Shown here: one piece after another, positions 1 through 64,000 of the stretch
How the letters are laid out: the number at the start of each line of letters is the position of its first letter
Numbering within the stretch: the stretch's first letter is position 1
IMG/VR virus record: IMGVR_UViG_3300010885_049703
Coordinates: 32,001 to 96,000 of that record
DNA from: a virus
Length of the DNA stretch: 64,000 bases
Direction: 5' to 3' (one strand)
Notes under the pieces: generated by a model
What the model was told of the DNA's origin: nothing
Seen by the model: only the letters and a program-made list of their open reading frames with translations
Databases searched by the model: none
Program-made: the position numbers and the translations under genes

Positions 1-2
1 CA

Positions 3-803
3 TTGATATTTGCATTTAACAATGCCGAAATCAATTATGTGAGCATGGCTGCATGGAATGCCGGCAATATCCAGCGGCATCTTGGAATACCAACGTCGTT
101 GGTCACTGACTGTATTGATCCCAGCTGCAATGATGTTTACGATAAATTTGATCGCGTTATCGTAGTAGAAAAACCCCGAGCAGGTACGCGACATTTCAGC
201 GATATTGGCACAACAGTAGATTGGTACAACACCAATCGTATGGATGCCTACTCATTGACACCATATGATCAAACCCTGGTGATTGATGCTGATTATGTTG
301 TATGTAGCAGTGTCTTGAATGTAGCATTGACACGTGACCAGGATTTTCAGTGCTTTCAAGAAGCATTTGATATCACTGGCACCAATGACTTCAATAGCCT
401 CAATACATTTGGTGAACACAGTTTTCCCATGTGGTGGGCCACAGTGATGATTTTTAAAAAAAGCACAGCAGCTCAATATATTTTTGACTCCATGCAGATG
501 GTACGCGATAACTGGCAGCACTATCGCGATCTTTATAAAATACAGCGTCCCACATATCGCAATGACTTTGCCTTGAGCATTGCCTTGGGAATTTACAGTG
601 GCCATACTTTGAAAGTAGATTCAATTCAACATCAGTTGGCCACTGTACTTCCTGAACATCGGCTACAGCAAATGTCTAAAGATGATTATCGGATCGAATA
701 CAGCACTAGCACAGGTACCTTAAAATACATAACTTTGCGAGGAGTTAGTTTCCACGCCATGTGTAAACGAGATCTAGGAGCCATAGTTGCCAATCCTCTC
801 TGA
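3..803 (+). CDS. GT-A fold glycosyltransferase-like protein (5' truncated by window)
   Basis: PYDQTLVIDADY (DxD motif) and WATVMIFKK; paralog of the next ORF. Confidence 0.55.
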   Translation: MIFAFNNAEINYVSMAAWNAGNIQRHLGIPTSLVTDCIDPSCNDVYDKFDRVIVVEKPRAGTRHFSDIGTTVDWYNTNRMDAYSLTPYDQTLVIDADYVVCSSVLNVALTRDQDFQCFQEAFDITGTNDFNSLNTFGEHSFPMWWATVMIFKKSTAAQYIFDSMQMVRDNWQHYRDLYKIQRPTYRNDFALSIALGIYSGHTLKVDSIQHQLATVLPEHRLQQMSKDDYRIEYSTSTGTLKYITLRGVSFHAMCKRDLGAIVANPL

Positions 804-1563
804 ACGTGGGTATCTAATACCGGCGCTTGACAACGAATCTACTGACTATGTGCGCTGTGCGCAACAACTGGCACACAGCATAAGACAGTTTGAGCCTGAG
901 GCAAAAATCGCTGTGGTGACATTACGGCGTTGTGCAGATTCAGTGTTTGATTACGTGATTCCGTTGCCGCATGGTGATTGCAGCACTGGAGATAACAAAC
1001 AGTGTAATGATTGGCAAATGTTTTCAGCATCACCGTTTCGTCAGACTATAAAACTTGAAGCTGACATGATCATTGCATCGTCGATTGATCATTGGTGGGC
1101 AATGATGCAACATCGTGATGTGTGTATTAGCACAGGGTGCAGAGACTATTATGATCAACCTGCACAATCAAGATTCTATAGAAAGTTGTTTGACACCAAC
1201 AACTTACCTGATGTCTACAATGCCATAACGTATTGGCGAGTCAGCGACACCGCCAAAGAATTCTTTAAATTAGTACGTGCAATATTTGAAAACTGGACAG
1301 AGTATCGTAAACTATTGAAATTCGCCGATGAAGAAGCCAGCACTGATGTAGTGTATGCAATGGCTGCAAAGATAGTTGGAGTAGAACAGTGCACCATGCC
1401 GTTTGCTAGTTACCCACAAATAGTTCACATGAAAAAACATATCATTAACACTCGCACTAACGACTGGACACGTGAACTGGTCTGGGAAACTGATCCCTTG
1501 CGTATTCAAACTGTGGCGCAGTGGGGAGCATTTCACTATCACATCAAGGACTGGCAACCATGA
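787..1563 (+). CDS. GT-A fold glycosyltransferase-like protein
   Basis: SPFRQTIKLEADM aligns with TPYDQTLVIDADY of the upstream ORF; genes overlap. Confidence 0.5.
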   Translation: MPILSERGYLIPALDNESTDYVRCAQQLAHSIRQFEPEAKIAVVTLRRCADSVFDYVIPLPHGDCSTGDNKQCNDWQMFSASPFRQTIKLEADMIIASSIDHWWAMMQHRDVCISTGCRDYYDQPAQSRFYRKLFDTNNLPDVYNAITYWRVSDTAKEFFKLVRAIFENWTEYRKLLKFADEEASTDVVYAMAAKIVGVEQCTMPFASYPQIVHMKKHIINTRTNDWTRELVWETDPLRIQTVAQWGAFHYHIKDWQP

Positions 1564-1892
1564 CACCTGAAGAATTTTGGAATATTTTACATGCTGTGCC
1601 TGAACCGCACCCAATATTCTATAGACTGTATTACGATGATCAAGGGTCGCCCTTATTCTACAGCATGGAGGATTTACCAGGTAATTACATTGACATTGAC
1701 AAAGAAACTTATTTTCAATCCAGCAGTTATGTAAGAGTGCGTGACGGTCAATTAATTCGCACCAGCATAAACACCAGTCGCAAATTAGTGCCCAGCAGCA
1801 TTGGATTTGCGTGTGATCCCAATGACGTTGCTGTAGTCAGCGACTCTTCCTCTAACCGATGGGCAGTAAAAAACTATGATTCAGAAAATTGA
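1560..1892 (+). CDS. hypothetical protein
   Basis: ATG at 1560 overlaps upstream TGA (ATGA coupling). Confidence 0.6.
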   Translation: MTPEEFWNILHAVPEPHPIFYRLYYDDQGSPLFYSMEDLPGNYIDIDKETYFQSSSYVRVRDGQLIRTSINTSRKLVPSSIGFACDPNDVAVVSDSSSNRWAVKNYDSEN

Positions 1893-2802
1893 TATTGCAG
1901 ACTTAGATTGTATATTTTTAACTTATGATGAACCAAATGCTGAGACAAATTGGGTGCATGTTAGGAACATGGTGCCCTGGGCACGACGAGTGGATGGCGT
2001 TAAAGGGTCAGACGCTGCCCACAAAGCGGCAGCCATGGCTTCTGTTACCGATCGGTTTGTGCTCATTGATGGTGATAACATCCCTGATATTGGCTTTTTT
2101 TCATGTACACTGGAGTTGGATGATACCAATCGCGATTGTGTATTTCGCTGGCGTGCCAGGAATAACGTTAACGGACTAATGTATGGTAACGGTGGTATAA
2201 GTTGCTGGACAAAGGATTATGTACTAAACATGCTGACACACGAAGCGTCGGATGGCTCTGATGAGACTGCTGTAGAGTTTTGTTTTCACCCCCGGTACTG
2301 GGCAATGCATGATTGTTATAGTACCACACATATCAATGCCACTGACTTTCAGGCCTGGCGTGCTGGCTTCCGCGAAGGTGTTAAGATGTGTTTGGATCGT
2401 GGTCGCCGTCCTAGCATCAGTGAATTCCAACACCGTGTGGCACAACGTAACTTGGACAACCTAACTATCTGGCACAACATTGGCCGTGATATAGAAAACG
2501 GGGAGTGGGCTATTGCAGGATCACGACAAGGCACTTACATGACAATGCTCACAGAGTGGGACTACGCCAAGGTACAAAATTTTGATGAGTTGGCAGATCT
2601 TTGGAAGTCAGTGCAATCACAAGAACCCAACACGCTTGCTGGCAGAATGGCCGAAGAGTTGCACACACAATTAAACTTACCAATGCATTATACACAAGCA
2701 GGAGAAAGTGAATTTTTCAAGCATCATTATCAAGCCAACTGGCGTAATCGTGGCACGATGGTGCAAGAAATTGATGTCATTAGACAACAAGGAGTCTGGT
2801 AA
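1876..2802 (+). CDS. glycosyltransferase-like protein (GT-A)
   Basis: DCIFLTYDEPNAE...FVLIDGDN (DxD); homologous to the C-terminal domain of 19149..20819. Confidence 0.55.
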   Translation: MIQKIDIADLDCIFLTYDEPNAETNWVHVRNMVPWARRVDGVKGSDAAHKAAAMASVTDRFVLIDGDNIPDIGFFSCTLELDDTNRDCVFRWRARNNVNGLMYGNGGISCWTKDYVLNMLTHEASDGSDETAVEFCFHPRYWAMHDCYSTTHINATDFQAWRAGFREGVKMCLDRGRRPSISEFQHRVAQRNLDNLTIWHNIGRDIENGEWAIAGSRQGTYMTMLTEWDYAKVQNFDELADLWKSVQSQEPNTLAGRMAEELHTQLNLPMHYTQAGESEFFKHHYQANWRNRGTMVQEIDVIRQQGVW

Positions 2803-2803
2803 T

Positions 2804-3850
2804 ATGAGTTTAATTAACAGCCATTGCGGGTTTGCACCACTGCAAGAAGTCTGGCTAGGTGATGTATATCCAACACACTTTTATGATCATTTGTCTGCAC
2901 CAGTACGCGATGCATTTCATACCATTACTGAATGGACCAAGGAAGACCTAGGCAAAATACATGCTAAACTAACTGAGCTGGGCGTAATTGTACGTAGACC
3001 TGAATACCATAGCATAGACGATTGTTTAAATCATAACGACAACTTGTTGAAACCTGTGGTTGCAGCCCGAGATGACACATTAGTGTTAGGATCAACTATG
3101 TATCATCTACGTAATCAATTTCGTCAAAACCCTTGGCAACAAGCACTGGATGATTACAGGGCCAGTGGCGCCACAGTATTAGAATATCAAGAAGGTGAGC
3201 CTTGGGCATGTATAAGTCCCCCGTGCATGGTACGTATTGGCCGCGACTTATATATAGATTGGATATACCACAACCATGTTTGGGGAATAGTAACAGAACC
3301 GTTAGTAGAACTAGCTAAAAATTATCGTGTACATGTAAGTATGATTGATGGACACAGCGATTGTGTATTTTGTCCAGTGCGAGAAGGGTTGATTCTAACT
3401 ACTGATTACAAGCAGTCTTACGACAAAACATTCCCTGGATGGCAAATACACAATATCAATCACAAGAAACGTAAAGGATCTCTAAACATGAGTGGTGGGT
3501 TTCATCAATGGCATGTACCTGATGTTAAAATAGGTGCCAACAAAGAGTTCCAGCAACATGTACAAACGAAAGCACAAGATTGGATAGGTAGTTACCAGGA
3601 AACTGTATTTGATGTAAATTTGCTAATAGTTGATGACAAAAATATTCTTAGCATAGGAGACGATGACGAAACATTTGAGTTCTTACACCATCAGGGTTAT
3701 AATGTGCATGCCTTTGATTTTCGTTGTAGAAATTTTTGGGACGGCGGCATGCATTGTTTAACAAATGACATTCGTAGGACTGGCGATTGCAAGGACTATT
3801 TCCCACACCGTGGTGGCGCAGCATTGGATTGGTTAATTGATGGAAGTTGA
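2804..3850 (+). CDS. amidinotransferase (glycine/inosamine-phosphate amidinotransferase family)
   Basis: LQEVWLG, RDD, GHSD, FDVN and GGMHCLTNDIRR catalytic motifs; start reassigned to ATG 2804 after GGAG. Confidence 0.8.
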   Translation: MSLINSHCGFAPLQEVWLGDVYPTHFYDHLSAPVRDAFHTITEWTKEDLGKIHAKLTELGVIVRRPEYHSIDDCLNHNDNLLKPVVAARDDTLVLGSTMYHLRNQFRQNPWQQALDDYRASGATVLEYQEGEPWACISPPCMVRIGRDLYIDWIYHNHVWGIVTEPLVELAKNYRVHVSMIDGHSDCVFCPVREGLILTTDYKQSYDKTFPGWQIHNINHKKRKGSLNMSGGFHQWHVPDVKIGANKEFQQHVQTKAQDWIGSYQETVFDVNLLIVDDKNILSIGDDDETFEFLHHQGYNVHAFDFRCRNFWDGGMHCLTNDIRRTGDCKDYFPHRGGAALDWLIDGS

Positions 3851-4808
3851 TGTAGTTACTAGCGATTCGCTGATTTGGAACAAACAACAATTTATATTTG
3901 ATCTGATTGTTGCAGCGCAATCAGGCCAAGTCGTTGTGAATTTACTGCACGAAGGCCCTGACTGCATCGCTGCAGGTATAGATTTGGTACTAGATCAAAT
4001 TTGCGAATTAATGAGTCTGCCACGGGAGCATTTTTTAATACAGACTAGCAATCAACTAAGTTCTAGCGCATATCCTGAACAAAGAACATCGTTTGTTGAG
4101 TTAGCGTTAGCAAAGACGTTGGCAACGCAGAGGTTACCACAAACAAGCACATTGCAGCATAAATTTGGTATATTCATAGGTCGTAGTAACTGGCAAAGAT
4201 TGGGACTAGCAGCATATTTGAGCTCACAGTATCCTGAGCAAACCACAATGACTTTTCACTACGATAATCAAATTGATTATCATCGCAATAATTTTGGGAT
4301 CGAAGAATTTGTACAACGTAATTGGGAACGTGCTCCACAGATACTGGAGTTTTTGAAACGTTTGCCTATTACAAACGATCATCAAACTTATCCTATTTTA
4401 TGGAACAAACAAGGATTTGATTTACAAGAGCAATATAAATCCTTGTTTGTTGAAATAGTATGCGAAACTTACTTTACTGGTCGCACATTTTTTATAACTG
4501 AAAAAACTCTACGGTGTATTGTAAATCGTAGGCCATTTTTAGTGCAAGGTCCTAGATGCTATCTAAAAAATTTGCATGCACTGGGATTTAAAACATTTGA
4601 TCAGTGGTGGGACGAAGGGTATGATTTAGATCATTCAGATGCTAGATATCAAACACTATGCAATGGTATAGATTGGATCGCACAACAATCATCAAATACA
4701 ATACAGCAATGGTATCAAGACATGCAACCAGTATTGGAACACAATATAGAATGTTTAAAACAACTAAGCACAAAAAAGATACTTACAACAGATTTTTCTT
4801 ATGAATAA
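3837..4808 (+). CDS. GT-B-like protein of the ET...TEK family
   Basis: VEIVCETYF..FFITEKTLR..RPFLV..GFKTFD.WDEGYD, shared with three paralogs in the window. Confidence 0.5.
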   Translation: MMEVDVVTSDSLIWNKQQFIFDLIVAAQSGQVVVNLLHEGPDCIAAGIDLVLDQICELMSLPREHFLIQTSNQLSSSAYPEQRTSFVELALAKTLATQRLPQTSTLQHKFGIFIGRSNWQRLGLAAYLSSQYPEQTTMTFHYDNQIDYHRNNFGIEEFVQRNWERAPQILEFLKRLPITNDHQTYPILWNKQGFDLQEQYKSLFVEIVCETYFTGRTFFITEKTLRCIVNRRPFLVQGPRCYLKNLHALGFKTFDQWWDEGYDLDHSDARYQTLCNGIDWIAQQSSNTIQQWYQDMQPVLEHNIECLKQLSTKKILTTDFSYE

Positions 4809-6192
4809 AGGTGATGAATTAGTAGGAACCAAAAGCAAGTTTTTAACTTCTGCTGAGCAAATGAAAGAACAACTGGGACCTGCACGTTGCTATGCCAAGT
4901 GGCAGCAGGTTAGTCTGCATTTAACTACGGGCATGACCAACAGTTGCTATCATCCACCACTGCATGAAATAGATGCCACTTTACTGGCAGATAACCCTGG
5001 TGCATTACATAACACGCCGTATAAGAAAGAACAGCGTAAGATTATGTTGCGCAATGAACGTCCGGAGGAATGTAGTTATTGCTGGACACAAGAAGACATG
5101 GGCAACTTGTCAGACCGGCATTATCGTAGTGGAGAGCCTTGGGCTGATATAGATCTAACAAACTTAACCGGAGATGAAGATGTCATACCTACCTATGTGG
5201 AAGTTAATTTTAGTAATGTTTGCAATCTCAAGTGTAGCTATTGCAGCCCACAGTATAGTTCAACGTGGGCTGACGAAACTAACCGACATGGGGCCTATCC
5301 TACTAGAGTCCCTCATAATGAGCCGAGTCATTTTAACGGGCGTCGTAAGCCTATACCTGTTCGCGAAGATAACCCTTATGTAGAAGCATTCTGGCGTTGG
5401 TGGCCGCAGTTATATCCCAGACTAAAGCATTTTCGTATGACCGGTGGTGAACCATTGCTGGATAAAAACACATACCGGGTATTTGACTATGTGTTGGCAT
5501 TGCCCAAGATGGATCTGCACCTAAACGTTACATCAAATTTCAGTGTTGATTATCATGTGTTTTCACGGTATCTTGATTACGTCAAGAGATTATGCAATAC
5601 ACAAATTGAACATTTTATGCAGTATGTCAGCGTTGACACCGGTGATTGGATGCAAGCTGAATACATTAGACATGGCCTTGATATGAATTTGATGTTGAGT
5701 CATGTCAACAATTATCTTGATGAAGTGCCCAATCGCAGCAGCCTTACATTTATCATCACACTAAACAATCTCAGTGTAACAGGACTGGATCAACTGTTAG
5801 ATTATATTTTAGAACTACGTGCTAGATACAGTAAGACTTATCAACGTGTGTGGTTTGATACACCATTGCTGAGACAACCACGCTGGCAGAGTTTACAGAT
5901 ACTTCCTGTTGCATATCAACGACGCATAGAGCAACACATAGAATTCATGCGGCAGAATCTTATGCCTGAGGGTAGTTTTGTAGGATTCAAAGATTATGAA
6001 GTACAACGTATGCAACGTGCCTTGGATTGGATGCGCGAGCCACAGGATGCTGTAGAAGTAAACACCGCACGAGCAGACTTCTATCGCTTTTTTGGCGAAC
6101 ATGATCGCCGCCGTGGTACTAACTTCGTAGAAACTTTTCCAGAGATGACGACTTTTTGGCAGGAATGTGAATCACATGCTCGGCAATCGTAA
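4801..6192 (+). CDS. radical SAM protein with N-terminal twitch/SPASM-like Cys cluster
   Basis: CNLKCSYC, TGGEPLL; N-terminal C..CYH..CSYC. Confidence 0.85.
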   Translation: MNKGDELVGTKSKFLTSAEQMKEQLGPARCYAKWQQVSLHLTTGMTNSCYHPPLHEIDATLLADNPGALHNTPYKKEQRKIMLRNERPEECSYCWTQEDMGNLSDRHYRSGEPWADIDLTNLTGDEDVIPTYVEVNFSNVCNLKCSYCSPQYSSTWADETNRHGAYPTRVPHNEPSHFNGRRKPIPVREDNPYVEAFWRWWPQLYPRLKHFRMTGGEPLLDKNTYRVFDYVLALPKMDLHLNVTSNFSVDYHVFSRYLDYVKRLCNTQIEHFMQYVSVDTGDWMQAEYIRHGLDMNLMLSHVNNYLDEVPNRSSLTFIITLNNLSVTGLDQLLDYILELRARYSKTYQRVWFDTPLLRQPRWQSLQILPVAYQRRIEQHIEFMRQNLMPEGSFVGFKDYEVQRMQRALDWMREPQDAVEVNTARADFYRFFGEHDRRRGTNFVETFPEMTTFWQECESHARQS

Positions 6193-7333
6193 ATTAATCT
6201 TAGACACATTCTGTGAAGTCTACGACTTACTTCGGCCCTGGATGGATGGCGATTTTTATGATTTTTCTCAATTAACTATAGAGCCTGGCTCCATTTATAT
6301 GGTGGGCCGGGCACAGTTTAATTTGAATGTACAAAAAGTACGTGACATAGTTGACAGCAAACAAGCCATTGTAGTAATCAGTAATCCAGCCGAAGGCAGT
6401 GAAACACTCAAACATCATATGCAACGTGCCGGGGTTAATGAGTATGTGCAAGATGGAAGATTACTATTGTTAGGCGGTGGCGACATGGAGTCTGAGTATC
6501 AATATCTGCAATACGACTCTTTCTTACCAAAAGTTTACGACTATCCAGAAAACTTAATTGAATGTCAGCGAACCCCTGAGATCTATACTCAACTTGATAA
6601 ACCTTATAAGTTTTTATTCTTAAATGGTCGCGCTCGCCCGCATAGAAAATTTTTGATACAAAGTTTTAGTCAATTAGGAATGTTGGACCAAGCAATCTGG
6701 ACTAATCTTGATTTGCACACAGGCAGTACTCAAGAAATAACAATGATGCGCCAAGGGAAAGATCTGATTGCAGAGACCATTCCAATTAAATTACTTGATT
6801 CAAAGTATGAAGTGAGTAGATATCATCGTAATCTCACTCGGGGATCACCAGAAAAATTTGTCAAAAATTCTCTGTTTGATATTGGAACCGGACAACCTGA
6901 ATGGGGAGAAATTTATCTCAAAGCCGATCTCTATATTGATACCTATTTTAGTGTAGTCACTGAAACAATATTCACTTATCCATATAGTTTCCGAACAGAG
7001 AAAATTTGGAAACCAGTTGCAATTGGGCATCCTTGGATAGCAGTTGCCAATGCAGGATTTTATCGCGATATCAAAAATTTGGGATTCCGTACATTTGATA
7101 AACTTATTGATGAAAGTTTTGATGACATTTCTAATAATTCAGATCGACTACATCGTGTGAAAGATGTTATAATTGATCTATATAATAGTGACTTGCCTAG
7201 TTTTATGTTAGCAGCGCAGGAAATTTGCGAATACAACCAACAACATCTCCAAGACATGCGTGTCAAAATACGTGCAGAGTTTCCAGAGAGATATCGTAAA
7301 TTTATGATTGAACAGGGAATTATCAATGAATGA
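6167..7333 (+). CDS. GT-B-like protein of the ET...TEK family
   Basis: FLFLNGRARPHR; YFSVVTET..RTEKIWKP..GFRTFD..DESFD. Confidence 0.5.
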   Translation: MNHMLGNRKLILDTFCEVYDLLRPWMDGDFYDFSQLTIEPGSIYMVGRAQFNLNVQKVRDIVDSKQAIVVISNPAEGSETLKHHMQRAGVNEYVQDGRLLLLGGGDMESEYQYLQYDSFLPKVYDYPENLIECQRTPEIYTQLDKPYKFLFLNGRARPHRKFLIQSFSQLGMLDQAIWTNLDLHTGSTQEITMMRQGKDLIAETIPIKLLDSKYEVSRYHRNLTRGSPEKFVKNSLFDIGTGQPEWGEIYLKADLYIDTYFSVVTETIFTYPYSFRTEKIWKPVAIGHPWIAVANAGFYRDIKNLGFRTFDKLIDESFDDISNNSDRLHRVKDVIIDLYNSDLPSFMLAAQEICEYNQQHLQDMRVKIRAEFPERYRKFMIEQGIINE

Positions 7334-8663
7334 TTTAGAATTCCGACAACAAGTGCTTGATACTAAAAGCGCAAGTTTCTGTGCAGCCAAGTGGTACAAT
7401 GCCACTATTTGGTTAGGCTCGGGCATGACTACAAGTTGTCATCATCCATTGCCGCACAAAGTCAGTGTTGATGAAGTACAAATTAATCCTCGAGCATTGC
7501 ACAATACCCCAAAGAAAAAAGCAGAACGTCAAATGATGCAGCAAGGCGAACGTCCAGCTGGCTGCGAATACTGCTGGAAAATAGAAGACATGGGTCGTGA
7601 TGCTATAAGCGATCGTGTTTACAAAAGTAAAATTTATCCCATAGAGGATTTAAATCGTGCAATCAATACGCCACCAAATGAAGATATTAATCTTCGCACT
7701 CTTGAAATTAGTTTTGACCGTACTTGTCAATTCGCTTGCTCTTACTGCAATCCTGCTTTCAGTTCAACATGGGTTAAAGATATCAGAGACAATGGACCCT
7801 ATACTAATTTACTGTCAGACGGTAGGAATCACTTTACTCACGCTCATGACAGTAGTCAACTTTATAGATTTGGCGAGAGTAATCCGTATGTGGAAGCGTT
7901 TTTTAAGTGGTGGGAATCGGACCTACATCAAACATTAGACGAATTACGCATCACCGGTGGTGAACCATTGATGTCAGGATATACTTGGCAGCTACTGGAT
8001 TGGTTCAAAGAGAATAAAGGCAAGAGTAAAACACGTCTTGCGATCAACAGTAATCTTGGCACACAAGTTGACATAGATAGATTGTTTACCAGTGTTGATG
8101 AGCCTATTGATTTGTACACCAGCAACGAGTCTGTGGGCTTACAAGCAGAGTACATACGTGATGGTCTTGTCTGGGATGATTGGGCCAATACAGTAGAACT
8201 TATATTAGACAATCAAATTGGTCACAAACTACGTGGGTTGCATATTATGTGTACTGTCAACACATTGTGTTTGGATAGTCTAGTGGATTTTTTAGATTGC
8301 ATAGTCAATTGGAAACTAAGTTATGGCACAGACGCAGTGAGTTTTACATTAAATATACTACGCTTCCCTAGCTTCCAAAGCCCCTTGGTATTGCCCGAAC
8401 ACTTGCGTACACAGTACAAAGATCAACTTGCTGATTTTATGGCCAGACACAAAGATAACAGTTGCTTGCATGAACATGAATGGAATCACATGCAACGACT
8501 TGTGGATTATCTTGATGTAGTCAAAACTCCTCACAGTGACTCAGCAGAGTTAGAAGTGTTACAACGAGATTTTAAGCAATTCTATCAACAATATGATCAA
8601 CGTCGAGGGAAAGACTTTGCTACAGCATTTCCAAATTTAATGGAGTGGTATGACCAAATTTGA
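7326..8663 (+). CDS. radical SAM protein with N-terminal twitch/SPASM-like cluster
   Basis: CQFACSYC, ITGGEPL; close paralog of 4801..6192. Confidence 0.85.
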   Translation: MNDLEFRQQVLDTKSASFCAAKWYNATIWLGSGMTTSCHHPLPHKVSVDEVQINPRALHNTPKKKAERQMMQQGERPAGCEYCWKIEDMGRDAISDRVYKSKIYPIEDLNRAINTPPNEDINLRTLEISFDRTCQFACSYCNPAFSSTWVKDIRDNGPYTNLLSDGRNHFTHAHDSSQLYRFGESNPYVEAFFKWWESDLHQTLDELRITGGEPLMSGYTWQLLDWFKENKGKSKTRLAINSNLGTQVDIDRLFTSVDEPIDLYTSNESVGLQAEYIRDGLVWDDWANTVELILDNQIGHKLRGLHIMCTVNTLCLDSLVDFLDCIVNWKLSYGTDAVSFTLNILRFPSFQSPLVLPEHLRTQYKDQLADFMARHKDNSCLHEHEWNHMQRLVDYLDVVKTPHSDSAELEVLQRDFKQFYQQYDQRRGKDFATAFPNLMEWYDQI

Positions 8664-9951
8664 TTACAACAGTTCTGATCCAGTTAATATTTCGCTTGAT
8701 GACCTTGATGAACATAAACAGTTTCTGTTAACTGAATCAAAAACATTTTGCATTTACCCCTGGATGCACTTACACGCCTATCCTACCGGAGAAGCCTATC
8801 CTTGTTGCTATAGTGAAATGTGGGCGCCAGTGGGATCATGCAAGAAAAATAGCTTAGAAGAAATTTGGAATGATGCACCAATCCGAAAAATACGACAGAA
8901 CATGCTTTCAGAAAATCGTAGTCCAGCTTGCACACGTTGCTACGAACAAGAGTCTGCAGGGTTTCGCAGTGGACGCCAAGGTGCCAATAAGCATCATGGA
9001 CATCATATTCATAAAATTGACGGCACTGCCAGTGATGGCCATCTTGACAAATTTGAAATGTCATACTGGGATATTCGATTTAGTAACTTATGCAACTTAA
9101 AATGTCGTAGTTGCGGACATATCTTTTCAAGTCAATGGTATCAGGATCAAGCTAAACTAGCCGGACCCGACTGGGCGAAGAATCATAAAGTTTTAAACAT
9201 ATCCGGTCGCGCAGAAGATGACATGTGGAATCAATTACTTCCACATATTGATTATGTAGAACAAATTTACTTTGCTGGCGGCGAACCTCTTCTCATGGAA
9301 GAACACTATAATATTCTTGAGGAACTTGTGCGTCGTAAAATGTTTCATGTAAAATTAATTTACAACACTAACTTTACACATACCAAGCTCAAAGATAAGA
9401 GTGTGTTTGAGTATTGGAAATTGTTCAACAGTATCAGCGTTGGCGCAAGCCTTGACGGTGCTGACCACTATGCTGAGTATATTCGCAAAGGTACAAACTG
9501 GCAGCAAGTAGAACAGAATCGCCTTGATATGATACGAATCTGCCCCGAGGTTGACTTTTACATTAGTCCCACGCTGAGTATTATGAATGCCTGGCACCTG
9601 CCAGATTTTCATCGCGATTGGGTTGAACGTGGCTTTATACGTCACCAAGATTTAAATGTCAACATTCTTCAGGATCCAAATTTTTATAGGATTGACATTG
9701 CCGGTGCAGCATACAAACAAGAGCTCAAAGATAAATTTGAAAGGCATTTAGACTGGTTGCGCCCACATGACCCTCTGCAACGAGCCACGGTAGGATTTGA
9801 GTCAGCTATAAATTTCATGATGGCCAAAGACAACAGTGAGTTGCAGGTAAAGTTTTTTGAACGCACTCAGCAACTTGATGACATACGCGGAGAAAGTATT
9901 TTCAAAGTCATACCAGAACTAGCAAGAATAAATGCAAATACCACACAATAA
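8650..9951 (+). CDS. twitch-domain radical SAM protein
   Basis: FCIYPW..PCC..CTRC N-terminus; CNLKCRSC; AGGEPL. Confidence 0.85.
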   Translation: MTKFDYNSSDPVNISLDDLDEHKQFLLTESKTFCIYPWMHLHAYPTGEAYPCCYSEMWAPVGSCKKNSLEEIWNDAPIRKIRQNMLSENRSPACTRCYEQESAGFRSGRQGANKHHGHHIHKIDGTASDGHLDKFEMSYWDIRFSNLCNLKCRSCGHIFSSQWYQDQAKLAGPDWAKNHKVLNISGRAEDDMWNQLLPHIDYVEQIYFAGGEPLLMEEHYNILEELVRRKMFHVKLIYNTNFTHTKLKDKSVFEYWKLFNSISVGASLDGADHYAEYIRKGTNWQQVEQNRLDMIRICPEVDFYISPTLSIMNAWHLPDFHRDWVERGFIRHQDLNVNILQDPNFYRIDIAGAAYKQELKDKFERHLDWLRPHDPLQRATVGFESAINFMMAKDNSELQVKFFERTQQLDDIRGESIFKVIPELARINANTTQ

Positions 9952-11161
9952 ATTTTGTATCCTTCCATGGGTAAGTTTGGAAACTAGTCCCGTGGGAACA
10001 GTACGACCCTGTTGTTTAGCCAAGGATGAAATACACAATGACGGTAATAAATTCCACCTTACGACCTCAACCTTTGATCAAATACGAAATAGCAGTTACA
10101 TGCAAGGCCTCCGACAGGAATTTCTTGCAGGTCAACTTCCATCAACATGTGAGCGTTGTTGGGCAATTGAAGATTCAGGAGGAACCTCCAAGCGACAGCA
10201 TACCCTTAACAGACTTAAACACATAGTTGTTGATACAGAGTGGACTGATGATTCTAAAGATTTAATATTCTTGGATCTTAAACTAGGCAACATCTGTAAT
10301 CTCAAATGTCGTATATGTGGACCTTGGAGTTCGAGTACCTATGCCTCGGAAGAAATAGGTACCGTGATGACATTGGAACGCAAGCAAACCTATGCTTATC
10401 AGATGTTGCGCGAAGGACGCTGGCCAAGAGAGAGCCCAGACTTCTGGCAGCAACTCAGTGATATTGCTGGTCAAATACGTTATCTTGAATTTACCGGTGG
10501 CGAACCATTTATGATTGCCGAACACTTTGATTTTCTACAGACACTTGTGGATCGCGGTGTTGCCGGCAATGTTGAAATACATTATAACACCAATGGCACA
10601 CAGTATCCTGAACGTGGTATTGAGTTATGGCCACATTTTAAAACAGTTGAAATCGCCATTAGCATTGATGACTTGGGTGAACGATTTGAATATCAGCGCA
10701 CGGGTGCCCGGTGGACGGAAGTACAAGACAATATATATAAATTTAGAAAACTGCGACGCAACAGCAAAAACATTCAATTACAATTGTGTTGTACAATAAG
10801 CATTTGGAATGTTGTTTACTTCAGCGAGATTGCAGCCTGGGCTAGTTTATTTCCCTGGGACTTTGTTTACTGGAACTACCTACATGATTCCCCAACGTGG
10901 TGCATTGCCAACATGGTTGAGCCAGTCAAAGACAATATAGCAAAGCATTTACAAAGTCAACTCATAGTTGATCAACATGCTGATGAACGAGATAAAATAA
11001 TCGACTTTATGTATTCAAGAGAAGGATACATGGGGTGCGGGCGAGGTGGCGCATTAACTGATGAAATTGAACGATTTGATAAACTACGCAATCAACGTCT
11101 AGGAGATGTTGCACCGCTATTGGCAACAATGTTATACTATGACGGACCTTATGACGACTAA
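9932..11161 (+). CDS. twitch-domain radical SAM protein
   Basis: FCILPW..PCC..CERC; CNLKCRIC; TGGEPF. Confidence 0.85.
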   Translation: MQIPHNKFCILPWVSLETSPVGTVRPCCLAKDEIHNDGNKFHLTTSTFDQIRNSSYMQGLRQEFLAGQLPSTCERCWAIEDSGGTSKRQHTLNRLKHIVVDTEWTDDSKDLIFLDLKLGNICNLKCRICGPWSSSTYASEEIGTVMTLERKQTYAYQMLREGRWPRESPDFWQQLSDIAGQIRYLEFTGGEPFMIAEHFDFLQTLVDRGVAGNVEIHYNTNGTQYPERGIELWPHFKTVEIAISIDDLGERFEYQRTGARWTEVQDNIYKFRKLRRNSKNIQLQLCCTISIWNVVYFSEIAAWASLFPWDFVYWNYLHDSPTWCIANMVEPVKDNIAKHLQSQLIVDQHADERDKIIDFMYSREGYMGCGRGGALTDEIERFDKLRNQRLGDVAPLLATMLYYDGPYDD

Positions 11162-12449
11162 GCCCAAAACACTGTGCATGGCGCCATGGGTTCATACCTA
11201 TCTTTCACCGCAAACTGAACGTCGCATGTGTTGTGCCAGCAGAGAACCTGCGCAAAACTTTCAACAGTATATTGATACCCAGGCCGGTAGTGGCGAGTAT
11301 ATCCCTATTACATTAGAACAACATTGGAATGGTGATCATATGCGAGATGTACGCAGACGTATGATGGCCGGTGAATCTGTGCCTGAGTGTGACGTTTGCA
11401 ACAACAAATTATTGAATACTGACGTTTATAGAGATTATTTCTGGCAATTATTTAAACACCAGTATGACGAAATTTGGGCAACCACTGCCAGCGATGGGTC
11501 AACCACTATGCAGCCCATAAGTTGGGATTATCGTTTCAGCAATCTTTGTAATTTCAAATGTCGTACGTGTGGTGATATGTTGTCAAGCTCTTGGGAAAGT
11601 GAACAGCGCCAGTATCAGATGGTTAACTGGTCAAACCCCAAAAATAATTGGATGAAATCTGATATTCGACAACAGATTACCCAATTTCAAGACACGCAAA
11701 TTGAACAAGAGTTTGCCAAAGCAGTGGAAGAACACCGAGTAGAAGAAATATATTGGGCAGGTGGTGAACCGTTGATGTATGAACAACATTGGCGGTACAT
11801 GAAAAGAATTATTGAACTAGGAGATGGAAAACGTGTTTATGCAAGATATAACAGTAATCTTAGTCGCATCAGCTATGGCGGTGTTAATTTGTTTGATGAT
11901 ATTCTTGTTCATCTTCGCGATTGGCAGATGTGCGCGAGCCTTGACGGTACCGGCTCCACAGGAGAATACATCAGGACAGGACTTGATTACCAAAAATGGC
12001 TCAAAAATTTCCGGCACGGACTAACAGTACAGACTAATCCCAGGCAAATGCGTGTTGACTTTACATTGACATTGCCTGGCATGACCGAAGTTCTTCGCAT
12101 TGAAGAACTGTGTCATGAACTGCATGTGGCACTGTTGGCCAAAGTTATATTCAGTTTTTCCCCAGACATTGTTATGTCACCGTTGGCCTTGCCTCGGCAG
12201 CTGTTGGATCCTTGGCTAGACGATCTAATTAAACAGAGTTCAATCCCCACAATGCGTAGATTGTTAGAAGAACTAAAAACAAGACCTTGTTTTGAAGAAC
12301 AATACACTGCAAAAGAATATCGTGATGGGCTTGCTCGTGGTAAACAACGTATGTTAAAATTAGAATCAATACGTGCATGTAATACTAGCTTGGATAAAAT
12401 TTTAAAAGAAAGACCCGAAGTTTATGAATGGTGGCAATCAATTGATTAA
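11151..12449 (+). CDS. twitch-domain radical SAM protein
   Basis: LCMAPW..MCC..CDVC; CNFKCRTC; AGGEPL. Confidence 0.85.
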   Translation: MTTKPKTLCMAPWVHTYLSPQTERRMCCASREPAQNFQQYIDTQAGSGEYIPITLEQHWNGDHMRDVRRRMMAGESVPECDVCNNKLLNTDVYRDYFWQLFKHQYDEIWATTASDGSTTMQPISWDYRFSNLCNFKCRTCGDMLSSSWESEQRQYQMVNWSNPKNNWMKSDIRQQITQFQDTQIEQEFAKAVEEHRVEEIYWAGGEPLMYEQHWRYMKRIIELGDGKRVYARYNSNLSRISYGGVNLFDDILVHLRDWQMCASLDGTGSTGEYIRTGLDYQKWLKNFRHGLTVQTNPRQMRVDFTLTLPGMTEVLRIEELCHELHVALLAKVIFSFSPDIVMSPLALPRQLLDPWLDDLIKQSSIPTMRRLLEELKTRPCFEEQYTAKEYRDGLARGKQRMLKLESIRACNTSLDKILKERPEVYEWWQSID

Positions 12450-13506
12450 AGTTACATTGCGTAACCCTTTAAAAAAGTCTCAACAATTATCTTATTACAT
12501 CCAACCCTTGGATAATCAATTAGCCAAAGATTGGGTCCGGGCGTTAGAGAATGTCATTGATCAAAATTTAATGCTAGAGAAAAACTTTTGCTTTCTAGGG
12601 TTTCCGCATGCCTTGCGTTCACTGGACTATTTGTGCAATGGTCTCAATCAATCTGTTGGTCAAATCAACGACTTCTTTGGCGGACACTATCAAATCACAG
12701 AAACATATACACCTGAAAGTTGCGTGGCCGAGGACCTAGGGCCAAATCATGAAACATTTAATACATTGCACAATCACTTTGAAAGATTACAAGGCACTGT
12801 GGAGAATCTCAGTACTTTCTATCGTAGTGCCAATGATCCCACAAAGTTTGCTATTAGACAACTCAACAATATCTGTCATGAGCTTGAGAGTTTAATTTTA
12901 AGTCAGCGTAAACTTCGTCTTGATCCTGACTGGGTTAGGCCCAGCCAAATTACAACTTGGCTCAATGCCCCCAGGCATACACTAACTGATGAGCATCGTC
13001 GAGGATTCGTTGACAATGGATATCAGCGCAATTTTGGCACAGTGTATATGCATTGGTGTCAAATTGGCAAAACGTACTTTGAAGTCTGGCGAGATGAACA
13101 TGCCCCTAAACTGACAGATACAGTGTGTGAAGCCATAACACACTTACAATATTACTCAGGGGAGTTTGACATTGAATGGGGACGCACAGTTGATAATCGT
13201 GAACAGTGGTGGCTTGAAGATATAGCACCGTTCTATCAATGGCTAGACGACAATGGACTTGACAAGAATGATACATCGCTGAGTCTTGGACATTTGCCAA
13301 TCGGCACGGTATTGCTGAAAGAAAGTTTTGGTACTGAAAATTGGGAAGAAATTTGGCCAATGCTGGAGCAGCATCTAGATATATATTCAGTAGAAGTCAA
13401 CGGACATACAGCCACGTATGATTATGTCTGGAGCGACAGTGATTACAATCAATTGCAAATTGACATGTTGCGCCCAGGTTACAAACACAGTTCAAGGAAC
13501 TCGTAA
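12424..13506 (+). CDS. hypothetical protein
   Basis: 360-aa ORF coupled to neighbours; no motif recognised. Confidence 0.7.
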   Translation: MNGGNQLIKVTLRNPLKKSQQLSYYIQPLDNQLAKDWVRALENVIDQNLMLEKNFCFLGFPHALRSLDYLCNGLNQSVGQINDFFGGHYQITETYTPESCVAEDLGPNHETFNTLHNHFERLQGTVENLSTFYRSANDPTKFAIRQLNNICHELESLILSQRKLRLDPDWVRPSQITTWLNAPRHTLTDEHRRGFVDNGYQRNFGTVYMHWCQIGKTYFEVWRDEHAPKLTDTVCEAITHLQYYSGEFDIEWGRTVDNREQWWLEDIAPFYQWLDDNGLDKNDTSLSLGHLPIGTVLLKESFGTENWEEIWPMLEQHLDIYSVEVNGHTATYDYVWSDSDYNQLQIDMLRPGYKHSSRNS

Positions 13507-13607
13507 TGAATTTTTTTAAAAAATGGTGGGATTGGATTCGTTTAGAAATCCGTTACCGCCGCAAACTGCGCGAACTTCGTAAAAGAGATCCGTTCATATA
13601 CAAATGA
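13506..13607 (+). CDS. 33-aa micro-protein ending RKRDPFIYK
   Basis: read from sequence: MNFFKKWWDWIRLEIRYRRKLRELRKRDPFIYK; TAATG and ATGA coupling on both sides. Confidence 0.7.
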   Translation: MNFFKKWWDWIRLEIRYRRKLRELRKRDPFIYK

Positions 13608-15085
13608 ATATCCTAGGTATCTCAGCCGGGTTTCACGATGCTGCAATAAGTCTAGTGGATCATCACGGTGATATACTATTTGCCGGGCACAGTGAACGAT
13701 ACAGTAAAGTAAAGAACGATTCGGACATTTGTCAAGCATTGTTGTCTGAGATTCGTGACTACCAAATTGATACCATAGCATACTATGAACGTCCATTAGC
13801 AAAGCAATTACGACAATGGTACAGTGGGCAAGGCATTGAATGGAACAAGTTGTTGGCCAAGAGTATTGTACGTGATCAATGTGCACCGTGGCTACCCAAC
13901 AACCCCCGACAAATAAAGTCGTTCAATCATCATTTGAGCCATGCAGCAGCAGGATTTCAAACCAGTACTTTTGATCGTGCCACAGTGGTAGTGATAGACG
14001 CTATTGGTGAATGGGACACGGTTAGTATCTGGGGAGCTGAATATGTCAACGGTCGGGCAAAGTATACAAAACTATGGGGACAACGATATCCACATAGCAT
14101 AGGATTGTTTTATAGTGCTATGACTCAACGTGTAGGCCTTAAACCCAACGAAGATGAATACATCTTAATGGGCATGAGTGCATATGGTAAACGTGATCTT
14201 GGGGATGTGATTAGTCATCGTTTCGTACACGATGAAGTTGATATTCTGTTTAAAGAAAACTTACATACCGGCATTGTGGCTGATTATCTTGGATACGCAC
14301 AGGATACAGATATTGCTGCCGGTACACAGGATCTAGCAGAAACGTTGATATACAATGTAATGCGTCGTGCAAGAGAGTTTAACTGGAGCACGAATCTTGT
14401 TTATATGGGCGGTGTTGCCCTTAACTGTTTAGCGAATAGGAACCTTGGTGAATACTTTGAACATATATGGATTATGCCTAATCCTGGTGATGCTGGTAGT
14501 AGCCTTGGTGCTGCGGCACTTGCCTATGGTGGTCGTCTCAACTGGCGCAATGCTTATCTTGGGCATAATATACCTGGGCCATATCCTGTTGATTCCCTTC
14601 TTGATAGCCTACTGGCTGATGGGATTGTTGGTGTTGCTAACGGTCGTGCAGAGTTTGGGCCAAGAGCATTAGGCAATCGTAGTTTGCTGGCAGACCCACG
14701 TGGCGCAGATATAAAGGACAGAGTGAATGAAATTAAGCGACGTCAAAAATTTAGACCATTCGCCCCTGTTGTACTGGAGGAGATGGCTGATCAGTACTTT
14801 GATTTCCACCCTGGGTGGTGTAATAGCCGTTATATGCAGTCAGTCGCTCGTTGTCGCTTTCCTAGTGATTATCCTGCTATCTGTCATCATGATGGGACCA
14901 GTAGAGTACAGACGGTTCCAAAGGACGGTTCAGGAATCAGAGAACTGTTAGAAAAGTGGTTTATACTGACTGATTGCCCTATGCTACTCAACACAAGTTT
15001 AAACATTCGAGGTGAACCAATGGTCAATGATCGCAGCGATGCAGATAGGTTTGAAAATTTATATAAAGTAAAGGTACTAAGTTAA
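13604..15085 (+). CDS. carbamoyltransferase (NodU/CmcH family)
   Basis: ILGISAGFHDAA, HHLSHAA, DAIGE, GGVALNC, EFGPRALGNRS, LLNTSLN. Confidence 0.92.
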   Translation: MNILGISAGFHDAAISLVDHHGDILFAGHSERYSKVKNDSDICQALLSEIRDYQIDTIAYYERPLAKQLRQWYSGQGIEWNKLLAKSIVRDQCAPWLPNNPRQIKSFNHHLSHAAAGFQTSTFDRATVVVIDAIGEWDTVSIWGAEYVNGRAKYTKLWGQRYPHSIGLFYSAMTQRVGLKPNEDEYILMGMSAYGKRDLGDVISHRFVHDEVDILFKENLHTGIVADYLGYAQDTDIAAGTQDLAETLIYNVMRRAREFNWSTNLVYMGGVALNCLANRNLGEYFEHIWIMPNPGDAGSSLGAAALAYGGRLNWRNAYLGHNIPGPYPVDSLLDSLLADGIVGVANGRAEFGPRALGNRSLLADPRGADIKDRVNEIKRRQKFRPFAPVVLEEMADQYFDFHPGWCNSRYMQSVARCRFPSDYPAICHHDGTSRVQTVPKDGSGIRELLEKWFILTDCPMLLNTSLNIRGEPMVNDRSDADRFENLYKVKVLS

Positions 15086-15864
15086 TGATTTCCTCCACTA
15101 CAACTCGCTACAGAGATAATTTTTATTATTACAACAATGATGAAGTCATAGGTCGTAGTTTACAAAAGTACGGTGAGTATGGTCAAACTGAACTTGATTT
15201 TTTACTTTGGATTGTTGATCAACGTTATACAGTGTATGATGTAGGCGCCAACATAGGAGTATATTCCACAGCATTTGCATCTCGTGGTGCTCAAGTCTAT
15301 GCGTTTGAACCAAACCCCCACAATTATTCTTTGTTGAAACGAAATACCGAAGGATTAACTAATGTACATTGTCGACAAAATGCTATTGGCAATGGGCTTG
15401 GAAAAATCTCTATTGAAGATTTTAATCCTGAAGAATCTGGCAACTATGGAACAATGTCAACCAAACATAATCGCGGTGTTGAAGTAGACTTAATGGCATT
15501 AGACTATCTTGATATCCCTATACCTAACTTGCTAAAAATTGATGTAGAGGGAGCCGAGCTCGATGTGTTGTTGGGCTGCGAGAAAAAAATTGCTGAATCA
15601 GTGCCATGCATTGTGTATGAAGCACACGAAACCGAACAGTTTAGTGAGATTTGGCATTTCTTAAAACAATTTGATTATCGTTTGTATTGGTTGCAATGCA
15701 TGAATTACAATCCCAAGAACTTCAATGAGAATTCAGAAAACATATTTGAAAACACTGCATTGTTTAGTGTAGTGGCTTGGCCTCCAGGTTGGCCACTGTC
15801 ATTGACTGCTCAAGAAGTCACTGGCCCCAATGACGACTGGCACAAATTTGAAACTTACAGATAA
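15085..15864 (+). CDS. FkbM family methyltransferase
   Basis: YDVGANIG, AFEPNP, LKIDVEGAE. Confidence 0.9.
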   Translation: MISSTTTRYRDNFYYYNNDEVIGRSLQKYGEYGQTELDFLLWIVDQRYTVYDVGANIGVYSTAFASRGAQVYAFEPNPHNYSLLKRNTEGLTNVHCRQNAIGNGLGKISIEDFNPEESGNYGTMSTKHNRGVEVDLMALDYLDIPIPNLLKIDVEGAELDVLLGCEKKIAESVPCIVYEAHETEQFSEIWHFLKQFDYRLYWLQCMNYNPKNFNENSENIFENTALFSVVAWPPGWPLSLTAQEVTGPNDDWHKFETYR

Positions 15865-16895
15865 GTCTCAAGACCGCCGCGACGTCTGATGTCTTGTGTG
15901 CAGCAACTAATACCTCCGTCCCAGAAGTAACTGTGACGGAGTTCGCTTATTATGGGATTGATTTGATGTCGCTCGCAAAAATCAAATACAGTTTTATTGT
16001 AGGCACTGAAAATTACATTTGATTCATCTAGTACCAGGCAGTTGACATCAAACACTGTCTCGGCAACAAACCCAGTCCACTTTGCCAAATAGGTATTGAC
16101 ATACTCTGTAAATTCAGCAGTGGGTGTTTGTCCTTGTACATACCAAGCACCAGGTGATTCCTCATAACGGAATTTTCCTATTTCCATGGCAGCATGTATA
16201 CTTGAATCCCAAATTTTACATACTTCCCATCCAGGAAAGTCTTGATCAAAATGTAAGTTTACATCGTGTTTACTTGACAGTATCACACCTGGTTTAAGTA
16301 TGGCAAACACAGCATCACCGTGCCCATCTGTTACAGCTTCATGTATTCTATACTCAGCACCTAGTACATTATCAACTATCCAACGACTTTGATCCGGGCG
16401 CAAGAAGTCACTGTTGTCAAAAAATACATCACGGCCCACACGCACAATGCAACTAGCCGACGCACCGTTTAGTATACAGTTTGGATCCCAGTTAGCACCA
16501 TGTGGATTAATGATGCACCCTGGTTGCCCTTGATTATACTCAGAACAAATATCGTTTAATTCAATCATAGGCAATACACGTAACAATTTATTACCTAGTG
16601 TTATTTGCCAATCTCTTGGAGTCAACGGCGGTAAAGGAACACCTTCGTTTCTGATTTGACTTTTTTGAAACCAATTAATATCAGGCAATTTAGGTCTGCG
16701 TACCTTGGCCCCAAAGGTTTCAATGGTGCGTTGAAGATTGTCAAGATCTTCGGCAGTTTCTAACAGTATTTGTTGTAACTGACTACGAACCTGCGGGCTG
16801 TCAATGAAGTCAAAGTATTCAGGATTGTAAGCACGACCCACGATAACTTCTTCTAATGGTTGCCAGCTGGTAAATGAATTAATTAATGGAGTCAT
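15855..16895 (-). CDS. amidinotransferase
   Basis: PLEEVIVG, PRD, GHGD, FDVN, GGISCCTQDIRR. Confidence 0.8.
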   Translation of the reverse strand: MTPLINSFTSWQPLEEVIVGRAYNPEYFDFIDSPQVRSQLQQILLETAEDLDNLQRTIETFGAKVRRPKLPDINWFQKSQIRNEGVPLPPLTPRDWQITLGNKLLRVLPMIELNDICSEYNQGQPGCIINPHGANWDPNCILNGASASCIVRVGRDVFFDNSDFLRPDQSRWIVDNVLGAEYRIHEAVTDGHGDAVFAILKPGVILSSKHDVNLHFDQDFPGWEVCKIWDSSIHAAMEIGKFRYEESPGAWYVQGQTPTAEFTEYVNTYLAKWTGFVAETVFDVNCLVLDESNVIFSAYNKTVFDFCERHQINPIISELRHSYFWDGGISCCTQDIRRRGGLETYL

Positions 16896-18069
16896 TGAGT
16901 TGTTTGGTTAGGGTATTTAAGCGGTTGTATTTTGACGACCAAAATAACTGTTGATTATGTCTAGCATCATCTTCGCACTGTTGAATCCATAGATCTAGAT
17001 TTTGAATCAATATACTAGAGATCGCAGCACGAATATTGATCCAACGATATGTACTATCTTCAATTTGATCATAACCATTGATTATACAATGATCAAATGT
17101 TCGGTATCCCAATGATTTTAATGTAGCCAGGCTGTTTGGCGGTGCCACTAGGATAAAAGGTTGTGTATGTTTAATTGGCTTAAAAGTTTTTTCTGTTAAA
17201 AAAGTACCACCACTTTGGTCAGCATCAAACATTGTTTCCAACACAACATGAAAATAACTATCTTGAAAATGTTCAGGAACAAGTGTATGATGTTGATTTT
17301 GAGAAGTTGTATCTAAGTCATCGCATCTATATGGAGCACCAGTAAGAAATTGATCAATATAAAGTGGTAATTTAGGAAACCAATTAAGATCTATAGGGTT
17401 GTCATTGGAGTTTTCATTGATGCTCACTGTATTGTAACTCCAGTAGGCATTATCAAGCATGTGCGATCTATGCAAATCAGCAACAACAGCAGCACGCCAC
17501 CATTTGTGTGTACGGCTCAACATGGTAAATGTTTTACTACGTGCTGTATGTTGCCAAGTTAATGGTTTATGTTTTTTATTAGCTCGCCAATAAAATAATT
17601 CATGATCGGCAAAATAAAAAAATCCTGGTATATTAGAGGATGCAGTATTGCCACTAACAAACCTATAACATTCTGTACTAAGATTGTGCTGCAAACACAA
17701 TTCATCAAGTCTTGTTTTTTCATGTGCAGGGTTATCACCTTCGTGGTAATAAAATAATACATGTAACTGTCCTTGATGTACAAGTTTTAAAGTACTGGCC
17801 GGAATTAGATTAAAATAATCAACATCAAAATTAAAAAATCCCAAGCCTATGGGATAAAAACATTGTGCGGGAATATGATCGTCAACTGCGTAAAGTTCAA
17901 TAGGAAAATTGTGATCTTGGCCATAATACAGCAAACGCAAAGGAACTACAAACGGGTATTGACTGCCCAAGTGACTATATCCTTCGCCAAGATCTTGCAA
18001 GGGTACTAAATTGGGATAAGGTTCCCCATTGACAAAGTGATCAAATACTAAGTTTAGTTTGTAAGTCAT
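16879..18069 (-). CDS. GT-B-like protein of the ET...TEK family
   Basis: YFHVVLET..FLTEKTFKPI..GYRTFD; start taken at MTYKLNL. Confidence 0.5.
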   Translation of the reverse strand: MTYKLNLVFDHFVNGEPYPNLVPLQDLGEGYSHLGSQYPFVVPLRLLYYGQDHNFPIELYAVDDHIPAQCFYPIGLGFFNFDVDYFNLIPASTLKLVHQGQLHVLFYYHEGDNPAHEKTRLDELCLQHNLSTECYRFVSGNTASSNIPGFFYFADHELFYWRANKKHKPLTWQHTARSKTFTMLSRTHKWWRAAVVADLHRSHMLDNAYWSYNTVSINENSNDNPIDLNWFPKLPLYIDQFLTGAPYRCDDLDTTSQNQHHTLVPEHFQDSYFHVVLETMFDADQSGGTFLTEKTFKPIKHTQPFILVAPPNSLATLKSLGYRTFDHCIINGYDQIEDSTYRWINIRAAISSILIQNLDLWIQQCEDDARHNQQLFWSSKYNRLNTLTKQLNDSIN

Positions 18070-19150
18070 CAAGCATCTCTTGCATTTCTTTCCATAATAC
18101 AGATTCAAAACTACCACTATAAAAATGATTGTAGTTGTGATTGATCACAGGTAAAATACTGTGAAACAATGTTGTTTTATCATCAGGGGTTAAACTATCA
18201 AGATGTTTCAACAGTTGTCCAATGAGTTCTATTCTCTTTTGGTCATCGGGCTCGTCGTCGTAACTTTCGTCCCAGAAATCACCAAAGGTTTGGAATCCAT
18301 AACTTCGCAAATATGCCAAGCTACCACACGTTCCTACTAATACAAACGGCATTTGTAGACAAATAGGTTTGAATACTTTTTCAGTTAGGTGTTGTCTAGC
18401 TCCTGTGGCAATAGTTTCGGTTACAAGATATAACAAACATTGACTTGACTCATTAAACAAATCTAGTTTTGAACTTTGACTTGCGGAAACTTCGCCTTCG
18501 TTTTCAAACTGTAGTGGTAATGTCTGTTGTGAAAATACAGATTGTATATCAGGGTACCACTGTAGCAGTGGTTCAACCGCATCAACAACAGATATGTTTT
18601 CGGCTGGGCAGATATCTGGACAACTAATCAGATTGTTAGTTAATTGATTTTTAAAAATATGATACAACATCAACAACCGATGATGTCGTTGCCCGGCTAC
18701 AATACGATTTGGAGCAATAAATGTGTGAGTAATTTTTCTTTGACTGGGATCAGTTACTAGATAGGTATAATTGTAACCCCGAAACCAATCCAATGCAGCC
18801 CATCCGTTATAAAAATAATAGAATTGGAGCCAATCATAGGTTTGACAAATTCTATCTACTGTGCTACTATTGTATTCGCTAGTGATAATAACACCATGTC
18901 CGGGGCATTTCAACACATTGTCTTGACTGGCAAAAATATGCTGTAACACCGGGCGCAACCGAGAGAAGTCTAACGGCTCTTGGTCAAATACGAATATATA
19001 ATTGAACTCGTTGCCCGGCGGTGCATAGTTTTTGAGATCAGCCAGCCGCGTGTGACCAGGTGGATCACAGAACCACATACGTGTTCTGGGAATGTTTCTT
19101 TTTATGAATGGCCAAAATGTATGATTGTAAATCTCGTCAATTCTAATCAT
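18041..19150 (-). CDS. GT-B-like protein of the ET...TEK family
   Basis: LYLVTET..HLTEKVFKPI..GFQTFG.WDESYD. Confidence 0.5.
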   Translation of the reverse strand: MIRIDEIYNHTFWPFIKRNIPRTRMWFCDPPGHTRLADLKNYAPPGNEFNYIFVFDQEPLDFSRLRPVLQHIFASQDNVLKCPGHGVIITSEYNSSTVDRICQTYDWLQFYYFYNGWAALDWFRGYNYTYLVTDPSQRKITHTFIAPNRIVAGQRHHRLLMLYHIFKNQLTNNLISCPDICPAENISVVDAVEPLLQWYPDIQSVFSQQTLPLQFENEGEVSASQSSKLDLFNESSQCLLYLVTETIATGARQHLTEKVFKPICLQMPFVLVGTCGSLAYLRSYGFQTFGDFWDESYDDEPDDQKRIELIGQLLKHLDSLTPDDKTTLFHSILPVINHNYNHFYSGSFESVLWKEMQEMLDDLQTKLSI

Positions 19151-20819
19151 GTTTGATGTATTTTATTTTGATCGCAAGCCCAACTTATTCCCACATGAAC
19201 GTTGGGCAAAGAATTTAGAAGATGCAAAAACTCAAAGTCGTACTAGATTTTTCTGGGTAGTCAACTACTTATCGGACTATACAGACTTTGATTTTCTTTG
19301 GGAACCAACTCCCTGGGAAGCGCACCAACGACATGTTTGGCCCAGTCAATGGCAACGAGATGGTGGCACACAGTTAGTGCCCAAACAAGGATTTACGGAT
19401 ACCAATTACGATCACACTACAGTGCCAAGAAAAGCCGGCGTTGATATTGTGTATGTTGACCATGGCAACCCAGAATCTCCCACAGTTAAACTCACACAAC
19501 GTGTGAGATACGTCGACAATTACCTTGACACATTAAAACGCATTGCCGCAGCAGAAACCAATGAATGGATATGGATCACCAGCAGCATCTGCGACTACAC
19601 TGACTTTGATTTTTCATGGCATCCTGAACCTTGGCAAGCGGACATGCTGCATGTATTTGCCAGCGGTCAACAACGCTTTGGTGATACGTTTTACATGCAT
19701 GTACCCAGTGCCCGGCAACGTCTTGGTGATGTGGAATTATTAGATTGGTATGCATTGAACTTTGTTACAGATATTGTAGTACCGCGGCATCATATTCCAG
19801 TTAACTGGCATCGCAAGGACACACACATTGATGCAATAAAGCAGCACGAGTTTCGGGCACCTTTGGAAATATTCACTTGCACTAATGTTGATGTTCCGTT
19901 GCCTGAAGTTAACCTATGGCGTAGCAAGACTAAAACTATCGTATCATTAAGTGCAGGTGCATCGGCTGTGATAGTTCCGCAAGTGGCAGCACCCACAATT
20001 AAAACACAACTCTATGATTATCCTTACATAGATAAGACCTATAACAATTGTGTGGAAGATCGTTTACAAGATGTAATCTTTATCAGCAACGGCGAGCCCA
20101 TGGCCGAAGCGAATTGGAACAATCTACAAGAACTGTGTCCCAGAGCACGTCGTAGCGATGGAGTTACCGGCCGTGAAGCAGCATACAAAGCAGCAGCCGC
20201 TATGAGTGACACACCTTGGTTCTTTGCTGTGTTTGCCAAAACAGAAGTGTTACCTGAATTCAAATTTGATTTCCAACCTGATCGTATGCAACAGCCCAAG
20301 CACTATATTTTTCACAGTCGCAATCCAGTTAATGGATTAGAGTATGGTGCCATGAATATTAACTTGTACAATCGCCAACTCACCTTAGATACACGACCCG
20401 GCTTAGACTTCACATTGAGTTCGGCACATGAAGTAGTACCCATCGTAGCCAGTATCTCAAGATTCAACACTGATCCTTGGATCAGTTGGCGCAGTGCATT
20501 TAGAGAAGTGTTGAAACTAAAGCGTGAAGTTGACTTTGGTGCTGACGTAGAAATACAATATCGTCTAGACACATGGTGTACTCGTGCTGAAGGAGAAAAT
20601 GCTGAATGGGTGTTGCAAGGTGCACAGGATGCCTTGGCATATTATGCGGAAGTCAACGGGCGACTATCACAGTTACAGTTGAGCTTTGACTGGGCTTGGT
20701 TAAAACAATGGTTTGAAAGCCGGCATGGATACCAGCTATGGGCTAAAACTGATCAACAAACTCCTGAGTCACAAACCAATTTAGATATTGCTCAACTCCT
20801 AATTCAAGGGATATTGTAG
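19149..20819 (+). CDS. multi-domain glycosyltransferase-like protein with internal repeats
   Basis: repeated W(V/I)..DYTDFDF.W.P.PW unit (two copies plus a degenerate third); C-terminal DVIFISNGEP domain homologous to 1876..2802. Confidence 0.55.
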   Translation: MFDVFYFDRKPNLFPHERWAKNLEDAKTQSRTRFFWVVNYLSDYTDFDFLWEPTPWEAHQRHVWPSQWQRDGGTQLVPKQGFTDTNYDHTTVPRKAGVDIVYVDHGNPESPTVKLTQRVRYVDNYLDTLKRIAAAETNEWIWITSSICDYTDFDFSWHPEPWQADMLHVFASGQQRFGDTFYMHVPSARQRLGDVELLDWYALNFVTDIVVPRHHIPVNWHRKDTHIDAIKQHEFRAPLEIFTCTNVDVPLPEVNLWRSKTKTIVSLSAGASAVIVPQVAAPTIKTQLYDYPYIDKTYNNCVEDRLQDVIFISNGEPMAEANWNNLQELCPRARRSDGVTGREAAYKAAAAMSDTPWFFAVFAKTEVLPEFKFDFQPDRMQQPKHYIFHSRNPVNGLEYGAMNINLYNRQLTLDTRPGLDFTLSSAHEVVPIVASISRFNTDPWISWRSAFREVLKLKREVDFGADVEIQYRLDTWCTRAEGENAEWVLQGAQDALAYYAEVNGRLSQLQLSFDWAWLKQWFESRHGYQLWAKTDQQTPESQTNLDIAQLLIQGIL

Positions 20820-21705
20820 GATTCCAGTCAGTTACAGTTTTTAGTTTGTCACTGTCAAGAGTATCTCTATTGGGATAAAATGCATCGTGTGGTTGAGTGA
20901 TAATCTCAGCCGGAAGCCTTGCTGCAATTAGTTCTGCCGCTTCGATAATCTTTCTTCCCTGTCCTCTTGTGCAATTAAAAATTTCATTGGCTGCAGCAGG
21001 GTGTACAGCCGCAGTGACAAAAGCAGCAGCAACATCAGTGACATAACTAAAGTCTAATCGATTGTCAGGACCGTTCACATGTATCCGGCCAGTCTTGATG
21101 GCACCCACAGTCATCTTACTGATCACACGTACTACCATATCACGCACACCATACAATGCACTGGGGCGTAGAATACTGTATTCTAAGCCATGCTCGTGCT
21201 GCCAAATCTTACACATACGTTCGCATTGTAGTTTATAACTTCCGTACAATGTCAATGGATTACATTCAGCAGTTTCATTGGGAATATTACCACCAAAGTC
21301 TCCATATACCATTGACGAACTGGCCAATACAAAACGTTGAACTTTAAACTCCACACATAGATCCAATGCAATGGCAGTGGCTGCAATCATGTTAGTTGTG
21401 GCATCAACTACATTCTTCTTCACCATCTTGGCATTGGGGTATGTGGCAAGATCAATCACAACATCAGGGCCAACCTCAGAAAATACTTGTCGCAATTTTT
21501 CAGAGTTGCAGACATCAACATTCCATGCTGAATGGAATCCTATAAAGGCAGTGCGTTGGTCAAGCACAGGATTATATTCCCAATCCTTATACTCGCCGTA
21601 TTGATGATGTATGTCAACAACGTTGACTTGATGACCAAGATCAATGAGCTGGCGTGCAACATTGTGTCCGATAAATCCATGTCCACCTAGTATTAATATT
21701 TTCAT
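20743..21705 (-). CDS. NAD-dependent epimerase/dehydratase
   Basis: GGHGFIG, SSSMVYG, YGSYK. Confidence 0.9.
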   Translation of the reverse strand: MKILILGGHGFIGHNVARQLIDLGHQVNVVDIHHQYGEYKDWEYNPVLDQRTAFIGFHSAWNVDVCNSEKLRQVFSEVGPDVVIDLATYPNAKMVKKNVVDATTNMIAATAIALDLCVEFKVQRFVLASSSMVYGDFGGNIPNETAECNPLTLYGSYKLQCERMCKIWQHEHGLEYSILRPSALYGVRDMVVRVISKMTVGAIKTGRIHVNGPDNRLDFSYVTDVAAAFVTAAVHPAAANEIFNCTRGQGRKIIEAAELIAARLPAEIITQPHDAFYPNRDTLDSDKLKTVTDWNPTISLELGVEQYLNWFVTQEFVDQF

Positions 21706-22739
21706 TGCAATACCTTGGCTATTTGTTCTACTTCACTGTCAGTTAGTGTGTGTTGGTTAGGCACAGTGAAACTTTGTCGTGCCAATTCATCGGCTCGTGG
21801 ACAATTGGCAGTATACAGCGTTTCCCGATGAACTGGCCTTGAATAGTGTACGGCTATGTCAATCGCTTGTTGTTGAAACTGTTTGATAACGATGTCTCGT
21901 TGCAACGATTTAAAAACTAGTTTACTGTAATCGTGTGCCCTTAGATTGGTATCTAACACACACTGGTGTTGACTTTGTGCAATAAGAAATTGCGCTATCT
22001 CATGCCTTCTGCGCTGCCATTGTGTAGCCAGTTCCAACCCAACGCTAATACACGCTGCTTCAAAACTACTGATCATACTGTTCATTCCTGGTGCAATACT
22101 TGCATCGGTATTTTTCTTCTTGCCGTGTAATCGCAGCAGTTGAGCCATGGCAGCAATGTCATCATCATCAGTGAGTACGGCTCCGCCACTGCCCCAGCTA
22201 CTGATAGGTTTACTGGGTGAAAAACTAACACAGGCAACCGTGCCTTGGTTGGCACTCCAAGTTGTACCGTTGTGACTCATTAAACTTTGAGCAGCATCAC
22301 AAATCACAGGTATGCCTAGTTGATCTAATGCGGCCCAGTTGCTCATGTTGCCAAATATATCCACTGCCACCACAGCAGCGCAGTCTTTGATTTGACTTAC
22401 ATCAATACAATAATTGTCAACAACATCAACCGCAATTGGTATATGACCGGCTCTGACAATAGCATGTGCCGTGGCAGTGAATGTGTAGGTGCTTACGGCA
22501 ATTCTACTTTGTGGGGGAAGATTCAAACACCATATGGCAATGATCAGTGCATCAGTGCAACTGGCAGTTGTGACACAATGTTTTCTATGAAACGTTGTGG
22601 CTAGCCTTGTTTCTAATCGTTGTACCAGTGCTGAGTTTTGAGCTAGGCCCTGTTGATGATCTTCGTTGAGCATTGTCCAGACTTGATCACGTATCTGAGT
22701 CCAGTTGCGAGCATTTTGGAATAGTGCGATGTTACTCAT
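21702..22739 (-). CDS. DegT/DnrJ/EryC1/StrS PLP-dependent sugar aminotransferase
   Basis: SCTDAL, DAAQS, SFSPSKPISSWGSGG (catalytic Lys). Confidence 0.88.
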   Translation of the reverse strand: MSNIALFQNARNWTQIRDQVWTMLNEDHQQGLAQNSALVQRLETRLATTFHRKHCVTTASCTDALIIAIWCLNLPPQSRIAVSTYTFTATAHAIVRAGHIPIAVDVVDNYCIDVSQIKDCAAVVAVDIFGNMSNWAALDQLGIPVICDAAQSLMSHNGTTWSANQGTVACVSFSPSKPISSWGSGGAVLTDDDDIAAMAQLLRLHGKKKNTDASIAPGMNSMISSFEAACISVGLELATQWQRRRHEIAQFLIAQSQHQCVLDTNLRAHDYSKLVFKSLQRDIVIKQFQQQAIDIAVHYSRPVHRETLYTANCPRADELARQSFTVPNQHTLTDSEVEQIAKVLQ

Positions 22740-23352
22740 AAGAATTCACTATTGTAAAACATTCAGCAAGCGTTTGCCTATTCTTCTGCGCCCAATATTG
22801 ATTGGCAGTGTAGATATACGCAATATCTGACTGGGATAGATAACTGCCGTAACATTCCAGCAATTGACGTTTGAATGTCCAATGATCAGCAATACCAACG
22901 TAATAGTTGGCAGTGCGTTGATAGTCATGGCAATAAGGCCAACTATGCATTAACCAAGTCTGACGGGCATGCTTCTTTACATAAGGCCAAGCCAGTTCAT
23001 AGGTGGCTCTGTGGTCTTGATGACTGTCTTCAGGATTGGGGATAATTGCAATGTCACATGACTCCAACAGATCGTGTAGTTGAGTCATGATTACATTATT
23101 GACTACAAGATTTGGCCTGCCGCCGGTGTGCAAGGGAGTGGGCAATACTCTAAGATCCCAGCCACTCAATTTATAACTGGCCGCAAGTTCATTGGTTACA
23201 ATGGCTGTGGTTCGGGTGGGATTGACTTCAGTGCTGGGTTGTACAGCAACCACACTGATGATTTCTGCACCCTGCTCTTGATAACGTCTGAGAGTACCGG
23301 CACAGGCAATCTCTACATCATCGGGGTGAGCACTGACAACGAGTATTTTCAT
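22732..23352 (-). CDS. PIG-L/LmbE family deacetylase
   Basis: AHPDDVE and HQDH motifs. Confidence 0.88.
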   Translation of the reverse strand: MKILVVSAHPDDVEIACAGTLRRYQEQGAEIISVVAVQPSTEVNPTRTTAIVTNELAASYKLSGWDLRVLPTPLHTGGRPNLVVNNVIMTQLHDLLESCDIAIIPNPEDSHQDHRATYELAWPYVKKHARQTWLMHSWPYCHDYQRTANYYVGIADHWTFKRQLLECYGSYLSQSDIAYIYTANQYWAQKNRQTLAECFTIVNSYE

Positions 23353-23504
23353 GACCACCTCAACAAATATAACATGTAGTCCGCCTCATTGCGAAAGTAT
23401 AGATAGCCTCGATCACGACACCAACGAATATCTTGATCACCAAATGTTTGTTCACACCATTGCATTCTTGCCCATGCTTCTGGTATCTTTGCTCGATAGG
23501 TCAT
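23349..23504 (-). CDS. small phage protein (F..E.D..F.L(K/R)W family)
   Basis: 51 aa read from sequence, ends YFRNEADYMLYLLRWS; ATGA-coupled. Confidence 0.6.
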   Translation of the reverse strand: MTYRAKIPEAWARMQWCEQTFGDQDIRWCRDRGYLYFRNEADYMLYLLRWS

Positions 23505-23734
23505 GACCATTTTAATTTAAACCACACTGCTGGTTTTTCGTCTTTAAAGTAGTAACACCAGGAACTCATTATATAATCTACCTTGGATCTATAACCTCGT
23601 TCACGTAGCCATGAATTTAAATCATCTAACGTATAAGGCTCAATGCTAGGACGCAACTCTACCTTGTATATGAATCCTTGTTCAGCTAATCTGACACTGT
23701 AAGGTCTGCTCAACGGGTTACTGTGATCTTTCAT
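23501..23734 (-). CDS. small phage protein (F.LKW family)
   Basis: ends YFKDEKPAVWFKLKWS. Confidence 0.6.
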   Translation of the reverse strand: MKDHSNPLSRPYSVRLAEQGFIYKVELRPSIEPYTLDDLNSWLRERGYRSKVDYIMSSWCYYFKDEKPAVWFKLKWS

Positions 23735-24690
23735 TGCCAGTGTGTGCTAGTAGTCAGCCAATTGTAATAAGATAAGAATCCTTCAGCAACATCAACTTTG
23801 GGATCATACCCAAAGTCTTGACGAGCAGCATCAATGTTCAGTGATCCACGACTGGGGAAGTCTAGATCACGATCCCCGACTTGAATAGATCCTTGCCCCA
23901 CTATGCTGACAATCATTTCAGCTGCCTGCAACAATGTCACGGAATGACTTTTTGTTATATTATACGTGCGATTCTTTGTTTGGTCAATCAAACTGGCATT
24001 AGCGATACCTTCGGCGGCATCATCAACATAGGTAAAGTCCAAAGTTTCCGCGGCACCATTTACGTTTAACCAGCCGCCACGCAATGCCTGCATCATGAAT
24101 CGTGATATAACACGGTCTTCAACATCCAACGGTCCATATACCGCACTGGGACGAATGATGGTGTAATCAAAACAGCCGCGTCGCTGGTAATCTTTTACTA
24201 GAGCCTCGCCGGCAAGTTTCATTATACCATATTGTCCTTGTGGGCGACATATAGCATCTTCACGCACATCATCTCGGAAATCACCGTAGACCATTGAGCT
24301 TGATATGTACACAAAACGTTTGACACTGTGTGCATTCGCGCTTTCCAGCATGTTGATCAGTCCTTCAATCATCACCTTTGCTCCCAATCCAGGATTGGCA
24401 TTTACTACTTTTTGTCGGGGAAAGCTGGCCATGTGTATTACAACATCAGGCTGTTCGCCCGCAATGATGCTGTTGACTGCAGCCGCATCTGCAATGTCGT
24501 TGGTATAGCAACGTACTGATAGTGGAAATTTTACTCGACGCTGTTGTATCAAGTAGTCAAGTTCTTGTTGTGGGATGACACCATAGTTGGTGAGATTGTC
24601 AATAACTGCTACATCGTGCCCAAGGCGTGTTAGATGAAGCACGGTATTGTGCCCAATTAATCCAAGCCCACCTGTGATCAATACTTTCAT
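23731..24690 (-). CDS. NAD-dependent epimerase/dehydratase
   Basis: GGLGLIG, SSSMVYG, YGIMK; paralog of 20743..21705. Confidence 0.9.
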   Translation of the reverse strand: MKVLITGGLGLIGHNTVLHLTRLGHDVAVIDNLTNYGVIPQQELDYLIQQRRVKFPLSVRCYTNDIADAAAVNSIIAGEQPDVVIHMASFPRQKVVNANPGLGAKVMIEGLINMLESANAHSVKRFVYISSSMVYGDFRDDVREDAICRPQGQYGIMKLAGEALVKDYQRRGCFDYTIIRPSAVYGPLDVEDRVISRFMMQALRGGWLNVNGAAETLDFTYVDDAAEGIANASLIDQTKNRTYNITKSHSVTLLQAAEMIVSIVGQGSIQVGDRDLDFPSRGSLNIDAARQDFGYDPKVDVAEGFLSYYNWLTTSTHWQ

Positions 24691-25013
24691 TGCGACCACT
24701 TTAATTTAAAGAATGTATAGTTTTGTTCACTCATCTCGCCTTCCAAGGCAATTTTGTATCCAAGTGATATTGGATCAGCCAAAGTATGAAAGTAGATGTC
24801 GCCTTCGCAGTGTTCCGTACACCACTGACCTTTTTCCGTCTGTTGCCATTCTTGAATTGTGAATGATGCATAAAGCATGGGATCTTCAACATCACCGACT
24901 GTAAAATTATGCAACATAACTTTTTGTGTCTGCATGTATGACCTGGGATTGTTATGAAATTTAAATCGTTCCGGAAGCTGGCCAGGCCAAGTTTTACTAA
25001 AAGTGATTGCCAT
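24687..25013 (-). CDS. small phage protein (F.LKW family)
   Basis: VGDVEDP..; ends YTFFKLKWSQ. Confidence 0.6.
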   Translation of the reverse strand: MAITFSKTWPGQLPERFKFHNNPRSYMQTQKVMLHNFTVGDVEDPMLYASFTIQEWQQTEKGQWCTEHCEGDIYFHTLADPISLGYKIALEGEMSEQNYTFFKLKWSQ

Positions 25014-25674
25014 TAACTAACTCCGCAGCCATTGGAAATATTTTTGCAATTACATTGGCGCAGGCCACAGCAACTTCTTGATGTTCTTTTTGTGTGCCGT
25101 TGCCACTGCGCAGTTCAATAAAATGTATCCAACTACGCAAAGTGCCATTCATGTACAGTCGACTTTCCATGATACCTTCGGGCAACACTGCACGAGCTTG
25201 TTCTTTGGCAATGCCATTGTCAACTGCCCACTTATACGCTTCGCGACTGGCAGCTATCACATTCATTTGACGAATCTTCCATTCGTGTTCAAGTTCTTGG
25301 TCATCAGTTTCAATGCTGTTTTGACGATTCTTGGTATCTTGCAGTCGTGCATCACGCAACACAAAGTTTAGATCCTTTGTGGGATCGGCGTAACGTTGCG
25401 AGAACTCTTGGAAACTAAAACTACGATGACGTAAGATCTGTCGAGCAATGTCTCTTGTAGTGGTAATTTCTATACAAGCACTGACCATCTCAAGTGGACT
25501 CCAGTGTTGGTGCTTGATCAAATAGCGTATGAGTTTTTCGCTTGACTCAGTGTTGAGTTGATTACTGGGGTTACTGACACGAGCGCAATAGGCAATAAGT
25601 TCTTGAGCATCACCTATACCTAGCCCAGTTAGTTCAGCCGTGGGCTCGCTAGAAGAAATCAGTCTGACGTTCAT
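24997..25674 (-). CDS. thyX: flavin-dependent thymidylate synthase
   Basis: HWSPLE; RHRSFSFQEFSQRY signature. Confidence 0.95.
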   Translation of the reverse strand: MNVRLISSSEPTAELTGLGIGDAQELIAYCARVSNPSNQLNTESSEKLIRYLIKHQHWSPLEMVSACIEITTTRDIARQILRHRSFSFQEFSQRYADPTKDLNFVLRDARLQDTKNRQNSIETDDQELEHEWKIRQMNVIAASREAYKWAVDNGIAKEQARAVLPEGIMESRLYMNGTLRSWIHFIELRSGNGTQKEHQEVAVACANVIAKIFPMAAELVNGNHF

Positions 25675-25980
25675 TTATAGGCCGCTTAAAATTTTGTTGG
25701 TTTCGGGTTGCACCAGCTCGGCCACAGCATTGACGTCAAGCACAAATTCAATATCTTGTACTTCGTCGCCAAGCTCGGCTAGTTGGCGGGTTATGAGAAT
25801 TTCAATTTCTTCTAACTCAAGGCCTTGTTTCTTCAGCGTGTGAAAGTTAATAGTTTTCTGACGCCGGCCTTCTATTTTGATTATAACTTTTTTGATACAT
25901 TCAAGGGGAACAGCAGTTTTTTCATCAATACCTGAAATTATGTGTTCCCACTTCTCGAGAAAATCATCACTGAGCTTCAT
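25675..25980 (-). CDS. hypothetical protein
   Basis: ORF from MKLSDDF, in operon. Confidence 0.6.
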   Translation of the reverse strand: MKLSDDFLEKWEHIISGIDEKTAVPLECIKKVIIKIEGRRQKTINFHTLKKQGLELEEIEILITRQLAELGDEVQDIEFVLDVNAVAELVQPETNKILSGL

Positions 25981-26698
25981 GTGCGGCGGTTGCTTTCTTT
26001 GGACGACCACGTGTCTTGGCTGCCGCAGTTGACACGGGTGCGGTTGATTCACGAACAACAGCCTTGGGATTTGCTTTTGGGTTCATACGTGCAGCTTCTT
26101 TTTTCATGCGAGCTGCTTCAGCAATCAATCCTTTGGCTTCAATTTCCATGCGCTTGGCCTGTACCAACATATTGTCGGCAATGTCATTGTCATTAAGATA
26201 TGAACTGGTACTGGCTTGAGAACTAGGCGGAGGTGGTGCTCCTAACTCTCGACCAGCTTTGTATTCTGCTTCGGCTGCACGTTTAGTCGGAGCATCTACC
26301 ATTCCGCGATTGGCATCTACCTCGGCTAGTTTTCTACTAGCACCTTCGCCAAGCTTCATTTCGGCTAAAATCTTGTTGAGTTCGTCAAGTCTGATTGTAT
26401 TGCCAGTGCTGGGAGTCATAATCACTTGCCCAGTATTGACTTTTTTCATCATGCTTTCACGATGCAACGTCTCAAGAATGTTTCTACCATCGGGCAAAAG
26501 ATTACGATGTAATGCATCAGCAAATTCTTCGGCTTGTTGACCTACATCACTTTCCAATACTTTCATGATAGAATCATGCCAGTGTGCTGGCAATGTGTCG
26601 GGATAAATGACCAAACACATATGATCCATTCCCGGAATGGTTCTAAATATCACAGCGACCTTGCGATCGTTGTGTTTTCCAATATGCTTTAAAAACAT
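25967..26698 (-). CDS. hypothetical protein with basic C-terminal tail
   Basis: AGGAG SD; C-terminal KTRGRPKK (AT-hook-like). Confidence 0.7.
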   Translation of the reverse strand: MFLKHIGKHNDRKVAVIFRTIPGMDHMCLVIYPDTLPAHWHDSIMKVLESDVGQQAEEFADALHRNLLPDGRNILETLHRESMMKKVNTGQVIMTPSTGNTIRLDELNKILAEMKLGEGASRKLAEVDANRGMVDAPTKRAAEAEYKAGRELGAPPPPSSQASTSSYLNDNDIADNMLVQAKRMEIEAKGLIAEAARMKKEAARMNPKANPKAVVRESTAPVSTAAAKTRGRPKKATAAHEAQ

Positions 26699-26699
26699 A

Positions 26700-26942
26700 T
26701 TATTCTCCTTGAAGGGCCGTTTCGGGCTCTGGCGGTAGTTCTGTTTGAGTGCTTTCTTGAACTTGTTGCGCTTGTTCTTCGATTGCTTTCAAAAATACAG
26801 AGAGACGATCAAAAACTTCGCCCACTGATTTCATTTCTTCTGCTCGATAAGCGCCACGGCTGCAAGCAACTTCAATGCAGGTCTTCAAACCTACAAGGTC
26901 CGTTACGGTTAAATTGTTGTTGGGGGTAGTAGTAGTATCCAT
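26700..26942 (-). CDS. hypothetical protein
   Basis: IEVACSRGAYRAEEM; TAAATA 5 nt upstream of ATG. Confidence 0.65.
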   Translation of the reverse strand: MDTTTTPNNNLTVTDLVGLKTCIEVACSRGAYRAEEMKSVGEVFDRLSVFLKAIEEQAQQVQESTQTELPPEPETALQGE

Positions 26943-26959
26943 GCAAATATTTAATCAAT

Positions 26960-26993
26960 AAAACACCGCAGATTTTATTTTCTGCGGTGTTTT
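26960..26993. terminator. intrinsic terminator-like hairpin
   Basis: AAAACACCGCAGA...TCTGCGGTGTTTT inverted repeat after the VWA gene. Confidence 0.7.
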
Positions 26994-27004
26994 GGCAAAA
27001 TTGA

Positions 27005-28285
27005 TCAATGTACTTCGTTTTCTTCGTAATAAGCAAATTGACCCCAGGGTGGGACAATAGTCTTGGTACCGTGTAAAATCCACAGTGTGTCGGCGTAGTT
27101 CTCATCACCCCACGAACCGAATGGATAGCCATCTGTAAACACAATCAAACGTTTGGGTTCAATGTTATTCTCTTTGAGATAACTGAAGATACAGTCAAAG
27201 TCTGTACCACCACCGCCGGATACTTCATAATCTAGCATGGTTTCCATGTTTTCGCTATCATATGTTCTTGAATTGTATACTTCTGTGTCAAACGTAGCAA
27301 TATGAATACGAAACTGTCCAAACTGATTCATGATACCCTGTACCTCGCTGAGAAAATCTTTGAGCATGGATTCGTCAATTGAACCTGAAGCATCTAACAT
27401 CACACAGATATCAATCATCTCATCATTCTTTAATCCGGGCATTACAGCGTCCATGTGCCAGCCCTTGCGACTTGCCCGCATCCAAGTGTAGTCAGATTTA
27501 ATAGTTGATTCCATCTGCATACGCAACAACTCACGCCAGTCCATTTTAGGTTCAGTGAGATTTTGGATAATGCGTTTGACCCCTGCTGGAATGTTGCCGG
27601 CGTCTGATGCCTGTGCTGCGCTCAATACAGCTTCCTTGATTTCGTCGCGAATCTGTTGACGCTCTTCGTCAGTGAGTTTGGGGCGACCCTTGCCATCTTT
27701 GTCGCCTTCGCCTTCGCCTTCGCCTTCGCCTTCACCGTCTAAGTGATCATCAAGCAGTCGATCAATCAGTTGATTGATGTTGATTTTTTCGGCGTTTTCG
27801 TAGAGATGATTGTAGATCTCTTCTGAGCTCATACCATCGTATTTGGTGTCAAACAAACATGGCACTGAAGTAATCTTTTCACCAACACGATGTCGCACAA
27901 GATCGCCATTGACAGCATAGTCATTGGCTACATTCCACAATTGTGCATCTCGGCTCATGCGACGACCAAAGTGATCATACACCACATGCAATACTTCATG
28001 TCCAAACAAGAATTCAAGTTCTTTGGGCTGCAGCATTTTAACAAAACGACTATTGTAATAAAAGTTTCTGCCGTCTGTGGCTGCAGTTGAACACCACTCG
28101 TCGGCATTGACAAGTTTCAATCGTGTTGCAAGATTGCCAAAGAAACTAGACTTCAACAATAGTCCAACACGAGCAGTGATCAATTGCTCTCTCACCTCTC
28201 GATCAATCTTAGGATCCGTGGGACCAATTAAGTCAGCGAATTTCTTTGCTAACTCTTTTGTGTTTTCTGTTGTGCCTTTACTCAT
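27005..28285 (-). CDS. metallopeptidase-like + VWA domain protein (DUF2201 type)
   Basis: TAATDG, HEVLH (HExxH), DASGS (MIDAS), GGGGTDF, FTDG. Confidence 0.85.
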   Translation of the reverse strand: MSKGTTENTKELAKKFADLIGPTDPKIDREVREQLITARVGLLLKSSFFGNLATRLKLVNADEWCSTAATDGRNFYYNSRFVKMLQPKELEFLFGHEVLHVVYDHFGRRMSRDAQLWNVANDYAVNGDLVRHRVGEKITSVPCLFDTKYDGMSSEEIYNHLYENAEKININQLIDRLLDDHLDGEGEGEGEGEGDKDGKGRPKLTDEERQQIRDEIKEAVLSAAQASDAGNIPAGVKRIIQNLTEPKMDWRELLRMQMESTIKSDYTWMRASRKGWHMDAVMPGLKNDEMIDICVMLDASGSIDESMLKDFLSEVQGIMNQFGQFRIHIATFDTEVYNSRTYDSENMETMLDYEVSGGGGTDFDCIFSYLKENNIEPKRLIVFTDGYPFGSWGDENYADTLWILHGTKTIVPPWGQFAYYEENEVH

Positions 28286-28308
28286 AGTTTCTCCTTCATT
28301 GTTTTATT

Positions 28309-28337
28309 ATTATAACGCAAGTGAGATTATTGGTCAA
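28309..28337 (-). promoter_or_regulatory. sigma70-type promoter
   Basis: TTGACC-17 nt-TATAAT. Confidence 0.75.
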
Positions 28338-28573
28338 ACGGATTCCAAGTGTTTGAGAGCAAAAATCAACGCATCATTGGGGTCTTTGAACCAATATTCT
28401 AGTGTCCAAGCATCAACGTCGGCATTGTCAGGATTGGCATGCGCAAACCCCCAACGAACACCATATCTACCAAATTCCTGATTACACAGAGCATTGATCC
28501 GCATTACTTCAGTTGAAGTATATGGATTGAATTTCCGTTTGACTTTGGTAGTTTTCACAGTAAATAACTCCAT
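28334..28573 (-). CDS. small phage protein (F.LK family)
   Basis: ends WFKDPNDALIFALKHLESV. Confidence 0.6.
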   Translation of the reverse strand: MELFTVKTTKVKRKFNPYTSTEVMRINALCNQEFGRYGVRWGFAHANPDNADVDAWTLEYWFKDPNDALIFALKHLESV

Positions 28574-29459
28574 GTATTCAATAACAGATCCCTGGGCAAG
28601 ATTGCAACAAGTAATGGTTGGAACTTGTCATACACATCTTAATTTACCTTGGATCATAGATTCTTCCGCTCGTACTGCATTGGAAAAAATTTTACTTGAA
28701 ACTCAAGAAGATCTTGACAGTCTTGCCAATTGGTTAACTCAACAAGGTTGTACGGTTTCAAGACCAAAGGTAGATTCTACTAAGTTAACCAAGCGACCCA
28801 CAATCTCTCCCAGGGATGACATTTTAGTTGTCGACAATCGATTGTTTGTTGATGTTGACACTATCAATGGCAGCAATATTCATTATTTTGGTGACCGTTT
28901 GTGCGTAAGTCGCGATGTTGATCCGGCTGTGGCTGCACGATTGTTTCCTGATTATAAAATTATTAGATTTTATCAAACCGGGCATGTTGATGGTTGGTTC
29001 ACTATTCCAACACCTGGATTGATTGTCAGCGGGATTGATCATCAACGTCCGGACCTTATGAAAATGTTTTATAAAACATACTTTGCCGATCACGAAGTTG
29101 TCTATGTAAGTGAAACATTGGCCAAAGCAGATTGGGGATTGAATCGCACACATCAAACCTGGACCAGTCACGCAGACTCAGCACTGTCAAATTTCTTAGA
29201 TCAATATCTTTCAAGTTGGACCGGAACTCCCGAAGAAACTATATTTGAAATCAATATGTTGATACTAGATCGCCACAATGTGGCGGTGAACTGTATTGAT
29301 GACACAGTGCTCACAGCCTTGCAACGATACAGCGTCACGGCTCACATAGTTCCTTTTAGACATGCTGCGTTTTGGGACTGCGGGATTCACTGTGCCACAG
29401 CAGATCTACAAAGAAAAAGCGAGAGTCCGGAGACCCTCGCATCAACGCACCGCAATTAA
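28572..29459 (+). CDS. amidinotransferase (shorter paralog)
   Basis: LQQVMVG, PRDD, GHVDG, FEIN, CGIHCATADLQR; start at MYSITDPW after TAAATA. Confidence 0.75.
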   Translation: MYSITDPWARLQQVMVGTCHTHLNLPWIIDSSARTALEKILLETQEDLDSLANWLTQQGCTVSRPKVDSTKLTKRPTISPRDDILVVDNRLFVDVDTINGSNIHYFGDRLCVSRDVDPAVAARLFPDYKIIRFYQTGHVDGWFTIPTPGLIVSGIDHQRPDLMKMFYKTYFADHEVVYVSETLAKADWGLNRTHQTWTSHADSALSNFLDQYLSSWTGTPEETIFEINMLILDRHNVAVNCIDDTVLTALQRYSVTAHIVPFRHAAFWDCGIHCATADLQRKSESPETLASTHRN

Positions 29460-30544
29460 CTGGCACTGGCTTGTAGAATGTACTTGCCGTAACGATTGTG
29501 GAACTCGTCAAAGTGAGTAAGTTTAGTGGGTTGGAACGGTAGATTGTACGTAGTCAATGCAATACGTGCGCCCATGACAACCAACTCAGTTTCAAAATTA
29601 TCCATCATGTAGCGGAAGAAGCAATCAGCCATGGCATGGAATTTCTTATCTTCGGCTTTGTTTTCAACTGCATCCTTGAGCTCGTAACACATTGAAATCA
29701 CCAAGGAATACATTGCCGACACTTCTTTGACATCAAGTGTAGTGACCTTGCCACTAAGGATATCTTCGGGCTTGGGCATGCGACCTGCAATTTTGCGGTG
29801 TGCTGCAAATTTAACAGCAAGGCCTTCGCCAATGGTGCCAGAAATCAAATTGGTCAAAGTTTCAACGTCAGTGTCGTCGTCGTGTAACAGTTCGCTAACA
29901 AAGGTCCAAGTACGTGGTGTAGCAAAGGCACGTGAGCTAGACTTGGCATCAAAGTCATACAAGTCTTGTTTGGCAAAACTCAAATAACCCACAACATCTT
30001 TGTGAATCTTGTTGTTGGTGGCCCACTCTTGCCAATTAGAAAAGTCAACTTTGATCTCTTGGTGAATAAAACGATTGGCAAGCGGAGTAGGCATACGGAA
30101 TGTAACACCTTTGTCCGACTCACGGTTACCTGCAGCAACCATAACAACATTGTCTGGCAATACATACTTGCCCACACGACGATTGAGAATCAACTGATAG
30201 GCTGCGGCTTGTACTGCTGGCGCTGCGGAGTTGAGTTCGTCCAGGAACAAAACCACCACAGGATATTGATCTGCTAGTTCTTGACTGGGTAAGTCAATGG
30301 GCGGTGCCCAATCCATCACACCTTTTTCTTTGTTGTAAAACGGAATGCCTCGTATGTCTGTGGGCTCCATCTGCCCCAAACGAAGATCAATCATGAAACC
30401 GTTGAGGTCTTGAGAGATTTCTGCAACTACATCACTCTTGCCAACACCCGGAGGCCCCCAGAGAAAGATGGGACGTTTAACATTGAAGGCTTTGGTGATA
30501 CACTTGCGAACTTGCTTGATTGTTACTGTGCGGGATTCTGACAC
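29456..30544 (-). CDS. MoxR-like AAA+ ATPase
   Basis: GPPGVGKS Walker A, LFLDE Walker B, AAGNR, LANRF, TPRTW. Confidence 0.9.
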   Translation of the reverse strand: MSESRTVTIKQVRKCITKAFNVKRPIFLWGPPGVGKSDVVAEISQDLNGFMIDLRLGQMEPTDIRGIPFYNKEKGVMDWAPPIDLPSQELADQYPVVVLFLDELNSAAPAVQAAAYQLILNRRVGKYVLPDNVVMVAAGNRESDKGVTFRMPTPLANRFIHQEIKVDFSNWQEWATNNKIHKDVVGYLSFAKQDLYDFDAKSSSRAFATPRTWTFVSELLHDDDTDVETLTNLISGTIGEGLAVKFAAHRKIAGRMPKPEDILSGKVTTLDVKEVSAMYSLVISMCYELKDAVENKAEDKKFHAMADCFFRYMMDNFETELVVMGARIALTTYNLPFQPTKLTHFDEFHNRYGKYILQASAS

Positions 30545-30575
30545 GAATGTTCTCCTTTTTAACTATTGAACACAT

Positions 30576-30604
30576 ATTATACTAGTTGACGAATTTTGTG
30601 TCAA
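30576..30604 (-). promoter_or_regulatory. sigma70-type promoter
   Basis: TTGACA-17 nt-TATAAT, then TAGTTAA and AGGAG. Confidence 0.8.
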
Positions 30605-30610
30605 ACAAAA

Positions 30611-30952
30611 TCACATGCCTTCGGGATAATGCAACTCCCATGCCGCGTCGCCTACAACTGAAATCCAATGTTTCTTAGGCAACTTATCAATTATGTCAAA
30701 CGCAACATTCTCTGCGTAAAAATCGTATTCATGAATCACTTTTTTAGCCAGCAATCTAGCGATGGCTGCATCAAACTTTTCGCGAACTACAGAATCCGCA
30801 ACAGTACGAGCAATTGCATCTTTTTTAACAATACCCACTGCTCTCCATTCTGCAGTAGTAAAGTCGCCTTCGCGTCCACTCCACATTTCGCGGCATACTG
30901 ATTCAAATTTTGGGATACGCACATTTACGGTTACAGTTTTAGCAATACGCAT
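30611..30952 (-). CDS. hypothetical protein
   Basis: TAAGGAG SD and its own promoter. Confidence 0.7.
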   Translation of the reverse strand: MRIAKTVTVNVRIPKFESVCREMWSGREGDFTTAEWRAVGIVKKDAIARTVADSVVREKFDAAIARLLAKKVIHEYDFYAENVAFDIIDKLPKKHWISVVGDAAWELHYPEGM

Positions 30953-30984
30953 TTGATTCGCTCCTTATTAACTACTATACATCT

Positions 30985-31013
30985 ATTATAGCAAATGGAG
31001 TATTATTGGTCAA
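30985..31013 (-). promoter_or_regulatory. sigma70-type promoter
   Basis: TTGACC AATAAT..(17)..TATAAT. Confidence 0.8.
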
Positions 31014-31017
31014 ATAG

Positions 31018-31047
31018 AAAAAAGCCCTTGATTTACAAGGGCTTTTT
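31018..31047. terminator. bidirectional intrinsic terminator
   Basis: AAAAAAGCCCTTG-ATTTA-CAAGGGCTTTTT. Confidence 0.8.
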
Positions 31048-31072
31048 GGTTGCTGCTTTGCTAACAATGTTG

Positions 31073-31312
31073 CTAATCTGTTAGTGCCAGGGATTTACTG
31101 CGCTTTCGTAAGAACTCTTGCCCCACATAATAATCCACTAGTTTACGCTGAATCATTGTGACTAAGTCGCCTGAATCATCGTCAACAAAGAATCGCACAG
31201 GACACCTGCCCCAAGTACTATAACGCACGAAGTCTGCGTAATACTTGCGATGATTCTTGTCCGTGGGATCAAACACTACCCAGGGTCTATGCAAAAGTTG
31301 GAGTCTGCTCAT
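31073..31312 (-). CDS. hypothetical phage protein
   Basis: MSRLQL..VFDP..HRK..TWGRCPVRF. Confidence 0.6.
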   Translation of the reverse strand: MSRLQLLHRPWVVFDPTDKNHRKYYADFVRYSTWGRCPVRFFVDDDSGDLVTMIQRKLVDYYVGQEFLRKRSKSLALTD

Positions 31313-31313
31313 A

Positions 31314-32606
31314 TTAATAACGATATGTCTCTGGTTTGAAAGGTCCATTAAGGTCTACACCAATGTAGTCGGCTTGTCGTTGTGTTAGTGTAGTTAGTGT
31401 AGCACCAACGTGAGCTAAATGCAACCTAGCAACCTCCTCATCTATGTGTTTTGGCAACAGATAAATGTCTACTTTGCTGTATTTTGATGAATTGGTCCAC
31501 AGCTCAAGTTGAGCCAACACCTGATTGGTGAAACTAGTTGACATCACGTAACTTGGGTGCCCCGTGGCGCAGCCCAGGTTTACCAGTCGACCTCGGGCCA
31601 ACACAATAATTTTACGACCATCGGGCCATACCACATGGTCTACCAGAGGCTTGATTTCTTCCCAGACCAAGTCTTGTAAGCCGGCAATGTCAATTTCACT
31701 ATCAAAGTGACCAATGTTACACACAATGGCATTACGTTTCATGCGATCCATGTGATGACGAGTGATCACATCAACATTGCCTGTGGCAGTGACAAAGATG
31801 TCGGCTATCTCAGCCGCGTAGTCCATGGTCACAACTTCATACCCGTCCATGGCTGCCTGCAATGCACAGATAGGATCAATCTCAGTAATCCATACCCTGG
31901 CGTTTAATGCACGTAAGGCTTGAGCTGACCCTTTGCCTACATCGCCATAACCAGCAACCACAGCAGTTTTACCTGCGATCATAACATCTGTAGCACGTTT
32001 GATCGCATCCACTAGACTTTCACGACAACCATACAAGTTATCAAATTTTGTTTTGGTGACTGAATCATTGACATTGATCGCGGGAATCTTTAATGTACCT
32101 GCAGCAATACGTTCTACAAGTTTATGAATACCTGTGGTAGTCTCTTCACTGACACCAATGATGCCGGGCAACAGATCAGGATGGCGATCATGCACCCATG
32201 CAGTGAGATCATGCCCATCATCTAACAATAGATTAGGTACCCATCCATTGGGACCGCGTACGGTTTGTTCAATACACCACCAATATTCTTCTTCAGATTC
32301 ACCTTTCCAAGCAAACACTGGAATACCCTGTGCAGCCAATGCGGCTGCTGCATGATCCTGCGTTGAAAAAATATTACAACTTGACCAACGTACTTCGGCA
32401 CCAAGATCAACAAGTGTTTGAACCAATACTGCAGTCTGGATAGTCATATGTAGACTACCTGTGATACGTGCGCCCTGGAGAGGTTTTGTACTACGATACT
32501 TTTCACGCACAGACATCAAGCCCGGCATCTCTTGTTCAGCAATGGCGATTTCTCGTTGCCCCCAGGCCGCTAGGTCAATGTCAGCTACTTTAAAGTCATA
32601 GTGCAT
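31314..32606 (-). CDS. ahcY: adenosylhomocysteinase
   Basis: [54 protein letters not shown]; start at MHYDFKVAD. Confidence 0.97.
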
Positions 32607-32769
32607 TGTCTGTGGCCCCCTGTGGACGTTTTTCGCGGCGAGGTTGAATTGCTGCTGCAAGTTCGGCTTGTATCATTGCTGATTTGTATGCATGCATGCG
32701 ATCACCAAGTAATGTTGCCATTACTCGTTTGGTGGTTTTTGATAGGTTAAAGTGTTTACCTGGTTTCAT
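32596..32769 (-). CDS. small basic hypothetical protein (57 aa)
   Basis: read from sequence: [31 protein letters not shown]; ATGA-coupled to rpoZ. Confidence 0.6.
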
Positions 32770-33026
32770 CTAGTTCCTTTATATGATTTCTGTGTGACAG
32801 CAGGATCCTGGTTGAGATATAGATAATCTTTGGTGACATACCCTTCTTCTATTTCTCTAATAGCAGTGACACTGTGTCCATGACGTCCGGGTGATATATG
32901 TGCTGTATACCCAGATTTTAATTCTCTAACTCTGCGACTAGCAACGAGCACTAAATTGAATAGCCCTCCCACACGCTGGGCTGCTACTTGACTGGTCAAT
33001 CCATGTTGATCAATTTGATTTGACAT
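32766..33026 (-). CDS. rpoZ: RNA polymerase omega subunit-like protein
   Basis: GGLFNLVLVASRRVREL...TAIREIEEG. Confidence 0.75.
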   Translation of the reverse strand: MSNQIDQHGLTSQVAAQRVGGLFNLVLVASRRVRELKSGYTAHISPGRHGHSVTAIREIEEGYVTKDYLYLNQDPAVTQKSYKGTR

Positions 33027-33082
33027 TGTTGTTCCTTATAGAGAAGTATTTAACTATAACATAATATCAATATAAAATCAAG

Positions 33083-33108
33083 ACAATGCCCACCAAAGTG
33101 GGCATTGT
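33083..33108. terminator. hairpin/terminator after rubrerythrin
   Basis: ACAATGCCCAC-CAAA-GTGGGCATTGT. Confidence 0.6.
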
Positions 33109-33123
33109 GGCCAAATTCTTCAA

Positions 33124-33561
33124 TTAGGTGTTGTCAGCGGTGTACTTTTCCAATGCCTTGGCATAACGATTGGCATGACTACGTTCTGCTTTGGCCAATG
33201 TTTCAAACCAATCAGCAACTTCATCAAACCCTTCATCACGAGCAATTTTAGCCATACCAGGGTACATGTCTGTGTACTCGTGTGTTTCACCATGAATTGC
33301 TGCTTCCAACATTTCACGTGGTGTTTTACCTGGAAGTCCTGTACCAGGTTCACCTGCACCACCTTCAATCAAGTATTCCATGTGACCATGTGCATGTCCT
33401 GTTTCACCTTCAGCGGTGCTACGGAACAATGCTGACAGATCATTTTCTCCGGCAATGTCGCAACCGTTTGCAAAATACAAATAACGACGATTTGCCATTG
33501 ACTCTCCGGCAAATGCTTCTTTCAAACACTCTGCTGTTTTGGTACCTTTAAGATTACTCAT
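33124..33561 (-). CDS. rubrerythrin (ferritin-like di-iron, no rubredoxin domain)
   Basis: [44 protein letters not shown]. Confidence 0.92.
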
Positions 33562-33641
33562 TTACTTCTCCTTAAAAATAAAATATTATACTACTTAGAT
33601 AAATGAAAAGCAACTGATTTGAACAATAAATATCTTCGCCT

Positions 33642-34649
33642 ATGATATCATTTGAAGAAATCAGAGATGTGCATTTGGAAATCTCTAGCCTATGCAATGC
33701 TGCCTGCCCGTTATGCCCTAGAAATTTTCGAGGGTATCCGCACAATGATGGATATCCAGAAGCCAACATGACATTGGCACAGGCACAACAAATCTTTGAT
33801 CCCAATTTTGTTTCACAGTTGTCACGCATCTACCTCAATGGCAATTTTGGAGACATTGTGATGAATCCAGAAACCCCAGACATTGTTGAGTACTTTCGAG
33901 CAAATAATCCCAATTTAATCATTGCGATCAGCACAAATGGATCAGGTAGAGATCGAAAATTTTGGCAAAGATTGGCCAATGCAGGAGCCAAAGTTTTTTT
34001 CTGTCTCGATGGACTAGAGGACACACATCACTTGTATAGGCAAAACACAGTGTGGCGCCAAATACTTCGCAATGCTGAAACTTTTATTGCCGCTGGTGGT
34101 TATGCTACTTGGAAGTTTATATTGTTTGACCATAACCAACATCAGATACAACAATGTCGTGAGCTGTCAGAACAATTAAAATTCGCACATTTTGAAATCA
34201 TCAACGATGGCAGAAACATAGGGCCAGCGTTTGACAAACACGGAGAACTCACACATGTCATCGGCGACTATCAAGGCTCAACAGATTTTAAAACAATGTT
34301 CTTTAAGAAAAAAACAGACACAGTTGTATTAGAAGATATCATTGTTGATAAAAAAGTAAAATCAACAGTCATCTGTGAAGCCAAAATTACCAAGTCAATC
34401 TATGTTACATCCATTGGTGAAGTGTATCCCTGCTGCTTCATGGGCTACTATCCAAGAACCTACGGGCGAGGGGAATACCATCAAGCAGTTAATTCACAGA
34501 TAGCACTGTTGATGCAAAATAACAATGCGTTGGACTCATCTATTAAACAATGCATTGAGTGGTTTGCTGATGTAGAAACATCCTGGAAGAAGGCTACGTA
34601 TGAATCTGGCAGATTAGTAGTGTGTGATGATAACTGCGGGTCTTGTTGA
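33642..34649 (+). CDS. radical SAM protein with C-terminal SPASM/twitch cluster
   Basis: CNAACPLC; C..GEVYPCC..CDDNC. Confidence 0.85.
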   Translation: MISFEEIRDVHLEISSLCNAACPLCPRNFRGYPHNDGYPEANMTLAQAQQIFDPNFVSQLSRIYLNGNFGDIVMNPETPDIVEYFRANNPNLIIAISTNGSGRDRKFWQRLANAGAKVFFCLDGLEDTHHLYRQNTVWRQILRNAETFIAAGGYATWKFILFDHNQHQIQQCRELSEQLKFAHFEIINDGRNIGPAFDKHGELTHVIGDYQGSTDFKTMFFKKKTDTVVLEDIIVDKKVKSTVICEAKITKSIYVTSIGEVYPCCFMGYYPRTYGRGEYHQAVNSQIALLMQNNNALDSSIKQCIEWFADVETSWKKATYESGRLVVCDDNCGSC

Positions 34650-34650
34650 T

Positions 34651-35286
34651 TTATTTTTGCATGAGTTGATTGACAAAATCAAGTAAGAGATGATGTTGAC
34701 CGCCGTTCCAGCGACTGCGCATCCAGCTGTAGCAATTGTACCAATGCTGATCGGCTTCGGGATGACATCCTATCAGTCCCACACGATCTTGCATGATGGC
34801 CATGGCGTCACCATTGGCATATCGAGCAACGGTCTCGAAGTTGTTGCCTACAAATGCACAGCCGTCATAAAAGTACATGTTTGTGGGCATGTCTTGCCAA
34901 GTCACTGAGATGTGTTTGGCGTGCGGACGTCGTGTGTCTGTGTTGGGCTGACGAATATACTGCACTGCTCTGACACCATTTAGCAGCCCAAAATAATCTG
35001 TATCAGCCCAGTATGCACCCATGCAAATGCCCAGATATCTACCACCCCCGGCCACAAAGTTGCGTATGCGTTGAGCATGTTGACGCATCAGGAAATCGTA
35101 ACTGTCGCTATCCCCTATACCGCCCGGGAAACAAACCATGTCAACATCGTCAAAAAAGTCATCTTCTAGTTCGTGACGAGTAAACAGTTTGAAGTTATAG
35201 TGTGGCTCAAGAGCTCGTATGACCCCGTTGCCGCTTTGCACTGAACATCGGGGCTGGTGTACAAACAAGGCTATGCGCCTGTGCAT
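34651..35286 (-). CDS. BPL_N / class I glutamine amidotransferase-like protein
   Basis: FPGG, GGRYLGICMGAY nucleophile elbow, HPE. Confidence 0.8.
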   Translation of the reverse strand: MHRRIALFVHQPRCSVQSGNGVIRALEPHYNFKLFTRHELEDDFFDDVDMVCFPGGIGDSDSYDFLMRQHAQRIRNFVAGGGRYLGICMGAYWADTDYFGLLNGVRAVQYIRQPNTDTRRPHAKHISVTWQDMPTNMYFYDGCAFVGNNFETVARYANGDAMAIMQDRVGLIGCHPEADQHWYNCYSWMRSRWNGGQHHLLLDFVNQLMQK

Positions 35287-35435
35287 ACGCTAGTATCCGT
35301 AGAATACTATTTTGATGATGAAAACTAGCCAAGCCAGTCTCAGCACGTTGTCAAAAATGCGTTCAGCAATGTCTAGTTTTGTGGGTGTTTTGTTGTCCAT
35401 GATTATCTGCTAGGTTAATGGTATTTAGTTCAAAC

Positions 35436-35457
35436 AAAAAGGGCTCCGAAGAGCCCT
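35436..35457 (-). terminator. intrinsic terminator
   Basis: AGGGCTC-TTCG-GAGCCCTTTTT on the minus strand. Confidence 0.8.
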
Positions 35458-35516
35458 GTGTTGCTACTGGTTACGGGTTCCAGTGATCGCCCAATCTTTG
35501 CGCCCGATTTCATGAA

Positions 35517-36932
35517 TTAGAAGCTAATTTGGCCTCTGAGCATAACTGCCTGTTCGCCATCTACACGAGCACCAGATGTACCAACTGGTTTGTTAAACTT
35601 AGTGTCAACGTAGTTTGCCATCAAACGTACATTGTCGTTTAAGAACCAAGTAACACCGTAAGTAATGGAGGTTGCTAGGTTTGCTTTACCTGTTGCAACA
35701 GTGATATCTTCAGCATTGAACTCACTGGCACGTACACCAACTTGCCATGCACCCTTGCCACCACTTGTGTAAGCAGAGTTAGGTTTGATCCAACCAAATA
35801 TACCATCTTTGTAGTTGTGGCTCTCACCCGTGATATTATAGATTGCCTGAACATAGTGACCAGTAATCTCTTTATCTGTACCAGTAGCGGGGTCATAGTT
35901 GAAGTTGAAATGCTCACCTTGCAATTTCAAACCCTTCCAAGCAAATGCTGCTTCAATGCCTTGGCGTGTTCGTGCGGTATCACCACTCAATGCTGATGAT
36001 CCTGTGAACCATGCACTTTGCTGGCGGCCTTCAGTACGACCACTGGCAGGAGCAACTCCAGTTTTGACATTGCCTGTGCTGTATGCTGCACCCAAGTGTG
36101 CCACAAAGTCTTTGTTCTGAATTACTTCTGCAATGTTTGTAGTCACACGTCCAACAACATCTACACCATCAACTGCGGTGCTCTTGTTAGCACGACCACG
36201 GCTTAGTGCCACAGCGTAGGTAAATCCTGTTCTAGGAATACCATGTAACATCACACCAGTTTCTTTGGCAGGAATAAATTCACCTTCAGTCTGACCAATC
36301 AAACTACGTTCCATGAAGTCAATGTTGTTGGAACTGGTCAACTGTTCTAAACTGAAAGGCATCTTAAATGTACCAACTTGTAGTTGTGCCTCTGTGATAG
36401 CAGCATAGTTAAACCAGAATTCATCAATGGTTGATGTGGTTGAACTTGCGCCAGCGTCGTTACCAAAGTTTGCCAAGAGAAGATATTTGAAGTCTTTGGC
36501 AATCTGTCCACGTACACCAAAACGTCCACGACGAACTTCCAATGTGTCTTGATATGGATCGGTTGATTGACCAGAACTAAATGTTTGAGTATAACTTCTG
36601 TAGTCCATGTGAATACGACCAGTAAACTGTGCTGTGGTATTGCCATCTTTGGATTTGATACCAAGACCATTTTCCATCACAGCGCCATCATTCGCTCTGC
36701 TCAAACGATAGTTGTTGCTGTCCTTGACATCTTTGTCAATTCTAGATGATTGGAATTCTTTGTTTTCCAAACGATCCCGGTGTGCTTCAATTTTAGAAGA
36801 GTGTTCTTGCTTAGATAGAATTCCTTTTTGTAAAAGAATATCTAATGTATCAGTGTATTCATCTGCTTGCACAGATCCAGCAAACGACAAGGCAATTGCC
36901 AGCGCCGCTGTTAGCATTTTAAAGTGTTTCAT
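35517..36932 (-). CDS. phosphate-selective porin OprO/OprP family
   Basis: signal peptide; GRIHMDY, RRGRFG, PFSLEQLTSS..FMERS; C-terminal Phe; adjacent to pstS. Confidence 0.85.
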   Translation of the reverse strand: MKHFKMLTAALAIALSFAGSVQADEYTDTLDILLQKGILSKQEHSSKIEAHRDRLENKEFQSSRIDKDVKDSNNYRLSRANDGAVMENGLGIKSKDGNTTAQFTGRIHMDYRSYTQTFSSGQSTDPYQDTLEVRRGRFGVRGQIAKDFKYLLLANFGNDAGASSTTSTIDEFWFNYAAITEAQLQVGTFKMPFSLEQLTSSNNIDFMERSLIGQTEGEFIPAKETGVMLHGIPRTGFTYAVALSRGRANKSTAVDGVDVVGRVTTNIAEVIQNKDFVAHLGAAYSTGNVKTGVAPASGRTEGRQQSAWFTGSSALSGDTARTRQGIEAAFAWKGLKLQGEHFNFNYDPATGTDKEITGHYVQAIYNITGESHNYKDGIFGWIKPNSAYTSGGKGAWQVGVRASEFNAEDITVATGKANLATSITYGVTWFLNDNVRLMANYVDTKFNKPVGTSGARVDGEQAVMLRGQISF

Positions 36933-36996
36933 TGAGGTTTCCTTTCGAATAATCCACCAACACTATACTACATTATGTTGGTGGATGTCAAGTGTA

Positions 36997-38022
36997 TTAC
37001 TTCCAAATTGATTGACCACTGGGGTCTTTCAGATCTTTTTTCCAGTTATCTTGTACTAATTTGATAACAGACTGAGGCATGTGTACATATTCCAATTCTT
37101 CACTCATCTTAGCGCCGTTTTTATAGGACCAGTCAAAGAATTTAAGAATAGCACGACCAGTCAAGCCATCTGCTTGTTGACGGTGCATTATGATAAAACT
37201 AGCACCAGTTGCTGGCCAAGAATCTTTGCCAGTTTGGTTTGTCAGTAACAAATACATTCCTGGAGCGTTGTTCCAATCTGCACCTGCTGCGGCTGCTTTA
37301 AATGTGCTGTCATCTGGTTGTACAAAGTTGCCATCACGATTTTTCAATTGTGCATGAGCAATTTTATTTTTCTTGGCAAATGCATATTCCACATACCCAA
37401 AAGAACCTTTGACACGTTGAATGTTGGCTGCAACACCTTCATTGCCTTTGCCGCCTACACCAACTGGCCACTTTACGGCTGTACCTTCACCAATTGTTTT
37501 AGCAAAATCAGCATTTACTTTGCTTAGATAGTTTGTCCAAATAAATGTTGTACCTGAACCATCTGCACGGTGTACTTCGGTAATATTCATTGCTGGTAGT
37601 GTAACGCCAGGATTCAAATCAGTGATTGCTTTGTCATTCCACTTGGTAATTTTGCCTAGATGAATATTGGCAATTACATCACTGGTCAGTTTTAATTGTC
37701 CCGGTTCTACACCATCAAGATTAACCACTGGAACAACACCACCAATGATTGCAGGGAATTGCATCAAACCTTCTTTTTCCAGTTCTTCTGGTTTCAATGG
37801 CATATCACTGGCGCCAAAGTCTACTGTCTTGGCTTTGATTTGACGTATGCCGCCGCCTGAGCCAATGCTTTGATAATTGAGTCCAATGCCTGTTGCTGCT
37901 TTGTAAGCTTCTGCCCATTTAGAATAAATTGGGTAGGGAAATGTAGCACCGGCACCGGTTAAATCTGCTGCAAACGCCACTCCGGTTAGCGTTAATAATA
38001 CGGCTGCAATGAGTCGTTTCAT
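36997..38022 (-). CDS. pstS: phosphate ABC transporter substrate-binding protein
   Basis: GAGATFPYP, YQSIGSGGG, DFGASD, HRADGSGTT, GKGNEGV. Confidence 0.97.
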   Translation of the reverse strand: MKRLIAAVLLTLTGVAFAADLTGAGATFPYPIYSKWAEAYKAATGIGLNYQSIGSGGGIRQIKAKTVDFGASDMPLKPEELEKEGLMQFPAIIGGVVPVVNLDGVEPGQLKLTSDVIANIHLGKITKWNDKAITDLNPGVTLPAMNITEVHRADGSGTTFIWTNYLSKVNADFAKTIGEGTAVKWPVGVGGKGNEGVAANIQRVKGSFGYVEYAFAKKNKIAHAQLKNRDGNFVQPDDSTFKAAAAGADWNNAPGMYLLLTNQTGKDSWPATGASFIIMHRQQADGLTGRAILKFFDWSYKNGAKMSEELEYVHMPQSVIKLVQDNWKKDLKDPSGQSIWK

Positions 38023-38067
38023 ATGTTGTCCTTAAAAGTTAAGCAGATGATGTTGCTCTGCAGTCAG

Positions 38068-38102
38068 TATTTAAACACATTAATATTACAACAGCATTAC
38101 AA
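38068..38102 (-). promoter_or_regulatory. Pho-box-like promoter of pstS
   Basis: TTGTAAT-GCTG-TTGTAAT (11-bp period), 11 nt, then TAAATA. Confidence 0.7.
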
Positions 38103-38105
38103 AAT

Positions 38106-39110
38106 CTAAATCAATTCCACCAAATTATTACGGAAGATTTCCCAGGCCGATTGCCATGACCAACGATGACTTCCGGCTTCAACTGTGCTGCGATCCAATT
38201 TCAAACACTCGTCTACAGCATGTTTTAAGTCTAGACTGAGATATCCAGTGACTCCAGGATCAACTACGTCCATGGGACCTGCACAGGGATAGGCAGCAAC
38301 AGGAGTACCACAGGCCATGGCTTCAATCATTACAATACCAAATGTTTCCCACTGACTGGGAAACACAAACACATCGGCGTTGGCGTAATAAGTTGCCAGC
38401 CGTTCTCCGGTTTTGAATCCCACAAAATGCACATCAGGGTAACGACGTTCTAGTTCTTCTCGGTATGGACCATCTCCCACCATAATTTTTGTTGCACCCG
38501 GATAATCTAGGCCGCAGAAGTCATCTAAGTTTTTCTCTTGACTGATACGACTCACACACAACAACACCGGACTGGTGCGCGAGCGTGTTCGCGATGATGG
38601 ATTGAATAGTGCTCGATCAACTCCACGGGTCCAAGGAACCAGTTCTCCATCAAACCCACGGCTGCGCAAATCTTTTACCATGGTATCAGTTGTTGTTAGA
38701 ACCTTGCCTGAGTGTTTGTGGAACCAACGCACTAAGGGCCAAGTAAGGGCTTCAGGAATTCCAAATAGTTTTTTGAGTCCTTCAGGGAATTTAGTATGAT
38801 AAGCAGTATTGTAGCGATAACCACGTTTTGAAAGATATTTTCTAGCAGACAGACCAATAGGACCCTCGGTGGCGATATGGATATGATCCGGATTGATCTC
38901 CTCAATCTTCTTGCCCATCGCCCGGGGATAGGCAATCTTGAGTTCGTTGTAGCGAGGACAACTAATGTAGCTGAAGTCCCCGGGAGTAATGTAAACAACG
39001 CGATAACCATCCATAACCGCACACGCTTCAATATTTTTGTATGTTGTAACAACGCCATTGATTTGATCCGGTAAATTATCTGTGATGATCAAGATTGTTT
39101 TTGCTGACAT
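38106..39110 (-). CDS. GT4 glycosyltransferase, Agt-like (diacylglycerol glycosyltransferase)
   Basis: ITD..PDQINGVVTT, IHIATEGPIG, YHTKFPE, ETFGIVMIEAMACGTPV. Confidence 0.8.
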   Translation of the reverse strand: MSAKTILIITDNLPDQINGVVTTYKNIEACAVMDGYRVVYITPGDFSYISCPRYNELKIAYPRAMGKKIEEINPDHIHIATEGPIGLSARKYLSKRGYRYNTAYHTKFPEGLKKLFGIPEALTWPLVRWFHKHSGKVLTTTDTMVKDLRSRGFDGELVPWTRGVDRALFNPSSRTRSRTSPVLLCVSRISQEKNLDDFCGLDYPGATKIMVGDGPYREELERRYPDVHFVGFKTGERLATYYANADVFVFPSQWETFGIVMIEAMACGTPVAAYPCAGPMDVVDPGVTGYLSLDLKHAVDECLKLDRSTVEAGSHRWSWQSAWEIFRNNLVELI

Positions 39111-39265
39111 GAACCCTCCACTCTAAAACTTTTGAATTTAAAATCGTAACGCATGGTTCGTAGAACTCGTTCGCAGGCAGTGCGATCAGTGAACTCCAAC
39201 TCTATCCTTCCGGGTTGATCCGTTGGATCGTTTACGTGTACTGCTATCAATATCATCAACCACAT
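39089..39265 (-). CDS. small hypothetical protein (58 aa, hydrophobic N-terminus, two Cys)
   Basis: read from sequence: MWLMILIAVHVNDPTDQPGRIELEF..C..C; overlaps both neighbours. Confidence 0.5.
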   Translation of the reverse strand: MWLMILIAVHVNDPTDQPGRIELEFTDRTACERVLRTMRYDFKFKSFRVEGSCQQKQS

Positions 39266-40019
39266 CATCTCGCTCCTGTGTCCAAGTTATTATCTCCCAG
39301 CGACCGTTGTGATGTTCAACCAATGCTGTGCATGATTCAACCCAGTCACCGTCGTTCATGTAGACAACACCATCTATTTCTTTGATTTCTGCTTTGTGTA
39401 TGTGTCCACAGATTACACCATCGTAGCCACGCTTCTTGCAGTATGTTGCTAGGTTCTTTTCAAATTGAAAGACAAAATCAATCGCTTTCTTGACTCGACC
39501 TTTAAGATATAAGCTGAGACTCCAATAACCAAAGCCGAGCCGGTGACGAATCCAATTAAAGCGGGAATTAAGTGTGAGTATAAAATCATATGCTTTGTCT
39601 CCTAGTATAGATAGCCATGGTGCCAGTCTAGTGATACCATCAAACAAGTCACCGTGTGTGACTAGATAATGACGACCGTCGGCACCAATGTGTTCGCATT
39701 GATTGACTATTTCAAAGTTGCCAAACCCTATACCATACTGCATGAATGGTCTTAGGAACTCATCATGATTGCCAGCCACGTAAACGACTCGTGTTCCACG
39801 TTTGCTATAACCCAGCACACGGCGCACTACATTGGTATGACTTTGTTTCCACCGCCATTTGTTTTGTTTTATTTTCCAAGCATCAATAATGTCGCCTACA
39901 AGATACAATGTATCGCAGGTGGTGTGTTTGAGAAAATTGTTGAGCTGATCGGCCTTGCAATCTTTGGTGCCAAGGTGAACATCAGAAATGAATACACTGC
40001 GATATGTTTTTGTTGTCAT
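39186..40019 (-). CDS. PlcP-like metallophosphoesterase (phospholipase C; LpxH superfamily)
   Basis: FISDVHLG, LVGDIID, GNHDE, HGDLFD, CGHIH, NDGDWVESCTAL; co-oriented with the Agt-like GT4. Confidence 0.8.
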   Translation of the reverse strand: MTTKTYRSVFISDVHLGTKDCKADQLNNFLKHTTCDTLYLVGDIIDAWKIKQNKWRWKQSHTNVVRRVLGYSKRGTRVVYVAGNHDEFLRPFMQYGIGFGNFEIVNQCEHIGADGRHYLVTHGDLFDGITRLAPWLSILGDKAYDFILTLNSRFNWIRHRLGFGYWSLSLYLKGRVKKAIDFVFQFEKNLATYCKKRGYDGVICGHIHKAEIKEIDGVVYMNDGDWVESCTALVEHHNGRWEIITWTQERDDVVDDIDSSTRKRSNGSTRKDRVGVH

Positions 40020-40040
40020 GGGCTGTTGTGCTTGAACAGA

Positions 40041-40075
40041 TATTTAAGGTCATGTACATTACAGATACGTTACAT
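40041..40075 (-). promoter_or_regulatory. Pho-box-like promoter of the plcP-like operon
   Basis: ATGTAAC-GTAT-CTGTAAT, 11 nt, then TAAATA; same geometry as at pstS. Confidence 0.7.
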
Positions 40076-40078
40076 CAT

Positions 40079-40102
40079 GAAAAAGCCCGCCGAAGCGGGC
40101 TT
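40079..40102 (-). terminator. intrinsic terminator of the tmRNA gene
   Basis: AAGCCCGC-TTCG-GCGGGCTTTTT. Confidence 0.85.
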
Positions 40103-40405
40103 ACTATTTTGGGTTACAAGGCATAGTTGCCCCGGGGATTACGCTGCGAGAGCGAAAACCTCGTCGTTAGCTGCGTTTGCAGTTACTAGTTTGCTTGGAT
40201 TACGTCCATCGCCTGGCGTGTTGCCTTCTTTGCTATCTCACCCTGTCGAAGCCAGGTCTGGCCCATCAGAAACATACTTCGTCCTGCAGTACGGTCCTTT
40301 TCACAAAGAGTCGCACGGTCTGCAAATATGTTTCTGGTGGACCAGGTGGGAGTCGAACCCACGTCCAGAATGCCTTTACTCCAAAGGAATTACAACAATT
40401 CTTAA
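40103..40405 (-). ncRNA. ssrA: tmRNA, circularly permuted (two-piece)
   Basis: acceptor piece with T-arm ending CUGGUCC-ACCA at 40335 lies upstream of the coding piece starting GGGCCAG at 40264 (G3:U70 pair); tag ORF ANAANDEVFALAA* at 40180-40139; outer ends approximate. Confidence 0.92.
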
Positions 40406-40412
40406 TAGTCGC

Positions 40413-40835
40413 TTATTTATTTTGTGGTTGATAATCCACGTTGGGCATACTATACAATAGAAAATTGTGACTGACTGCATCAAATCTAATCTTGAACATG
40501 CAGACTCCCGGCTCGTCAAGGTAACCATAGCTGCGCTTTATGCCTCCACGTTTTAATCTATAAACGCAAAAATGATCAAGGTCTATCAACGGTTCACCGC
40601 CTAACTCAATCAGTTCCACAATCACTGCGCTGTCTGTGTCTGTTCTTTCTATTACTTCTACACCTACACTTGCAATAGTTGTGACATCATGAACAAAGTC
40701 AAATCGTACCAGGGCAGGCTCAACTTGTTGACTAGATACCGGGTCTCCCAATATCTGCCAACGTATGGCATTGCCTTTAGATCTGATGTATAACGAAAGA
40801 TTTCTTTGATTTCTTGGCTTCAATGTATTGTTCAT
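40413..40835 (-). CDS. hypothetical protein
   Basis: ORF downstream of the B12-type radical SAM; start uncertain. Confidence 0.5.
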   Translation of the reverse strand: MNNTLKPRNQRNLSLYIRSKGNAIRWQILGDPVSSQQVEPALVRFDFVHDVTTIASVGVEVIERTDTDSAVIVELIELGGEPLIDLDHFCVYRLKRGGIKRSYGYLDEPGVCMFKIRFDAVSHNFLLYSMPNVDYQPQNK

Positions 40836-42324
40836 AAACTTCTTGTTGTTCGCGCAGCATTCTATCAGCTTCTTGACCATCGCGGTCACCAAATCCTAGT
40901 TCGTGTTGTAATTCTAAAAAGCGCCGATATCGATCAAATCGTCTTTCATAGGTATTGTCTGGATTAGTTGGTGTACTCCAAAAAATATGACTCCATCCCT
41001 TGACCACATTCTCTCTTTCAAAATGATAATGATCACGCAATCTACTATCATTGGTTAGTGGTACTTGATCACCAAGAGTAAATGGCGACGAGATGGCTAC
41101 ACTCAATAATCCATCGTTTGCCCAGTGCCGATAACGACGCAACAAATTCAATGTTTCTTCAAAGTCTTCTTCAGTTTCCATTGGATAGCCGGCCATGAAC
41201 AACCATACTTGTTTTATACCATTGTCATGCAATTGATGCGCAGTATAATCAATGTCAGTATTGCTGAATTTTTTACGCATGTCATACCGTATACGTTCAC
41301 TGCCGCTTTCTACTCCAATTATCCATTCAGAACATCCTGCTCGCCCTGCCAGTTCAAAGTCTCGAGGAGGTTGATTTTCTTTACCTCTAAAAATTGCATA
41401 ACCGCTGTAACGCAATGTACGTGGCAAGTGATCTGCAAGATATTGATTCATTTTACGGTAGTTTGGTATGCTGCCGTTGATCAAGTTACCACTGAATCTA
41501 AAAAAGTCTATGCCTGTCCGATGATAACTTTTGATCATTTCTTCGGCCAACAGTTCACCATCTTTGAAAATATATTTGGGCCAAAGATGTTCTACATCAC
41601 AAAAGGTGCATTTTCTAACACAACCTTTGCTGTCTGTGATCAGCAGATATCGATCACTAGGATTAAATCTTTGATAGATATCAAAGTCGTAGTTGTCCCA
41701 ATCAGGAATAGGCACTGCATTTAAGTCTTGACTGGTTTGTGGTGGCGAGTCAACTATACCATACAGATCTTGTTGTATGACATCAATGATAAATGATTCA
41801 GCGTCACCTGTCACTACACAGTCTATCATGCCATGGTCTACTAGAAACCTAGCTCTTGATCCTGTGGCATGAGTATCTCCAGTGTATTCACCTTGAGTTA
41901 AAATTTCTAGCCCGCGACCTCCGGCTAATATTTTTACTCCAGGAAGCCAGCGTCGAATGCTGTAACACATCAAGGTCAGATATGTTTCACTCATGACACT
42001 AAACACGCTCAATCCAACAATATCAGGATTGTATTTTTGTTTTATACCAATAAGTTTTTGTTTGTTCCATTTGAGAACATCAATCAGCACTCTTCTTGGT
42101 AGTTTACGATCAGGATTTGGGCCTTGACTGATATAAAAAAGCAATTCAGGCCAATAAGGTTTGTCCACAAATTCAGTTACAAATTCTGCAGCAAGATCCA
42201 TGGGTACAGCACTTATGCCGGCTTTGTTTAAACAGGCACTGAGCAAAGCAGGAGCTGTGGCAGGCCAGCCTGGGGTCTGATAGGGTAGACTAACAATGAC
42301 TATGGTGCGTTTATCAGTTGGCAT
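40777..42324 (-). CDS. B12-binding-type (class B) radical SAM protein
   Basis: PALLSACL, VGLSVFS, LAGG, GDAE, SKGCVRKCTFC, GVESGS, GYPMETEEDF. Confidence 0.85.
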   Translation of the reverse strand: MPTDKRTIVIVSLPYQTPGWPATAPALLSACLNKAGISAVPMDLAAEFVTEFVDKPYWPELLFYISQGPNPDRKLPRRVLIDVLKWNKQKLIGIKQKYNPDIVGLSVFSVMSETYLTLMCYSIRRWLPGVKILAGGRGLEILTQGEYTGDTHATGSRARFLVDHGMIDCVVTGDAESFIIDVIQQDLYGIVDSPPQTSQDLNAVPIPDWDNYDFDIYQRFNPSDRYLLITDSKGCVRKCTFCDVEHLWPKYIFKDGELLAEEMIKSYHRTGIDFFRFSGNLINGSIPNYRKMNQYLADHLPRTLRYSGYAIFRGKENQPPRDFELAGRAGCSEWIIGVESGSERIRYDMRKKFSNTDIDYTAHQLHDNGIKQVWLFMAGYPMETEEDFEETLNLLRRYRHWANDGLLSVAISSPFTLGDQVPLTNDSRLRDHYHFERENVVKGWSHIFWSTPTNPDNTYERRFDRYRRFLELQHELGFGDRDGQEADRMLREQQEVYEQYIEAKKSKKSFVIHQI

Positions 42325-42495
42325 TGTGATCTTCTTGTTGGGGTTTAAACAAGTATTCATGCCATAATGCATAAGCAAATACCACCAGGCATCCAGTCAA
42401 CATTGTGCCAAGTAAAAACCCAATAACAAAGTATAACTGTTCGGTGCCCATTAAACTACTTATGGAGCAGGGTACCGTGACCGTTAAACAATTCA

Positions 42496-42569
42496 TGGAG
42501 CGGGGTACGAGAATCGAACTCGTTTAACCAGCTTGGAAGGCTGGGACACAACCAATATGCCAACCCCGC
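42496..42569 (-). tRNA. tRNA-Gly(UCC)
   Basis: cloverleaf, anticodon loop CTTCCAA, encoded CCA. Confidence 0.93.
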
Positions 42570-42577
42570 ATCATCCT

Positions 42578-43420
42578 TTATACGTTTGATGCTGCGACAA
42601 TATGATTATGCATGATTTCTTTTACTTTGTCAAATCTTTGATAACGATTTTGAGCACCCATAACGACCACAGCATACGTGCGACCGTTTTGTTCAACAAC
42701 TACTCCCACACAATATCCAGCTGGATTGGTAAACCCAGTTTTGCTTACCACCACTTCGGGAAAAGCCAACAGCACCATGGTATTGGTATTCGGTACATGG
42801 CTAACGTTGGTGTACGTTTTGTGTTTACGATGCACCACAGTGGTAGTTGCCAAATCTTGATAGGTTGAAATTCTACGTATGATTTGATATCCATATGCTG
42901 CCTCCAACATTCTCCCAACATCTTCGGCAGTACTGACATTGGTTTGAATGCGACCTGACGGATCATCAAAGTGGGTGTTCAACATAGCCAACCGTGATGC
43001 CTTGTGGTTCATGGCATCAAGAAATGCAGTACGACCACCAGGATAATCGTGACTTAAAAATTCTGCCACATTATTGTCACTGCGTATCAACAACCGTTGA
43101 AATAATTGTTCTCTAGTCACTAACCGACCTTGATACTGCACGGTCTGTTGAAGATTGGTGTTGCCGTCAAGGCTTACCATTGCAGTCATTAACTTAGTCA
43201 AACTGGCCATTGGCCTTACCAGTTGAGTTCCATGTCCTACGATAGGTGATTGTGTTTTGATGTCATAGGCCCATACACTGATGGGATTCACTGTGCGAGC
43301 AGAATGATATTTTGCTTTTTTAACTGTTGCGTGATGCGAATGATGATGGTGACGTTTTTTAGCTTCAGCAGTGTTGACTAAACATGATAATGCAATGGCT
43401 ATTAATAATATTTTTTTCAA
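42578..43420 (-). CDS. D-Ala-D-Ala carboxy/endopeptidase (peptidase S11, PBP7-like)
   Basis: signal peptide; ASLTK (SxxK), SDN, KTG. Confidence 0.9.
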   Translation of the reverse strand: MKKILLIAIALSCLVNTAEAKKRHHHHSHHATVKKAKYHSARTVNPISVWAYDIKTQSPIVGHGTQLVRPMASLTKLMTAMVSLDGNTNLQQTVQYQGRLVTREQLFQRLLIRSDNNVAEFLSHDYPGGRTAFLDAMNHKASRLAMLNTHFDDPSGRIQTNVSTAEDVGRMLEAAYGYQIIRRISTYQDLATTTVVHRKHKTYTNVSHVPNTNTMVLLAFPEVVVSKTGFTNPAGYCVGVVVEQNGRTYAVVVMGAQNRYQRFDKVKEIMHNHIVAASNV

Positions 43421-43481
43421 TGGGCACCTCGTCTAAATAGTTCAGGCAAAAAGCCTGTTTAATATTTAGCTGGTTTTTTTT

Positions 43482-43556
43482 TGGTCCGGCGTGCAGGAAT
43501 CGAACCCACATTCTAGAGGTAGAAGCTCTATGTCCTATCCGTTGAACGAACGCCAG
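43482..43556 (-). tRNA. tRNA-Arg(UCU)
   Basis: cloverleaf, loop CTTCTAC, encoded CCA. Confidence 0.92.
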
Positions 43557-43566
43557 TTGTTTTAAG

Positions 43567-43591
43567 AAAAAGCCCAGTGACACTGGGCTTT
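43567..43591. terminator. intrinsic terminator after dnaK
   Basis: AAAGCCCAGT-GTC-ACTGGGCTTTTT on the minus strand. Confidence 0.8.
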
Positions 43592-43595
43592 AATT

Positions 43596-45473
43596 TTATT
43601 TGCTTTCTTTGAAGTCGGCATCAACTACTGTTTCATCTGCTGATTGTGCGGACTCAGATGCTTTGGCTTTGGCCTCAAAGATTGGAGCAGCAGCCTTGAA
43701 CAATTCATCCAGACCGGATTTAATTGCTTCCAGGTCATTGCCTTGAACAGCAGTTTCAACCGCAGTGATTGCAGTGTTGACAGAAGTTTTTTGTTCCTCA
43801 GTTAACTGTGATTCAACTTCTTTCATTTCAGCGCGAATCATATGTAACTGTGATTCGGCCTGGTTGCGTGTTTCAATAGATTCACGTTGTTTCTTATCGG
43901 CCTCGGCATTGAGTTCAGCATCCTTGATCATCTGTTCAACTTCGGCATCACTGAGGCCAGAGTTGGATTTGATAGTGATTTTGTTTTCTTTGCCGGTATT
44001 TTTGTCTTTAGCTGATACATGCATGATACCATTGGCATCAATGTCCAATGTTACTTCAATTTGTGGCTGACCACGACGTGCTGGTGCAATGCCTTCAAGG
44101 TTGAATTCGCCCAATGATTTGTTGTACTGAAACAGTTCACGCTCGCCCTGTGCAACTTTGATAGTCACGGCAGGTTGATTGTCGTCGGCAGTGGAGAACA
44201 CTTGGCTATGCTTGGTGGGAATAGTGGTGTTCTTGTTGATCAACTTAGTGAACACTCCACCTTGTGTTTCAATACCAAGGCTCAAGGGAGTTACGTCAAG
44301 CAACAATACGTCTTTGCGCTCGCCGCCCAACACAGCACCTTGCAAGGCAGCACCTGCAGCCACTGCTTCGTCAGGATTGACATCATGTCGTGGCGCTTTG
44401 CCAAACAGTTTCTCAACTGCTTCTTGTACCTTGGGCATACGTGTTTGACCGCCAACAAGTATAACTTCATCTATGTCTGCAGCAGTGACTTTGGCATCGG
44501 TCAGGGCCTGACGGCATGGCGCCAAACTGCGTTGAATCAATTCTTCCACAAGGCTTTCTAACTTGGCACGAGTCATCTTGACATTTAAATGCTTGGGACC
44601 TGTGGCATCAGCAGTGATATAAGGCAAGTTTACATCAGTTTGTGCGCTGTTTGACAATTCAATCTTTGTGCGTTCAGCAGCTTCTTTGAGACGCTGCAGG
44701 GCCATCACATCGGCCTTGAGATCAACCCCGGACTCTTTCTTGAACTCGTCAACAAGATGATCCATGATACGTTGGTCAAAGTCCTCACCACCTAGGAATG
44801 TGTCACCATTGGTTGACAACACTTCAATTTGTTTGTCGCCGTCAACGTGGGCAATCTCAATAATTGAGACGTCAAATGTACCACCACCTAGGTCATACAC
44901 AGCAATCTTGCGATCGCGTTTGTCTTGTTTGTCCACGCCATATGCCAAGGCCGCAGCAGTTGGCTCGTTGATAATGCGCAACACTTCCAGGCCTGCAATC
45001 TTACCTGCATCCTTGGTGGCTTGACGTTGACTATCGTTGAAGTAAGCCGGCACAGTGATAACTGCCTGTGTGACTTCATGGCCAAGATAATCTTCTGCAG
45101 TCTTTTTCATCTTACGCAATACTTCGGCTGAAATTTGCGGAGGTGCTAGTTCTCGATCGTTAGCGCGAACCCAAGCATCGCCATTGCTGGCTTCCATGAT
45201 TTGATATGGCATGAGGTCAATGTCTTTTTGCACAGCTTGTTCTTTGAACTTACGTCCAATCAAACGCTTGGCTGCATAGATTGTATTCTTGGGGTTTGTC
45301 ACTGCCTGACGTTTTGCCGGTGCGCCAACTAACACTTCGGCGTCGGTGTAGGCAACAATTGATGGCGTAGTACGTGCGCCTTCTGAATTTTCAATTACTT
45401 TTGGGGTTCCATTTTCTACAACAGCCACGCATGAGTTGGTGGTTCCGAGGTCAATACCTATAATTGTGCTCAT
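43596..45473 (-). CDS. dnaK: chaperone DnaK (Hsp70)
   Basis: [42 protein letters not shown]; AAGGAG SD. Confidence 0.98.
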
Positions 45474-45563
45474 TGTTTTCTCCTTTGAAGTAAGCAAGAT
45501 TTTGCAAATGCCCTGTCGGCACATTTACAAGTAATTATTTATTTCACATTATAACACACTTAG

Positions 45564-45638
45564 TGCCCCTGCTCCGAGTCGAACGGAGATAATTTTCCCT
45601 TTTGAGGAGAACGACTTTACCAATTTGTCCACAGGGGC
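45564..45638 (-). tRNA. tRNA-Leu(CAA), short variable loop, no encoded CCA
   Basis: GCCCCTG/CAGGGGC acceptor stem, loop CTCAAAA, T-arm CTCCG-TTCGACT-CGGAG; followed by CTA. Confidence 0.85.
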
Positions 45639-45642
45639 ATGT

Positions 45643-45879
45643 TTAGTTTGACCAGGTCAGCATGAATAGAGTACGATGTTCATTCCAGCGGAATGCCACA
45701 CCTATGTTATACAATATTTCACAGTCATCATACGCCCAAACACTGTATCTTGGGCCTATGCATTGTTTGAGCCACTCTTCAATAGAATACACTCCCTGGA
45801 TCCAATCTACTTGGGCATTGCCAAGTACGGGCCAAGGAACAGTTGCATGAAATTGGAATCTATGCCAGTCCACTAACAT
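45643..45879 (-). CDS. small phage protein (F.L.W family)
   Basis: ends AFRWNEHRTLFMLTWSN; TAAATA 5 nt upstream. Confidence 0.6.
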   Translation of the reverse strand: MLVDWHRFQFHATVPWPVLGNAQVDWIQGVYSIEEWLKQCIGPRYSVWAYDDCEILYNIGVAFRWNEHRTLFMLTWSN

Positions 45880-45902
45880 GCAAATATTTATTTTATATCC
45901 CC

Positions 45903-46151
45903 TTATTTTTTGTTCATTCTTTCACGTTCAAGTTGTTCTTGATAGAGTTTTTCCTCTGCGTCATCCTCGGCTAAAATTCCAGCACGGCGCTCTTCGTCGG
46001 TTTCTATCTGATCTACATTGGCATTTAATTTTTTGATATCTTCTTCAATTGCATGCTGGTCACTGTGATCCCCGCGTAGTTTGGACATTTCTCGTTCATA
46101 CCGTGTTACAAGGCTAGGTTTAACATGTTGCCTTATCCAATCAGTTGGCAT
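45903..46151 (-). CDS. hypothetical acidic coiled-coil protein
   Basis: start at MPTDWIR after AGGA SD, downstream of tRNA-Trp. Confidence 0.55.
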   Translation of the reverse strand: MPTDWIRQHVKPSLVTRYEREMSKLRGDHSDQHAIEEDIKKLNANVDQIETDEERRAGILAEDDAEEKLYQEQLERERMNKK

Positions 46152-46169
46152 GACAATTTCCTGGTTATT

Positions 46170-46243
46170 TGGCTCCGATGGACAGAATCGAACTGCCACT
46201 CACGGTTTTGGAGACCGTTGCACTGCCATTATACTACACCGGA
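46170..46243 (-). tRNA. tRNA-Trp(CCA)
   Basis: cloverleaf, loop CTCCAAA, encoded CCA. Confidence 0.92.
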
Positions 46244-46932
46244 ATTACTATAGTTCTTACAACGTAATCAGCAAACTCTTGATGCGCGGACTCGTCAAAA
46301 TGCATACGGCCGGTGGGAGTAAATTTTTGTTCAATGCACCAATCTAAAAATACCGGGGCAATCCAATCATACCTTTTTAAAACTGCTGCGTCATCAATGG
46401 GCCAGAAACTGTCTATGTTGATAACTTTGATGCCGGCATAAATTGCAAGTTGATTTAATGTGACAATATTTTTTATTTTGTTTAATCTTCCCACTACAGG
46501 ATCAGTGGCAAACACTATCCAGTGATTTAGATATTTCTGATATAACTTGCGTTGATCAATCCATTGGTAGCGTTTTTTAACGACTTTCTTGCGTCCTTCT
46601 CTCACAACATCATCTGGTTCAGTGCGCAACCATCCTTCTAGTCCTGCTGCCAACGGCAACCATTGTTGGTTTTCTTGCGAATAGATTTCTGAACGATCAC
46701 ATCCAGTCAAGCAGGCAATTACAATGTCATTGCTGGATAGGGATGACAGTTCTCTTTCAAAAATCCTAAACATAGCATCATTGCTACCTCCGGCAATGGC
46801 GTGATTTAGGGGCCGATATCCTAGACTCTGTGCAATTTTCACAGCATAGCTGTGAGAGTAGTTGTATTGATCGTCGCTGCTGATTTCCGAACCAGCAGCA
46901 TGACTACAACCCAATATCAATGCCTGTTTCAT
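46234..46932 (-). CDS. SGNH hydrolase-like protein
   Basis: LGCSHAAG, GGSND, HFDESAH; paralog of 51278..51985. Confidence 0.6.
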   Translation of the reverse strand: MKQALILGCSHAAGSEISSDDQYNYSHSYAVKIAQSLGYRPLNHAIAGGSNDAMFRIFERELSSLSSNDIVIACLTGCDRSEIYSQENQQWLPLAAGLEGWLRTEPDDVVREGRKKVVKKRYQWIDQRKLYQKYLNHWIVFATDPVVGRLNKIKNIVTLNQLAIYAGIKVINIDSFWPIDDAAVLKRYDWIAPVFLDWCIEQKFTPTGRMHFDESAHQEFADYVVRTIVIPV

Positions 46933-46958
46933 ATGCCTACTTAGCTGTGAACCAGATA

Positions 46959-47126
46959 TTAATGCACTGCTTCTTTTGTATTCACTTCACACTCAACTAC
47001 CCAATTATTGAATTGTGTGAATGTACTTACTTCTACCCCGAGTCCCACAGCTTCGTTGACAAAATGTTGCAACAACGAATTATACAACTCATCGGGCATT
47101 GTATCTTTGGCAAATTTAATTTTCAT
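46959..47126 (-). CDS. small hypothetical protein (55 aa)
   Basis: read from sequence: MKIKFAKDTMPDELYNSLLQHFVNEAVGLG..; AGGGA SD. Confidence 0.55.
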   Translation of the reverse strand: MKIKFAKDTMPDELYNSLLQHFVNEAVGLGVEVSTFTQFNNWVVECEVNTKEAVH

Positions 47127-47151
47127 TGTCAATCCCTAGATCTAAAGTAAA

Positions 47152-47356
47152 ATGCTCTGCGTCCCGCGGCGGTAATTATACTGTGTCAGTAAACATGTCC
47201 TCTTTCAAGGGGAATACCTCTACAGCCTCCACCCGCTCCACGACCGGGACCGTTCTCGCATTGCCAGCGCCGTTTCGGTTGGAACGGTACCACCCGTGCT
47301 TGTCATAGCACTTCTCATCCTCCGGGTCAGAGTATCCAGTGACGCTGGAACGGCGC
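47152..47356 (-). ncRNA. unidentified GC-rich multi-pseudoknot RNA abutting the tRNA-Ser 3' end
   Basis: several long-range complementary segments (see findings); no credible CDS. Confidence 0.65.
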
Positions 47357-47444
47357 TGGCGGAGAGTATAGGATTCGAACCTATGCGCCACTTTCGCAAC
47401 GACAGTTTAGCAAACTGCTGCCTTGACCACTCGGCCAACTCTCC
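47357..47444 (-). tRNA. tRNA-Ser(GCU)
   Basis: long variable arm, loop TTGCTAA, encoded GCCA. Confidence 0.93.
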
Positions 47445-47565
47445 ATAAATCTAGTTGCTCTACCATATTGAAACACACTATACAACAGGTTTAGGTCTGC
47501 TTCTATATCCTGTCACGGCGTAGTATGAAGTTATCTCTAGACCTTGGCCGTAATGTGCTTTAATA

Positions 47566-47640
47566 TGGTACACGGTAGGGGAATCGAACCCCTCTTCCAT
47601 CCGTGAAAGGGATGTGTCCTAACCGATAGACGAACCGTGC
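47566..47640 (-). tRNA. tRNA-Glu(UUC)
   Basis: cloverleaf, loop CTTTCAC, encoded CCA. Confidence 0.93.
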
Positions 47641-47835
47641 ATAAAAAAGTGAAGGTTCCTATAAAGCCCATCGTCACCTACAACCATTGGGTAGTCGCCT
47701 ACCATCTGATTTAATGCTAACAAGGAACTGACTATTACATGATGCCGAAGTCACGTTACTGCATCAAACCCTTGCTGAACCCTTGCGGGACGATTCGCAC
47801 TCAATCGTTTTAATCTAGAACTGATACAAAAATAC

Positions 47836-47864
47836 AGTTTAACTGATAATGCATTAATGGTCAA
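47836..47864 (-). promoter_or_regulatory. sigma70-type promoter for the RNA cluster
   Basis: TTGACC-17 nt-TAAACT. Confidence 0.6.
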
Positions 47865-48000
47865 CCAATTGCTGTACTTGTCTAAAACTTTGTTGCATCA
47901 ATCTGGCACGTTCAAGTTTGGCTTCAAGCAACTCTGCCAATTGCTTGGCAGTGAGTTCGTGCTCAGATTTCCGCGGTTGTTTCTGATCTTGTTCCTTCAT
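47854..48000 (-). CDS. small hypothetical protein (48 aa)
   Basis: MKEQDQKQPRKSEHELTAKQLAELLEAKLERARL.. read from sequence. Confidence 0.45.
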   Translation of the reverse strand: MKEQDQKQPRKSEHELTAKQLAELLEAKLERARLMQQSFRQVQQLVDH

Positions 48001-48014
48001 AGTATCTTATAAAA

Positions 48015-48224
48015 TTATTTGTCATTGTGCTTTGAGTTCATTTTCTCAATGCTCTCATCAAATCTTAATCCAGCCAGTGCTGTGACATATACAAAATAAC
48101 AAACAACTGCCACTGCAATTGCCAACACTGCCCAGTTAGGCAAATAACTCATCAAGAATCCCGCTAACAATCCACTGCTGATCACGCCCAGGGCGATTGC
48201 TGCTGCTCTAAGTTTCAAATACAT
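48015..48224 (-). CDS. small membrane protein
   Basis: two hydrophobic segments; AAGGA SD. Confidence 0.6.
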   Translation of the reverse strand: MYLKLRAAAIALGVISSGLLAGFLMSYLPNWAVLAIAVAVVCYFVYVTALAGLRFDESIEKMNSKHNDK

Positions 48225-48260
48225 TTTGTTTCCTTTCAATAAATTAACTACTGAACCTAT

Positions 48261-48289
48261 ATTTTACTTGAGGTTGATTATTAAGTCAA
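48261..48289 (-). promoter_or_regulatory. sigma70-type promoter
   Basis: TTGACT-17 nt-TAAAAT, then TAGTTAA. Confidence 0.65.
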
Positions 48290-48296
48290 CCTCAAG

Positions 48297-48878
48297 TTAT
48301 GTGGCACCCACAGGTCCGTTACCGTTTTGAAAGCCAATTTTGCCACCTTCTGCTTCAATACGTTTGATCACGTCTTCAAACAGTATAGGCGCAAAGTCGG
48401 TTTGTTCTACGCAGACGCAATGGTAGCGAACATCAATTTTGTATTCGCCCCATACTTCGGTCATCACACGGTTTGAATGTAGATGTCCGTGTATGTTGGT
48501 ACCAAAGCGACCCAGACTCTCTGAGTGTATGGGAATATGGCTTAGTATCATTCCGTTCATCACATGGTATGCACGTAGTTCACGGAAGTATTTACGATAT
48601 TCGTCATCACGGAAGATGTCATGGTTACCACGTATCAACACCTTGTCACCGTTTAGACGAGCCATTGTAGCCAGTGCTCGGCGATTGATAACAACATCTC
48701 CAAGGTGGTAGACTTTGTCGTTGGGCCGGACACGTTCGTTCCAGGCCTTGACCATCGCCTCATCCATGTCCTCAGGTGTGTCCCAAGGACGTAGCTTGGT
48801 CACCCCGTCGTTGCGCATAAAACGGCAAACGCCTGCGTGTCCAAAATGCGTATCACTGACTAAAAATACTGCTGGCAT
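48297..48878 (-). CDS. calcineurin-like metallophosphoesterase
   Basis: SDTHFGH, HLGD, GNHD, SHIP, HGHLH. Confidence 0.9.
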   Translation of the reverse strand: MPAVFLVSDTHFGHAGVCRFMRNDGVTKLRPWDTPEDMDEAMVKAWNERVRPNDKVYHLGDVVINRRALATMARLNGDKVLIRGNHDIFRDDEYRKYFRELRAYHVMNGMILSHIPIHSESLGRFGTNIHGHLHSNRVMTEVWGEYKIDVRYHCVCVEQTDFAPILFEDVIKRIEAEGGKIGFQNGNGPVGAT

Positions 48879-48924
48879 AATGTGCTCCTGTTGCAATTTT
48901 AACAACTAATTTAACTATACTGCT

Positions 48925-48953
48925 ATTATAGCAGACCACTGATTATTGGTCAA
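48925..48953 (-). promoter_or_regulatory. sigma70-type promoter
   Basis: TTGACC AATAAT..(17)..TATAAT, then TAGTTAA. Confidence 0.8.
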
Positions 48954-49309
48954 GTGCCGAGATTTTGTATATATTTTGCTAAGTCCCCGTACAATGCTGC
49001 CATCATTGCTTCGCGACTACCAAAAAACACAATGGTACGTTTTGGCCCAATGTAGTAAGGCATGGTGATACTGCGATCCAACTTCAACAGCATCAACTTG
49101 GTGAGAGGTTGTTTGGTTGGCAACTCATGAGTATAACATTCTAACTCAGCATGATCACGAAATGCAATCACTCCAGCGTCAGTAAGACGTAGACCACCTT
49201 CGGCACGTAGATTTTGCCACCAATGCAGCATGGCATGGTCAACCGATATCTGATGTTCAGCAGGAATTACTTCTAAAACTCGTTGAGTGATTTCAGCCCG
49301 TCGTGCCAT
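48950..49309 (-). CDS. hypothetical phage protein
   Basis: start MARRAE; WWQNLR.EGGLRLT. Confidence 0.6.
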   Translation of the reverse strand: MARRAEITQRVLEVIPAEHQISVDHAMLHWWQNLRAEGGLRLTDAGVIAFRDHAELECYTHELPTKQPLTKLMLLKLDRSITMPYYIGPKRTIVFFGSREAMMAALYGDLAKYIQNLGT

Positions 49310-49595
49310 TGGGAAAAATCCTTTCCCCAGCCGTGAGTAACACCACTGAGAATTTGTCAGTTTTGAATTGCGTGTTGAGCTTTCGAGCCAAGTTAATGGC
49401 ATGTCCTGGATTTGAGAAACTTACTTTTTTATACTTGGGGCCAGGAAATTGCTGCAACATGTTTGAAGTTTTGAGATTAATTGGAGCACTATCAAAGAAC
49501 ACAGCCCAAATACCATCAGACGCCAACACCTGCTCAGTTTTGTAAGTGGTCTTGTTGGTGAGTTCAACTAATACTTGAGGTTTAGGTCTAGACAA
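49293..49595 (-). CDS. hypothetical phage protein
   Basis: TTG start after GGAG; SRPKP..YKKVSFSNPGHAINLA. Confidence 0.65.
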   Translation of the reverse strand: MSRPKPQVLVELTNKTTYKTEQVLASDGIWAVFFDSAPINLKTSNMLQQFPGPKYKKVSFSNPGHAINLARKLNTQFKTDKFSVVLLTAGERIFPNGTTG

Positions 49596-49646
49596 CGGAA
49601 TCTCCAATAATATAACGCTATTATTTAGTCCGTAATCTAAGCAGTT

Positions 49647-49850
49647 TTAGAACGAGCCGCCTGTGAACTCTACCTGTATGGCTTCTTGCTTTTTGTCTGC
49701 TTGTTCACGTAGTTCCTGAACTTGCAACAGTAACTTGGTTATGTCAGCATGTAGATCTTTGGCATCCTGCATGGGCATTGAGAATTCCCGAGCAGTCCGT
49801 GATTCGTGTGCTTTGATGCGATCTACAAAACGATTGATGTGTAAACTCAT
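49647..49850 (-). CDS. hypothetical protein
   Basis: ATGA-coupled small ORF. Confidence 0.6.
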   Translation of the reverse strand: MSLHINRFVDRIKAHESRTAREFSMPMQDAKDLHADITKLLLQVQELREQADKKQEAIQVEFTGGSF

Positions 49851-50281
49851 TGTGCTTGTTCCTTGGTTTTAAATGGACCTCGATAAGTGTATCGTTGCAG
49901 TGTGATAAGTTTGGGATTTTGTACTACTTCCCAGCTGCGATTTTGCTGTATTAGATACCAACCGGCCGCATACCATGATTTTGATTTGCGTGTTTTGGTA
50001 AACAGTGGTAATTGCTTTCGAACTTCAAAAATACCATTGTAGGCTCGGCAGTCAGTACGAAACCCATAGATTTCATCTTGTGCAGGTCTAGCTGTTTTAA
50101 CTGCAGGTTCGAAGTCAATGCCCACACGCTGACGAATCATTCGCATGGATTTAAAACTATGTGTTTGATTATTGATCTTTACCTGAAAGCCATTGTCAGT
50201 GGCTTGAATGTTACCTATTTTTTCATCATTGTGTCGCAGTATCCAGTACTGATTGGGTATCACGGGTTTGGCTATTATCAT
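49847..50281 (-). CDS. hypothetical phage protein
   Basis: IAKPVIPNQYWIL..LPLFTKTRKSKSWYAAGWY. Confidence 0.65.
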   Translation of the reverse strand: MIIAKPVIPNQYWILRHNDEKIGNIQATDNGFQVKINNQTHSFKSMRMIRQRVGIDFEPAVKTARPAQDEIYGFRTDCRAYNGIFEVRKQLPLFTKTRKSKSWYAAGWYLIQQNRSWEVVQNPKLITLQRYTYRGPFKTKEQAQ

Positions 50282-51275
50282 CAAGAACTCCTTTGTATGT
50301 AGCATTGAGCCATTGAGCGTACTGCTCAGCTGACTCAGATATCTTTAGTAAGTCGTAGCGTCCACAAAATTTCATAAAACGCACACCTACTTGCCCGATG
50401 TCTCGGTGTGAAATCTGCTGGGCAATGGCCTGATCCACTTTGGTTTTAATCTCTATGGGTTGGGCAGTTAAATCAACCAATGCAACGTTGCGATTATAGT
50501 CATCCAACACACGATGCTCTGCACCGTGATGATCTGCCCACTTCTGCAACATTAAATTGTTCCACGCATAGCCTTTGGTATTACGATCCGCATAGGCCTC
50601 TTGGAGCCCAACTTTGTTCTTAGTGCCTTTGGTCCTAACCCCTGGATACGCTGAAAATACATTATCCGACGCATCGCCTCGCATACATTTTTCAAAGAGA
50701 AGCCACGAAGGATCTGGAACTATTTTTGGTGCTTTGGTTTTTTTGTCAATAATCTGTTTGCCCTTGGCATCAAAAATTCCTTCTAATGTGATGAGCTCGT
50801 CAGTAATGCCGTTAAACTGCTGAACGTTGGGTGCTAGAAGTTGTACAAAGTCTGTATCTGAGCTTACAATAAAATGTTGGTCTTGGGGATGTAAAGCGAT
50901 CCAGCGAGCAATAACGTCGTCAGCTTCGGCTTCGGGATGCCGTATTACCGAGCAGTTGGTCTGCTCAGCCAAGTATTTAGTGAACATATCAAATGTTTCC
51001 CAGAACAGTTGATCTTCTTCTTGTTCTTTTTCTGTCTGAGCAGCACGGGCCACAGCACGGTTCTTTTTGTAGGGCTCGTAGAAATCCTTGCGCCAACTGC
51101 GCCCCTCCAGTGCGAATATCACGTGATCAGCAGAGAATTTTCTATGGACTTTGTTGATTGCTGCCAGTGTGATGTGCAAAGCATAGCCTACTTTTTCTTC
51201 GGCACTGGTGGCACGAAAAGCCACGTGTCGGGCACGAAAGAACATGTTGGCAGTATCAATGAGTAAGTATCGCAT
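50226..51275 (-). CDS. 5'-3' exonuclease, T4 RNase H-like (PIN/FEN fold)
   Basis: LLIDTAN, WRK..YK.NR, EADDVI, SSDTDF, GDASDN. Confidence 0.9.
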   Translation of the reverse strand: MRYLLIDTANMFFRARHVAFRATSAEEKVGYALHITLAAINKVHRKFSADHVIFALEGRSWRKDFYEPYKKNRAVARAAQTEKEQEEDQLFWETFDMFTKYLAEQTNCSVIRHPEAEADDVIARWIALHPQDQHFIVSSDTDFVQLLAPNVQQFNGITDELITLEGIFDAKGKQIIDKKTKAPKIVPDPSWLLFEKCMRGDASDNVFSAYPGVRTKGTKNKVGLQEAYADRNTKGYAWNNLMLQKWADHHGAEHRVLDDYNRNVALVDLTAQPIEIKTKVDQAIAQQISHRDIGQVGVRFMKFCGRYDLLKISESAEQYAQWLNATYKGVLDDNSQTRDTQSVLDTATQ

Positions 51276-51277
51276 GA

Positions 51278-51985
51278 TTAGATTATGTTGTGAGTACGTA
51301 CATATTGTAGCACATGATTGGCCCAAAAGCAATGAGCATCAGCACCAAAATGCCAACTATCAGGATTTACTGTGGCAAATCCGTTGTTTTTCAGCACATT
51401 ATTGTAGGTCTGCATAGGATCATAAGGTGCAAGGTAATGATTGCCCCAATCCTGTTGAGTTGTTATTTTGCTAAAATCCGAATTGCCATTGAACATCACA
51501 TGACGTATATTGAGCTGTTGTAGCTCTTGATGAAATTCCCAAATTTCACTATGAGCTTGTTTGGCGCATTGTTGCCAATCCACATCAGCAATGAATTGTT
51601 GGTAACGTGATTGTAGATGTTCAGGAACATGATCTATGCCTGACGCATTGACTTGGTAGTACACACCCTCGTCCAACCATTCCTCGCGTTCCCATGTTGA
51701 CCACTGTATGATCATAAAGGTGTCTTTGAGTGCTTGCGGAGTTTGCTCGGCAATCCAACTGCGTGTGGTACGCATGATGCGTTGATTTGAGCTGGCTGCT
51801 TCGGCATCGCACCAAAGTACTGCGTACAGGGCATTGGCTATTTCGCACCCATAACTCACACGTTCGTTTTCAGGATGTGGGCGTCGTCCCAAGCCCCAGA
51901 AGAATGGATCATCTTCGGCAAAGCAATGTGGATTCACTGCTTCGGCAGCAGCACTGTGACTGTCGCCATTTACGTAAATTATCAT
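51278..51985 (-). CDS. SGNH hydrolase-like protein
   Basis: VNGDSH, ASSN.RI, WHFGADAH. Confidence 0.6.
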   Translation of the reverse strand: MIIYVNGDSHSAAAEAVNPHCFAEDDPFFWGLGRRPHPENERVSYGCEIANALYAVLWCDAEAASSNQRIMRTTRSWIAEQTPQALKDTFMIIQWSTWEREEWLDEGVYYQVNASGIDHVPEHLQSRYQQFIADVDWQQCAKQAHSEIWEFHQELQQLNIRHVMFNGNSDFSKITTQQDWGNHYLAPYDPMQTYNNVLKNNGFATVNPDSWHFGADAHCFWANHVLQYVRTHNII

Positions 51986-52273
51986 TTATTTGTCATTGAT
52001 TAAATGTGTGTACTTTAACAAAAACATTGTACGCATGGGTTCACTGTAAAAGTCAAGCATGATGTTTCGCTCAACAGAATAAGGTCTTTCACCTCGTGCC
52101 TCATTGAGAAATTCTGGGTGGTCAGTATACTCTGTGTGTTCTCTTGGAGTGAATCCCAAGACTTCGCGCATCTTATCGCGAAGCATTAGCACACTGGGGG
52201 TGTTTTTATATTCTTCAGTCATGTGCTGGCGTATGATACGCCACTGCCGGGGAGTAAGTTTAATTGGCTTCAT
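51986..52273 (-). CDS. small phage protein (F.LK family)
   Basis: ends LDFYSEPMRTMFLLKY. Confidence 0.6.
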   Translation of the reverse strand: MKPIKLTPRQWRIIRQHMTEEYKNTPSVLMLRDKMREVLGFTPREHTEYTDHPEFLNEARGERPYSVERNIMLDFYSEPMRTMFLLKYTHLINDK

Positions 52274-52472
52274 TGATCACTCGCTCACTGAATCTCAACG
52301 CAAATAATAGAGCATCGTCTTTATCTTCGAACTCAAACTCCATGGCGCGACTTGTGGGATGAAACATAAATCTATTTCCAGGAAGACCAAACATTTCCAC
52401 AGTCCAACTATAAATGTCGGCATGAGTGATATGAGTATCACCTTCTCGCCAACTCAAATGTACAGCGGTCAT
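52260..52472 (-). CDS. small phage protein (F.LR family)
   Basis: ends FEFEDKDDALLFALRFS. Confidence 0.6.
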   Translation of the reverse strand: MTAVHLSWREGDTHITHADIYSWTVEMFGLPGNRFMFHPTSRAMEFEFEDKDDALLFALRFSERVINEAN

Positions 52473-52870
52473 CAGCTTACTTCACTGCGTCCGTCACCAA
52501 GGTCCTTGCTGCGAACATAGCGTTGTGGATTCATTGCTTGTTCTTGTTCATAGGTCTCTAACACTACATTGCGACATACATTTTGAAACCAACGATCAAC
52601 GATGGCAGCATCTGAGTCGTCCTTTTTCATCATGTATCCTGCACGTACCAAATTAGATATAAACTTTTCGTTCCAATCTAATTCAAAACTTCCTTGATGT
52701 AGATTTTCTGGATCAATGTCCAGGCTAAGGATAGCAATGTATGGTTCGTCTCGTTCGTTGGCAAGTTCTTTGGCTGTTTTTGGTGGCGGTGATGGTGGTG
52801 CTTTCGTGCGAGGCTCGGAAACTGGCTTTGGTGGTTTTTTTGGTTTAAAAAATTTATCTAATAATCCCAT
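52472..52870 (-). CDS. hypothetical phage protein
   Basis: GSFELDWNEKFI..IVDRWFQNVC. Confidence 0.65.
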   Translation of the reverse strand: MGLLDKFFKPKKPPKPVSEPRTKAPPSPPPKTAKELANERDEPYIAILSLDIDPENLHQGSFELDWNEKFISNLVRAGYMMKKDDSDAAIVDRWFQNVCRNVVLETYEQEQAMNPQRYVRSKDLGDGRSEVS

Positions 52871-52888
52871 GGCAATGCCCTTTTAAAT

Positions 52889-53104
52889 TTAGTTATTAGA
52901 CTCGTCGATTCGACCCCAACGTATCTTGAGCCATATTCTTTCATGAATATAATAGTCGATGCTTAATAAAATGTGCAGTGCTGTGGCAAATCCGGTGGCA
53001 CTGCTGATATCACCGGTAAACAGATATGTCCAGAAGATTGTAAATGCCCATGCTGTGATTCTATATGATACCATACGTGCTATTGTTCGTTGTTTTGTTT
53101 CCAT
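52889..53104 (-). CDS. DUF2061-like small membrane protein
   Basis: RT..R..SYR...YYIHERIW.KI.WG. Confidence 0.75.
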   Translation of the reverse strand: METKQRTIARMVSYRITAWAFTIFWTYLFTGDISSATGFATALHILLSIDYYIHERIWLKIRWGRIDESNN

Positions 53105-53277
53105 TCTTTACCCCAATTGATTTTCAACCATACACGCTCGTGTATATAATGTGCCAGGGTCATAAAAATATTGATTATAATTGCACCACTTAATCCGGTC
53201 CATGCTGCAGTAATCAATGTTGCCACCACACGCCAAGTGATTGCTCTTACTATTGTTCTTTTGTGTAATTCCATCAA
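53080..53277 (-). CDS. DUF2061-like small membrane protein
   Basis: RTIVRAITWR...HYIHERVW.KI.WG; tandem paralog. Confidence 0.75.
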   Translation of the reverse strand: MMELHKRTIVRAITWRVVATLITAAWTGLSGAIIINIFMTLAHYIHERVWLKINWGKEWKQNNEQ

Positions 53278-54143
53278 GTTCCCCAGGCGTTGCGCCAGAT
53301 ATCTACTTGTAATCTAGGACTGTATCTATAGCCACGCTTCATTGCCAACTCAGCTACCTGCGGCACATTGAAGTTGTATAAGTCAGCAACGCCGCCCGTG
53401 GGCATCAAATACACAGGACCACCAAAGCCAGCTTTGCGGAATTGATACACCGCTTCGTCAACATCTTTCAAATCATCATCAGTGGACACAACAAACTTGA
53501 GATAGGTCATGCCCACCATCTCATAACTTTTTACAACTTCGGGACGTATAGCATCTTCCCAACGCTCTCCCGAGCATGGTAGTTTTGCACTGACACTGAA
53601 AGTCAAACGATCGTAATCTCTGCCGTGTCTAGTGAATTCTTCAAACAGGTATTCTCTAACATCTTCATGCAAAAACTGAGTACCATTGGTTTCAAATGTT
53701 ATGTTACGCAAGCCTTGTTGGCGACATTTTTCGATCAGCTTGGGATATTCAACTTGATAGCCCAGCAATGGTTCACCGCCTGTGATCACCAGGTGAACAT
53801 CGTCACTGATGTTGTCTGGACTCCATTTGTTCTTGGGAATCATGCCATGCATACGATCAGCGATTTCATCCAAGGTCATAAACGGTGACAGATGTTTGAA
53901 TGCCGGATGCCATGACGCATAACTGTCACAGCCTGTTCGTGCCAGCGGCAAGTCGTTGTAGGTTTTGTAAAGATGTACGTCGGCAGCAATTTCGTCGGGT
54001 TCAGTGGTCTTCTCACCACGCGGTAAGCCAAATCCACGACACTGAAAGTTACACCCAAATGTACGCATGAAAACGCTGGGCACACCAGCCCAACGTCCTT
54101 CACCTTGTAGACTATAAAATATTTCAGCTATTTTAAGTTGCAT
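53274..54143 (-). CDS. queE: 7-carboxy-7-deazaguanine synthase
   Basis: EIFYSLQGEG..G.PSVFMRTFGCNFQC..(insert)..CDS, ITGGEPL, ETNG, PRLQ. Confidence 0.9.
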   Translation of the reverse strand: MQLKIAEIFYSLQGEGRWAGVPSVFMRTFGCNFQCRGFGLPRGEKTTEPDEIAADVHLYKTYNDLPLARTGCDSYASWHPAFKHLSPFMTLDEIADRMHGMIPKNKWSPDNISDDVHLVITGGEPLLGYQVEYPKLIEKCRQQGLRNITFETNGTQFLHEDVREYLFEEFTRHGRDYDRLTFSVSAKLPCSGERWEDAIRPEVVKSYEMVGMTYLKFVVSTDDDLKDVDEAVYQFRKAGFGGPVYLMPTGGVADLYNFNVPQVAELAMKRGYRYSPRLQVDIWRNAWGT

Positions 54144-54167
54144 GATATTCCTTGAAAGTTTTGTGCG

Positions 54168-54196
54168 AGTATAGCACAAGAAATAAAATTAGTCAA
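54168..54196 (-). promoter_or_regulatory. sigma70-type promoter of queE
   Basis: TTGACT-17 nt-TATACT. Confidence 0.65.
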
Positions 54197-54563
54197 TGTC
54201 TTTTAAGAAAGGTTTTAATTTGGGAGGTTTCCAACCTTCAGGTTTGAGAACTTTGCCATCCTTGCGCTTGTTGACCTTACCAGTTTCTGAATCAATTTTG
54301 GCAAAGTTTGTTTGCATGACTTCGTTCCAGGCAGCTTCGGCATCTACTCCCATGCTGTGCAATGCTCCGGTGGTCACTACCAACAGATCAATCAATGCAT
54401 CCAATTGTTCCACTCGGTCTGCTGCCTGAACAGCTTCTTTGAGTTCATGCCATTCTTCTTTGATGAGATTCACATACATACGATACTGCTTGGGTTTGAA
54501 TTCATCTACTGTTTGATCACATGCCAGCATGAATCGTTTTTGATCTTCAAAAATATTTGTCAT
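54189..54563 (-). CDS. MazG-like (PRA-PH-like) NTP pyrophosphohydrolase
   Basis: LIKEEWHEL..DALID..EV..NFAK..KDGKVLKP. Confidence 0.85.
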   Translation of the reverse strand: MTNIFEDQKRFMLACDQTVDEFKPKQYRMYVNLIKEEWHELKEAVQAADRVEQLDALIDLLVVTTGALHSMGVDAEAAWNEVMQTNFAKIDSETGKVNKRKDGKVLKPEGWKPPKLKPFLKDID

Positions 54564-55108
54564 TTAGTCCACCATTGTTCCCAGGGAAATACAATCCATT
54601 GCGGATCTGCCGCTTTATTAATGTTACATGCGGTATAATTAACATCAAGTTTGCTTTCACTTGATTCGTTGTCAACTAGTGTGGCCACACGTACATTTGT
54701 GCCCCATATGTGATTCCACCTATCATGATTGGGCAAGCAACCGCTGGGCCAATCTTGTTGAATCCAGTTCAGTGTGGCACCGGTGTCGTTGATATCATCA
54801 ACTATGAGTATGTTTTTGGCGTTGATACTATAATCAAATTCTGCCAACAACTGTTCATCCTTGGGAACGTATCCAAACGCATCTTCGGCCATCCATAAAT
54901 TGCTTTCCGATTCATTGCCATCGCGCAGACTCACTTTGAGTGTCTCCATGCGCACTCCCAGGTATTGACTGATGAGATTGGCCGGAACAAGTCCACCACG
55001 AGTAATACCCACTACATAGTCAGGTCGCCAGCTGTCGTTGTGAATCTGTCTGATAATCTCCTGTGTGAAGTTTTCTACATCACGCCAGGTGTAGTATACC
55101 CGTTTCAT
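54560..55108 (-). CDS. purine phosphoribosyltransferase (Gpt-like type I PRTase)
   Basis: VGITRGGLVPA, ILIVDDINDTGAT (PRPP loop), WIVFPWE. Confidence 0.88.
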   Translation of the reverse strand: MKRVYYTWRDVENFTQEIIRQIHNDSWRPDYVVGITRGGLVPANLISQYLGVRMETLKVSLRDGNESESNLWMAEDAFGYVPKDEQLLAEFDYSINAKNILIVDDINDTGATLNWIQQDWPSGCLPNHDRWNHIWGTNVRVATLVDNESSESKLDVNYTACNINKAADPQWIVFPWEQWWTK

Positions 55109-55893
55109 AGTTTCCTTGCTTTGATTAATAAATGCCAACCCAGATATTCTTTCACTGCATCACGCATGGTATCACTCATGGCAGCAAACCAAGGTTCCAA
55201 TTCATAGCGACCTTCGCGGTATGCTGGTATGTTATACATAAAACAGTGATCCTGCCTAATACGTTCTATTTCAAACTGACCATTGAGCATCTGATAAATT
55301 TCACCTCTAGTAAATGCTTCGGCGTATGGACATTCAGCCTGTGCTTCAAACTGATCCAGCCCCTTTTGAATCATTGCATACTTCCAGGAGTTTTTAGCAT
55401 ACACCATAAAACGGAACTCGCCCCCAGGTGCCACTAAACTGTGAATCTCTTGAATGTGTTGTGCAATATTGGGTGAATGATGTATGACACCATAACTGTA
55501 CACAAGATCAAACTTGCCAAGATTTTCTATTGCTGTTGCATCATCTGGATCAAGTAAATTGATATTGCGGAAATCGCCATGTAAATCTAGAGTTTGGAAT
55601 CGGTCACGACAGATGTTTAAACTAGCATCACTGATATCAATGCCTGTGTATTCAGCACCGTGACGCACAAACTGTTCAGCGTCAGTTCCAATACCACACC
55701 CAATCTCCAACACCCGCTTGCCTTGCCAGCGATGAAACTGTGCAAAGTCAAGTATGTGTGGCTCTACACGATAACGACGTGCAGTGACTTCTTCAAAGTA
55801 CTCTACCGAACCCAAGGGTCGTTGACTGTGACGAATGTTGCAGGGTTGGCGATCCCAATAGGATTTTATTTTTTCTTCAAGTTGTTGAGACAT
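55105..55893 (-). CDS. class I SAM-dependent methyltransferase
   Basis: VLEIGCGIG, GIDIS, FDLVYSYGVIHH. Confidence 0.9.
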   Translation of the reverse strand: MSQQLEEKIKSYWDRQPCNIRHSQRPLGSVEYFEEVTARRYRVEPHILDFAQFHRWQGKRVLEIGCGIGTDAEQFVRHGAEYTGIDISDASLNICRDRFQTLDLHGDFRNINLLDPDDATAIENLGKFDLVYSYGVIHHSPNIAQHIQEIHSLVAPGGEFRFMVYAKNSWKYAMIQKGLDQFEAQAECPYAEAFTRGEIYQMLNGQFEIERIRQDHCFMYNIPAYREGRYELEPWFAAMSDTMRDAVKEYLGWHLLIKARKL

Positions 55894-56743
55894 TAACTGA
55901 TCCTGATGACATATTGACTTCTCTTTTAGTTGTAGTCATTTGCTTGTTGATGTCGTTAGCTTCAAGTTTTTCCCAGGGATTCTGTTGGTTGATCTTGACA
56001 TTCTCCCAAAAAGTAGTATCTATGCCCTTTGATTTCAAATAGCCGGCAATTTTTTCAGTGTCTGACATTCTATGATTAAACCATTTGACACTATGAAAAT
56101 CTTCGGGACTGTCAGGCTTACCCTCCAGCATTGGACGATTCTTAAATGTTTCATCATGGTTGTTGCCGGTGAGATCGTACCGATCATGCTCAACCCACAC
56201 TGGAATACGCTCCAGGATGTCCACCATGTATGCGATTTGACTCATCCAAGCGTCACTGATCTGATGTGGACTCATATATCCAAACATATCAAGCCAGTCT
56301 CTGGGAATAATTGGAAAAATACTGTAAGGATGTTCTCTATGAGTATGCACAGCCAATAACTTGAATTGACCTTGATACTTCATAATTTCTACATTCCAGC
56401 CTTGACTTTGCATCACAGCATCATCATTCCAGAACATTAACCATGCGGCATCGCTGTTTTTAGCTAGTTCTGTAACGTACTCATTAAGTCTAATATACCC
56501 CATGGGTTCAAAGCTCATTGCAGTATAATGTACACCTCGATCATCTAACAATGGTTGTAAAGATTCTTCCCAGTGTTTGATACCAACTTCGTCATCGTCA
56601 TCAAAGCCCAGGATAATTTGTATTGTTGATAGGTCTTGAACACGATTAATTAAACTCATTATACTGCGTGTCAGCGTCATTGTGCGCCCGCGAGTGGGCA
56701 ACAAAACTGCTATGTCATACTCATATGAATGTTGTTTTTCCAT
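55877..56743 (-). CDS. GT-A (family 2-like) glycosyltransferase
   Basis: IAVLLPTRGR, GFDDDD, WNDD. Confidence 0.7.
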   Translation of the reverse strand: MEKQHSYEYDIAVLLPTRGRTMTLTRSIMSLINRVQDLSTIQIILGFDDDDEVGIKHWEESLQPLLDDRGVHYTAMSFEPMGYIRLNEYVTELAKNSDAAWLMFWNDDAVMQSQGWNVEIMKYQGQFKLLAVHTHREHPYSIFPIIPRDWLDMFGYMSPHQISDAWMSQIAYMVDILERIPVWVEHDRYDLTGNNHDETFKNRPMLEGKPDSPEDFHSVKWFNHRMSDTEKIAGYLKSKGIDTTFWENVKINQQNPWEKLEANDINKQMTTTKREVNMSSGSVNVSTT

Positions 56744-56757
56744 TTATTCCTCAAATA

Positions 56758-57255
56758 TTATGCAAATAAGTCTTCGTTCCAATGTCTATGTCCCTCGCGG
56801 AAAGCCATGTTACTTTGTGTTTCACGTACTTCTACTCGATAACACCACAAACGTTCTGCTTCACCAGGTCCCCACATATCTGGAATATACACTCCATTGA
56901 CATACTTGTAAAGCATATCGGCTAGCCCCTCGCAGCCTAATCGTGGAAGAATGGTGAGTTTGGCCATGTTACGCTGTTGTAACAGTTTAAATGTCTCCAA
57001 TTCTGGATCATCTTGTGCAACTAACAAGGTGTGATCAAACTGATCTTCTAAAATCTTCTTTAGTTCTTTGAGTCCACCGTAGTCAGCAGCCCAATTGCGC
57101 ACATCTAAGTTATCGGTACCAAAGTAAAACTTCATGCTGAATGCATAGCCATGTATTAGATTGCAGTGGCTATCAGCACGCCATTGCCGGTAGGCACAGG
57201 GAAAGGCATTGTGGTATTCTTTGGTACTAGTATAATTGTATGTAACAGATTGCAT
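56758..57255 (-). CDS. queD: 6-carboxytetrahydropterin synthase-like
   Basis: HCNLIHGY, DYGGLK, FDH, VEVRET. Confidence 0.85.
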   Translation of the reverse strand: MQSVTYNYTSTKEYHNAFPCAYRQWRADSHCNLIHGYAFSMKFYFGTDNLDVRNWAADYGGLKELKKILEDQFDHTLLVAQDDPELETFKLLQQRNMAKLTILPRLGCEGLADMLYKYVNGVYIPDMWGPGEAERLWCYRVEVRETQSNMAFREGHRHWNEDLFA

Positions 57256-57258
57256 TGT

Positions 57259-57326
57259 TTTCTCCTATAAGTTAATATAGGCTTGCAGAGTTTGTATAGC
57301 GGGATGAATGCTCTAAAGGCCGCTGT
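57259..57326 (-). promoter_or_regulatory. preQ1-I-like riboswitch candidate with SD-sequestering hairpin
   Basis: AGCGG-loop(..CAUC)-CCGCU-AUACAAAC-UCUG, then CCUAUA/UAUAGG hairpin over AGGAG. Confidence 0.55.
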
Positions 57327-57335
57327 TGAAAACTA

Positions 57336-58025
57336 TTATATATGGTTTTCTCGGACTTTGTCTACATTATAGGTAAACACAGTTAGATATTTTTTATAAT
57401 GATGTTCGCTGCTACTGCAATGGAGTTGAGTACGATCCCAAGAAATCACATCGCCAAGATTCCAATCAACGATTTGTTCTATAGTCAGTCCGTGTAAATC
57501 TTCTATGGGCATATAGCTCAGATAGTCATGATATGTTTTTTCATCAAATTGATGATCGTTTATATTAACCACTTGACTATAATCAGCAACAGTACCCTGA
57601 GCTAATCCCAAAACATTTGATGCACGATCAATGGATTGTTTGAGATCAAGTCTTGAAAACTTAGTACTGGCACCAAACCAATAGTTATCAAAAAACACGG
57701 TTGATGCTTTTGGGGAGAAATCCAACGGTATTAAAAAAGATGGTCCCAAACATTCAGCAGACCACTCACGATGTGAATCCACATGTACTTTTTGATTATA
57801 CGAACGTTGATAGAAGAAAATTAATTCATCGACTGCCCAATTAAAATTTGCCAACTTGTTGATAATATCAGTAACTATTTGTTGTGGCCATTCGTCAACA
57901 TCCCAGTGAGGATGCTTGCTTGACATAGTGGGACGATGATCCCAAGGACCATCTTCCTGATCAAAATAATTTTTAAGACTAGCAATATCTTCCGGGGATA
58001 CTATATCCTTGTACACTTTAGCCAT
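57336..58025 (-). CDS. 2OG-Fe(II) oxygenase-like protein
   Basis: HVD...WDRTQLHCS...K facial-triad pattern. Confidence 0.55.
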   Translation of the reverse strand: MAKVYKDIVSPEDIASLKNYFDQEDGPWDHRPTMSSKHPHWDVDEWPQQIVTDIINKLANFNWAVDELIFFYQRSYNQKVHVDSHREWSAECLGPSFLIPLDFSPKASTVFFDNYWFGASTKFSRLDLKQSIDRASNVLGLAQGTVADYSQVVNINDHQFDEKTYHDYLSYMPIEDLHGLTIEQIVDWNLGDVISWDRTQLHCSSSEHHYKKYLTVFTYNVDKVRENHI

Positions 58026-58449
58026 TGGGATTTTTATAACCTTCTCGTTTATAATTGGCCTGTCCAGCGATTACACCACGTACCCCGCCAACAGGATCTT
58101 CGCAGTCTCCATGACGTCGGGGTATCAGATGTACATGTGGATACATCACAGTTTGCCCGGCAGCCTCGCCAAAGTTAATACCAATGTTAAATCCATCACA
58201 TTCACCTTGCTCAACCAATTTGTTGCCATGGGTTGTAGCCGAATACACTGCCTCATTGATAGTACTCACGGTATTATATCTCGGAACAAATAGTAAATGT
58301 CCTGGAGTAACTGGATAGCGATCACGATATACTACTACATGAAAATCTTCCCATACAACATCATCCCATGGTGCAATACTTTGTTTTTGAGCTTGTTCTA
58401 AATTATTCACACCAGTCATCGCTTTCCATGTAAACAGATGCTTGTTCAC
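58018..58449 (-). CDS. HIT family nucleotide hydrolase
   Basis: YPVTPGHLL, AGQTVMYPHVHLIPRR; start uncertain. Confidence 0.9.
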   Translation of the reverse strand: MNKHLFTWKAMTGVNNLEQAQKQSIAPWDDVVWEDFHVVVYRDRYPVTPGHLLFVPRYNTVSTINEAVYSATTHGNKLVEQGECDGFNIGINFGEAAGQTVMYPHVHLIPRRHGDCEDPVGGVRGVIAGQANYKREGYKNPNG

Positions 58450-58630
58450 GAGCAGATTCTATGCTTTCTGCAACAACAGTGAGAGTAGCAACACCGTGTT
58501 TGATATGAATGTCAAACGGCACACGGCCCATGGGCAACCAACCATCGTCAACTCGCAAACGAACTTTGTAGCTACGCATTTGTTGTGCTCGGCTTATGAT
58601 TTCTTGAGTATAGTCGGCTGCTGTTTTCAT
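58403..58630 (-). CDS. hypothetical protein
   Basis: small ORF in operon. Confidence 0.55.
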   Translation of the reverse strand: MKTAADYTQEIISRAQQMRSYKVRLRVDDGWLPMGRVPFDIHIKHGVATLTVVAESIESAREQASVYMESDDWCE

Positions 58631-58631
58631 A

Positions 58632-58826
58632 TCAGTCCCGCGGCATTGTTGCTGCTTCTTTGATCAGCTCTACAAGTTCTTCAACTGTTGATACTATGAT
58701 TTTAGTATTCTTCCATTCGTCGTTGTCATCACGTCCGCCAACTTCAATCATAAATCCGTTGTCGTACATGTTGATAGTAAATGCTTCATTTACTTTAGTG
58801 AGTTTGTCACTGATTGTTGTTGCCAT
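58632..58826 (-). CDS. hypothetical protein
   Basis: AAGGAG SD; YDNGFMIEVGGRD. Confidence 0.65.
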   Translation of the reverse strand: MATTISDKLTKVNEAFTINMYDNGFMIEVGGRDDNDEWKNTKIIVSTVEELVELIKEAATMPRD

Positions 58827-58849
58827 GTTCTCTCCTTGATTAGTTGAAT

Positions 58850-59182
58850 TTACTTTTTTTTACCAAATAGTGATTTTGACTTCTTTGCTAATTCTTGCTG
58901 CCGCTTTTTTTCTGCTGCTTCTTTAGCATCGGCTGCTTTTTTGGCTGATTCTCGTTCTCGTTCAATACGAATTGCATCTTCTTGACCTTGTGCAATCATT
59001 TTTTTAAACAGCAGAATTACTCGATCCTTTTCTCGCTCTGAAATTATCTTGACAGCTTCTACTTTTCCTTCGTAACTTTTGGCACTGTCTAAGAAACCTT
59101 CGGGTACTGCTAGTTTCTTTTTCTTGGGTTTTAATGCATCTAACTTCTTTTTAAACTCTTCTGGGGTGTCTTCTGTGGACAT
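58850..59182 (-). CDS. Lys/Glu-rich hypothetical protein
   Basis: AGGA SD; highly charged. Confidence 0.6.
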   Translation of the reverse strand: MSTEDTPEEFKKKLDALKPKKKKLAVPEGFLDSAKSYEGKVEAVKIISEREKDRVILLFKKMIAQGQEDAIRIERERESAKKAADAKEAAEKKRQQELAKKSKSLFGKKK

Positions 59183-59255
59183 GGTTTTTATTTCCTATAA
59201 TATAGTGAGTTCCCCCACTATACTATGTATCAATTAACCATGCTGGATTATCCCA

Positions 59256-60023
59256 TCATCTAGGCGCAAACTCTTGTTGTAGTTTGATATTGTCCATGAA
59301 CTCTTTCTTGACACTGGGGTCATCTTTGAATGCACCTGTTAGCACAGTGGTTTGTGTCAATGAACTATGTGCCATGATGCCGCGATTCTCACAGCAACCA
59401 TGTGTGGCTTGTATGTACACACCTACGTTTTTACTGCCAGTGGCCTTCATGATCTCTCTAGCGATATCATTGCACAACTCTTCTTGTAGTGTGCCACGGC
59501 GAGCACACCACTGAGCAATGCGAGTATACTTGCTCAAACCAATGAGCTTTTGAGCAGCAATGATTCCAATGTATGCAACTCCGCTGACTGGTTGATGATG
59601 GTGACTGCACATACTACGAAGCTCGCTGCGAACAACCAGCATGCCTTCATAACGGTCTGTTGTGTCGTTTGGAAATGCTGTTGCATCTGGAGCAGGTTCG
59701 TATCTTCCTGCCATGATTTCGTTAAAGTACATCTTGGCTAATCTACGTGCTGTGCCTTGACTGTTAGGATCTGTTTCGCGATCAATCAGCAATCGATCTA
59801 GCACAGTTTCAAATGCTTCTTCGGCTTCGTCAATTAGTCTAGATTTCTGATCGTCATTAACATAACCACTGATGTTATCACCGGCCCAGAAACGTTTCTT
59901 ATCATGTTTCATTTGGGTACGTATTGCATCAGCTAGATATGATTCTTGATAATCTTTATCACCTGCTGTTGTATTTGACGTCGGTTCGTCATCGCCGTCT
60001 ACATACATTTTTTCATATACCAT
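59256..60023 (-). CDS. folE: GTP cyclohydrolase I
   Basis: SMCSHH, IGLSK, LQE, HGCCENRG. Confidence 0.93.
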   Translation of the reverse strand: MVYEKMYVDGDDEPTSNTTAGDKDYQESYLADAIRTQMKHDKKRFWAGDNISGYVNDDQKSRLIDEAEEAFETVLDRLLIDRETDPNSQGTARRLAKMYFNEIMAGRYEPAPDATAFPNDTTDRYEGMLVVRSELRSMCSHHHQPVSGVAYIGIIAAQKLIGLSKYTRIAQWCARRGTLQEELCNDIAREIMKATGSKNVGVYIQATHGCCENRGIMAHSSLTQTTVLTGAFKDDPSVKKEFMDNIKLQQEFAPR

Positions 60024-60079
60024 ATTATCTCCGAGTTTTAGACGTGGATGTCTATAGGTTAATTATAAACATATTTAGA

Positions 60080-61231
60080 TCACTTGTCAAGCCCAAGTTC
60101 TTCTTCTAGTTGGCGAACTGGAGAACTCCAGTCATTGGTGAAGTTTCTTATGTACTGAATGTTATCTAAATCTTTCTGGGTTTGTAAAACAATTTCTTCA
60201 TTGGCAAAGTGTATGACCAATCCTCGACGTAAGGCAGTTTCCAAAAGTTCCTGGCGATAGTCATTGTCATCGGGTAAACTGAAAATACTAAACATGATGA
60301 GATGATTGACATTGCTGGTGTGAATCATGCTTTTCAAATGTGCATGATTTAGTCCTTCGTTCTCACCGTGTTGATAGGGAAACTTGTATCCTTTCTTGGT
60401 ACAATAATGTCGAACTGCCAAGGTTTGGAAATGCAGATCAATGTTGCGTGTTTTGACACCATCGTACTCCATGTAGCACACTACAATATCTTTGGATTCA
60501 TCAATAGATACCACTGCTTCTGAACTTTGATCGTGCAGTGGTCTAAAATATGCACCAGGCCATTTGCGGTGTGGCTGACCATCTCTAACCAGCAATCTGA
60601 TATCAATACTGACACGAGTCTTATCAGTGCGGTTGGGAATATTGCCATGAATGTGTTCTTGGAAGAACAAATGCGCCTGACCAGGTTGCAATGTAATTGG
60701 CCAACTGTTGTCAGCACAAGTAGAGTCTAGGTATTCATAGCTCCAGTTTTCGCGTTTGGCCTGGCGTGTTATTTCCCTACTCTTATCCAGATCCATGATC
60801 TGCATTGAGTTAGATTCAAAACATGGAGTGAACGGCATCCACACAGTTCTAAGTCCAAGTCCGTTGCCTACCCACCGGCCTTGATGGAAGATCAACACAG
60901 CACCAAACTTGTCTTGATTGGGTATCAAGATTCGTAAGTTACCAAATTTTTGAATTAACACATCGGTGCCCAGTTGTGGAACAACATGCTCAGATACAAT
61001 TTCATCAAAGTGTTGATAAAAATCAGTTTTCAGCAAGGCATGACTCACAGTGTTTTGAACACGTTGTATGTCATGCGGTGGAATAACTTCATGTAGTGTA
61101 TCCAGTGATGTGGCATTGGGATACAATTTTTGAATCTCACCTAAAATGATAGCCGGCATGGGATGCTGGCCTAGATCATAATCTAAGGTTTGATTATCAA
61201 ATGCTGCTTGGTCTTGAGTCAATTGTGTCAT
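60080..61231 (-). CDS. Fe(II)/2OG enzyme (PhyH-like) with HxG motif, fused to a C-terminal domain resembling 'sporadic carbohydrate cluster' proteins
   Basis: FHQGRW..VWMP..HIHGN.PN..RVSIDIR; C-terminal RHYC..FSIFSLP..IHFANE. Confidence 0.65.
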   Translation of the reverse strand: MTQLTQDQAAFDNQTLDYDLGQHPMPAIILGEIQKLYPNATSLDTLHEVIPPHDIQRVQNTVSHALLKTDFYQHFDEIVSEHVVPQLGTDVLIQKFGNLRILIPNQDKFGAVLIFHQGRWVGNGLGLRTVWMPFTPCFESNSMQIMDLDKSREITRQAKRENWSYEYLDSTCADNSWPITLQPGQAHLFFQEHIHGNIPNRTDKTRVSIDIRLLVRDGQPHRKWPGAYFRPLHDQSSEAVVSIDESKDIVVCYMEYDGVKTRNIDLHFQTLAVRHYCTKKGYKFPYQHGENEGLNHAHLKSMIHTSNVNHLIMFSIFSLPDDNDYRQELLETALRRGLVIHFANEEIVLQTQKDLDNIQYIRNFTNDWSSPVRQLEEELGLDK

Positions 61232-63003
61232 AGTGTTTCCATCCTATTTTTAATAAGTCCTTTTCTTCTTGCAGTGTAAAAATCCCCAGTTGGACTTGAA
61301 CTTCTGGCAGTGAATTTATACATAGTAGATTCATGAGCTCCTGTTATTATATTATAACTGGTTGTCAAAGTCAACGGATACTGTTGATCAAAGTCAACAA
61401 TAAACCCGCGTTGTAATTCAATCAAATCTTGGTCAACTTCTGTCAACATTGACAGAGCCGACAACGCCAACTCGGCAGCGTCTTGTTGATGCTGGTACAT
61501 GAATTCATAACTGATGCTATGAATTGCATGCCCTCCCACTCCATCAATCACTCCTTGTGTGAGATACCGATGTGTTTTGCTACGCACAGTATGATAATGT
61601 TCTTGAAATACTGTACTAGTGGATATCAATTTAAATAACTGATCATACAACGTTTGATAGGCAATATTTTTAACTTGTCGAGCATATCTTGCAATAATTT
61701 GTGTATATCCCATGGCATGCCAATGTATGATCATCCAGGCATAGACATATCCTTCAATGATATCGTCTGTGGTCATAGTGCTGGTGCCTGCAACGATCTC
61801 AGTTTGCTCGGCCACCGCATCTTGATCACGACTATCAAGATTCATATAATCTTTGACCCATATGGTTTTTAATCCATACTGTTGTCGACTCTGTGCAGTG
61901 GCCAATTCACTATTCTCTAACATCTGAGCGAACCATATGTCTATGGAATTATGTTGCCCCAACTCCAATAACTCACAAAGTCCTTGAATCCACGTATGCT
62001 TGGTTTCTAATGGTAATCCGATGATTACTTCGGTGTATGTCGGCACTTGATATTGTTCACTGAGCTGCATGACTTCTCTGATATTGTTGACATCAAGATT
62101 TTTTCTTTTGATAGCCTCTAACGTAGATTCATTCATACTCTGTACGCTGACAGTAACACCACGCCCATATGGTCCTAGGGTCTTGGCAATTTCAAATATT
62201 GCATTGGTACTATTTTTGGCATACTGTATGTTGATGACTTCTATTGCGGAGTTTTCAGCTCGTTGTCGCATAAGCCTGCTGATCTCTAAATCTCTGTCAA
62301 CGAAAATTCCAAAATTAGCATCTGCACAAAAAATATATGCCACTTGATGTGAAGCAGCCCACTCCAACTCACTGTCAACTCTTTCAAGCCCAAAGCGTTT
62401 TATTTTACTGTATGTCACTCCGCCCCAGTCACAAAAGGTACAAGCATATGGACAACCACGGTTAGTTTCCAAGGTCATTGCCCAAACTGCATCAGGGTTT
62501 GCTGATATTATATTGTCAAACACTCCTGTGAGATACGGACTTGGTATATCTAAGTCTTGTAATCGATCAGCAGGATATAACGCATCCACGGTGTTGTTGT
62601 GTAATATACTTCTCAGTATCTTTACAAAACTTTCTTCACCTTCGGCCAGTGCAATAGCATCAATAAACTGATGTGCATACATTTGCGAGGAACTCTGAGG
62701 CCCACCAAATATTATCACACAATCAGGAAATTTAATTTTTACTTGTCGGGCCAACTCCAAACAATACTGTTCGTTCCACATGTAGCAGCTGAAGCCACAC
62801 AGCACAGGATCATCAAGCTCACAAATGACTTGATCAATCGGGTCTCGGCGAAAGTACAATCCAGCAAGTTGAAAATTATCAACTATGTCTGTGAACTGAC
62901 CGGCATAACTCCAAAGACATCCGGCACTGTAAGGTAACCAATAATTAGGCTTGTTCTGAAACTCTACAACATATTGCGGTTGAAACAAGTATACATTCTT
63001 CAC
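61228..63003 (-). CDS. B12-binding-type (class B) radical SAM protein
   Basis: GFSCYMWN, FGGP, EGEE, ETNRGCPYACTFCDWG, DANFG; GTG start coupled to the upstream stop. Confidence 0.87.
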   Translation of the reverse strand: MKNVYLFQPQYVVEFQNKPNYWLPYSAGCLWSYAGQFTDIVDNFQLAGLYFRRDPIDQVICELDDPVLCGFSCYMWNEQYCLELARQVKIKFPDCVIIFGGPQSSSQMYAHQFIDAIALAEGEESFVKILRSILHNNTVDALYPADRLQDLDIPSPYLTGVFDNIISANPDAVWAMTLETNRGCPYACTFCDWGGVTYSKIKRFGLERVDSELEWAASHQVAYIFCADANFGIFVDRDLEISRLMRQRAENSAIEVINIQYAKNSTNAIFEIAKTLGPYGRGVTVSVQSMNESTLEAIKRKNLDVNNIREVMQLSEQYQVPTYTEVIIGLPLETKHTWIQGLCELLELGQHNSIDIWFAQMLENSELATAQSRQQYGLKTIWVKDYMNLDSRDQDAVAEQTEIVAGTSTMTTDDIIEGYVYAWMIIHWHAMGYTQIIARYARQVKNIAYQTLYDQLFKLISTSTVFQEHYHTVRSKTHRYLTQGVIDGVGGHAIHSISYEFMYQHQQDAAELALSALSMLTEVDQDLIELQRGFIVDFDQQYPLTLTTSYNIITGAHESTMYKFTARSSSPTGDFYTARRKGLIKNRMETL

Positions 63004-63518
63004 TGCTGCAGCCCAGTGATTTGCATAGTATACCTGGAATGATTGCCAAAGTTTCCGGCTATGTGCGTGGCAGTTCCAGTCCAGGACACCCAATCACCGG
63101 CTCTCCAGTCATCAAAGCATTGACCATCACAGTGAAAGATTTGTCCCATTTGCCAGTTGGTCAAAAATATCAACACTCTTGTGATAGTTTCAATATCTGT
63201 AACATTGTGATTCTTGCTGTATCTTCTATACAAATCACCATGCAATGGTTGTATAAGTCCGGGCTGCATGTGATGAACAACTATAAATTTTTCTTTGAGT
63301 TCAGGCCACGGATCTTGGTGCCAAAAGTTATTGGTGTTGATGTCATCGGCAACTTCCAGTGAAATCATATCCCAATAGCGATCACGATCAGCTACATCAC
63401 TCCAGACATAGATATCTTCGCCACGACTGGGACTGTCAGACATATCCTTGCGTTGATAAACCAACTGATCTAATGTCTGTTGATTCCAAATTGGATCAAT
63501 ATGTCCGTGTCTGATCAT
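63000..63518 (-). CDS. 2OG-Fe(II) oxygenase-like protein
   Basis: PLHGD...THIAGN...RYTMQITG. Confidence 0.7.
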   Translation of the reverse strand: MIRHGHIDPIWNQQTLDQLVYQRKDMSDSPSRGEDIYVWSDVADRDRYWDMISLEVADDINTNNFWHQDPWPELKEKFIVVHHMQPGLIQPLHGDLYRRYSKNHNVTDIETITRVLIFLTNWQMGQIFHCDGQCFDDWRAGDWVSWTGTATHIAGNFGNHSRYTMQITGLQQ

Positions 63519-64000
63519 TTTATCTCTAAGTTATTGCGCCAAATTTCTATGGTACGATCTAGACCCTGTGAAAGATCAACTGTTGGCTGCCAGCCCAGCA
63601 ACTGGTGTATGAGATTGTTATTGCTATTCAACCAATAGATCTCACCAGGACGACGAGGTTTTGAATCCCAATGCATGGTTCCTGACCAGCCAATTTTATC
63701 GGCAATCATTGCAGCGTAGTTATCAATGCGTATGGGATCGTTTGGTCCCACAGTCATCACAATACCAGTGCCAACAACATCAGGATTTTCAATCACACGC
63801 ACCCAGGCTTCTAATAAGTCAGTAATAAAAATAAAATTACGATAAGGAGTTCGATAACCAAGGTAGACATGATCAGGATTTTTCAACATTTGTGTTATAA
63901 TTTGTTCAGTGACAAAGAAATCATTGTCACGACGGCCATAGCTATTAGTTTGACGTATAGCAGTCCAAGGAAACTCATGAGATCGATGCATGTACTCAAG
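63515..64000 (-). CDS. NAD-dependent epimerase/dehydratase (5' truncated by window)
   Basis: RQTNSYG, RNFIFITD, RPGEI, LGWQP..LSQGL. Confidence 0.8.
   Translation of the reverse strand, partial: LEYMHRSHEFPWTAIRQTNSYGRRDNDFFVTEQIITQMLKNPDHVYLGYRTPYRNFIFITDLLEAWVRVIENPDVVGTGIVMTVGPNDPIRIDNYAAMIADKIGWSGTMHWDSKPRRPGEIYWLNSNNNLIHQLLGWQPTVDLSQGLDRTIEIWRNNLEIK

Follow-up and report, generated by a model that had tools for sequence, protein, structure and literature searches.

Gene organization and viral context of the island

The analysed window of 64,000 nucleotides comprises positions 32,001-96,000 of the IMG/VR record IMGVR_UViG_3300010885_049703; all coordinates are given on this window. Five genes encoding a PlcP-like metallophosphoesterase, a small protein, a GT4 glycosyltransferase, PstS and an OprO/OprP-family porin were found on the minus strand, contiguous and co-oriented and at the coordinates given by the original prediction. 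The genes and their accompanying elements are, in the direction of transcription:

40041..40075, minus strand: Pho-box-like promoter of plcP (composite motif)
39186..40019, minus strand: plcP-like metallophosphoesterase, 277 aa (PF00149)
39089..39268, minus strand: small ORF, 59 aa, 57-59 aa in relatives (conservation in related loci)
38106..39110, minus strand: agt-like GT4 glycosyltransferase, 334 aa (PF00534, PF13692, PF13439)
38068..38102, minus strand: second Pho-box-like promoter, before pstS (composite motif)
36997..38022, minus strand: pstS, 341 aa (NF008171, TIGR00975)
36962..36991, minus strand: sigma-70-like promoter of the porin gene (consensus match only)
35517..36932, minus strand: OprO/OprP-family porin, 471 aa (PF07396)
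35462..35518, minus strand: two-hairpin element at the 3' end of the operon (conserved in related loci)
35440..35457, minus strand: predicted intrinsic terminator closing the unit

The small ORF overlaps plcP by 83 nt and the GT4 gene by 22 nt. Position 40075, where the island had first been noted to end, is the 5' edge of the Pho-box-like promoter (40075-40041).

The record comprises 114,259 bp with a completeness of 33% (CheckV), about 350 kb being expected for the whole genome. Virion-structural and baseplate-hub genes are located upstream of the island and a family-B DNA polymerase gene downstream, and GC content runs across the island without a break. Furthermore, plcP was found at 78-97% identity on at least 595 IMG/VR contigs; some of these records measure 345-360 kb and are 94-100% complete. 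A blastn search of cultured phages with the island gave no match. The contig is viral, as the original prediction presupposed, with the island in its interior; the source is a very large (jumbo) freshwater phage with bacterial-type lipid-remodelling genes. An assembly chimera or a cellular sequence miscalled as viral, which would make the island host DNA, has a practically negligible chance of being the explanation: plcP does occur at 66-81% identity on contigs of 'Haliscomenobacter' and 'Bacteroidia' MAGs, but these contigs are nested within the viral clade of the esterase tree, and the remaining PlcP-like homologues of the same MAGs are just 38-40% identical. The phage genes on both sides, the unbroken composition and the hundreds of viral contigs sharing plcP, near-complete genomes among them, likewise argue against it.

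The tmRNA is permuted and of the betaproteobacterial type, which gives a hint to the host. Contigs from one RNA run matched the porin gene, pstS and the tmRNA, one 203-nt pstS piece being identical, and left plcP and the GT4 gene uncovered; as the contigs stem from an RNA library, the matches are no proof of phage transcription and the uncovered part is uninformative.

The metallophosphoesterase and the glycosyltransferase

The esterase matched PF00149 (2.5e-12); it lacks a signal peptide, and disorder is predicted for the C-terminal tail from residue 249 on. In an AF2 model, the metallophosphoesterase core carries a helical insert (residues 127-197). The metal-binding motifs of the calcineurin type (DxH 13-15, GD 42-43, GNHD 83-86, H122 and GHIH 205-208) are intact and were invariant in 23 phage sequences.

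JGI and GenBank label the esterase LpxH, and virus surveys report the gene under the same label, lpxH (LPS biosynthesis), that KEGG and JGI assign. The nearest solved fold is also LpxH (E about 1e-10), with which the phage esterase shares the metallophosphoesterase core with an inserted helical cap. Taken at face value, these labels describe a UDP-2,3-diacylglucosamine hydrolase of the LpxH type which would modify lipid A or LPS along with the GT4. We regard this as very unlikely. The LpxH equivalog models of NCBIfam, where membership means a full-length match above the cut-off, gave 48.4 bits (cut-off 134) and 35.4 bits (cut-off 190) and matched residues 7-125 only, and identity to solved LpxH structures was 17-22%. 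In the tree, the esterase fell into a PlcP-like clade, parted from true LpxH by a long branch with 99% support. Three gammaproteobacteria encode a true LpxH (288-339 bits) alongside a PlcP-like paralogue (28-60 bits), so the two proteins coexist in the same genomes. The gene context differs as well, since agt is found in synteny with the esterase gene, and upstream of the latter there is a Pho-box-like motif, for which PhoB binding is predicted; the downstream GT4 gene would provide the linked function in non-phosphorus-lipid synthesis expected of a plcP locus.

Homologues adjoining agt in alphaproteobacteria matched the esterase with E-values of 1e-80 to 1e-99, and identity to operon members was 50-60%. 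These values, obtained with uncharacterised operons as comparators, serve as a proxy for the published PlcP criterion, a BLASTP E-value below 1e-40 to the characterised PlcP MED193_17359 (PMC4796936). We conclude that the esterase is PlcP-like and not LpxH, and phospholipase C function, with PE, PG or PC as substrates, is predicted for it.

The glycosyltransferase matched PF00534, PF13692 and PF13439, as expected for the GT4 (GT-B) fold family of Agt, and its E-x7-E motif is intact (E-TFGIVMI-E). A homologue with 36-44% identity adjoins plcP in 24 of 36 cellular loci. When five alphaproteobacteria were searched genome-wide, the plcP-linked glycosyltransferase was the best match of the phage GT4 in every one (252-274 bits vs at most 125 bits for the next). 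The phage GT4 is thus an orthologue of the plcP-linked bacterial glycosyltransferase, as compared with uncharacterised alphaproteobacterial operons, its link to the characterised Agt proteins Atu2297 and PB7211_960 being indirect; synthesis of glycosyl-diacylglycerol is predicted, Agt being a GT4 for the glycolipids MGDG and GADG. Hence, both assignments of the original prediction find support, PlcP rather than LpxH from the esterase tree and the LpxH model scores, and Agt rather than another GT4 from the genome-wide matches.

Phosphate uptake genes, control elements and variable parts

PstS scored 431 bits with NF008171 (cut-off 339) and 386 bits with TIGR00975 (cut-off 205), and an N-terminal signal peptide was read by eye; the protein thus combines equivalog scores with an export signal. 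The porin matched PF07396 at 1e-40 (140.6 bits, cut-off 20.9) over profile positions 3-348 of 370. It has the signal peptide and the C-terminal aromatic residue, here Phe, of the OprO/OprP family, and phosphate selectivity is predicted. In the protein Atlas, the clusters closest to it are OprO/P porins from Pseudomonadota, a further hint to the host.

The motif upstream of plcP consists of the 7-nt direct repeats ATGTAAC and CTGTAAT, separated by 4 nt and followed after an 11-nt spacer by the -10 hexamer TAAATA. The pstS motif has TTGTAAT twice, again with 4 nt between the repeats, an 11-nt spacer and TAAATA. This composite of Pho box and -10 hexamer occurs only twice in the 114-kb contig, before plcP and before pstS, and was found in 0 of 200 shuffles. 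Among the related loci (1.05 Mb), 49 of 51 copies precede plcP or pstS; the motif was located before plcP in 37 loci and before 12 of 21 pstS genes. The loose pattern CTGTNA-N5-CTGTNA alone was not enriched in the window (6 found vs 5.7 expected), in contrast to the stricter composite. The core of the phage motif is resembled by the E. coli repeat CTGTCAT (PMC4415409). A motif of the TGTAAC type was absent upstream of all 34 cellular and cultured-phage plcP loci examined, so the reading as a PhoB site is drawn from resemblance and placement. The Pho box is of the type found in proteobacteria, so the host is apparently no cyanobacterium.

Judged by these motifs, plcP and pstS are probably under phosphate-starvation control by the host regulator, and PhoB would be expected to bind. 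The porin gene has its own sigma-70-like promoter without a Pho box; this promoter (TTGACA, 18 nt and TATAGT) agrees with the consensus at 11 of 12 positions and is contained in a CCACCAACA/TGTTGGTGG palindrome. The designation as a phosphate-starvation island fits plcP and pstS with their Pho-box-type promoters and does not extend to the control of the porin gene.

The element at the 3' end of the operon consists of AAATCG, a first hairpin and then CTGGAAYYCGTAACCAG. It is present once in this contig and in 40 copies in 80 related loci, shows compensatory changes in 5 of 10 predicted pairs and has no match in Rfam. In about half of the related loci, this two-hairpin element precedes plcP instead of the Pho box.

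The small ORF was found in 78 of 80 related phage loci. Its alignment has 12 invariant columns, two Cys among them, and AF2 predicted a beta-beta-alpha-beta fold (pLDDT 87). No match was found in Pfam or NCBIfam, and a Foldseek search of PDB with the model gave nothing at E ≤ 0.001; in the protein Atlas, only viral hypothetical clusters were hit, with scores of at most 0.88. Searches of cellular plcP loci and, by tblastn, of the Pelagibacter phage Mosig did not reveal the small ORF. A predicted complex of PlcP (residues 1-252) with the small protein had a score of 0.13 at a mark of 0.32.

Comparison of the related loci revealed that plcP and the small ORF are the core of the module, and that agt, pstS and the porin gene are variable accessories. 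Of 74 related loci, 67 have a glycosyltransferase, either GT4 or GT2, in the slot after the core; pstS occurs in about a quarter and the porin gene in about a seventh. The phage may have extended the bacterial pathway by parts of its own, a reading which we consider possible, albeit doubtful: the small protein, whose translation is coupled to that of plcP, would serve the viral phospholipase C as its dedicated partner or regulator, and the two-hairpin element, which covaries and lies at cassette boundaries, would act in regulation or recombination and allow these phages to gain and lose phosphate-acquisition genes (GT4 or GT2, pstS, porin, nuclease).

Proposed function and relation to known systems

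Genes for a lipid exchange are combined with PstS and a porin, and two of the genes lie behind putative starvation-control sites; the phage thus probably taps both the host membrane and the surroundings for phosphorus. By analogy with the bacterial pathway, we consider it fairly probable that the island is a phage-borne phosphate-acquisition module which is switched on by the phosphate-starvation regulator of the host. PlcP would cleave the phosphorylated head group off host phospholipids, and the Agt-type GT4 would glycosylate the resulting diacylglycerol to a phosphorus-free glycolipid; with diacylglycerol turned into glycolipid, the membrane is proposed to hold until lysis. A phage phosphatase able to free phosphate from head groups was not seen, and host phosphatases would release it, feeding synthesis of the phage genome of about 350 kb. 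PstS and the OprO/P porin are both exported; the former may improve phosphate capture in the periplasm, and the latter phosphate uptake through the outer membrane. It is in this sense that we infer a mining of phosphate.

The same enzymes could remodel the host envelope for another end, namely superinfection block, receptor display or preparation of lysis, with phosphate release being incidental. Such a purpose would fit the conservation pattern, plcP and the small ORF being core to the clade as opposed to the less frequent pstS and porin genes, and bacterial lipid remodelling is reported to alter phage attachment and susceptibility to grazing (PMC9938194, PMC9457565). It appears unlikely to us, however, since the control motif is common to plcP and pstS and found almost nowhere else, which points to a use specifically under phosphate stress. 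Acquisition of phosphate therefore remains the preferred function of the module.

Phosphate-stress genes such as pstS and phoA belong to textbook viral auxiliary metabolism. Zeng and Chisholm reportedly described in 2012 that the cyanophage auxiliary genes pstS and phoA are under the control of host PhoB. Control of cyanophage phosphate-stress genes by host PhoB is also reported in PMC10976474. The present cassette resembles these systems in carrying phosphate-stress genes including pstS, host PhoB control being predicted here; it differs by the addition of membrane-lipid remodelling and an outer-membrane porin.

In bacteria, a 'type 2' layout of the plcP-agt operon was described (Sebastian et al. 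2016, PMC4796936), and B. cenocepacia has plcP-agt-dagK (PMC13691135). The phage pairing matches type 2, with an LpxH-like metallophosphoesterase followed by a GT4 and a Pho box upstream. In contrast to the bacterial operon, a 59-aa ORF specific to the phages stands between plcP and agt, the pair is followed by pstS and a porin gene, and the Pho-box sequence has no counterpart in front of plcP in the cellular loci sampled; moreover, the module is encoded by a jumbo phage, and GT2 takes the place of GT4 in many phage relatives.

Among cultured phages, PlcP-like homologues are present in Pelagibacter phage Mosig (MT647606, 48.5% identity) and Synechococcus phage S-SRM01 (MW015081, 38% identity), both annotated 'Putative UDP-2,3-diacylglucosamine hydrolase'; the papers on the two genomes do not discuss the gene. 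In Mosig, plcP adjoins pstS and is also followed by a small ORF, but the latter has no similarity to that of the window (tblastn), and in both phages neither agt nor a porin gene adjoins the plcP-like gene. Phosphate-selective porin genes are known from freshwater amoC-phages of 155-338 kb, which carry oprP; a 2026 preprint regards oprP as host-like and as a marker of the host, and the words pstS, LpxH, lipid and glycosyltransferase do not occur in its text (bioRxiv 10.64898/2026.06.18.733297). A search for amoC in five relatives of the present phage gave no match, and the search control was likewise empty.

The lipid-remodelling pair together with the porin had been thought uncharacterised in viruses. 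This stands for the pair, as our literature search found no paper on a phage PlcP-Agt, surveys listing viral "lpxH"; for the porin it has to be qualified, phage oprP being treated in the 2026 preprint. To our knowledge, no phage has been described that draws on membrane phospholipid as a phosphorus store with enzymes of its own. If the "lpxH" genes of virus surveys are PlcP-like, viral gene inventories misstate what such phages do. The module would also matter for phosphorus cycling and, in lakes poor in phosphorus, for the lipid composition of infected cells.

Gene layout of the island and viral origin of the contig

The phosphate-starvation island consists of five genes arranged head to tail, all on the minus strand; the original prediction had described them as contiguous and co-oriented.

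Features of the island and its borders (window positions)
39186-40019, minus strand: plcP-like metallophosphoesterase, predicted gene
39089-39268, minus strand: small ORF of 59 aa, between plcP and GT4
38106-39110, minus strand: GT4 glycosyltransferase, predicted gene
36997-38022, minus strand: pstS (NF008171, 431 bits, cut-off 339)
35517-36932, minus strand: OprO/P-family porin (PF07396, 1e-40)
35457-35440, minus strand: intrinsic terminator ending the island unit
40083-40102: terminator of the tmRNA gene upstream of the island

The reading frames of plcP, small ORF and GT4 overlap, which suggests translational coupling. The small ORF, found within this phage clade only, has 12 invariant columns, two of them Cys, and its AF2 model is a beta-beta-alpha-beta unit (pLDDT 87); domain, family and structure searches revealed no family or fold match. 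From the coupling and its co-conservation with plcP, we would guess that its product is a partner of PlcP. PstS and the porin carry N-terminal signal peptides, and Phe is the last residue of the porin.

The viral nature of the contig was confirmed by phage genes around the island, a GC profile without a break across it, and the presence of the esterase in at least 595 IMG/VR contigs (78-97% identity). On its upstream side the window is flanked by virion-structural and baseplate-hub genes, on its downstream side by a family-B DNA polymerase; the window itself contains phrog_22485, an HNH endonuclease, an exonuclease and QueE, together with six tRNA genes and one tmRNA gene. The source record, of which the window spans bases 32001-96000, comprises 114,259 bp and is 33% complete (CheckV), corresponding to a whole genome of about 350 kb; the esterase-bearing records include three of 345, 356 and 360 kb with completeness ratings of 94-100%. 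Freshwater and river metagenomes yielded contigs that cover the island. One riverine contig (run X5) joins window position 35456 to 40101, thus the terminator after the porin to that after the tmRNA, and skips the whole 4.6-kb island. It may represent a relative without the island at the same site, or the junction may be an alignment artefact from two similar hairpins. Additionally, two proteins are encoded among the tRNA genes upstream of the island (40777-43420, minus strand): one, of 533 aa, is a B12-binding radical SAM protein, and the other is D-Ala-D-Ala endopeptidase-like (PRK11669, 148 bits, below the cut-off of 294).

Core and exchangeable genes in related loci

In 80 related loci, plcP was present in 80, the small ORF in 78, GT4 in 33, pstS in 21 and the porin in 11. 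A glycosyltransferase of either the GT4 or the GT2 family nearly always comes next after plcP and the small ORF: among 74 loci, this slot held GT4 in 31, a 240-aa GT2 in 36 and other genes in seven. The GT2 (PF00535) is located, for example, at L072:7433-8155 and L100:8910-9632 and in 34 further loci; no GT2 homologue adjoined plcP in the sampled cellular loci. Three near-complete relatives all carry plcP, one with GT4 and two with GT2; pstS occurs in one of them, at a different site, and the porin in none. A scan reaching close relatives only detected the porin in 17 viral contigs.

Three relatives encode a DNA/RNA non-specific endonuclease (PF01223, 2.4e-41) after plcP and the small ORF (L056:2212-3063, L082:8568-9389, L086:8032-8853), which may be another route to phosphorus. 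Furthermore, window 34651-35286 (minus strand) encodes a protein of 211 aa with similarity to BPL_N and class-I glutamine amidotransferases; it occurs near plcP, in varying orientation, in 37 of the 80 loci.

Predicted promoters, candidate control motif, two-hairpin element and tmRNA

A composite motif of two 7-nt direct repeats NTGTAAY with an 11-nt period, a 9-13 nt spacer and TAAATA has just two copies in the 114-kb contig, one 20 nt ahead of the plcP start codon and the other 45 nt ahead of the pstS start codon; 200 shuffles produced none. This placement, like the gene identities and the viral context, is shown by the data. Pho boxes of the E. coli type, which stand in for the -35 element, have this layout, and the motif is a candidate PhoB site. 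Of 51 occurrences in the 1.05 Mb of the 80 loci, 37 precede plcP, 12 precede pstS and two lie elsewhere. The repeat core is similar to CTGTCAT of the E. coli Pho box (PMC4415409). Among 34 plcP loci of cells or cultured phages, none had the motif upstream; it is therefore a feature of this phage clade and presumably of its host.

The predicted porin promoter is of another type, sigma-70-like (TTGACA, 18 nt, TATAGT), and sits within a palindrome, a 9-bp inverted repeat at 36962-36996 (minus strand; CCACCAACA ... TGTTGGTGG) that could be an operator for a regulator.

A conserved two-hairpin element of about 45 nt (35462-35518, minus strand) consists of AAATCG, a 5-bp covarying hairpin and the invariant CTGGAAYYCGTAACCAG. 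In the window it is located at the 3' end of the operon; in many relatives it lies directly before plcP, replacing the Pho box. We found 40 copies in the 80 loci, including L045-L120, and one in the source contig (G000). Compensatory changes affect 5 of 10 pairs, and Rfam gave no match; the element could act as a regulatory RNA or mark a cassette boundary.

Directly upstream of plcP lies a circularly permuted, two-piece tmRNA gene (40048-40497, minus strand; Rfam beta_tmRNA 154 bits, tmRNA_permuted 140 bits) with the tag peptide ANAANDEVFALAA. Its permuted beta type hints at a betaproteobacterial host.

The esterase and the glycosyltransferase as probable PlcP and Agt

In virus surveys, 'lpxH' is given as an LPS-biosynthesis auxiliary gene (PMC9611531, PMC10653327). 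LpxH equivalog models aligned to residues 7-125 only of the phage esterase, with 48 and 35 bits as compared to cut-offs of 134 and 190. Three gammaproteobacterial genomes each contain a true LpxH (288-339 bits) and a separate homologue of the phage esterase (28-60 bits). In a maximum likelihood tree of 58 rows, the five LpxH rows were split from all PlcP-like rows by a long branch (99% support), and the phage esterases formed a single clade (99%) within the PlcP-like group; their closest cellular relatives are alphaproteobacterial, with at most 60% identity. Model scores, paralogy and tree thus bear out the proposed grouping with PlcP-like proteins, and an assignment as LpxH was rejected.

All five metal-binding motifs are invariant in 23 phage sequences. 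In the AF2 model, residues 127-197 form a helical insert in a phosphoesterase core, and the top PDB matches of the model are LpxH (E ~1e-10, 17-22% identity), which fits a lipid-directed LpxH paralogue.

Contigs of the MAGs 'Haliscomenobacter sp. EUL_031' (L007, L135) and 'Bacteroidia bacterium' from Lake Mendota (L008) carry plcP at 66-81% identity, L007 and L008 also GT4. These plcP genes fall inside the viral clade of the tree, and other PlcP-like homologues of these MAGs are only 38-40% identical; therefore, the contigs are probably misbinned phage DNA.

In 24 of 36 cellular loci, all found through plcP, a GT4 homologue next to plcP shares 36-44% identity with the phage enzyme over the full length. 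The comparison with other GT4s, proposed as a check in the original prediction, came out for the plcP-linked bacterial gene in 5/5 alphaproteobacterial genomes: there this gene was the best genome-wide match, scoring 252-274 bits as compared to at most 125 bits for the next GT4.

A full-text literature search found no paper on virus-encoded PlcP or Agt, and the PlcP-like homologue of phage Mosig receives no mention in the papers on that phage. As to the porin, oprP of freshwater amoC-phages has been reported (2026 preprint).

The phage gene order corresponds to the plcP-agt arrangement that Sebastian et al. (2016; PMC4796936) class as 'type 2'; they found SAR11 Agt sufficient for MGDG and GADG production in E. 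coli, and the same plcP-agt operon exists in B. cenocepacia (PMC13691135). These similarities indirectly tie the phage PlcP and GT4 to assayed PlcP and Agt enzymes; by analogy with the bacterial pathway, phosphorus would flow through the island enzymes in the same way.

Follow-up and report, generated by a model that had tools for sequence, protein, structure and literature searches.

A tightly folded, pseudoknotted RNA encoded once per genome in huge uncultured phages, often directly after a tRNA gene

Directly downstream of a tRNA-Ser gene of a huge, uncultured phage lies a genuine gene whose product is a tightly folded, pseudoknotted RNA; phages of this kind have it once per genome. The RNA belongs to a family that is phage-specific and uncatalogued. 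The DNA analysed (hereafter, the window) is a stretch of 64,000 nt, positions 32,001 to 96,000 of the IMG/VR virus record IMGVR_UViG_3300010885_049703. A first-pass annotation of this window had proposed a new structured non-coding RNA at this place, and that proposal is now strongly supported by a large covarying family, absent from Rfam 15.

The tRNA-Ser(GCU) gene, with an encoded CCA, occupies positions 47357-47444 on the minus strand (ARAGORN; Rfam tRNA, 62 bits). Its CCA ends at 47357, at the 5' side of the element, and the first-pass annotation had likewise put the RNA directly after a tRNA-Ser CCA. It is followed by (i) a 3-nt spacer, GCG (47354-47356, minus), which in alignment A1 is carried only by the window and by member L027; and (ii) the family-conserved structured RNA itself, of about 202 nt (47152-47353, minus), which is defined by A1 and by its full-length agreement with the family profile (positions 3-200 of the model; nhmmer, E = 6e-49). 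The 205 nt past the CCA have a GC content of 57.6% vs 42% in the surroundings, and the tract is non-coding, because the reading frames of its homologs are closed and their length differences are not multiples of three. A GC-rich, non-coding tract had been described as starting at the base after the CCA; composition and lack of coding stand, but the family-conserved part begins 3 nt further on. The next ORF begins 27 nt beyond the 47152 end of the element (minus), and no terminator was found in the window between the two. On the other side, a candidate promoter lies upstream of tRNA-Glu (47566-47640, minus).

Since the window's record, at 114 kb, is about 33% complete, the phage must be huge. 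Six tRNAs, DnaK and a permuted tmRNA of the beta type are encoded on this record, besides several metabolic genes. The tmRNA (40048-40497, minus; RF01850, 154 bits; RF04321, 140 bits) is a permuted, two-piece molecule of betaproteobacterial type with the tag peptide ANAANDEVFALAA, and this type hints at a betaproteobacterial host. The six tRNA genes (42496-47640, minus) do not form a tight array and alternate one by one with ORFs: DnaK (43596-45524) and an S11 D-Ala-D-Ala carboxypeptidase (42578-43420) are encoded between them, and a radical SAM protein (40777-42378) is among the products of the interleaved ORFs. The auxiliary genes of the phage include those for a phosphate-selective porin O/P homolog (35517-36932, minus), a carbamoyltransferase (13604-15085, plus) and a B12-binding radical SAM protein (61228-63093, minus).

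The exact 18-mer CTGGCAATGCGAGAACGG of the tract is present in 87 IMG/VR contigs. With two further pattern scans and an nhmmer profile, the family reaches about 143 copies in IMG/VR viral contigs (119 of them distinct), which are approximately 170-270 nt long and can be aligned end to end. Exactly one copy was found in each of four phage records that are 92-99% complete (320-349 kb), and the 114-kb record of the window likewise has a single one. No match on the element was obtained with Rfam 15, whether for the whole window at gathering thresholds, for the window region at E up to 10, or for nine member loci in a permissive search at E up to 5. When the element was compared by blastn with 50,697 GenBank phage records, there was no match either, and the matches first obtained corresponded to the tRNA only. 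In cellular genomes, at least 120 places share a 16-mer with the element, which is about the chance expectation, and nhmmer recognized no family member among the 16-mer matches listed. A literature search by motif and topic yielded no description of the RNA family. As a separate matter, the short motifs CUGACCC..CAGAAGUGAA, GGUAGU and AUGCGAGAG resemble 5S rRNA. This resemblance is not homology: the 5S rRNA model (RF00001), run over the entire phage record at E up to 10, found nothing, and 14 of 14 control genomes were matched by it.

In what follows, the RNA is numbered from the G after the CCA, so that position p equals window coordinate 47357 minus p, and all coordinates of its parts refer to the minus strand. 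The fold is based on mutual information and pair counting on A1, an alignment of 105 sequences. Its 47 pairs are standard in 95.2% of the cells, and changes on both sides are seen at 34 of them. The covariation score is 0.472 vs 0.166 for shuffled alignments, the observed score having been reached in none of 500 shuffles, and pairing falls to 37-45% when partners are slid by 1-3 columns. In the window's own sequence all 47 family pairs are standard, and helices H1 to H7, the kissing loop between H1 and H3, and the pseudoknots PK1 and PK2 can all be formed. Two of the checks that the first-pass annotation had envisaged, a comparison with Rfam and a collection of homologs for covariation, came out in favour of a new RNA family.

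The 5' half of the molecule consists of four hairpins and a linker: (i) H1 (RNA 8-22, with 8-12 paired to 18-22; 47335-47349), where all 5 pairs show double changes; (ii) H2 (RNA 25-37, with 25-28 paired to 34-37; 47320-47332), with double changes in 4 of 4 pairs and 100% pairing; (iii) H3, with the loop UGAC (RNA 46-61, with 46-50 paired to 57-61; 47296-47311), again with double changes throughout (5/5); (iv) the linker GGGUGGU (RNA 62-68; 47289-47295), which pairs with the H2 loop in PK1 and with the H4 loop in PK2 and is 99% paired; and (v) H4, with the loop AACCGA (RNA 70-87, with 70-74 paired to 83-87; 47270-47287) and double changes in 4 of 5 pairs. Then follows the near-invariant block CGCUGGCAAUGCGAGAA (RNA 88-104; 47253-47269), made up of invariant columns in A1 and supported also by the exact 18-mer of 87 viral contigs.

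The 3' half is closed by H5, a long helix with two bulges. Its 5' strand (RNA 105-112; 47245-47252) has double changes in 8 of 8 pairs, and its 3' strand (RNA 191-200, bulged at 197 and 199; 47157-47166) was placed by pair counting. H6 joins RNA 121-124 (47233-47236) to RNA 185-188 (47169-47172; pair counting), and its pair C122-G187 covaries, being CG in 80 sequences, UA in 14 and AU in 10 (100% paired). H7 (RNA 131-177; 47180-47226) has a covarying base, 131-135 with 173-177, with double changes in 3 of 4 base pairs, and a variable tip, which differs in length across A1. In the window, this tip is a CCUU-GAAA-GAGG cap; most relatives have instead a UGAU/UGAU, k-turn-like internal loop. The molecule ends with the conserved 3' tail AGCAU (47152-47156; A1), beyond which the next tRNA of relatives begins after 2-8 nt.

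Three long-range contacts tie the hairpins together. In the kissing loop, GUCA of the H1 loop pairs with UGAC of the H3 loop, and G14-C55 is GC in 68 sequences and AU in 27; in an alternative type of 5' domain, AACG/CGUU kissing loops replace GUCA/UGAC. In PK1, ACCC of the H2 loop pairs with GGGU (RNA 62-65), and in PK2 the remaining GGU of the linker (RNA 66-68) pairs with ACC of the H4 loop, so that a single 7-nt linker joins two hairpin loops in one continuous stack. Both pseudoknots are all but invariant, and the exceptions are compensatory: GUCC/GGAC for PK1 in L039, L183/L205, L203, L180 and L193, and CUU/AGG for PK2 in L039 and L183/L205. Furthermore, C61 and A77 covary (MI 0.70), which is a further tertiary contact, from the base of H3 to the H4 loop.

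Between these paired parts, A1 has long near-invariant unpaired blocks, namely GAUGAGAA, CGCUGGCAAUGCGAGAA, GUCGGGAA, GGUGGAGG, UAUAAUUA and the 3' AGCA; RNA 88-104, 113-120, 125-130 and 177-184 are such blocks. Within them, CGC-UGGCAAU-GCG never varies and could form a 3-bp hairpin with a T-loop-like loop of 7 nt. For the conserved AACG at the 5' end, RNA 115-118, 98-100 and 88-89 were tried as pairing partners, and no covariation was found in A1.

Some members depart from the common plan. The closing helix (RNA 105-112 / 191-204 in A1) exists in two forms, GAAC-GGUCCCNG ... CNGGGA-NG-CAGAGCA and GAAU-CCUCUCUGG ... GCAGAGAGG-AAGCA, which differ in lengths and bulges and have the 3' AGCA in common. 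One or two extra hairpins (30-50 nt) are present between the GGGUGGU linker and H4 in L023, L032, L071, L072, L184, L188 and L191 (A1 columns 78-128) and, in consequence, the junction between linker and H4 must tolerate expansion. A purine-purine covariation links RNA 119 and 130 (A/A in 50 sequences, G/G in 32; A1), and in three members G125 changes to A jointly with a change of A181 to G; these patterns suggest non-canonical pairs or triples in the internal loop between H6 and H7. A relationship to T-box RNAs was considered and rejected: GGGUGGUACCG of the window is similar to the T-box motif, but conservation is limited to GGGUGGUA, a strand engaged in PK1 and PK2. The discriminator base of the upstream tRNA mismatches the invariant C94 (Tyr, Pro and Ala being frequent), and G92 is A in 16 of the 105 members with no compensating change.

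The first-pass annotation had also called the RNA pseudoknotted, and it is, though by other helices than those proposed. The fold that it put forward is mostly wrong: on A1, that set of helices is paired in 71% of the cells, and its covariation is 0.055 vs 0.053 after shuffling. What holds are two local hairpins, UCCAG/CUGGA and GUGCU/AGCAC, which are real, covarying and identical with H1 and H3, and the CCUU-GAAA-GAGG hairpin, a plausible tip of H7 in the lineage of the window. Among the others, (i) ACCGUUC/GAACGGU is 66% paired with no covariation, and ACCGUUC is the 5' strand of H4 and not part of a long-range helix; (ii) CUCUG/CAGAG is 74% paired, again with no covariation, CUCUG lying in H2 and part of CAGAG being the H5 3' strand; (iii) CCCG/CGGG is 65% paired, equally with no covariation, CCCG belonging to H2 and its loop and CGGG to the H5 3' strand; and (iv) GGUGGUA/UACCGCC is paired in 97% of the cells only because its strands are nearly invariant. 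In its sole variable column, U65 does not covary, and the rival partnership C122-G187 does. For the same reason, GGUGGUA/UACCGCC was rejected as a switch helix alternative to H6, since it is not maintained at that column.

The most conspicuous of the proposed helices, a 12-bp GCCAGCGCCGUU/AACGGCGCUGGC that would capture the GCCA end of the tRNA, is confined to the window and its twin L027, and the columns concerned pair in 50% of the family's cells. Thermodynamic folding prefers this helix, but the method ignores pseudoknots and is contradicted by the family. In the window's lineage the 5' edge reads GCG-CCGUU, and H4 uses CCGUU/AACGG; the GCG spacer and the tRNA GCCA extend the complementarity to the invariant CGCUGGC (47353-47360 with 47263-47274, minus). 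In an unprocessed precursor, the 12-bp helix would be in competition with the T-loop-like hairpin, H4 and PK2. It may be a precursor fold peculiar to this lineage, or it may be due to chance, a coincidence among the 119 members being estimated as quite conceivable though short of even.

Turning to genomic context, 56 of the 119 members (47%) begin no more than 6 nt from the CCA end of a tRNA, with ten isotypes represented. The spacing between CCA and element varies from 0 to 5 nt, and is 3 nt in the window. A tRNA lies within 30 nt downstream in 33/119 members (28%), often at 2-8 nt. Roughly half of the members lack a tRNA directly upstream, and at some loci none lies within several kilobases; where a tRNA is adjacent, the copy adjoins only one of the 20-30 tRNAs of the genome. 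Downstream features vary as well, including tRNAs, MazG-like proteins and other unrelated genes. No universal neighbouring protein family was found among the 119 loci, the most frequent neighbour being a phosphoesterase, phrog_547, which is encoded within 4 kb in 29 of them, including the window. On one viral contig (L208), a cobalamin riboswitch (RF00174, 94 bits; 2163-2280, plus) is situated about 1.2 kb downstream of the RNA copy.

Three loci appear interrupted. In L038 (1410-2205), L073 (12952-13747) and L039 (1561-2401), a complete copy is preceded, at a distance of about 600 nt, by a displaced 5' remnant of some 40-58 nt, and an ORF of 178-199 aa separates the two; a weak NUMOD3 motif was found in the ORF of L038. 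The complete copies in L038 and L073 carry the alternative 5' module (ACCCGCC..., with the loops AACG/CGUU). It looks as though a homing-endonuclease-like ORF had brought its own replacement for the piece that it displaced. Homing endonucleases insert in highly conserved essential genes.

With respect to function, the RNA is, on balance, likely to be a stable, trans-acting molecule that is excised from a tRNA-operon transcript by host tRNA-processing enzymes, a reading favoured here with modest confidence. The gene would be transcribed within the tRNA-operon transcript, as the candidate promoter upstream of tRNA-Glu and the lack of a terminator before the next ORF suggest, and host tRNA-processing enzymes would then release a discrete, stable RNA. 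Its 5' end may be set when the 3' end of the upstream tRNA matures, and RNase P may set its 3' end at those loci that have a tRNA next downstream. Once free, the RNA would work in trans: its many invariant unpaired bases would let it bind a conserved protein or RNA, or serve as a scaffold for it, and this partner would most plausibly have to do with tRNA or translation. This reading is favoured because the layout matches that of the T4 tRNA cluster, where rnaD and rnaC lie directly after tRNA-Arg. Those stable RNAs, species 1 and 2 (rnaC, 139 nt; rnaD, 119 nt), are likewise structured non-tRNAs directly after a tRNA in a phage cluster, and are presumably released by tRNA processing. On the other hand, they have no sequence similarity to the giant-phage RNA when compared by eye, and they carry tRNA-like T-arm or CCA features that the giant-phage RNA lacks; the giant-phage family is, in addition, larger and far more conserved across phages. 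The endonuclease-like insertions may also be counted in favour of excision and action in trans, by analogy with those seen in highly conserved essential genes. Three points speak against it: (i) with only 0-5 nt to the CCA, an endonuclease such as RNase E would hardly have space to act, which favours self-cleavage; (ii) no conserved neighbouring protein gene indicates a partner; and (iii) the invariant unpaired bases would suit a binding surface and a catalytic core equally well.

The first of these points leads to the alternative of a new class of self-cleaving ribozyme that would cut at or near its own 5' edge, with a fold different from, and larger than, that of the theta ribozymes. Such cleavage would, in the manner of theta ribozymes, free the CCA end of the upstream tRNA or separate an upstream ORF. 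Of the theta ribozymes, which are minimal HDV-like ribozymes, 58% of occurrences have the cleavage site at most 5 nt from the 3' end of a phage tRNA (PMC10879173), a share similar to the 47% of members that begin within 6 nt of one. Both are pseudoknotted phage elements whose 5' edge abuts a tRNA 3' end in about half of the occurrences. However, the giant-phage RNA lacks a conserved P1, P3/L3 and P1.1, is three times larger and is present in one copy per genome; it comes from huge phages represented solely by metagenomic sequences, whereas gut phages harbour over 80% of the theta ribozymes (PMC10879173). A compact, doubly pseudoknotted core with many invariant unpaired bases would be in keeping with catalysis, and the phosphoesterase phrog_547, near 29 of the 119 loci, could in principle heal a cyclic phosphate, although this linkage may just reflect a gene order common to related phages. 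Self-cleavage is nevertheless unlikely. There is one copy per genome, beside one of 20-30 tRNAs, and a tRNA directly upstream is missing in about half of the members; hence, tRNA maturation is an improbable purpose for the RNA. Moreover, the spacing to the CCA is variable, the conserved 5' bases found no partner among those tried, and 200 nt of extreme conservation far exceed what known self-cleavers of this kind need. The broader proposition of a new natural class of catalytic RNA, which comprises, besides a self-cleaver freeing the CCA end of its neighbour, a ribozyme acting in trans on tRNA 3' ends, likewise has a low probability. In the latter case, the invariant UGGC in the T-loop-like hairpin would dock NCCA, by analogy with the T-box and with L15 of RNase P.

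A less probable alternative is that the GUCA and UGAC loops join separate molecules into homo-oligomers, like the rings of phi29 pRNA or the cages of ROOL and GOLLD. Covariation is blind to whether a pairing is intra- or intermolecular, and GOLLD and ROOL are phage-linked RNAs that form kissing-loop oligomers (PMC12286853). But within one molecule a mere 35 nt or so separate the two loops, so that an internal kiss is feasible, and neither sequence nor models revealed any similarity to pRNA, GOLLD or ROOL. The likeness to GOLLD (RF02032) and ROOL (RF03087) is that of ornate, phage- or prophage-associated RNAs with kissing loops, often near tRNA genes; these RNAs are, however, 3-4 times larger, and the giant-phage RNA has no Rfam match. 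As for phi29 pRNA (RF00044), it is also a phage RNA with two covarying, complementary 4-nt loops, but its model does not match the element, its loops pair one molecule with another on the portal of small podoviruses, and both its genomic context and the rest of its fold are unlike those of the giant-phage RNA.

A cis-regulatory leader or riboswitch for the downstream gene has very little to recommend it: an ORF does begin 25-35 nt after the element in the window and several relatives, but the downstream gene varies from member to member (a tRNA in 28%, otherwise MazG and other unrelated genes), which makes regulation in cis unlikely, the Shine-Dalgarno site lies outside the conserved element, and no terminator follows the element in the window. 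Lastly, membership of the HDV-like or theta ribozyme family, of which the crossed helices had reminded the first-pass annotation, is refuted, and hardly any credence is left for it. The element sits directly after a tRNA CCA, and a GCGA motif with the invariant C99 after a helix loosely recalls J4/2, with no P1-P4 in which to place C99; yet the models RF00094, RF02682, RF01787, RF01788 and RF00622 matched neither the window region (E up to 10) nor nine member loci (E up to 5), the P1-like 8-bp helix is confined to the window and L027 (its columns being 50% paired in the family, with no covariation), the place of P3/L3 is taken by 7 nt only (CAACCGA), which are the loop of the covarying hairpin H4, the supposed 5' strand of P2 is the 5' strand of that same local hairpin, and the size is about 200 nt vs roughly 60-70 nt.

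Few RNAs of 200 nt unite sequence conservation near the level of rRNA with a kissing loop and two pseudoknots. Known RNAs of such conservation and knotting are mostly ribozymes, riboswitches or the cores of RNA-protein machines. The covariation-backed fold is suitable for an Rfam entry, for structure probing and for cleavage assays, and the RNA could add a new class of ribozyme. It is confined to huge uncultured phages, where it lies amid genes that re-tool host translation (tRNAs, tmRNA, DnaK), and its target, once found, would reveal a novel means by which giant phages interfere with tRNA or translation.

Follow-up and report, generated by a model that had tools for sequence, protein, structure and literature searches.

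Phage tRNA arrays are usually read as a supply of tRNAs for codon usage or against host defences, and the question raised by the locus described here is what else such an array may carry in the spacers between its tRNA genes. The stretch that we analysed (the window; 64,000 nt) is part of a 114-kb IMG/VR virus contig estimated to be 33% complete; the related complete genomes are 328-344 kb in length, and the contig therefore derives from a jumbo phage of about 340 kb when complete. Public sequencing runs labelled as lake or freshwater metagenomes contain 36-49% of the words sampled from the region. The minus strand of the window carries six tRNA genes and one permuted tmRNA gene (ARAGORN, Rfam), and the protein genes among these tRNAs encode an Hsp70, a radical-SAM protein, an S11 peptidase and two metallophosphoesterases. 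The tRNA-Glu(UUC) gene, with an encoded CCA (47566-47640; ARAGORN; Rfam tRNA, 54.5 bits), is followed in the same transcript orientation by tRNA-Ser(GCU) (47357-47444; ARAGORN, Rfam), and most of the 121-nt spacer between them is filled by a unit of 110 bases that consists of a long stem, which we call the stalk, and an enclosed cargo. Bases U72-A73-C74-C75-A76 of tRNA-Glu (47570-47566) are the first five bases of the stalk, and a 16-nt linker (47445-47460) leads from the unit to tRNA-Ser; all of these features, and those of the unit itself, lie on the minus strand.

The region from 47300 to 47700 contains a single inverted repeat, with 20-nt arms at 47461-47480 and 47551-47570 that are 85% Watson-Crick complementary and are separated by 70 nt. 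An earlier note, made from this DNA by eye, had proposed a stem of 20 positions with one mismatch, and this is borne out: read as minus-strand RNA the stem has 17 Watson-Crick pairs, two G.U pairs and a single A.C, so that 19 of the 20 positions are paired. The 5' arm (UACCAUAUUAAAGCACAUUA, 47551-47570) matches the consensus of the stalk family described below without mismatch, and the 3' arm (UAGUGUGUUUCAAUAUGGUA, 47461-47480) with one; the arm motif occurs three times in the window against 0.45 times expected by chance. The spacer has a minimum free energy (MFE) of -33.3 kcal/mol (z -3.3), which none of 200 shuffled sequences equalled, and the predicted fold of a precursor running from tRNA-Glu through the spacer to tRNA-Ser retains both tRNA acceptor stems, the 20-bp stem (from A73) and two inner hairpins. 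The CCA of tRNA-Glu, which had been held to be sequestered, is paired in this predicted fold.

The cargo is well supported by folding and covariation as a 70-nt three-way junction, in which two hairpins stand one nucleotide apart and their large loops would be paired with each other. Hairpin 1 (47516-47550) pairs CGGC (47550-47547) with GCCG (47519-47516) around a 27-nt loop, and hairpin 2 (47485-47513) pairs ACAGG (47513-47509) with CCUGU (47489-47485) around a 19-nt loop. Within the first loop lie the 5' strands of two kissing helices, AGGUC of K1 (47544-47540) and CUUC of K2 (47530-47527), together with a conserved tract, AGAGAUAA (within 47516-47550), that was fixed by our search patterns; the second loop contains the partners GAAG of K2 (47503-47500) and GACCU of K1 (47497-47493). 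This loop pairing (5 bp AGGUC:GACCU plus 4 bp CUUC:GAAG) fixes about 20 conserved loop nucleotides in their arrangement. The hairpins had originally been drawn as ACGGC/GCCGU and ACAGG/CCUGU. The second is present as drawn, is kept in the precursor fold and is paired in 100% of homologues; of the first, CGGC/GCCG stands, and the outermost pair does not, A20 pairing with U91 in the outer stem and not with U56, a pair that covaries from A-U to G-C among the homologues. The proposed loop complementarity AGGUCU/AGACCU is conserved over 5 bp, its sixth pair (U32-A73) being found in only 11 of 27 homologues; CUUC/GAAG is present in the sequence as had been noted.

Homologues of the cargo were sought in three pattern scans, the second and third of which left both K1 strands free, and 27 distinct copies were recovered. 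A covariance model of the core, designated R1, was built from 24 copies using the nested helices only, with the kissing pairs excluded, and it aligned all 27 copies at 44-129 bits. The copy in the window, which is among the source sequences of the model, scores 126.9 bits (E 2.5e-29) and carries all of the R1 features: hairpins one nucleotide apart, the tracts AGAGAUAACUUCAU and GAUANAGAAGC, K1 and K2. Because our search patterns prescribed both loop tracts, their invariance is partly by design. In the alignment 93.8% of the cells hold a pair, compared with 78.1% in shuffled alignments, and 31 of the 39 pairs change on both sides; neither value was reached in any of 500 shuffles, and sliding the partners by one to three columns as a control left 33-46% paired. 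Changes on both sides are seen at all 20 pairs of the outer stem, at all four pairs of hairpin 1 and at four of the five of hairpin 2, both hairpins being 100% paired.

The kissing helix K1 varies in the same manner: columns 29/81 (25 G-C, one A-U), 30/80 (21 G-C, three U-A, two C-G, one A-U) and 31/79 (22 U-A, three G-C, one A-U, one C-G) contain zero unpaired cells. Most copies have the words GGUC:GACC, which are replaced by GUGC:GCAC in L240, L352 and L355, by GACC:GGUC in L354, by ACUC:GAGU in L361 and by GGAC:GUCC in L363. K2 (CUUC:GAAG) is invariant, in part because the search patterns fixed it. The compact three-way junction with kissing loops that the earlier note had described is therefore upheld by the homologue comparison that it suggested, the loop-loop pairing being conserved and covarying, and not lost, across the 27 copies. 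In the divergent copies L240, L352, L354, L355 and L361-L363 (L359/L361 is likewise a divergent core copy) the core sits on short unrelated closing stems of 8-11 bp that have no CCA, and it is therefore an entity of its own, which in this phage group is mounted on a shared stalk. Judged by the substitutions in the aligned copies, two nested sense-strand RNA structures are shown to be under selection. Rfam 15 (4227 families) has no match in 47445-47565 even at E<=1; for 13 array-rich relatives, the 150 best of its 196 matches are all to tRNA, tmRNA or group I intron. The literature that was searched yielded no paper with the arm or loop sequences and none that describes such stalks, and the reverse complement of loop 1 has no match beyond chance in the phage's own 114-kb contig.

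The stalk belongs to a much larger family, whose consensus arms, CCAUAUUGAAGCACA (CCAUAUURAARCACA) and UGUGYUUYAAUAUGG, pair with each other. A scan of viral contigs for these arms around an interior of 20-50 nt found at least 120 contigs, and 287 distinct hairpins with stalk arms were counted across the retrieved loci of related phage tRNA arrays. Exactly at C74 of a tRNA begin 121 of these, and many finish at G1 or G2 of the next tRNA; the stalk in the window likewise has matching arms, a 5' arm running from C74 of tRNA-Glu, the orientation of the tRNAs and a place within the array. The remaining 166 lie behind no recognisable tRNA, yet are still initiated by CCA. About 11 of these follow tRNA-like 3' ends and the other ~140 begin with CCA without a T-loop upstream; in relative L017 a 184-nt segment between two stalks (5445-5628), not called as a tRNA, ends in a T-arm-like GGUUCGAGUCC followed by CCA. 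Some relatives have up to 11 stalks in tandem. In L164 (4646-5888) and L213 (7883-9385; both loci were reverse-complemented to give tRNA-sense coordinates) seven to eight stalks follow one another at distances of 2-180 nt, with hardly any tRNAs, or none, between them; here neighbouring stalks could also pair with each other, the 3' arm of the first with the 5' arm of the second. In five complete genomes good stalk matches occur in the tRNA arrays only, and the stalk pattern is phage-specific, with no occurrence in 185,579 prokaryote species genomes.

The stem is selected as RNA in the tRNA sense, because positions swap between Watson-Crick types and G.U exceeds A.C. The first is seen at positions 7 (262 U-A, 19 A-U, four G-C), 9 (263 A-U, ten G-C, seven C-G), 12 (252 C-G, 24 U-A, eight U-G) and 14 (243 C-G, 19 U-A, 23 U-G), and the second in 188 sense-strand G.U cells against 57 A.C cells, 38 of which are at a single position. 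That position is stalk position 8 (47561:47470 in the window), where 38 of 287 stalks have A.C and only two have G.U, the reverse of all other positions. In more than 250 of the 287 stalks the C-C-A of the arm is paired. The conservation of the arms exceeds what pairing needs, which suggests a sequence-specific factor, homogenization by recombination, or both. tRNAs without an insert are usually 5-9 nt apart and have no stalk; the stem therefore accompanies the insert and is not part of general tRNA processing.

The interiors, by contrast with this one CCA-starting stem, range from 29 nt to over 130 nt and fall into at least 168 clusters that are unrelated to one another; in one large group of lake jumbo phages the spacers carry a second layer of the tRNA array. 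Each of the 514 similarities between interiors keeps the same direction with respect to the tRNAs, and the same interior is seen behind different tRNAs. The notion that all cargos are structured was dropped, since the interiors overall are barely more stable than shuffled sequence (mean MFE z -0.29); a structured cargo is therefore shown for the kissing-loop family only. At least this one insert is a tightly conserved pseudoknotted RNA with covarying helices that include the tertiary K1, and the stalk may be a natural mark by which many further small RNAs can be discovered. The tandem stalks of some relatives also led us to consider a CRISPR array, which was rejected: the arms are inverted, the interiors of a single array can be as short as 29 nt or exceed 130 nt where CRISPR spacers would be of uniform length, and many of the stalks stand alone.

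The Glu-Ser junction has three states among the nearest relatives, in all of which tRNA-Ser is nearly identical. In the window the stem encloses the 70-nt interior; in L195 the same stem, followed by a 16-nt 3' linker identical to that of the window, encloses an unrelated interior of 33 nt; and in L018, the nearest relative (98% identity in the neighbouring phosphoesterase), the two tRNA genes are separated by a spacer of only 6 nt. In L017, the phosphoesterase of which is 100% identical, the unit is 99% identical to that of the window, the sole change repairing the A.C mismatch, and it is followed by a further stem that has these arms but a different interior. Five related genomes of at least 95% completeness lack the core, and the unit is accessory and dispensable. 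Seven copies of the cargo lie behind tRNA-Glu, two behind tRNA-Lys and one behind tRNA-Arg; in L220 (2482-2879) the core occupies the intervening (normally excised) segment of a permuted tmRNA gene, immediately behind the CCA that ends the acceptor piece, and other copies, such as L354 and L231, have no tRNA nearby. Among the 185,579 prokaryote species genomes the core is present only on L364, a 4.9-kb contig with 15 tRNAs, which is a fragment of a phage array mis-binned into a metagenome-assembled genome (MAG). The comparisons thus show, at the level of sequence, a modular unit that is swapped between spacers. The swap of cargo at one junction means that exchange via the arms does happen, and the shared arms, acting as recombination homology, would explain the swapping between tRNA spacers. 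Two clearly different tRNA-Glu(UUC) alleles are also present among these near-identical phages, one in the window and L019 and the other in L017, L018 and L195; the kissing-loop unit is found behind either allele, which is further evidence of module shuffling.

The reading that we prefer, at a probability of roughly 55%, is of a modular unit that would be transcribed together with the tRNAs and whose stalk would be cut by a host endonuclease, freeing the CCA end and releasing a small RNA, as the earlier note had proposed for tRNA processing; the loops of this RNA would bind a partner. The first candidate for this cut would be RNase III acting in the 20-bp helix, because the helix is about two turns long, is AU-rich and flanks an embedded RNA as in the rRNA operons, where RNase III cuts the leader-trailer helix (PMC10250234). 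With its one mismatch, the predicted stalk helix is of the length of an RNase III substrate (about two turns, ~20 bp of double-stranded RNA). No RNase III gene was found in the phage's own contig or in the five complete relatives, and a host enzyme is therefore assumed. RNase E prefers sites of the form RN|WUU. This enzyme would be the second candidate, acting at the AU-rich base beside the CCA, because CCAU|AUU fits that form and because RNase E removes the hairpin directly after the CCA of the Escherichia coli proline tRNAs in one endonucleolytic step (PMC5291269). The stalk resembles the rRNA helices in that the sequences on either side of an embedded RNA form a long helix, which would be the entry site for an endonuclease, and the proline tRNAs in that a hairpin abuts the CCA; it differs from both in being a predicted stalk of phage-specific sequence. 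Exonucleases would then trim tRNA-Glu back to its CCA and RNase P would free tRNA-Ser, while the cargo, on what is left of the stem, would persist as a stable small RNA, with the kissing helices fixing its conserved loops in place to bind the partner. Four lake metatranscriptome runs contain no contig over 47464-47557, in a comparison that covers contigs only, from which rare or short RNAs are dropped.

A bolder version, which we put forward only tentatively, is that the core represents a new class of functional RNA, catalytic or binding a protein or ligand and possibly serving counter-defence, and that the stalk is a dedicated sequence-specific module for excision and exchange. If this were true, jumbo-phage tRNA arrays would express and shuffle well over 100 families of small RNA. 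For phage biology the inserts are an accessory, shuffled RNA repertoire for which counter-defence is one possible role, and for RNA biology the core offers a small new fold in which catalysis, ligand or protein binding and oligomerization can be tested.

Several known RNAs were compared with the core and rejected. A hammerhead is excluded by junction strands of 0-1, 1-2 and 4 nt, by the lack of CUGANGA, GAAA and a UH site and by the lack of an Rfam match. An HDV-like or theta ribozyme needs a nested double pseudoknot in the order P1-P2-P3-P3'-P1'-P4-P4'-P2', where the order here is O-H1-K1-K2-H1'-H2-K2'-K1'-H2'-O', and its expected cleavage site is at its own 5' end abutting the tRNA, while the core starts 17-20 nt past the CCA. 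The purine riboswitch aptamer was set aside on its junction strands, which form the ligand pocket and are long (1-4 nt here), its short kissing loops (19-27 nt here) and the absence of an Rfam match, and twister-type and pRNA readings were ruled out on topology and motifs.

That the core is instead a new self-cleaving ribozyme, which cuts the tRNA trailer or frees itself in the manner of the HDV-like theta ribozymes, is a doubtful proposition, although there is precedent for it: theta ribozymes, found beside the tRNAs of gut phages, are likewise small pseudoknotted RNAs directly 3' of phage tRNAs and have been proposed to act on the 3' trailer (PMC10879173). A compact pseudoknotted core of about 75 nt with some 20 conserved loop nucleotides is typical of small ribozymes, and sites directly after the CCA ends of tRNAs and after the acceptor piece of a tmRNA are where cleavage is needed; speculatively, the array metallophosphoesterase at 48297-48905 could heal the 2',3'-cyclic phosphate end. 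However, no Rfam ribozyme model matches even at E<=1, the helix order is unlike that of HDV-like folds, the short junction strands (1-4 nt) are without a hammerhead core, and the core, whose 20-bp stalk here takes up the CCA, lies 17-20 nt from that CCA, with several copies (L354, L231) having no tRNA nearby at all.

The distribution of the unit could also be accounted for by a selfish DNA element of the MITE or REPIN type, with the arms as its terminal inverted repeats, in which case any folding of the RNA would be a side effect. There are indeed 20-nt terminal inverted repeats of strongly conserved sequence, presence/absence and cargo-swap polymorphism at one orthologous junction, and the same arm-plus-cargo unit behind different tRNAs in a patchy, accessory distribution; REPIN and Correia-type elements share with our unit the conserved inverted arms, the variable centre, the presence or absence between close relatives and, if the unit is transcribed as proposed, the transcription as hairpins. 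Such an element is nonetheless unlikely, since the orientation of the cargo is fixed with the tRNAs (514 to 0), the copies are limited to tRNA arrays (in the five complete genomes), the sense strand has an excess of G.U, and the covariation of the inner and kissing helices is inexplicable at the level of DNA. Moreover, the empty site is no clean target-site-duplication junction, and no Y1/RAYT transposase (Y1_Tnp) was found in the five genomes.

The pairing of the CCA and discriminator base in the predicted precursor, and of C-C-A in more than 250 of the 287 stalks, would also suit a regulatory lock, in which the paired CCA keeps tRNA-Glu unusable until a signal opens or removes the stalk and the cargo is the sensor. 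Purine-sensing aptamers are three-way junctions with kissing loops. The cargo shares this architecture, as it does with phi29 pRNA, in having two hairpin loops that pair by covarying Watson-Crick bases, but in these aptamers the loops are short and the conserved junction strands long, and the few junction nucleotides here would not make up a pocket of the purine type; nor is there a match to a riboswitch model. A lock is also at odds with the 166 of 287 stalks that follow no recognisable tRNA, and with a cargo that may follow tRNA-Glu, tRNA-Lys, tRNA-Arg or part of a tmRNA, or lie away from any tRNA, and we regard it as decidedly improbable. Finally, that the loops would pair in trans to build dimers or rings, like phi29 pRNA, the loops of which are also not self-complementary but complementary to each other (PMC4201828), is highly improbable, even though covariation is the same for cis and trans pairing and GOLLD and ROOL form multimers near phage tRNA islands (PMC12286853), because hairpins joined by a single nucleotide in one junction favour intramolecular pairing, and CUUC:GAAG is collinear with the first kissing helix. 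The pRNA gene, moreover, lies beside packaging genes, and its family has no Rfam match here.

The preferred reading, of a modular small RNA released from between the tRNAs, also has parallels in known stable RNAs. The RNAC and RNAD of phage T4 (species 1 and 2) are co-transcribed with, and processed out of, the tRNA cluster transcript. They too are non-tRNA stable RNAs in a phage tRNA cluster and are called RNAs of unknown function (PMC9697503), although T4 has two such RNAs and the stalk family has at least 168 different inserts. GOLLD and ROOL are likewise structured RNAs of phage tRNA arrays with no assigned function, partly from lake metagenomes and with key loop-loop contacts (PMC12286853), but they are of 580-800 nt or more and form cages, whereas the core is of about 75 nt on a shared stalk and matches them neither in sequence nor by model. 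Non-tRNA RNAs in tRNA operons are known as a general kind, while the fold and the shared CCA-initiated stalk with many unrelated inserts appear to be previously undescribed.

Other elements of these arrays were noted in passing. Directly after the CCA of tRNA-Ser in the window is a GC-rich non-coding element of about 205 nt (47152-47356, minus strand), which is conserved at other array positions in L017 (~5700-5900) and L019 (5413-5620), shows compensatory changes (CCGUU/AACGG versus CACUU/AAGUG) and has no Rfam match at E<=1. Whole contigs of 158-184 nt cover 47161-47344 of it with one or two differences in three lake metatranscriptome runs, and its sub-part 47228-47280 reaches a depth of 290-740. 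The two metallophosphoesterase genes within the array (48297-48905 and 39186-40019, both on the minus strand) are calcineurin-like; at least 599 stretches of viral contigs, most often amid tRNA genes, carry the first at 78-100% identity, and a role in RNA-end healing is conceivable. The permuted two-piece tmRNA gene (40048-40497, minus strand) encodes the tag ANAANDEVFALAA; its highest score, 154 bits, is with the betaproteobacterial model, a possible hint at the host group. Among the relatives, group I introns above the Rfam gathering score lie within the arrays of L200 (7381-7572 and 12747-12981) and L105 (13185-13378), L024 has a tRNA with the anticodon CUA (5744-5818; of the amber-suppressor type, called 'Pyl' by ARAGORN), and several have tRNA-Ile(UAU) calls of 91-92 nt.

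Follow-up and report, generated by a model that had tools for sequence, protein, structure and literature searches.

The DNA analysed here, a window of 64,000 nucleotides (positions 32,001 to 96,000 of IMG/VR virus record IMGVR_UViG_3300010885_049703), belongs to a 114-kb record, a jumbo-phage fragment that carries a deazaguanine operon on its minus strand. The completeness of this genome is only 33%; the phage is a giant freshwater jumbo phage of roughly 330 kb. The operon genes all lie on the minus strand with mostly overlapping stops and starts, and are placed between PolB and a 5′-3′ exonuclease, i.e., in the replication module. The following features were assigned, the last two being located beyond the window end and given in L001 coordinates.

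53274-54179, minus strand: QueE-like radical SAM protein, 7-carboxy-7-deazaguanine synthase (phrog_2076, 1e-51)
54189-54563, minus strand: MazG/HisE-type all-alpha NTP pyrophosphatase, 124 aa (PF01503, 2.1e-13, above cut-off)
54560-55138, minus strand: Gpt-like type I purine phosphoribosyltransferase (PRTase), 192 aa (PF00156)
55105-55893, minus strand: class I SAM methyltransferase (PF08242, PF13489, PF13649; generic small-molecule methyltransferase hits)
55877-56743, minus strand: probable GT-A-type glycosyltransferase, 288 aa (phrog_14945, 3.5e-10)
56758-57255, minus strand: QueD, 6-carboxytetrahydropterin synthase (PF01242, 3.8e-15; TIGR03367; 1.9e-21 to phiST QueD)
57336-58025, minus strand: possible Fe/2OG oxygenase, 229 aa (HVDSH...H motif read from the sequence)
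58018-58449, minus strand: Hint-type HIT nucleotide hydrolase/transferase, 143 aa (PF01230, 1.8e-11; HinT/purine nucleoside phosphoramidase models)
58403-59182, minus strand: three short ORFs, of 75, 64 and 110 aa, without family hits or assigned function
59256-60023, minus strand: FolE, GTP cyclohydrolase I (PF01227, 2.9e-40; NF006824, 1.1e-38)
60062-60090, minus strand: sigma-70 consensus promoter-like site, TTGACA-17-TATAAT (12/12 match), in the gap before folE
60080-61231, minus strand: fusion protein joining a "sporadic carbohydrate cluster" 2OG-Fe(II) oxygenase (residues 35-233; TIGR04324, 4.6e-28) to a LIC12192-family domain (residues 253-361; TIGR04323, 2.6e-17)
61228-63093, minus strand: B12-binding radical SAM protein of the KedN5-like C-methyltransferase type (PF04055 and PF02310; NF033712, 5.1e-51, below cut-off)
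63000-63518, minus strand: small (172 aa) Asp/Arg-hydroxylase-type Fe/2OG oxygenase (ALKBH8, 1e-3, and AtsK in profile searches)
63515-64000, minus strand: NAD-dependent sugar 4,6-dehydratase/epimerase, 3′ half in the window (PF01370, 2.3e-42; PF16363, 5e-40)
L001:5261-5710: DpdL (phmmer 3e-14 to phiST DpdL; LxxxHRHxF)
L001:7168-8700: DpdA-like protein, 510 aa (TGT motifs and TGT fold)

Pfam, PHROG and NCBIfam matches agree with an earlier note on this DNA as to folE, queD and queE, and the Pfam matches above likewise bear out its Gpt-like PRTase, MazG-like pyrophosphatase, HIT protein, methyltransferase and B12-type radical SAM enzyme. Five QueE NCBIfam models match QueE at 1e-8 to 1e-13, each below cut-off, and the true start of this gene is probably an ATG 12 codons in. 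Judging from family membership, FolE, QueD and QueE would convert GTP into 7-carboxy-7-deazaguanine (CDG). The lack of queC reported in the same note holds outside the window as well: no PF06508 match was detected anywhere in the 114-kb record, and the sole hit in a 93%-complete relative was the NAD synthase NadE. A QueC-less deazaguanine cluster, stopping at CDG or at a CDG derivative, is supported. Among the small ORFs, u64 and u75 were found in 12 and 8 related loci, respectively. Promoter-like sites such as that before folE are in total no more numerous than in shuffles, and the folE site is a lead only. An Rfam search of positions 52000-64000 for a preQ1 riboswitch upstream of queD returned no match at E<=1; the folding of the queD leader gave a z of -1.5.

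In the same operon, 3.3-7 kb beyond the window end, lie dpdL and a divergent gene with the TGT fold. DpdL is a QueD paralogue whose signature reads L-ANP-HRH-I-F, an exact LxxxHRHxF that replaces CxxxHGH. DpdL, a proposed CDG decarboxylase, would give 7-deazaguanine. The 510-aa protein harbors, in TGT order, the motifs DSGGFQ, QG, GWGMGG, HFLG and FDCASP. Residues D101 and D298, inside DSGGFQ and FDCASP, are invariant in 20 sequences and were equated with the catalytic Asp pair of TGTs by motifs rather than by residue-level superposition. Its AF2 model has a pLDDT of 83.6, and the top 50 Foldseek matches in the PDB are all tRNA-guanine transglycosylases (E about 3e-8, prob 1.0). Searches with PF01702, PF20314 and DpdA3 profiles missed the protein, PF01702 being an insensitive test that also misses the DpdA3 of phiST, and profile-profile comparison with DpdA3 was not significant, so that by profile it falls outside the DpdA3 subfamily. 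We place it in a new, very divergent TGT/DpdA-like family. Based on the gene context, we infer that its substrate is DNA rather than tRNA, and the enzyme would most likely exchange guanine in phage DNA for the deazaguanine base. The absence of dpdA stated earlier is thus correct inside the window, and a check of the rest of the 114-kb record likewise gave no TGT Pfam match, but this TGT-fold gene lies only 5.4 kb past the window end.

The gene arrangement was found again in 80 IMG/VR loci and is therefore not due to chance. Its conserved order is PolB-u241-DpdA-like-u169-DpdL-GT4-...-FolE-HIT-QueD-GT-PRTase-QueE-...-5′-3′ exonuclease. The module is represented by thousands of metagenomic proteins from large lake phages, and has a cultured carrier, Synechococcus phage BUCT-ZZ01, grown on S. 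elongatus PCC 7942. This T4-like cyanophage, unrelated to the jumbo phages, displays the order QueE-PRTase-QueD-FolE-GT-(DSGG protein)-DpdL-GT4.

Among the closest known systems, that of the Cellulophaga phage phiST, whose DNA is fully dDG, consists of FolE, QueD, QueE, DpdL, DpdA3 and a MazG-like protein (Cui, Hutinet et al., NAR 2023, PMC10516641). Both systems lack QueC and have in common FolE/QueD/QueE, an LxxxHRHxF-bearing DpdL, a member of the TGT superfamily and a pyrophosphatase of the MazG type. They differ in three respects. First, the transglycosylase here is the 510-aa family missed by DpdA3 profiles and Pfam. Secondly, GT4, GT-A-like, HIT and sugar dehydratase genes are integrated here, whereas phiST is without these sugar genes. 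Thirdly, the PRTase gene lies inside the operon, while phiST encodes a homologue (30% identity) elsewhere in its genome.

The tubercidin and toyocamycin pathways, with their PRTases TubE and ToyH, offer a second comparison, TubE accepting CDG in a QueC-less cluster (PMC6112128). The likeness to the tubercidin cluster is one of layout, namely a FolE/QueD/QueE supply of CDG without QueC next to a purine-type PRTase of roughly 190 aa, and it would suit a free deazapurine nucleoside or nucleotide (antibiotic-like or signalling), or a tRNA modification, instead of a DNA base. However, the tubercidin product is a free nucleoside, and its cluster has a UbiD decarboxylase, a GMP reductase and a Nudix hydrolase, none of which was seen here; GMP-reductase, Nudix and transporter genes are all missing among the cluster ORFs. 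Here, by contrast, a DpdA-like enzyme and DpdL, resembling their counterparts in phages whose DNA modification is proven, are encoded in a phage replication module, between PolB and the 5′-3′ exonuclease. We therefore regard a free product or a tRNA modification as very improbable. Of the three destinations proposed earlier (DNA, tRNA or a free nucleoside), the location of the operon in the replication module makes DNA the likely one for the deazaguanine system, and the other two are disfavoured.

The PRTase, with at least 598 IMG/VR relatives, has XPRT PRK09177 as its best NCBIfam model, at 51.2 bits vs an equivalog cut-off of 138. Among solved structures, archaeal and E. coli 6-oxopurine PRTases come closest to it (PDB 1vdm, 4trb and 1a95), and it shares with E. 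coli Gpt and archaeal GpT the PRPP loop VDDxxDTG and a C-terminal WxxFPWE. Unlike these, it belongs to a jumbo-phage PRTase clade with a conserved insertion (SNLWMAEDAFGY) and an RDG motif, its gene being fixed beside queE. The loop, ILIVDDINDTG, with its acidic pair and following Asp, is invariant in 10 sequences and also in 84. The MazG-like gene and the stop of the PRTase gene share 4 nt, and the HIT gene, a core member present within reach in 36/80 loci, adjoins the PRTase gene in minimal layouts. The three enzymes would handle purine nucleotides around base exchange, the PRTase recycling displaced guanine to GMP and then to GTP, the substrate of FolE. We lean slightly towards this guanine salvage role, which the stand-alone cellular relatives and the kept N7-side Asp of the PRPP loop appear to favour; a TubE-like conversion of CDG into a nucleotide is almost as likely, and the tight coupling of the PRTase to QueE fits CDG as a substrate better than guanine.

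Pursued to its end, the latter reaction leads to another scheme, in which a TubE-like PRTase joins CDG to PRPP, DpdL decarboxylates the nucleotide, kinases and ribonucleotide reductase yield 7-deaza-dGTP, dGTP is broken down by the MazG-like enzyme and PolB inserts the modified nucleotide, leaving the DpdA-like protein to patch leftovers or to fill another role. TubE itself takes CDG, not deazaguanine, in its QueC-less cluster (PMC6112128). The PRTase gene adjoins queE in 78 of the 80 loci and is translationally coupled to it in BUCT-ZZ01, and its overlap with the MazG-like gene also fits this route; in phiST and Brevundimonas phages it lies beside dNMP-kinase-like genes and ribonucleotide reductase, which the relative G001 also encodes. 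Moreover, phiST DNA is 100% dDG, and DpdL and DpdA3 alone failed to produce dDG in E. coli (PMC10516641); this failure, like the merely proposed status of DpdL as a decarboxylase, also counts against the main reading. Against the nucleotide scheme, each of the three lineages studied closely has a DpdA-type gene along with the PRTase, in BUCT-ZZ01 as recognised by motifs only (the DSGG protein); for the Brevundimonas phages the check covered PF01702 and the A3 profile. No UbiD-type nucleotide decarboxylase occurs among the cluster ORFs, the closest cellular PRTase relatives are stand-alone, chromosomal, housekeeping-like genes without deazapurine neighbours, and the position of the MazG-like gene is variable, being less than 10 kb from the PRTase in only 17/80 loci. 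We consider this nucleotide route possible but rather unlikely.

A DpdA-free version, with the PRTase as a DpdA substitute, is not supported. Of 17 contigs of 41 kb or more that carry the PRTase gene, 16 also have the DpdA-like gene, and phiST combines a PRTase homologue with DpdA3; the PRTase is therefore no substitute for DpdA. The earlier inference of a nucleotide-level route in place of DpdA rested on the absence of DpdA, and loses its support with the discovery of the DpdA-like and DpdL genes in the same operon. Furthermore, most cultured DpdL phages (PA5oct group, ACP17) are without this PRTase and immuto_2-6A achieves full replacement in its absence, so the PRTase is a helper at most.

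The remaining genes mainly concern sugars. The GT-A-like protein, found in 37/80 loci, has invariant N-terminal PTRGR and NDDA (DxD-like) motifs, which together with the PHROG match lend weak support to the GT2 named earlier; it gave no Pfam or PDB sequence hit. The GT4 glycosyltransferase, a core gene past the window end assigned from PF00534 on some homologues and from the Atlas, stays next to DpdL in jumbo phages, MAG-binned phage contigs and BUCT-ZZ01. Several of the other genes are accessory. The methyltransferase occurs in 16/80 loci, and the B12 radical SAM gene in 7/80, its true start probably being further in because the listed TTG start gives a 94-nt overlap with the next gene. As to the three Fe/2OG enzymes announced earlier, the best case is 63000-63518 (405 relatives, 9/80 loci), with invariant P91 H93 D95 ... 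H152, i.e., HxD...H, and PF05118 on 8/31 homologues. The fusion protein (2/80 loci), despite TIGR04324, has H-Q-G in the HxD position, conserved in 3 homologues; 57336-58025 (5/80 loci) had no Pfam, PHROG, NCBIfam or PDB hit, its nearest named Atlas cluster, DUF6445 (0.94), being a lead only. The full dehydratase gene (307 aa, L001:1256-2179) matches LegB-type and dTDP-glucose 4,6-dehydratase models. By sequence, the 4,6-dehydratase, the KedN5-like C-methylase and the carbohydrate-cluster oxygenase look like NDP-sugar enzymes feeding two glycosyltransferases, and not like the deazapurine-modifying enzymes that "tailoring" had implied.

The GT4 and GT-A-like enzymes with the 4,6-dehydratase would probably make a tailored sugar and attach it to an acceptor, and in this phage the C-methylase, two or three oxygenases and the methyltransferase would join in its tailoring. 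This acceptor may be the inserted base or DNA, and the sugar genes hint at a sugar-bearing base. By description, T4 alpha- and beta-glucosyltransferases, acting on hmC DNA, similarly associate a phage GT-B enzyme with base-modification genes. However, neither the relative nor BUCT-ZZ01 has a hydroxymethyl base pathway or a ThyA-type hydroxymethylase, so the glycosyltransferases do not serve a ThyA-type hmC/hmU route, which we rejected. Alternatively, the sugar genes may be unrelated to the base, decorating virion proteins or the host envelope, with DNA containing plain 7-deazaguanine as in phiST. 7-Deazaguanine is no obvious sugar acceptor, having no hydroxyl group that could be glycosylated, dDG is made in phiST in the absence of glycosyltransferases of this kind, and the accessory enzymes differ from phage to phage. 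Nevertheless, GT4 lies next to DpdL even in the unrelated BUCT-ZZ01, with 65% identity, and no ThyA-type hydroxymethyl-pyrimidine route supplies another acceptor in DNA. This alternative is a serious one, although on balance we lean against it.

Taken as a whole, the locus is probably a phiST-type, QueC-less 7-deazaguanine DNA-modification operon combining CDG synthesis, DpdL decarboxylation, DpdA-like exchange, purine handling and sugar transfer. A bolder version, which we hold to be unlikely, gives these abundant freshwater and cyanobacterial phages a sugar-bearing 7-deazaguanine in their DNA (e.g., glycosylated at the electron-rich C7/C8 or at N2, with a 6-deoxy, C-methylated, hydroxylated sugar) and a PRTase making the TubE-like deazapurine nucleotide lacking in the published DpdL and DpdA reconstitution.

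Deazaguanine in DNA guards a phage against restriction and influences which of the defence systems can recognise it. A PRTase fixed to queE, a GT4 locked to dpdL and the 510-aa DpdA-like family are described in no paper found in the searchable literature. The role of the PRTase would tell whether complete guanine replacement precedes or follows replication, a question dating from CP220 and phiST. A sugar on a DNA purine would, if true, be a new chemistry that could serve for restriction-proof DNA and for enzyme tools. Together, a sugar-bearing base and a TubE-like PRTase would, if true, amount to a new class of hypermodified purines in DNA and to a purine replacement pathway that acts before replication.

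The IMG/VR source record, of which the window spans bases 32001-96000, is 114,259 bp long; its CheckV completeness of 33% makes it a partial sequence of a jumbo phage whose genome is roughly 330 kb. Every gene lies on the minus strand from about 50 kb through the end of the window and for 18 kb beyond it, with stop/start codon overlaps between many of them. The genes of the cluster, assigned by family searches unless stated otherwise, are as follows.

53274-54179, minus strand: QueE-like radical SAM protein
54189-54563, minus strand: MazG/HisE-type pyrophosphatase
54560-55138, minus strand: type I phosphoribosyltransferase (PRTase)
55105-55893, minus strand: class I methyltransferase
55877-56743, minus strand: GT-A-like protein ("GT2"), from a weak PHROG match and GT-A-like motifs only
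56758-57255, minus strand: QueD
57336-58025, minus strand: 229-aa protein without family assignment
58018-58449, minus strand: HIT protein
59256-60023, minus strand: FolE
60080-61231, minus strand: 2OG oxygenase fusion, a "sporadic carbohydrate cluster" 2OG oxygenase with a LIC12192-family domain
61228-63093, minus strand: B12-binding radical SAM protein
63000-63518, minus strand: small 2OG protein (172 aa), from a family with an invariant HxD...H
63515-64000, minus strand: NAD-dependent sugar dehydratase/epimerase, 3' half

What the earlier note had observed here was largely right. Family searches matched each of its FolE, QueD, QueE, PRTase, MazG-like, HIT, methyltransferase and B12 radical SAM assignments. 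The glycosyltransferase assignment gained nothing beyond the PHROG match and motifs. As to three Fe/2OG enzymes, the small protein has the expected residues and the fusion matches its family, TIGR04324, but carries H-Q-G where HxD/E is normal, while the 229-aa protein stayed unassigned. PDB sequence searches returned nothing for the 229-aa, 172-aa (as a single sequence), GT-A-like and GT4 proteins, and a megablast of cultured phages with the region as query gave no matches. In the B12 radical SAM gene, the longest ORF begins at a TTG and shares 94 nt (63000-63093) with the 172-aa gene upstream, so translation probably starts at a codon further inside. A perfect TTGACA-17-TATAAT occurs on the minus strand in the gap before folE (60062-60090) and an 11/12 promoter-like site at the expected place before queD (57335-57364, minus strand), the regional total of such sites not exceeding that of shuffles. 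A preQ1-like riboswitch before queD was unsupported, with no Rfam match at E≤1 upstream of the gene and an unremarkable leader fold (z = -1.5).

The DpdL and DpdA-like genes lie in the remainder of the record (L001, bases 94260-114259 of the record, whose position x corresponds to window position 62259 + x). Comparison of the published deazaguanine genes of phage phiST (PMC10516641) with every ORF of the record revealed a DpdL homologue at L001:5261-5710 (E 3e-14 to the phiST gene), which carries the exact LxxxHRHxF signature. A 510-aa ORF at L001:7168-8700 displays DSGGFQ, QG, GWGMGG, HFLG and FDCASP, the motifs of tRNA-guanine transglycosylases (TGT), in canonical order. This protein was missed by Pfam, NCBIfam, PHROGs, the PDB sequence search and a DpdA3 profile (A2) built from 22 homologues, which found nothing in this genome or in four relatives; alignment of its family with DpdA3 by hhalign was in register and not significant. 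Its AlphaFold model (20 homologues; pLDDT 83.6, pTM 0.83) gave, in a Foldseek search of the PDB, tRNA-guanine transglycosylases for all of the best 50 matches (E ~3e-8, probability 1.0). The TGT-type identity is thus settled by the fold search alone, on a predicted structure. Both motif aspartates are invariant in the family, for which metagenomes supply at least 7,970 members; none of these carries a Pfam domain. Given this fold and these motifs, the absence of dpdA proposed from the window is true of the window only. The DpdA-free route built on that absence was wrong: the DpdA-like gene lies just outside. Of the 17 contigs that carry the PRTase and reach 41 kb or more, 16 have this gene; in the remaining one the locus is at a contig end. 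In one relative the DpdA-like gene (G003:C1:121890-123416) contains an in-frame TGA. For the 169-aa protein beside DpdL (model pLDDT 67), the activity of a nucleoside deoxyribosyltransferase or of a DNPH1-like N-glycosidase was considered, as a link between MazG and guanine salvage; Foldseek and the wide VIA search both ended without a clear match, and the idea is unsupported.

Searches of the genome with the Pfam models for QueC, TGT and DUF6610 (DpdA4) found none of them. The TGT model PF01702 recognizes nothing in phiST at thresholds up to E≤1, even though this phage encodes DpdA3, so the TGT blank carried no weight here: a missing Pfam match is not evidence of a phage without DpdA. The claimed lack of queC held, the QueC search being blank over the available 114 kb and a 320-kb, 93%-complete relative, also without a TGT Pfam match, yielding an NAD synthase as its sole "QueC" match. 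In the relative G001, the "QueC" match adjoining QueE is an NAD synthase gene placed right after it. Another relative (G005) encodes, 10 kb from its cluster, a 208-aa PP-loop protein (L088:1096-1722) whose C-terminus matches QueC at 33.5 bits and which has no counterpart in the 114 kb. Directly upstream of the DpdA-like gene, L001:8697-9503 encodes a 268-aa protein in which an APS-kinase-like P-loop kinase is fused to an NMN-adenylyltransferase-like domain. The deazaguanine operon seems to be accompanied by genes of NAD salvage.

IMG/VR contains at least 598 relatives of the PRTase. Among solved structures, the 6-oxopurine PRTases of archaea and of E. coli are nearest to it, and its best NCBIfam model is XPRT, at a score far below cut-off. 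Gene order read from the best 80 loci was PolB, u241, DpdA-like, u169, DpdL, GT4, (dehydratase), FolE, HIT, QueD, GT-A-like, (methyltransferase or dehydratase), PRTase, (MazG), QueE, u132, DUF6071 and 5'-3' exonuclease, where u241, u169 and u132 are unnamed conserved ORFs of those lengths. Next to DpdL, a 401-aa protein belongs to the GT4 family of GT-B glycosyltransferases and keeps about 80% identity over thousands of metagenomic proteins. The methyltransferase, B12 radical SAM, 2OG fusion, small 2OG and 229-aa proteins occur in few relatives only among these loci and form an accessory cassette. The same phage module (DpdA-like, DpdL, GT4, PRTase, HIT, FolE, QueE, exonuclease) was also seen in contigs filed under bacterial MAGs (L095, L097, L099 and L096, the last being PBPT01000016.1, 335 kb, binned as Neomarinimicrobiota), which are probably misbinned jumbo-phage contigs.

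By tblastn, ten cultured-phage records only contain the PRTase. Synechococcus phage BUCT-ZZ01, the one cultured carrier of PRTase, DpdL and GT4 together, has the order QueE-PRTase-hypothetical-QueD-FolE-GT-B-(416-aa protein)-DpdL-GT4, with a GT4 65% identical to ours; its 416-aa protein, not significant against profiles A2 and A3, carries DSGG, QG, HxLG and YDS and is a DpdA-like candidate on these motifs only. In phiST, the PRTase gene lies beside a dNMP-kinase-like gene and a ribonucleotide reductase (RNR), and a P-loop kinase-like gene separates DpdA3 from DpdL; two Brevundimonas phages show the order RNR-dNMP kinase-FolE-PRTase. The PRTase is missing from the majority of cultured phages with DpdL (PA5oct group, ACP17, Rhizobium and Xanthomonas phages), which makes it a recurrent helper rather than a requirement.

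Two roles were weighed for this helper. Guanine salvage is slightly ahead: base exchange would free one guanine per site, and the PRTase would turn it into GMP, removing a product able to re-enter the exchange and refilling the GTP that FolE consumes. This role is favored because a DpdA-type gene accompanies the PRTase in every case, because its PRPP loop retains the N7-side Asp, and because its closest cellular relatives (Sphingomonadales and Bacteroidota) are stand-alone chromosomal genes without deazapurine neighbours. Slightly behind stands a chemistry modelled on the QueC-less tubercidin cluster, in which the PRTase TubE uses 7-carboxy-7-deazaguanine (CDG) and not deazaguanine as its base, and the carboxyl group is lost afterwards, from the nucleotide (PMC6112128). 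The phage PRTase would likewise act on CDG. This reading draws on the almost universal coupling to queE (adjoining in 78 of the 80 loci), the overlap of the MazG and PRTase genes here, the kinase and RNR genes found near the PRTase gene of phiST and of the Brevundimonas phages, and the failure of DpdL and DpdA alone to produce the 7-deazaguanine deoxynucleoside in E. coli (PMC10516641). Our literature search found nothing relevant on a phage deazaguanine PRTase, a pre-replicative route or newer DpdA families.

The "tailoring enzymes" of the earlier note are better read, from their family matches, as sugar-nucleotide enzymes than as deazapurine enzymes. The dehydratase is of the LegB/RmlB 4,6-dehydratase type, the B12 radical SAM protein of the KedN5-family C-methyltransferase type (173 bits, below the family cut-off), and the remaining genes encode the carbohydrate-cluster oxygenase fusion and the small hydroxylase, which by profile matches ALKBH8 and AtsK and has PF05118 in a quarter of its homologues. 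The H-Q-G of the fusion is conserved in the three available homologues, with the distal HGN and R-V-S retained. Fe/2OG halogenases show this pattern; the sole PDB match, the halogenase CytC3, is not significant (E 0.77). Glycosylation of hmC or hmU made by a ThyA-type hydroxymethylase is unlikely, the ThyA family being absent from the near-complete relative and from BUCT-ZZ01. Two glycosyltransferases in the same operon, the sugar-nucleotide-like enzymes and the lack of this hydroxymethylase to supply another DNA acceptor make a sugar-bearing base a fair hypothesis, against which 7-deazaguanine offers no obvious acceptor atom. Two DUF6071 paralogues flank the cluster (window 51278-51985 and L001:3374-4093) and may be sugar esterases, as the first starts with I-Y-V-N-G-D-S-H, which resembles the motif of SGNH/GDSL hydrolases.

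The cluster is probably a DpdL/DpdA-type deazaguanine DNA modification system in a form not known before. DNA modification by DpdL and DpdA is itself already known; compared with that system, this operon adds a putative phage-specific sugar cassette and three conserved parts undescribed in the literature searched, namely the 510-aa DpdA-like family, the PRTase next to queE and the GT4 next to dpdL.
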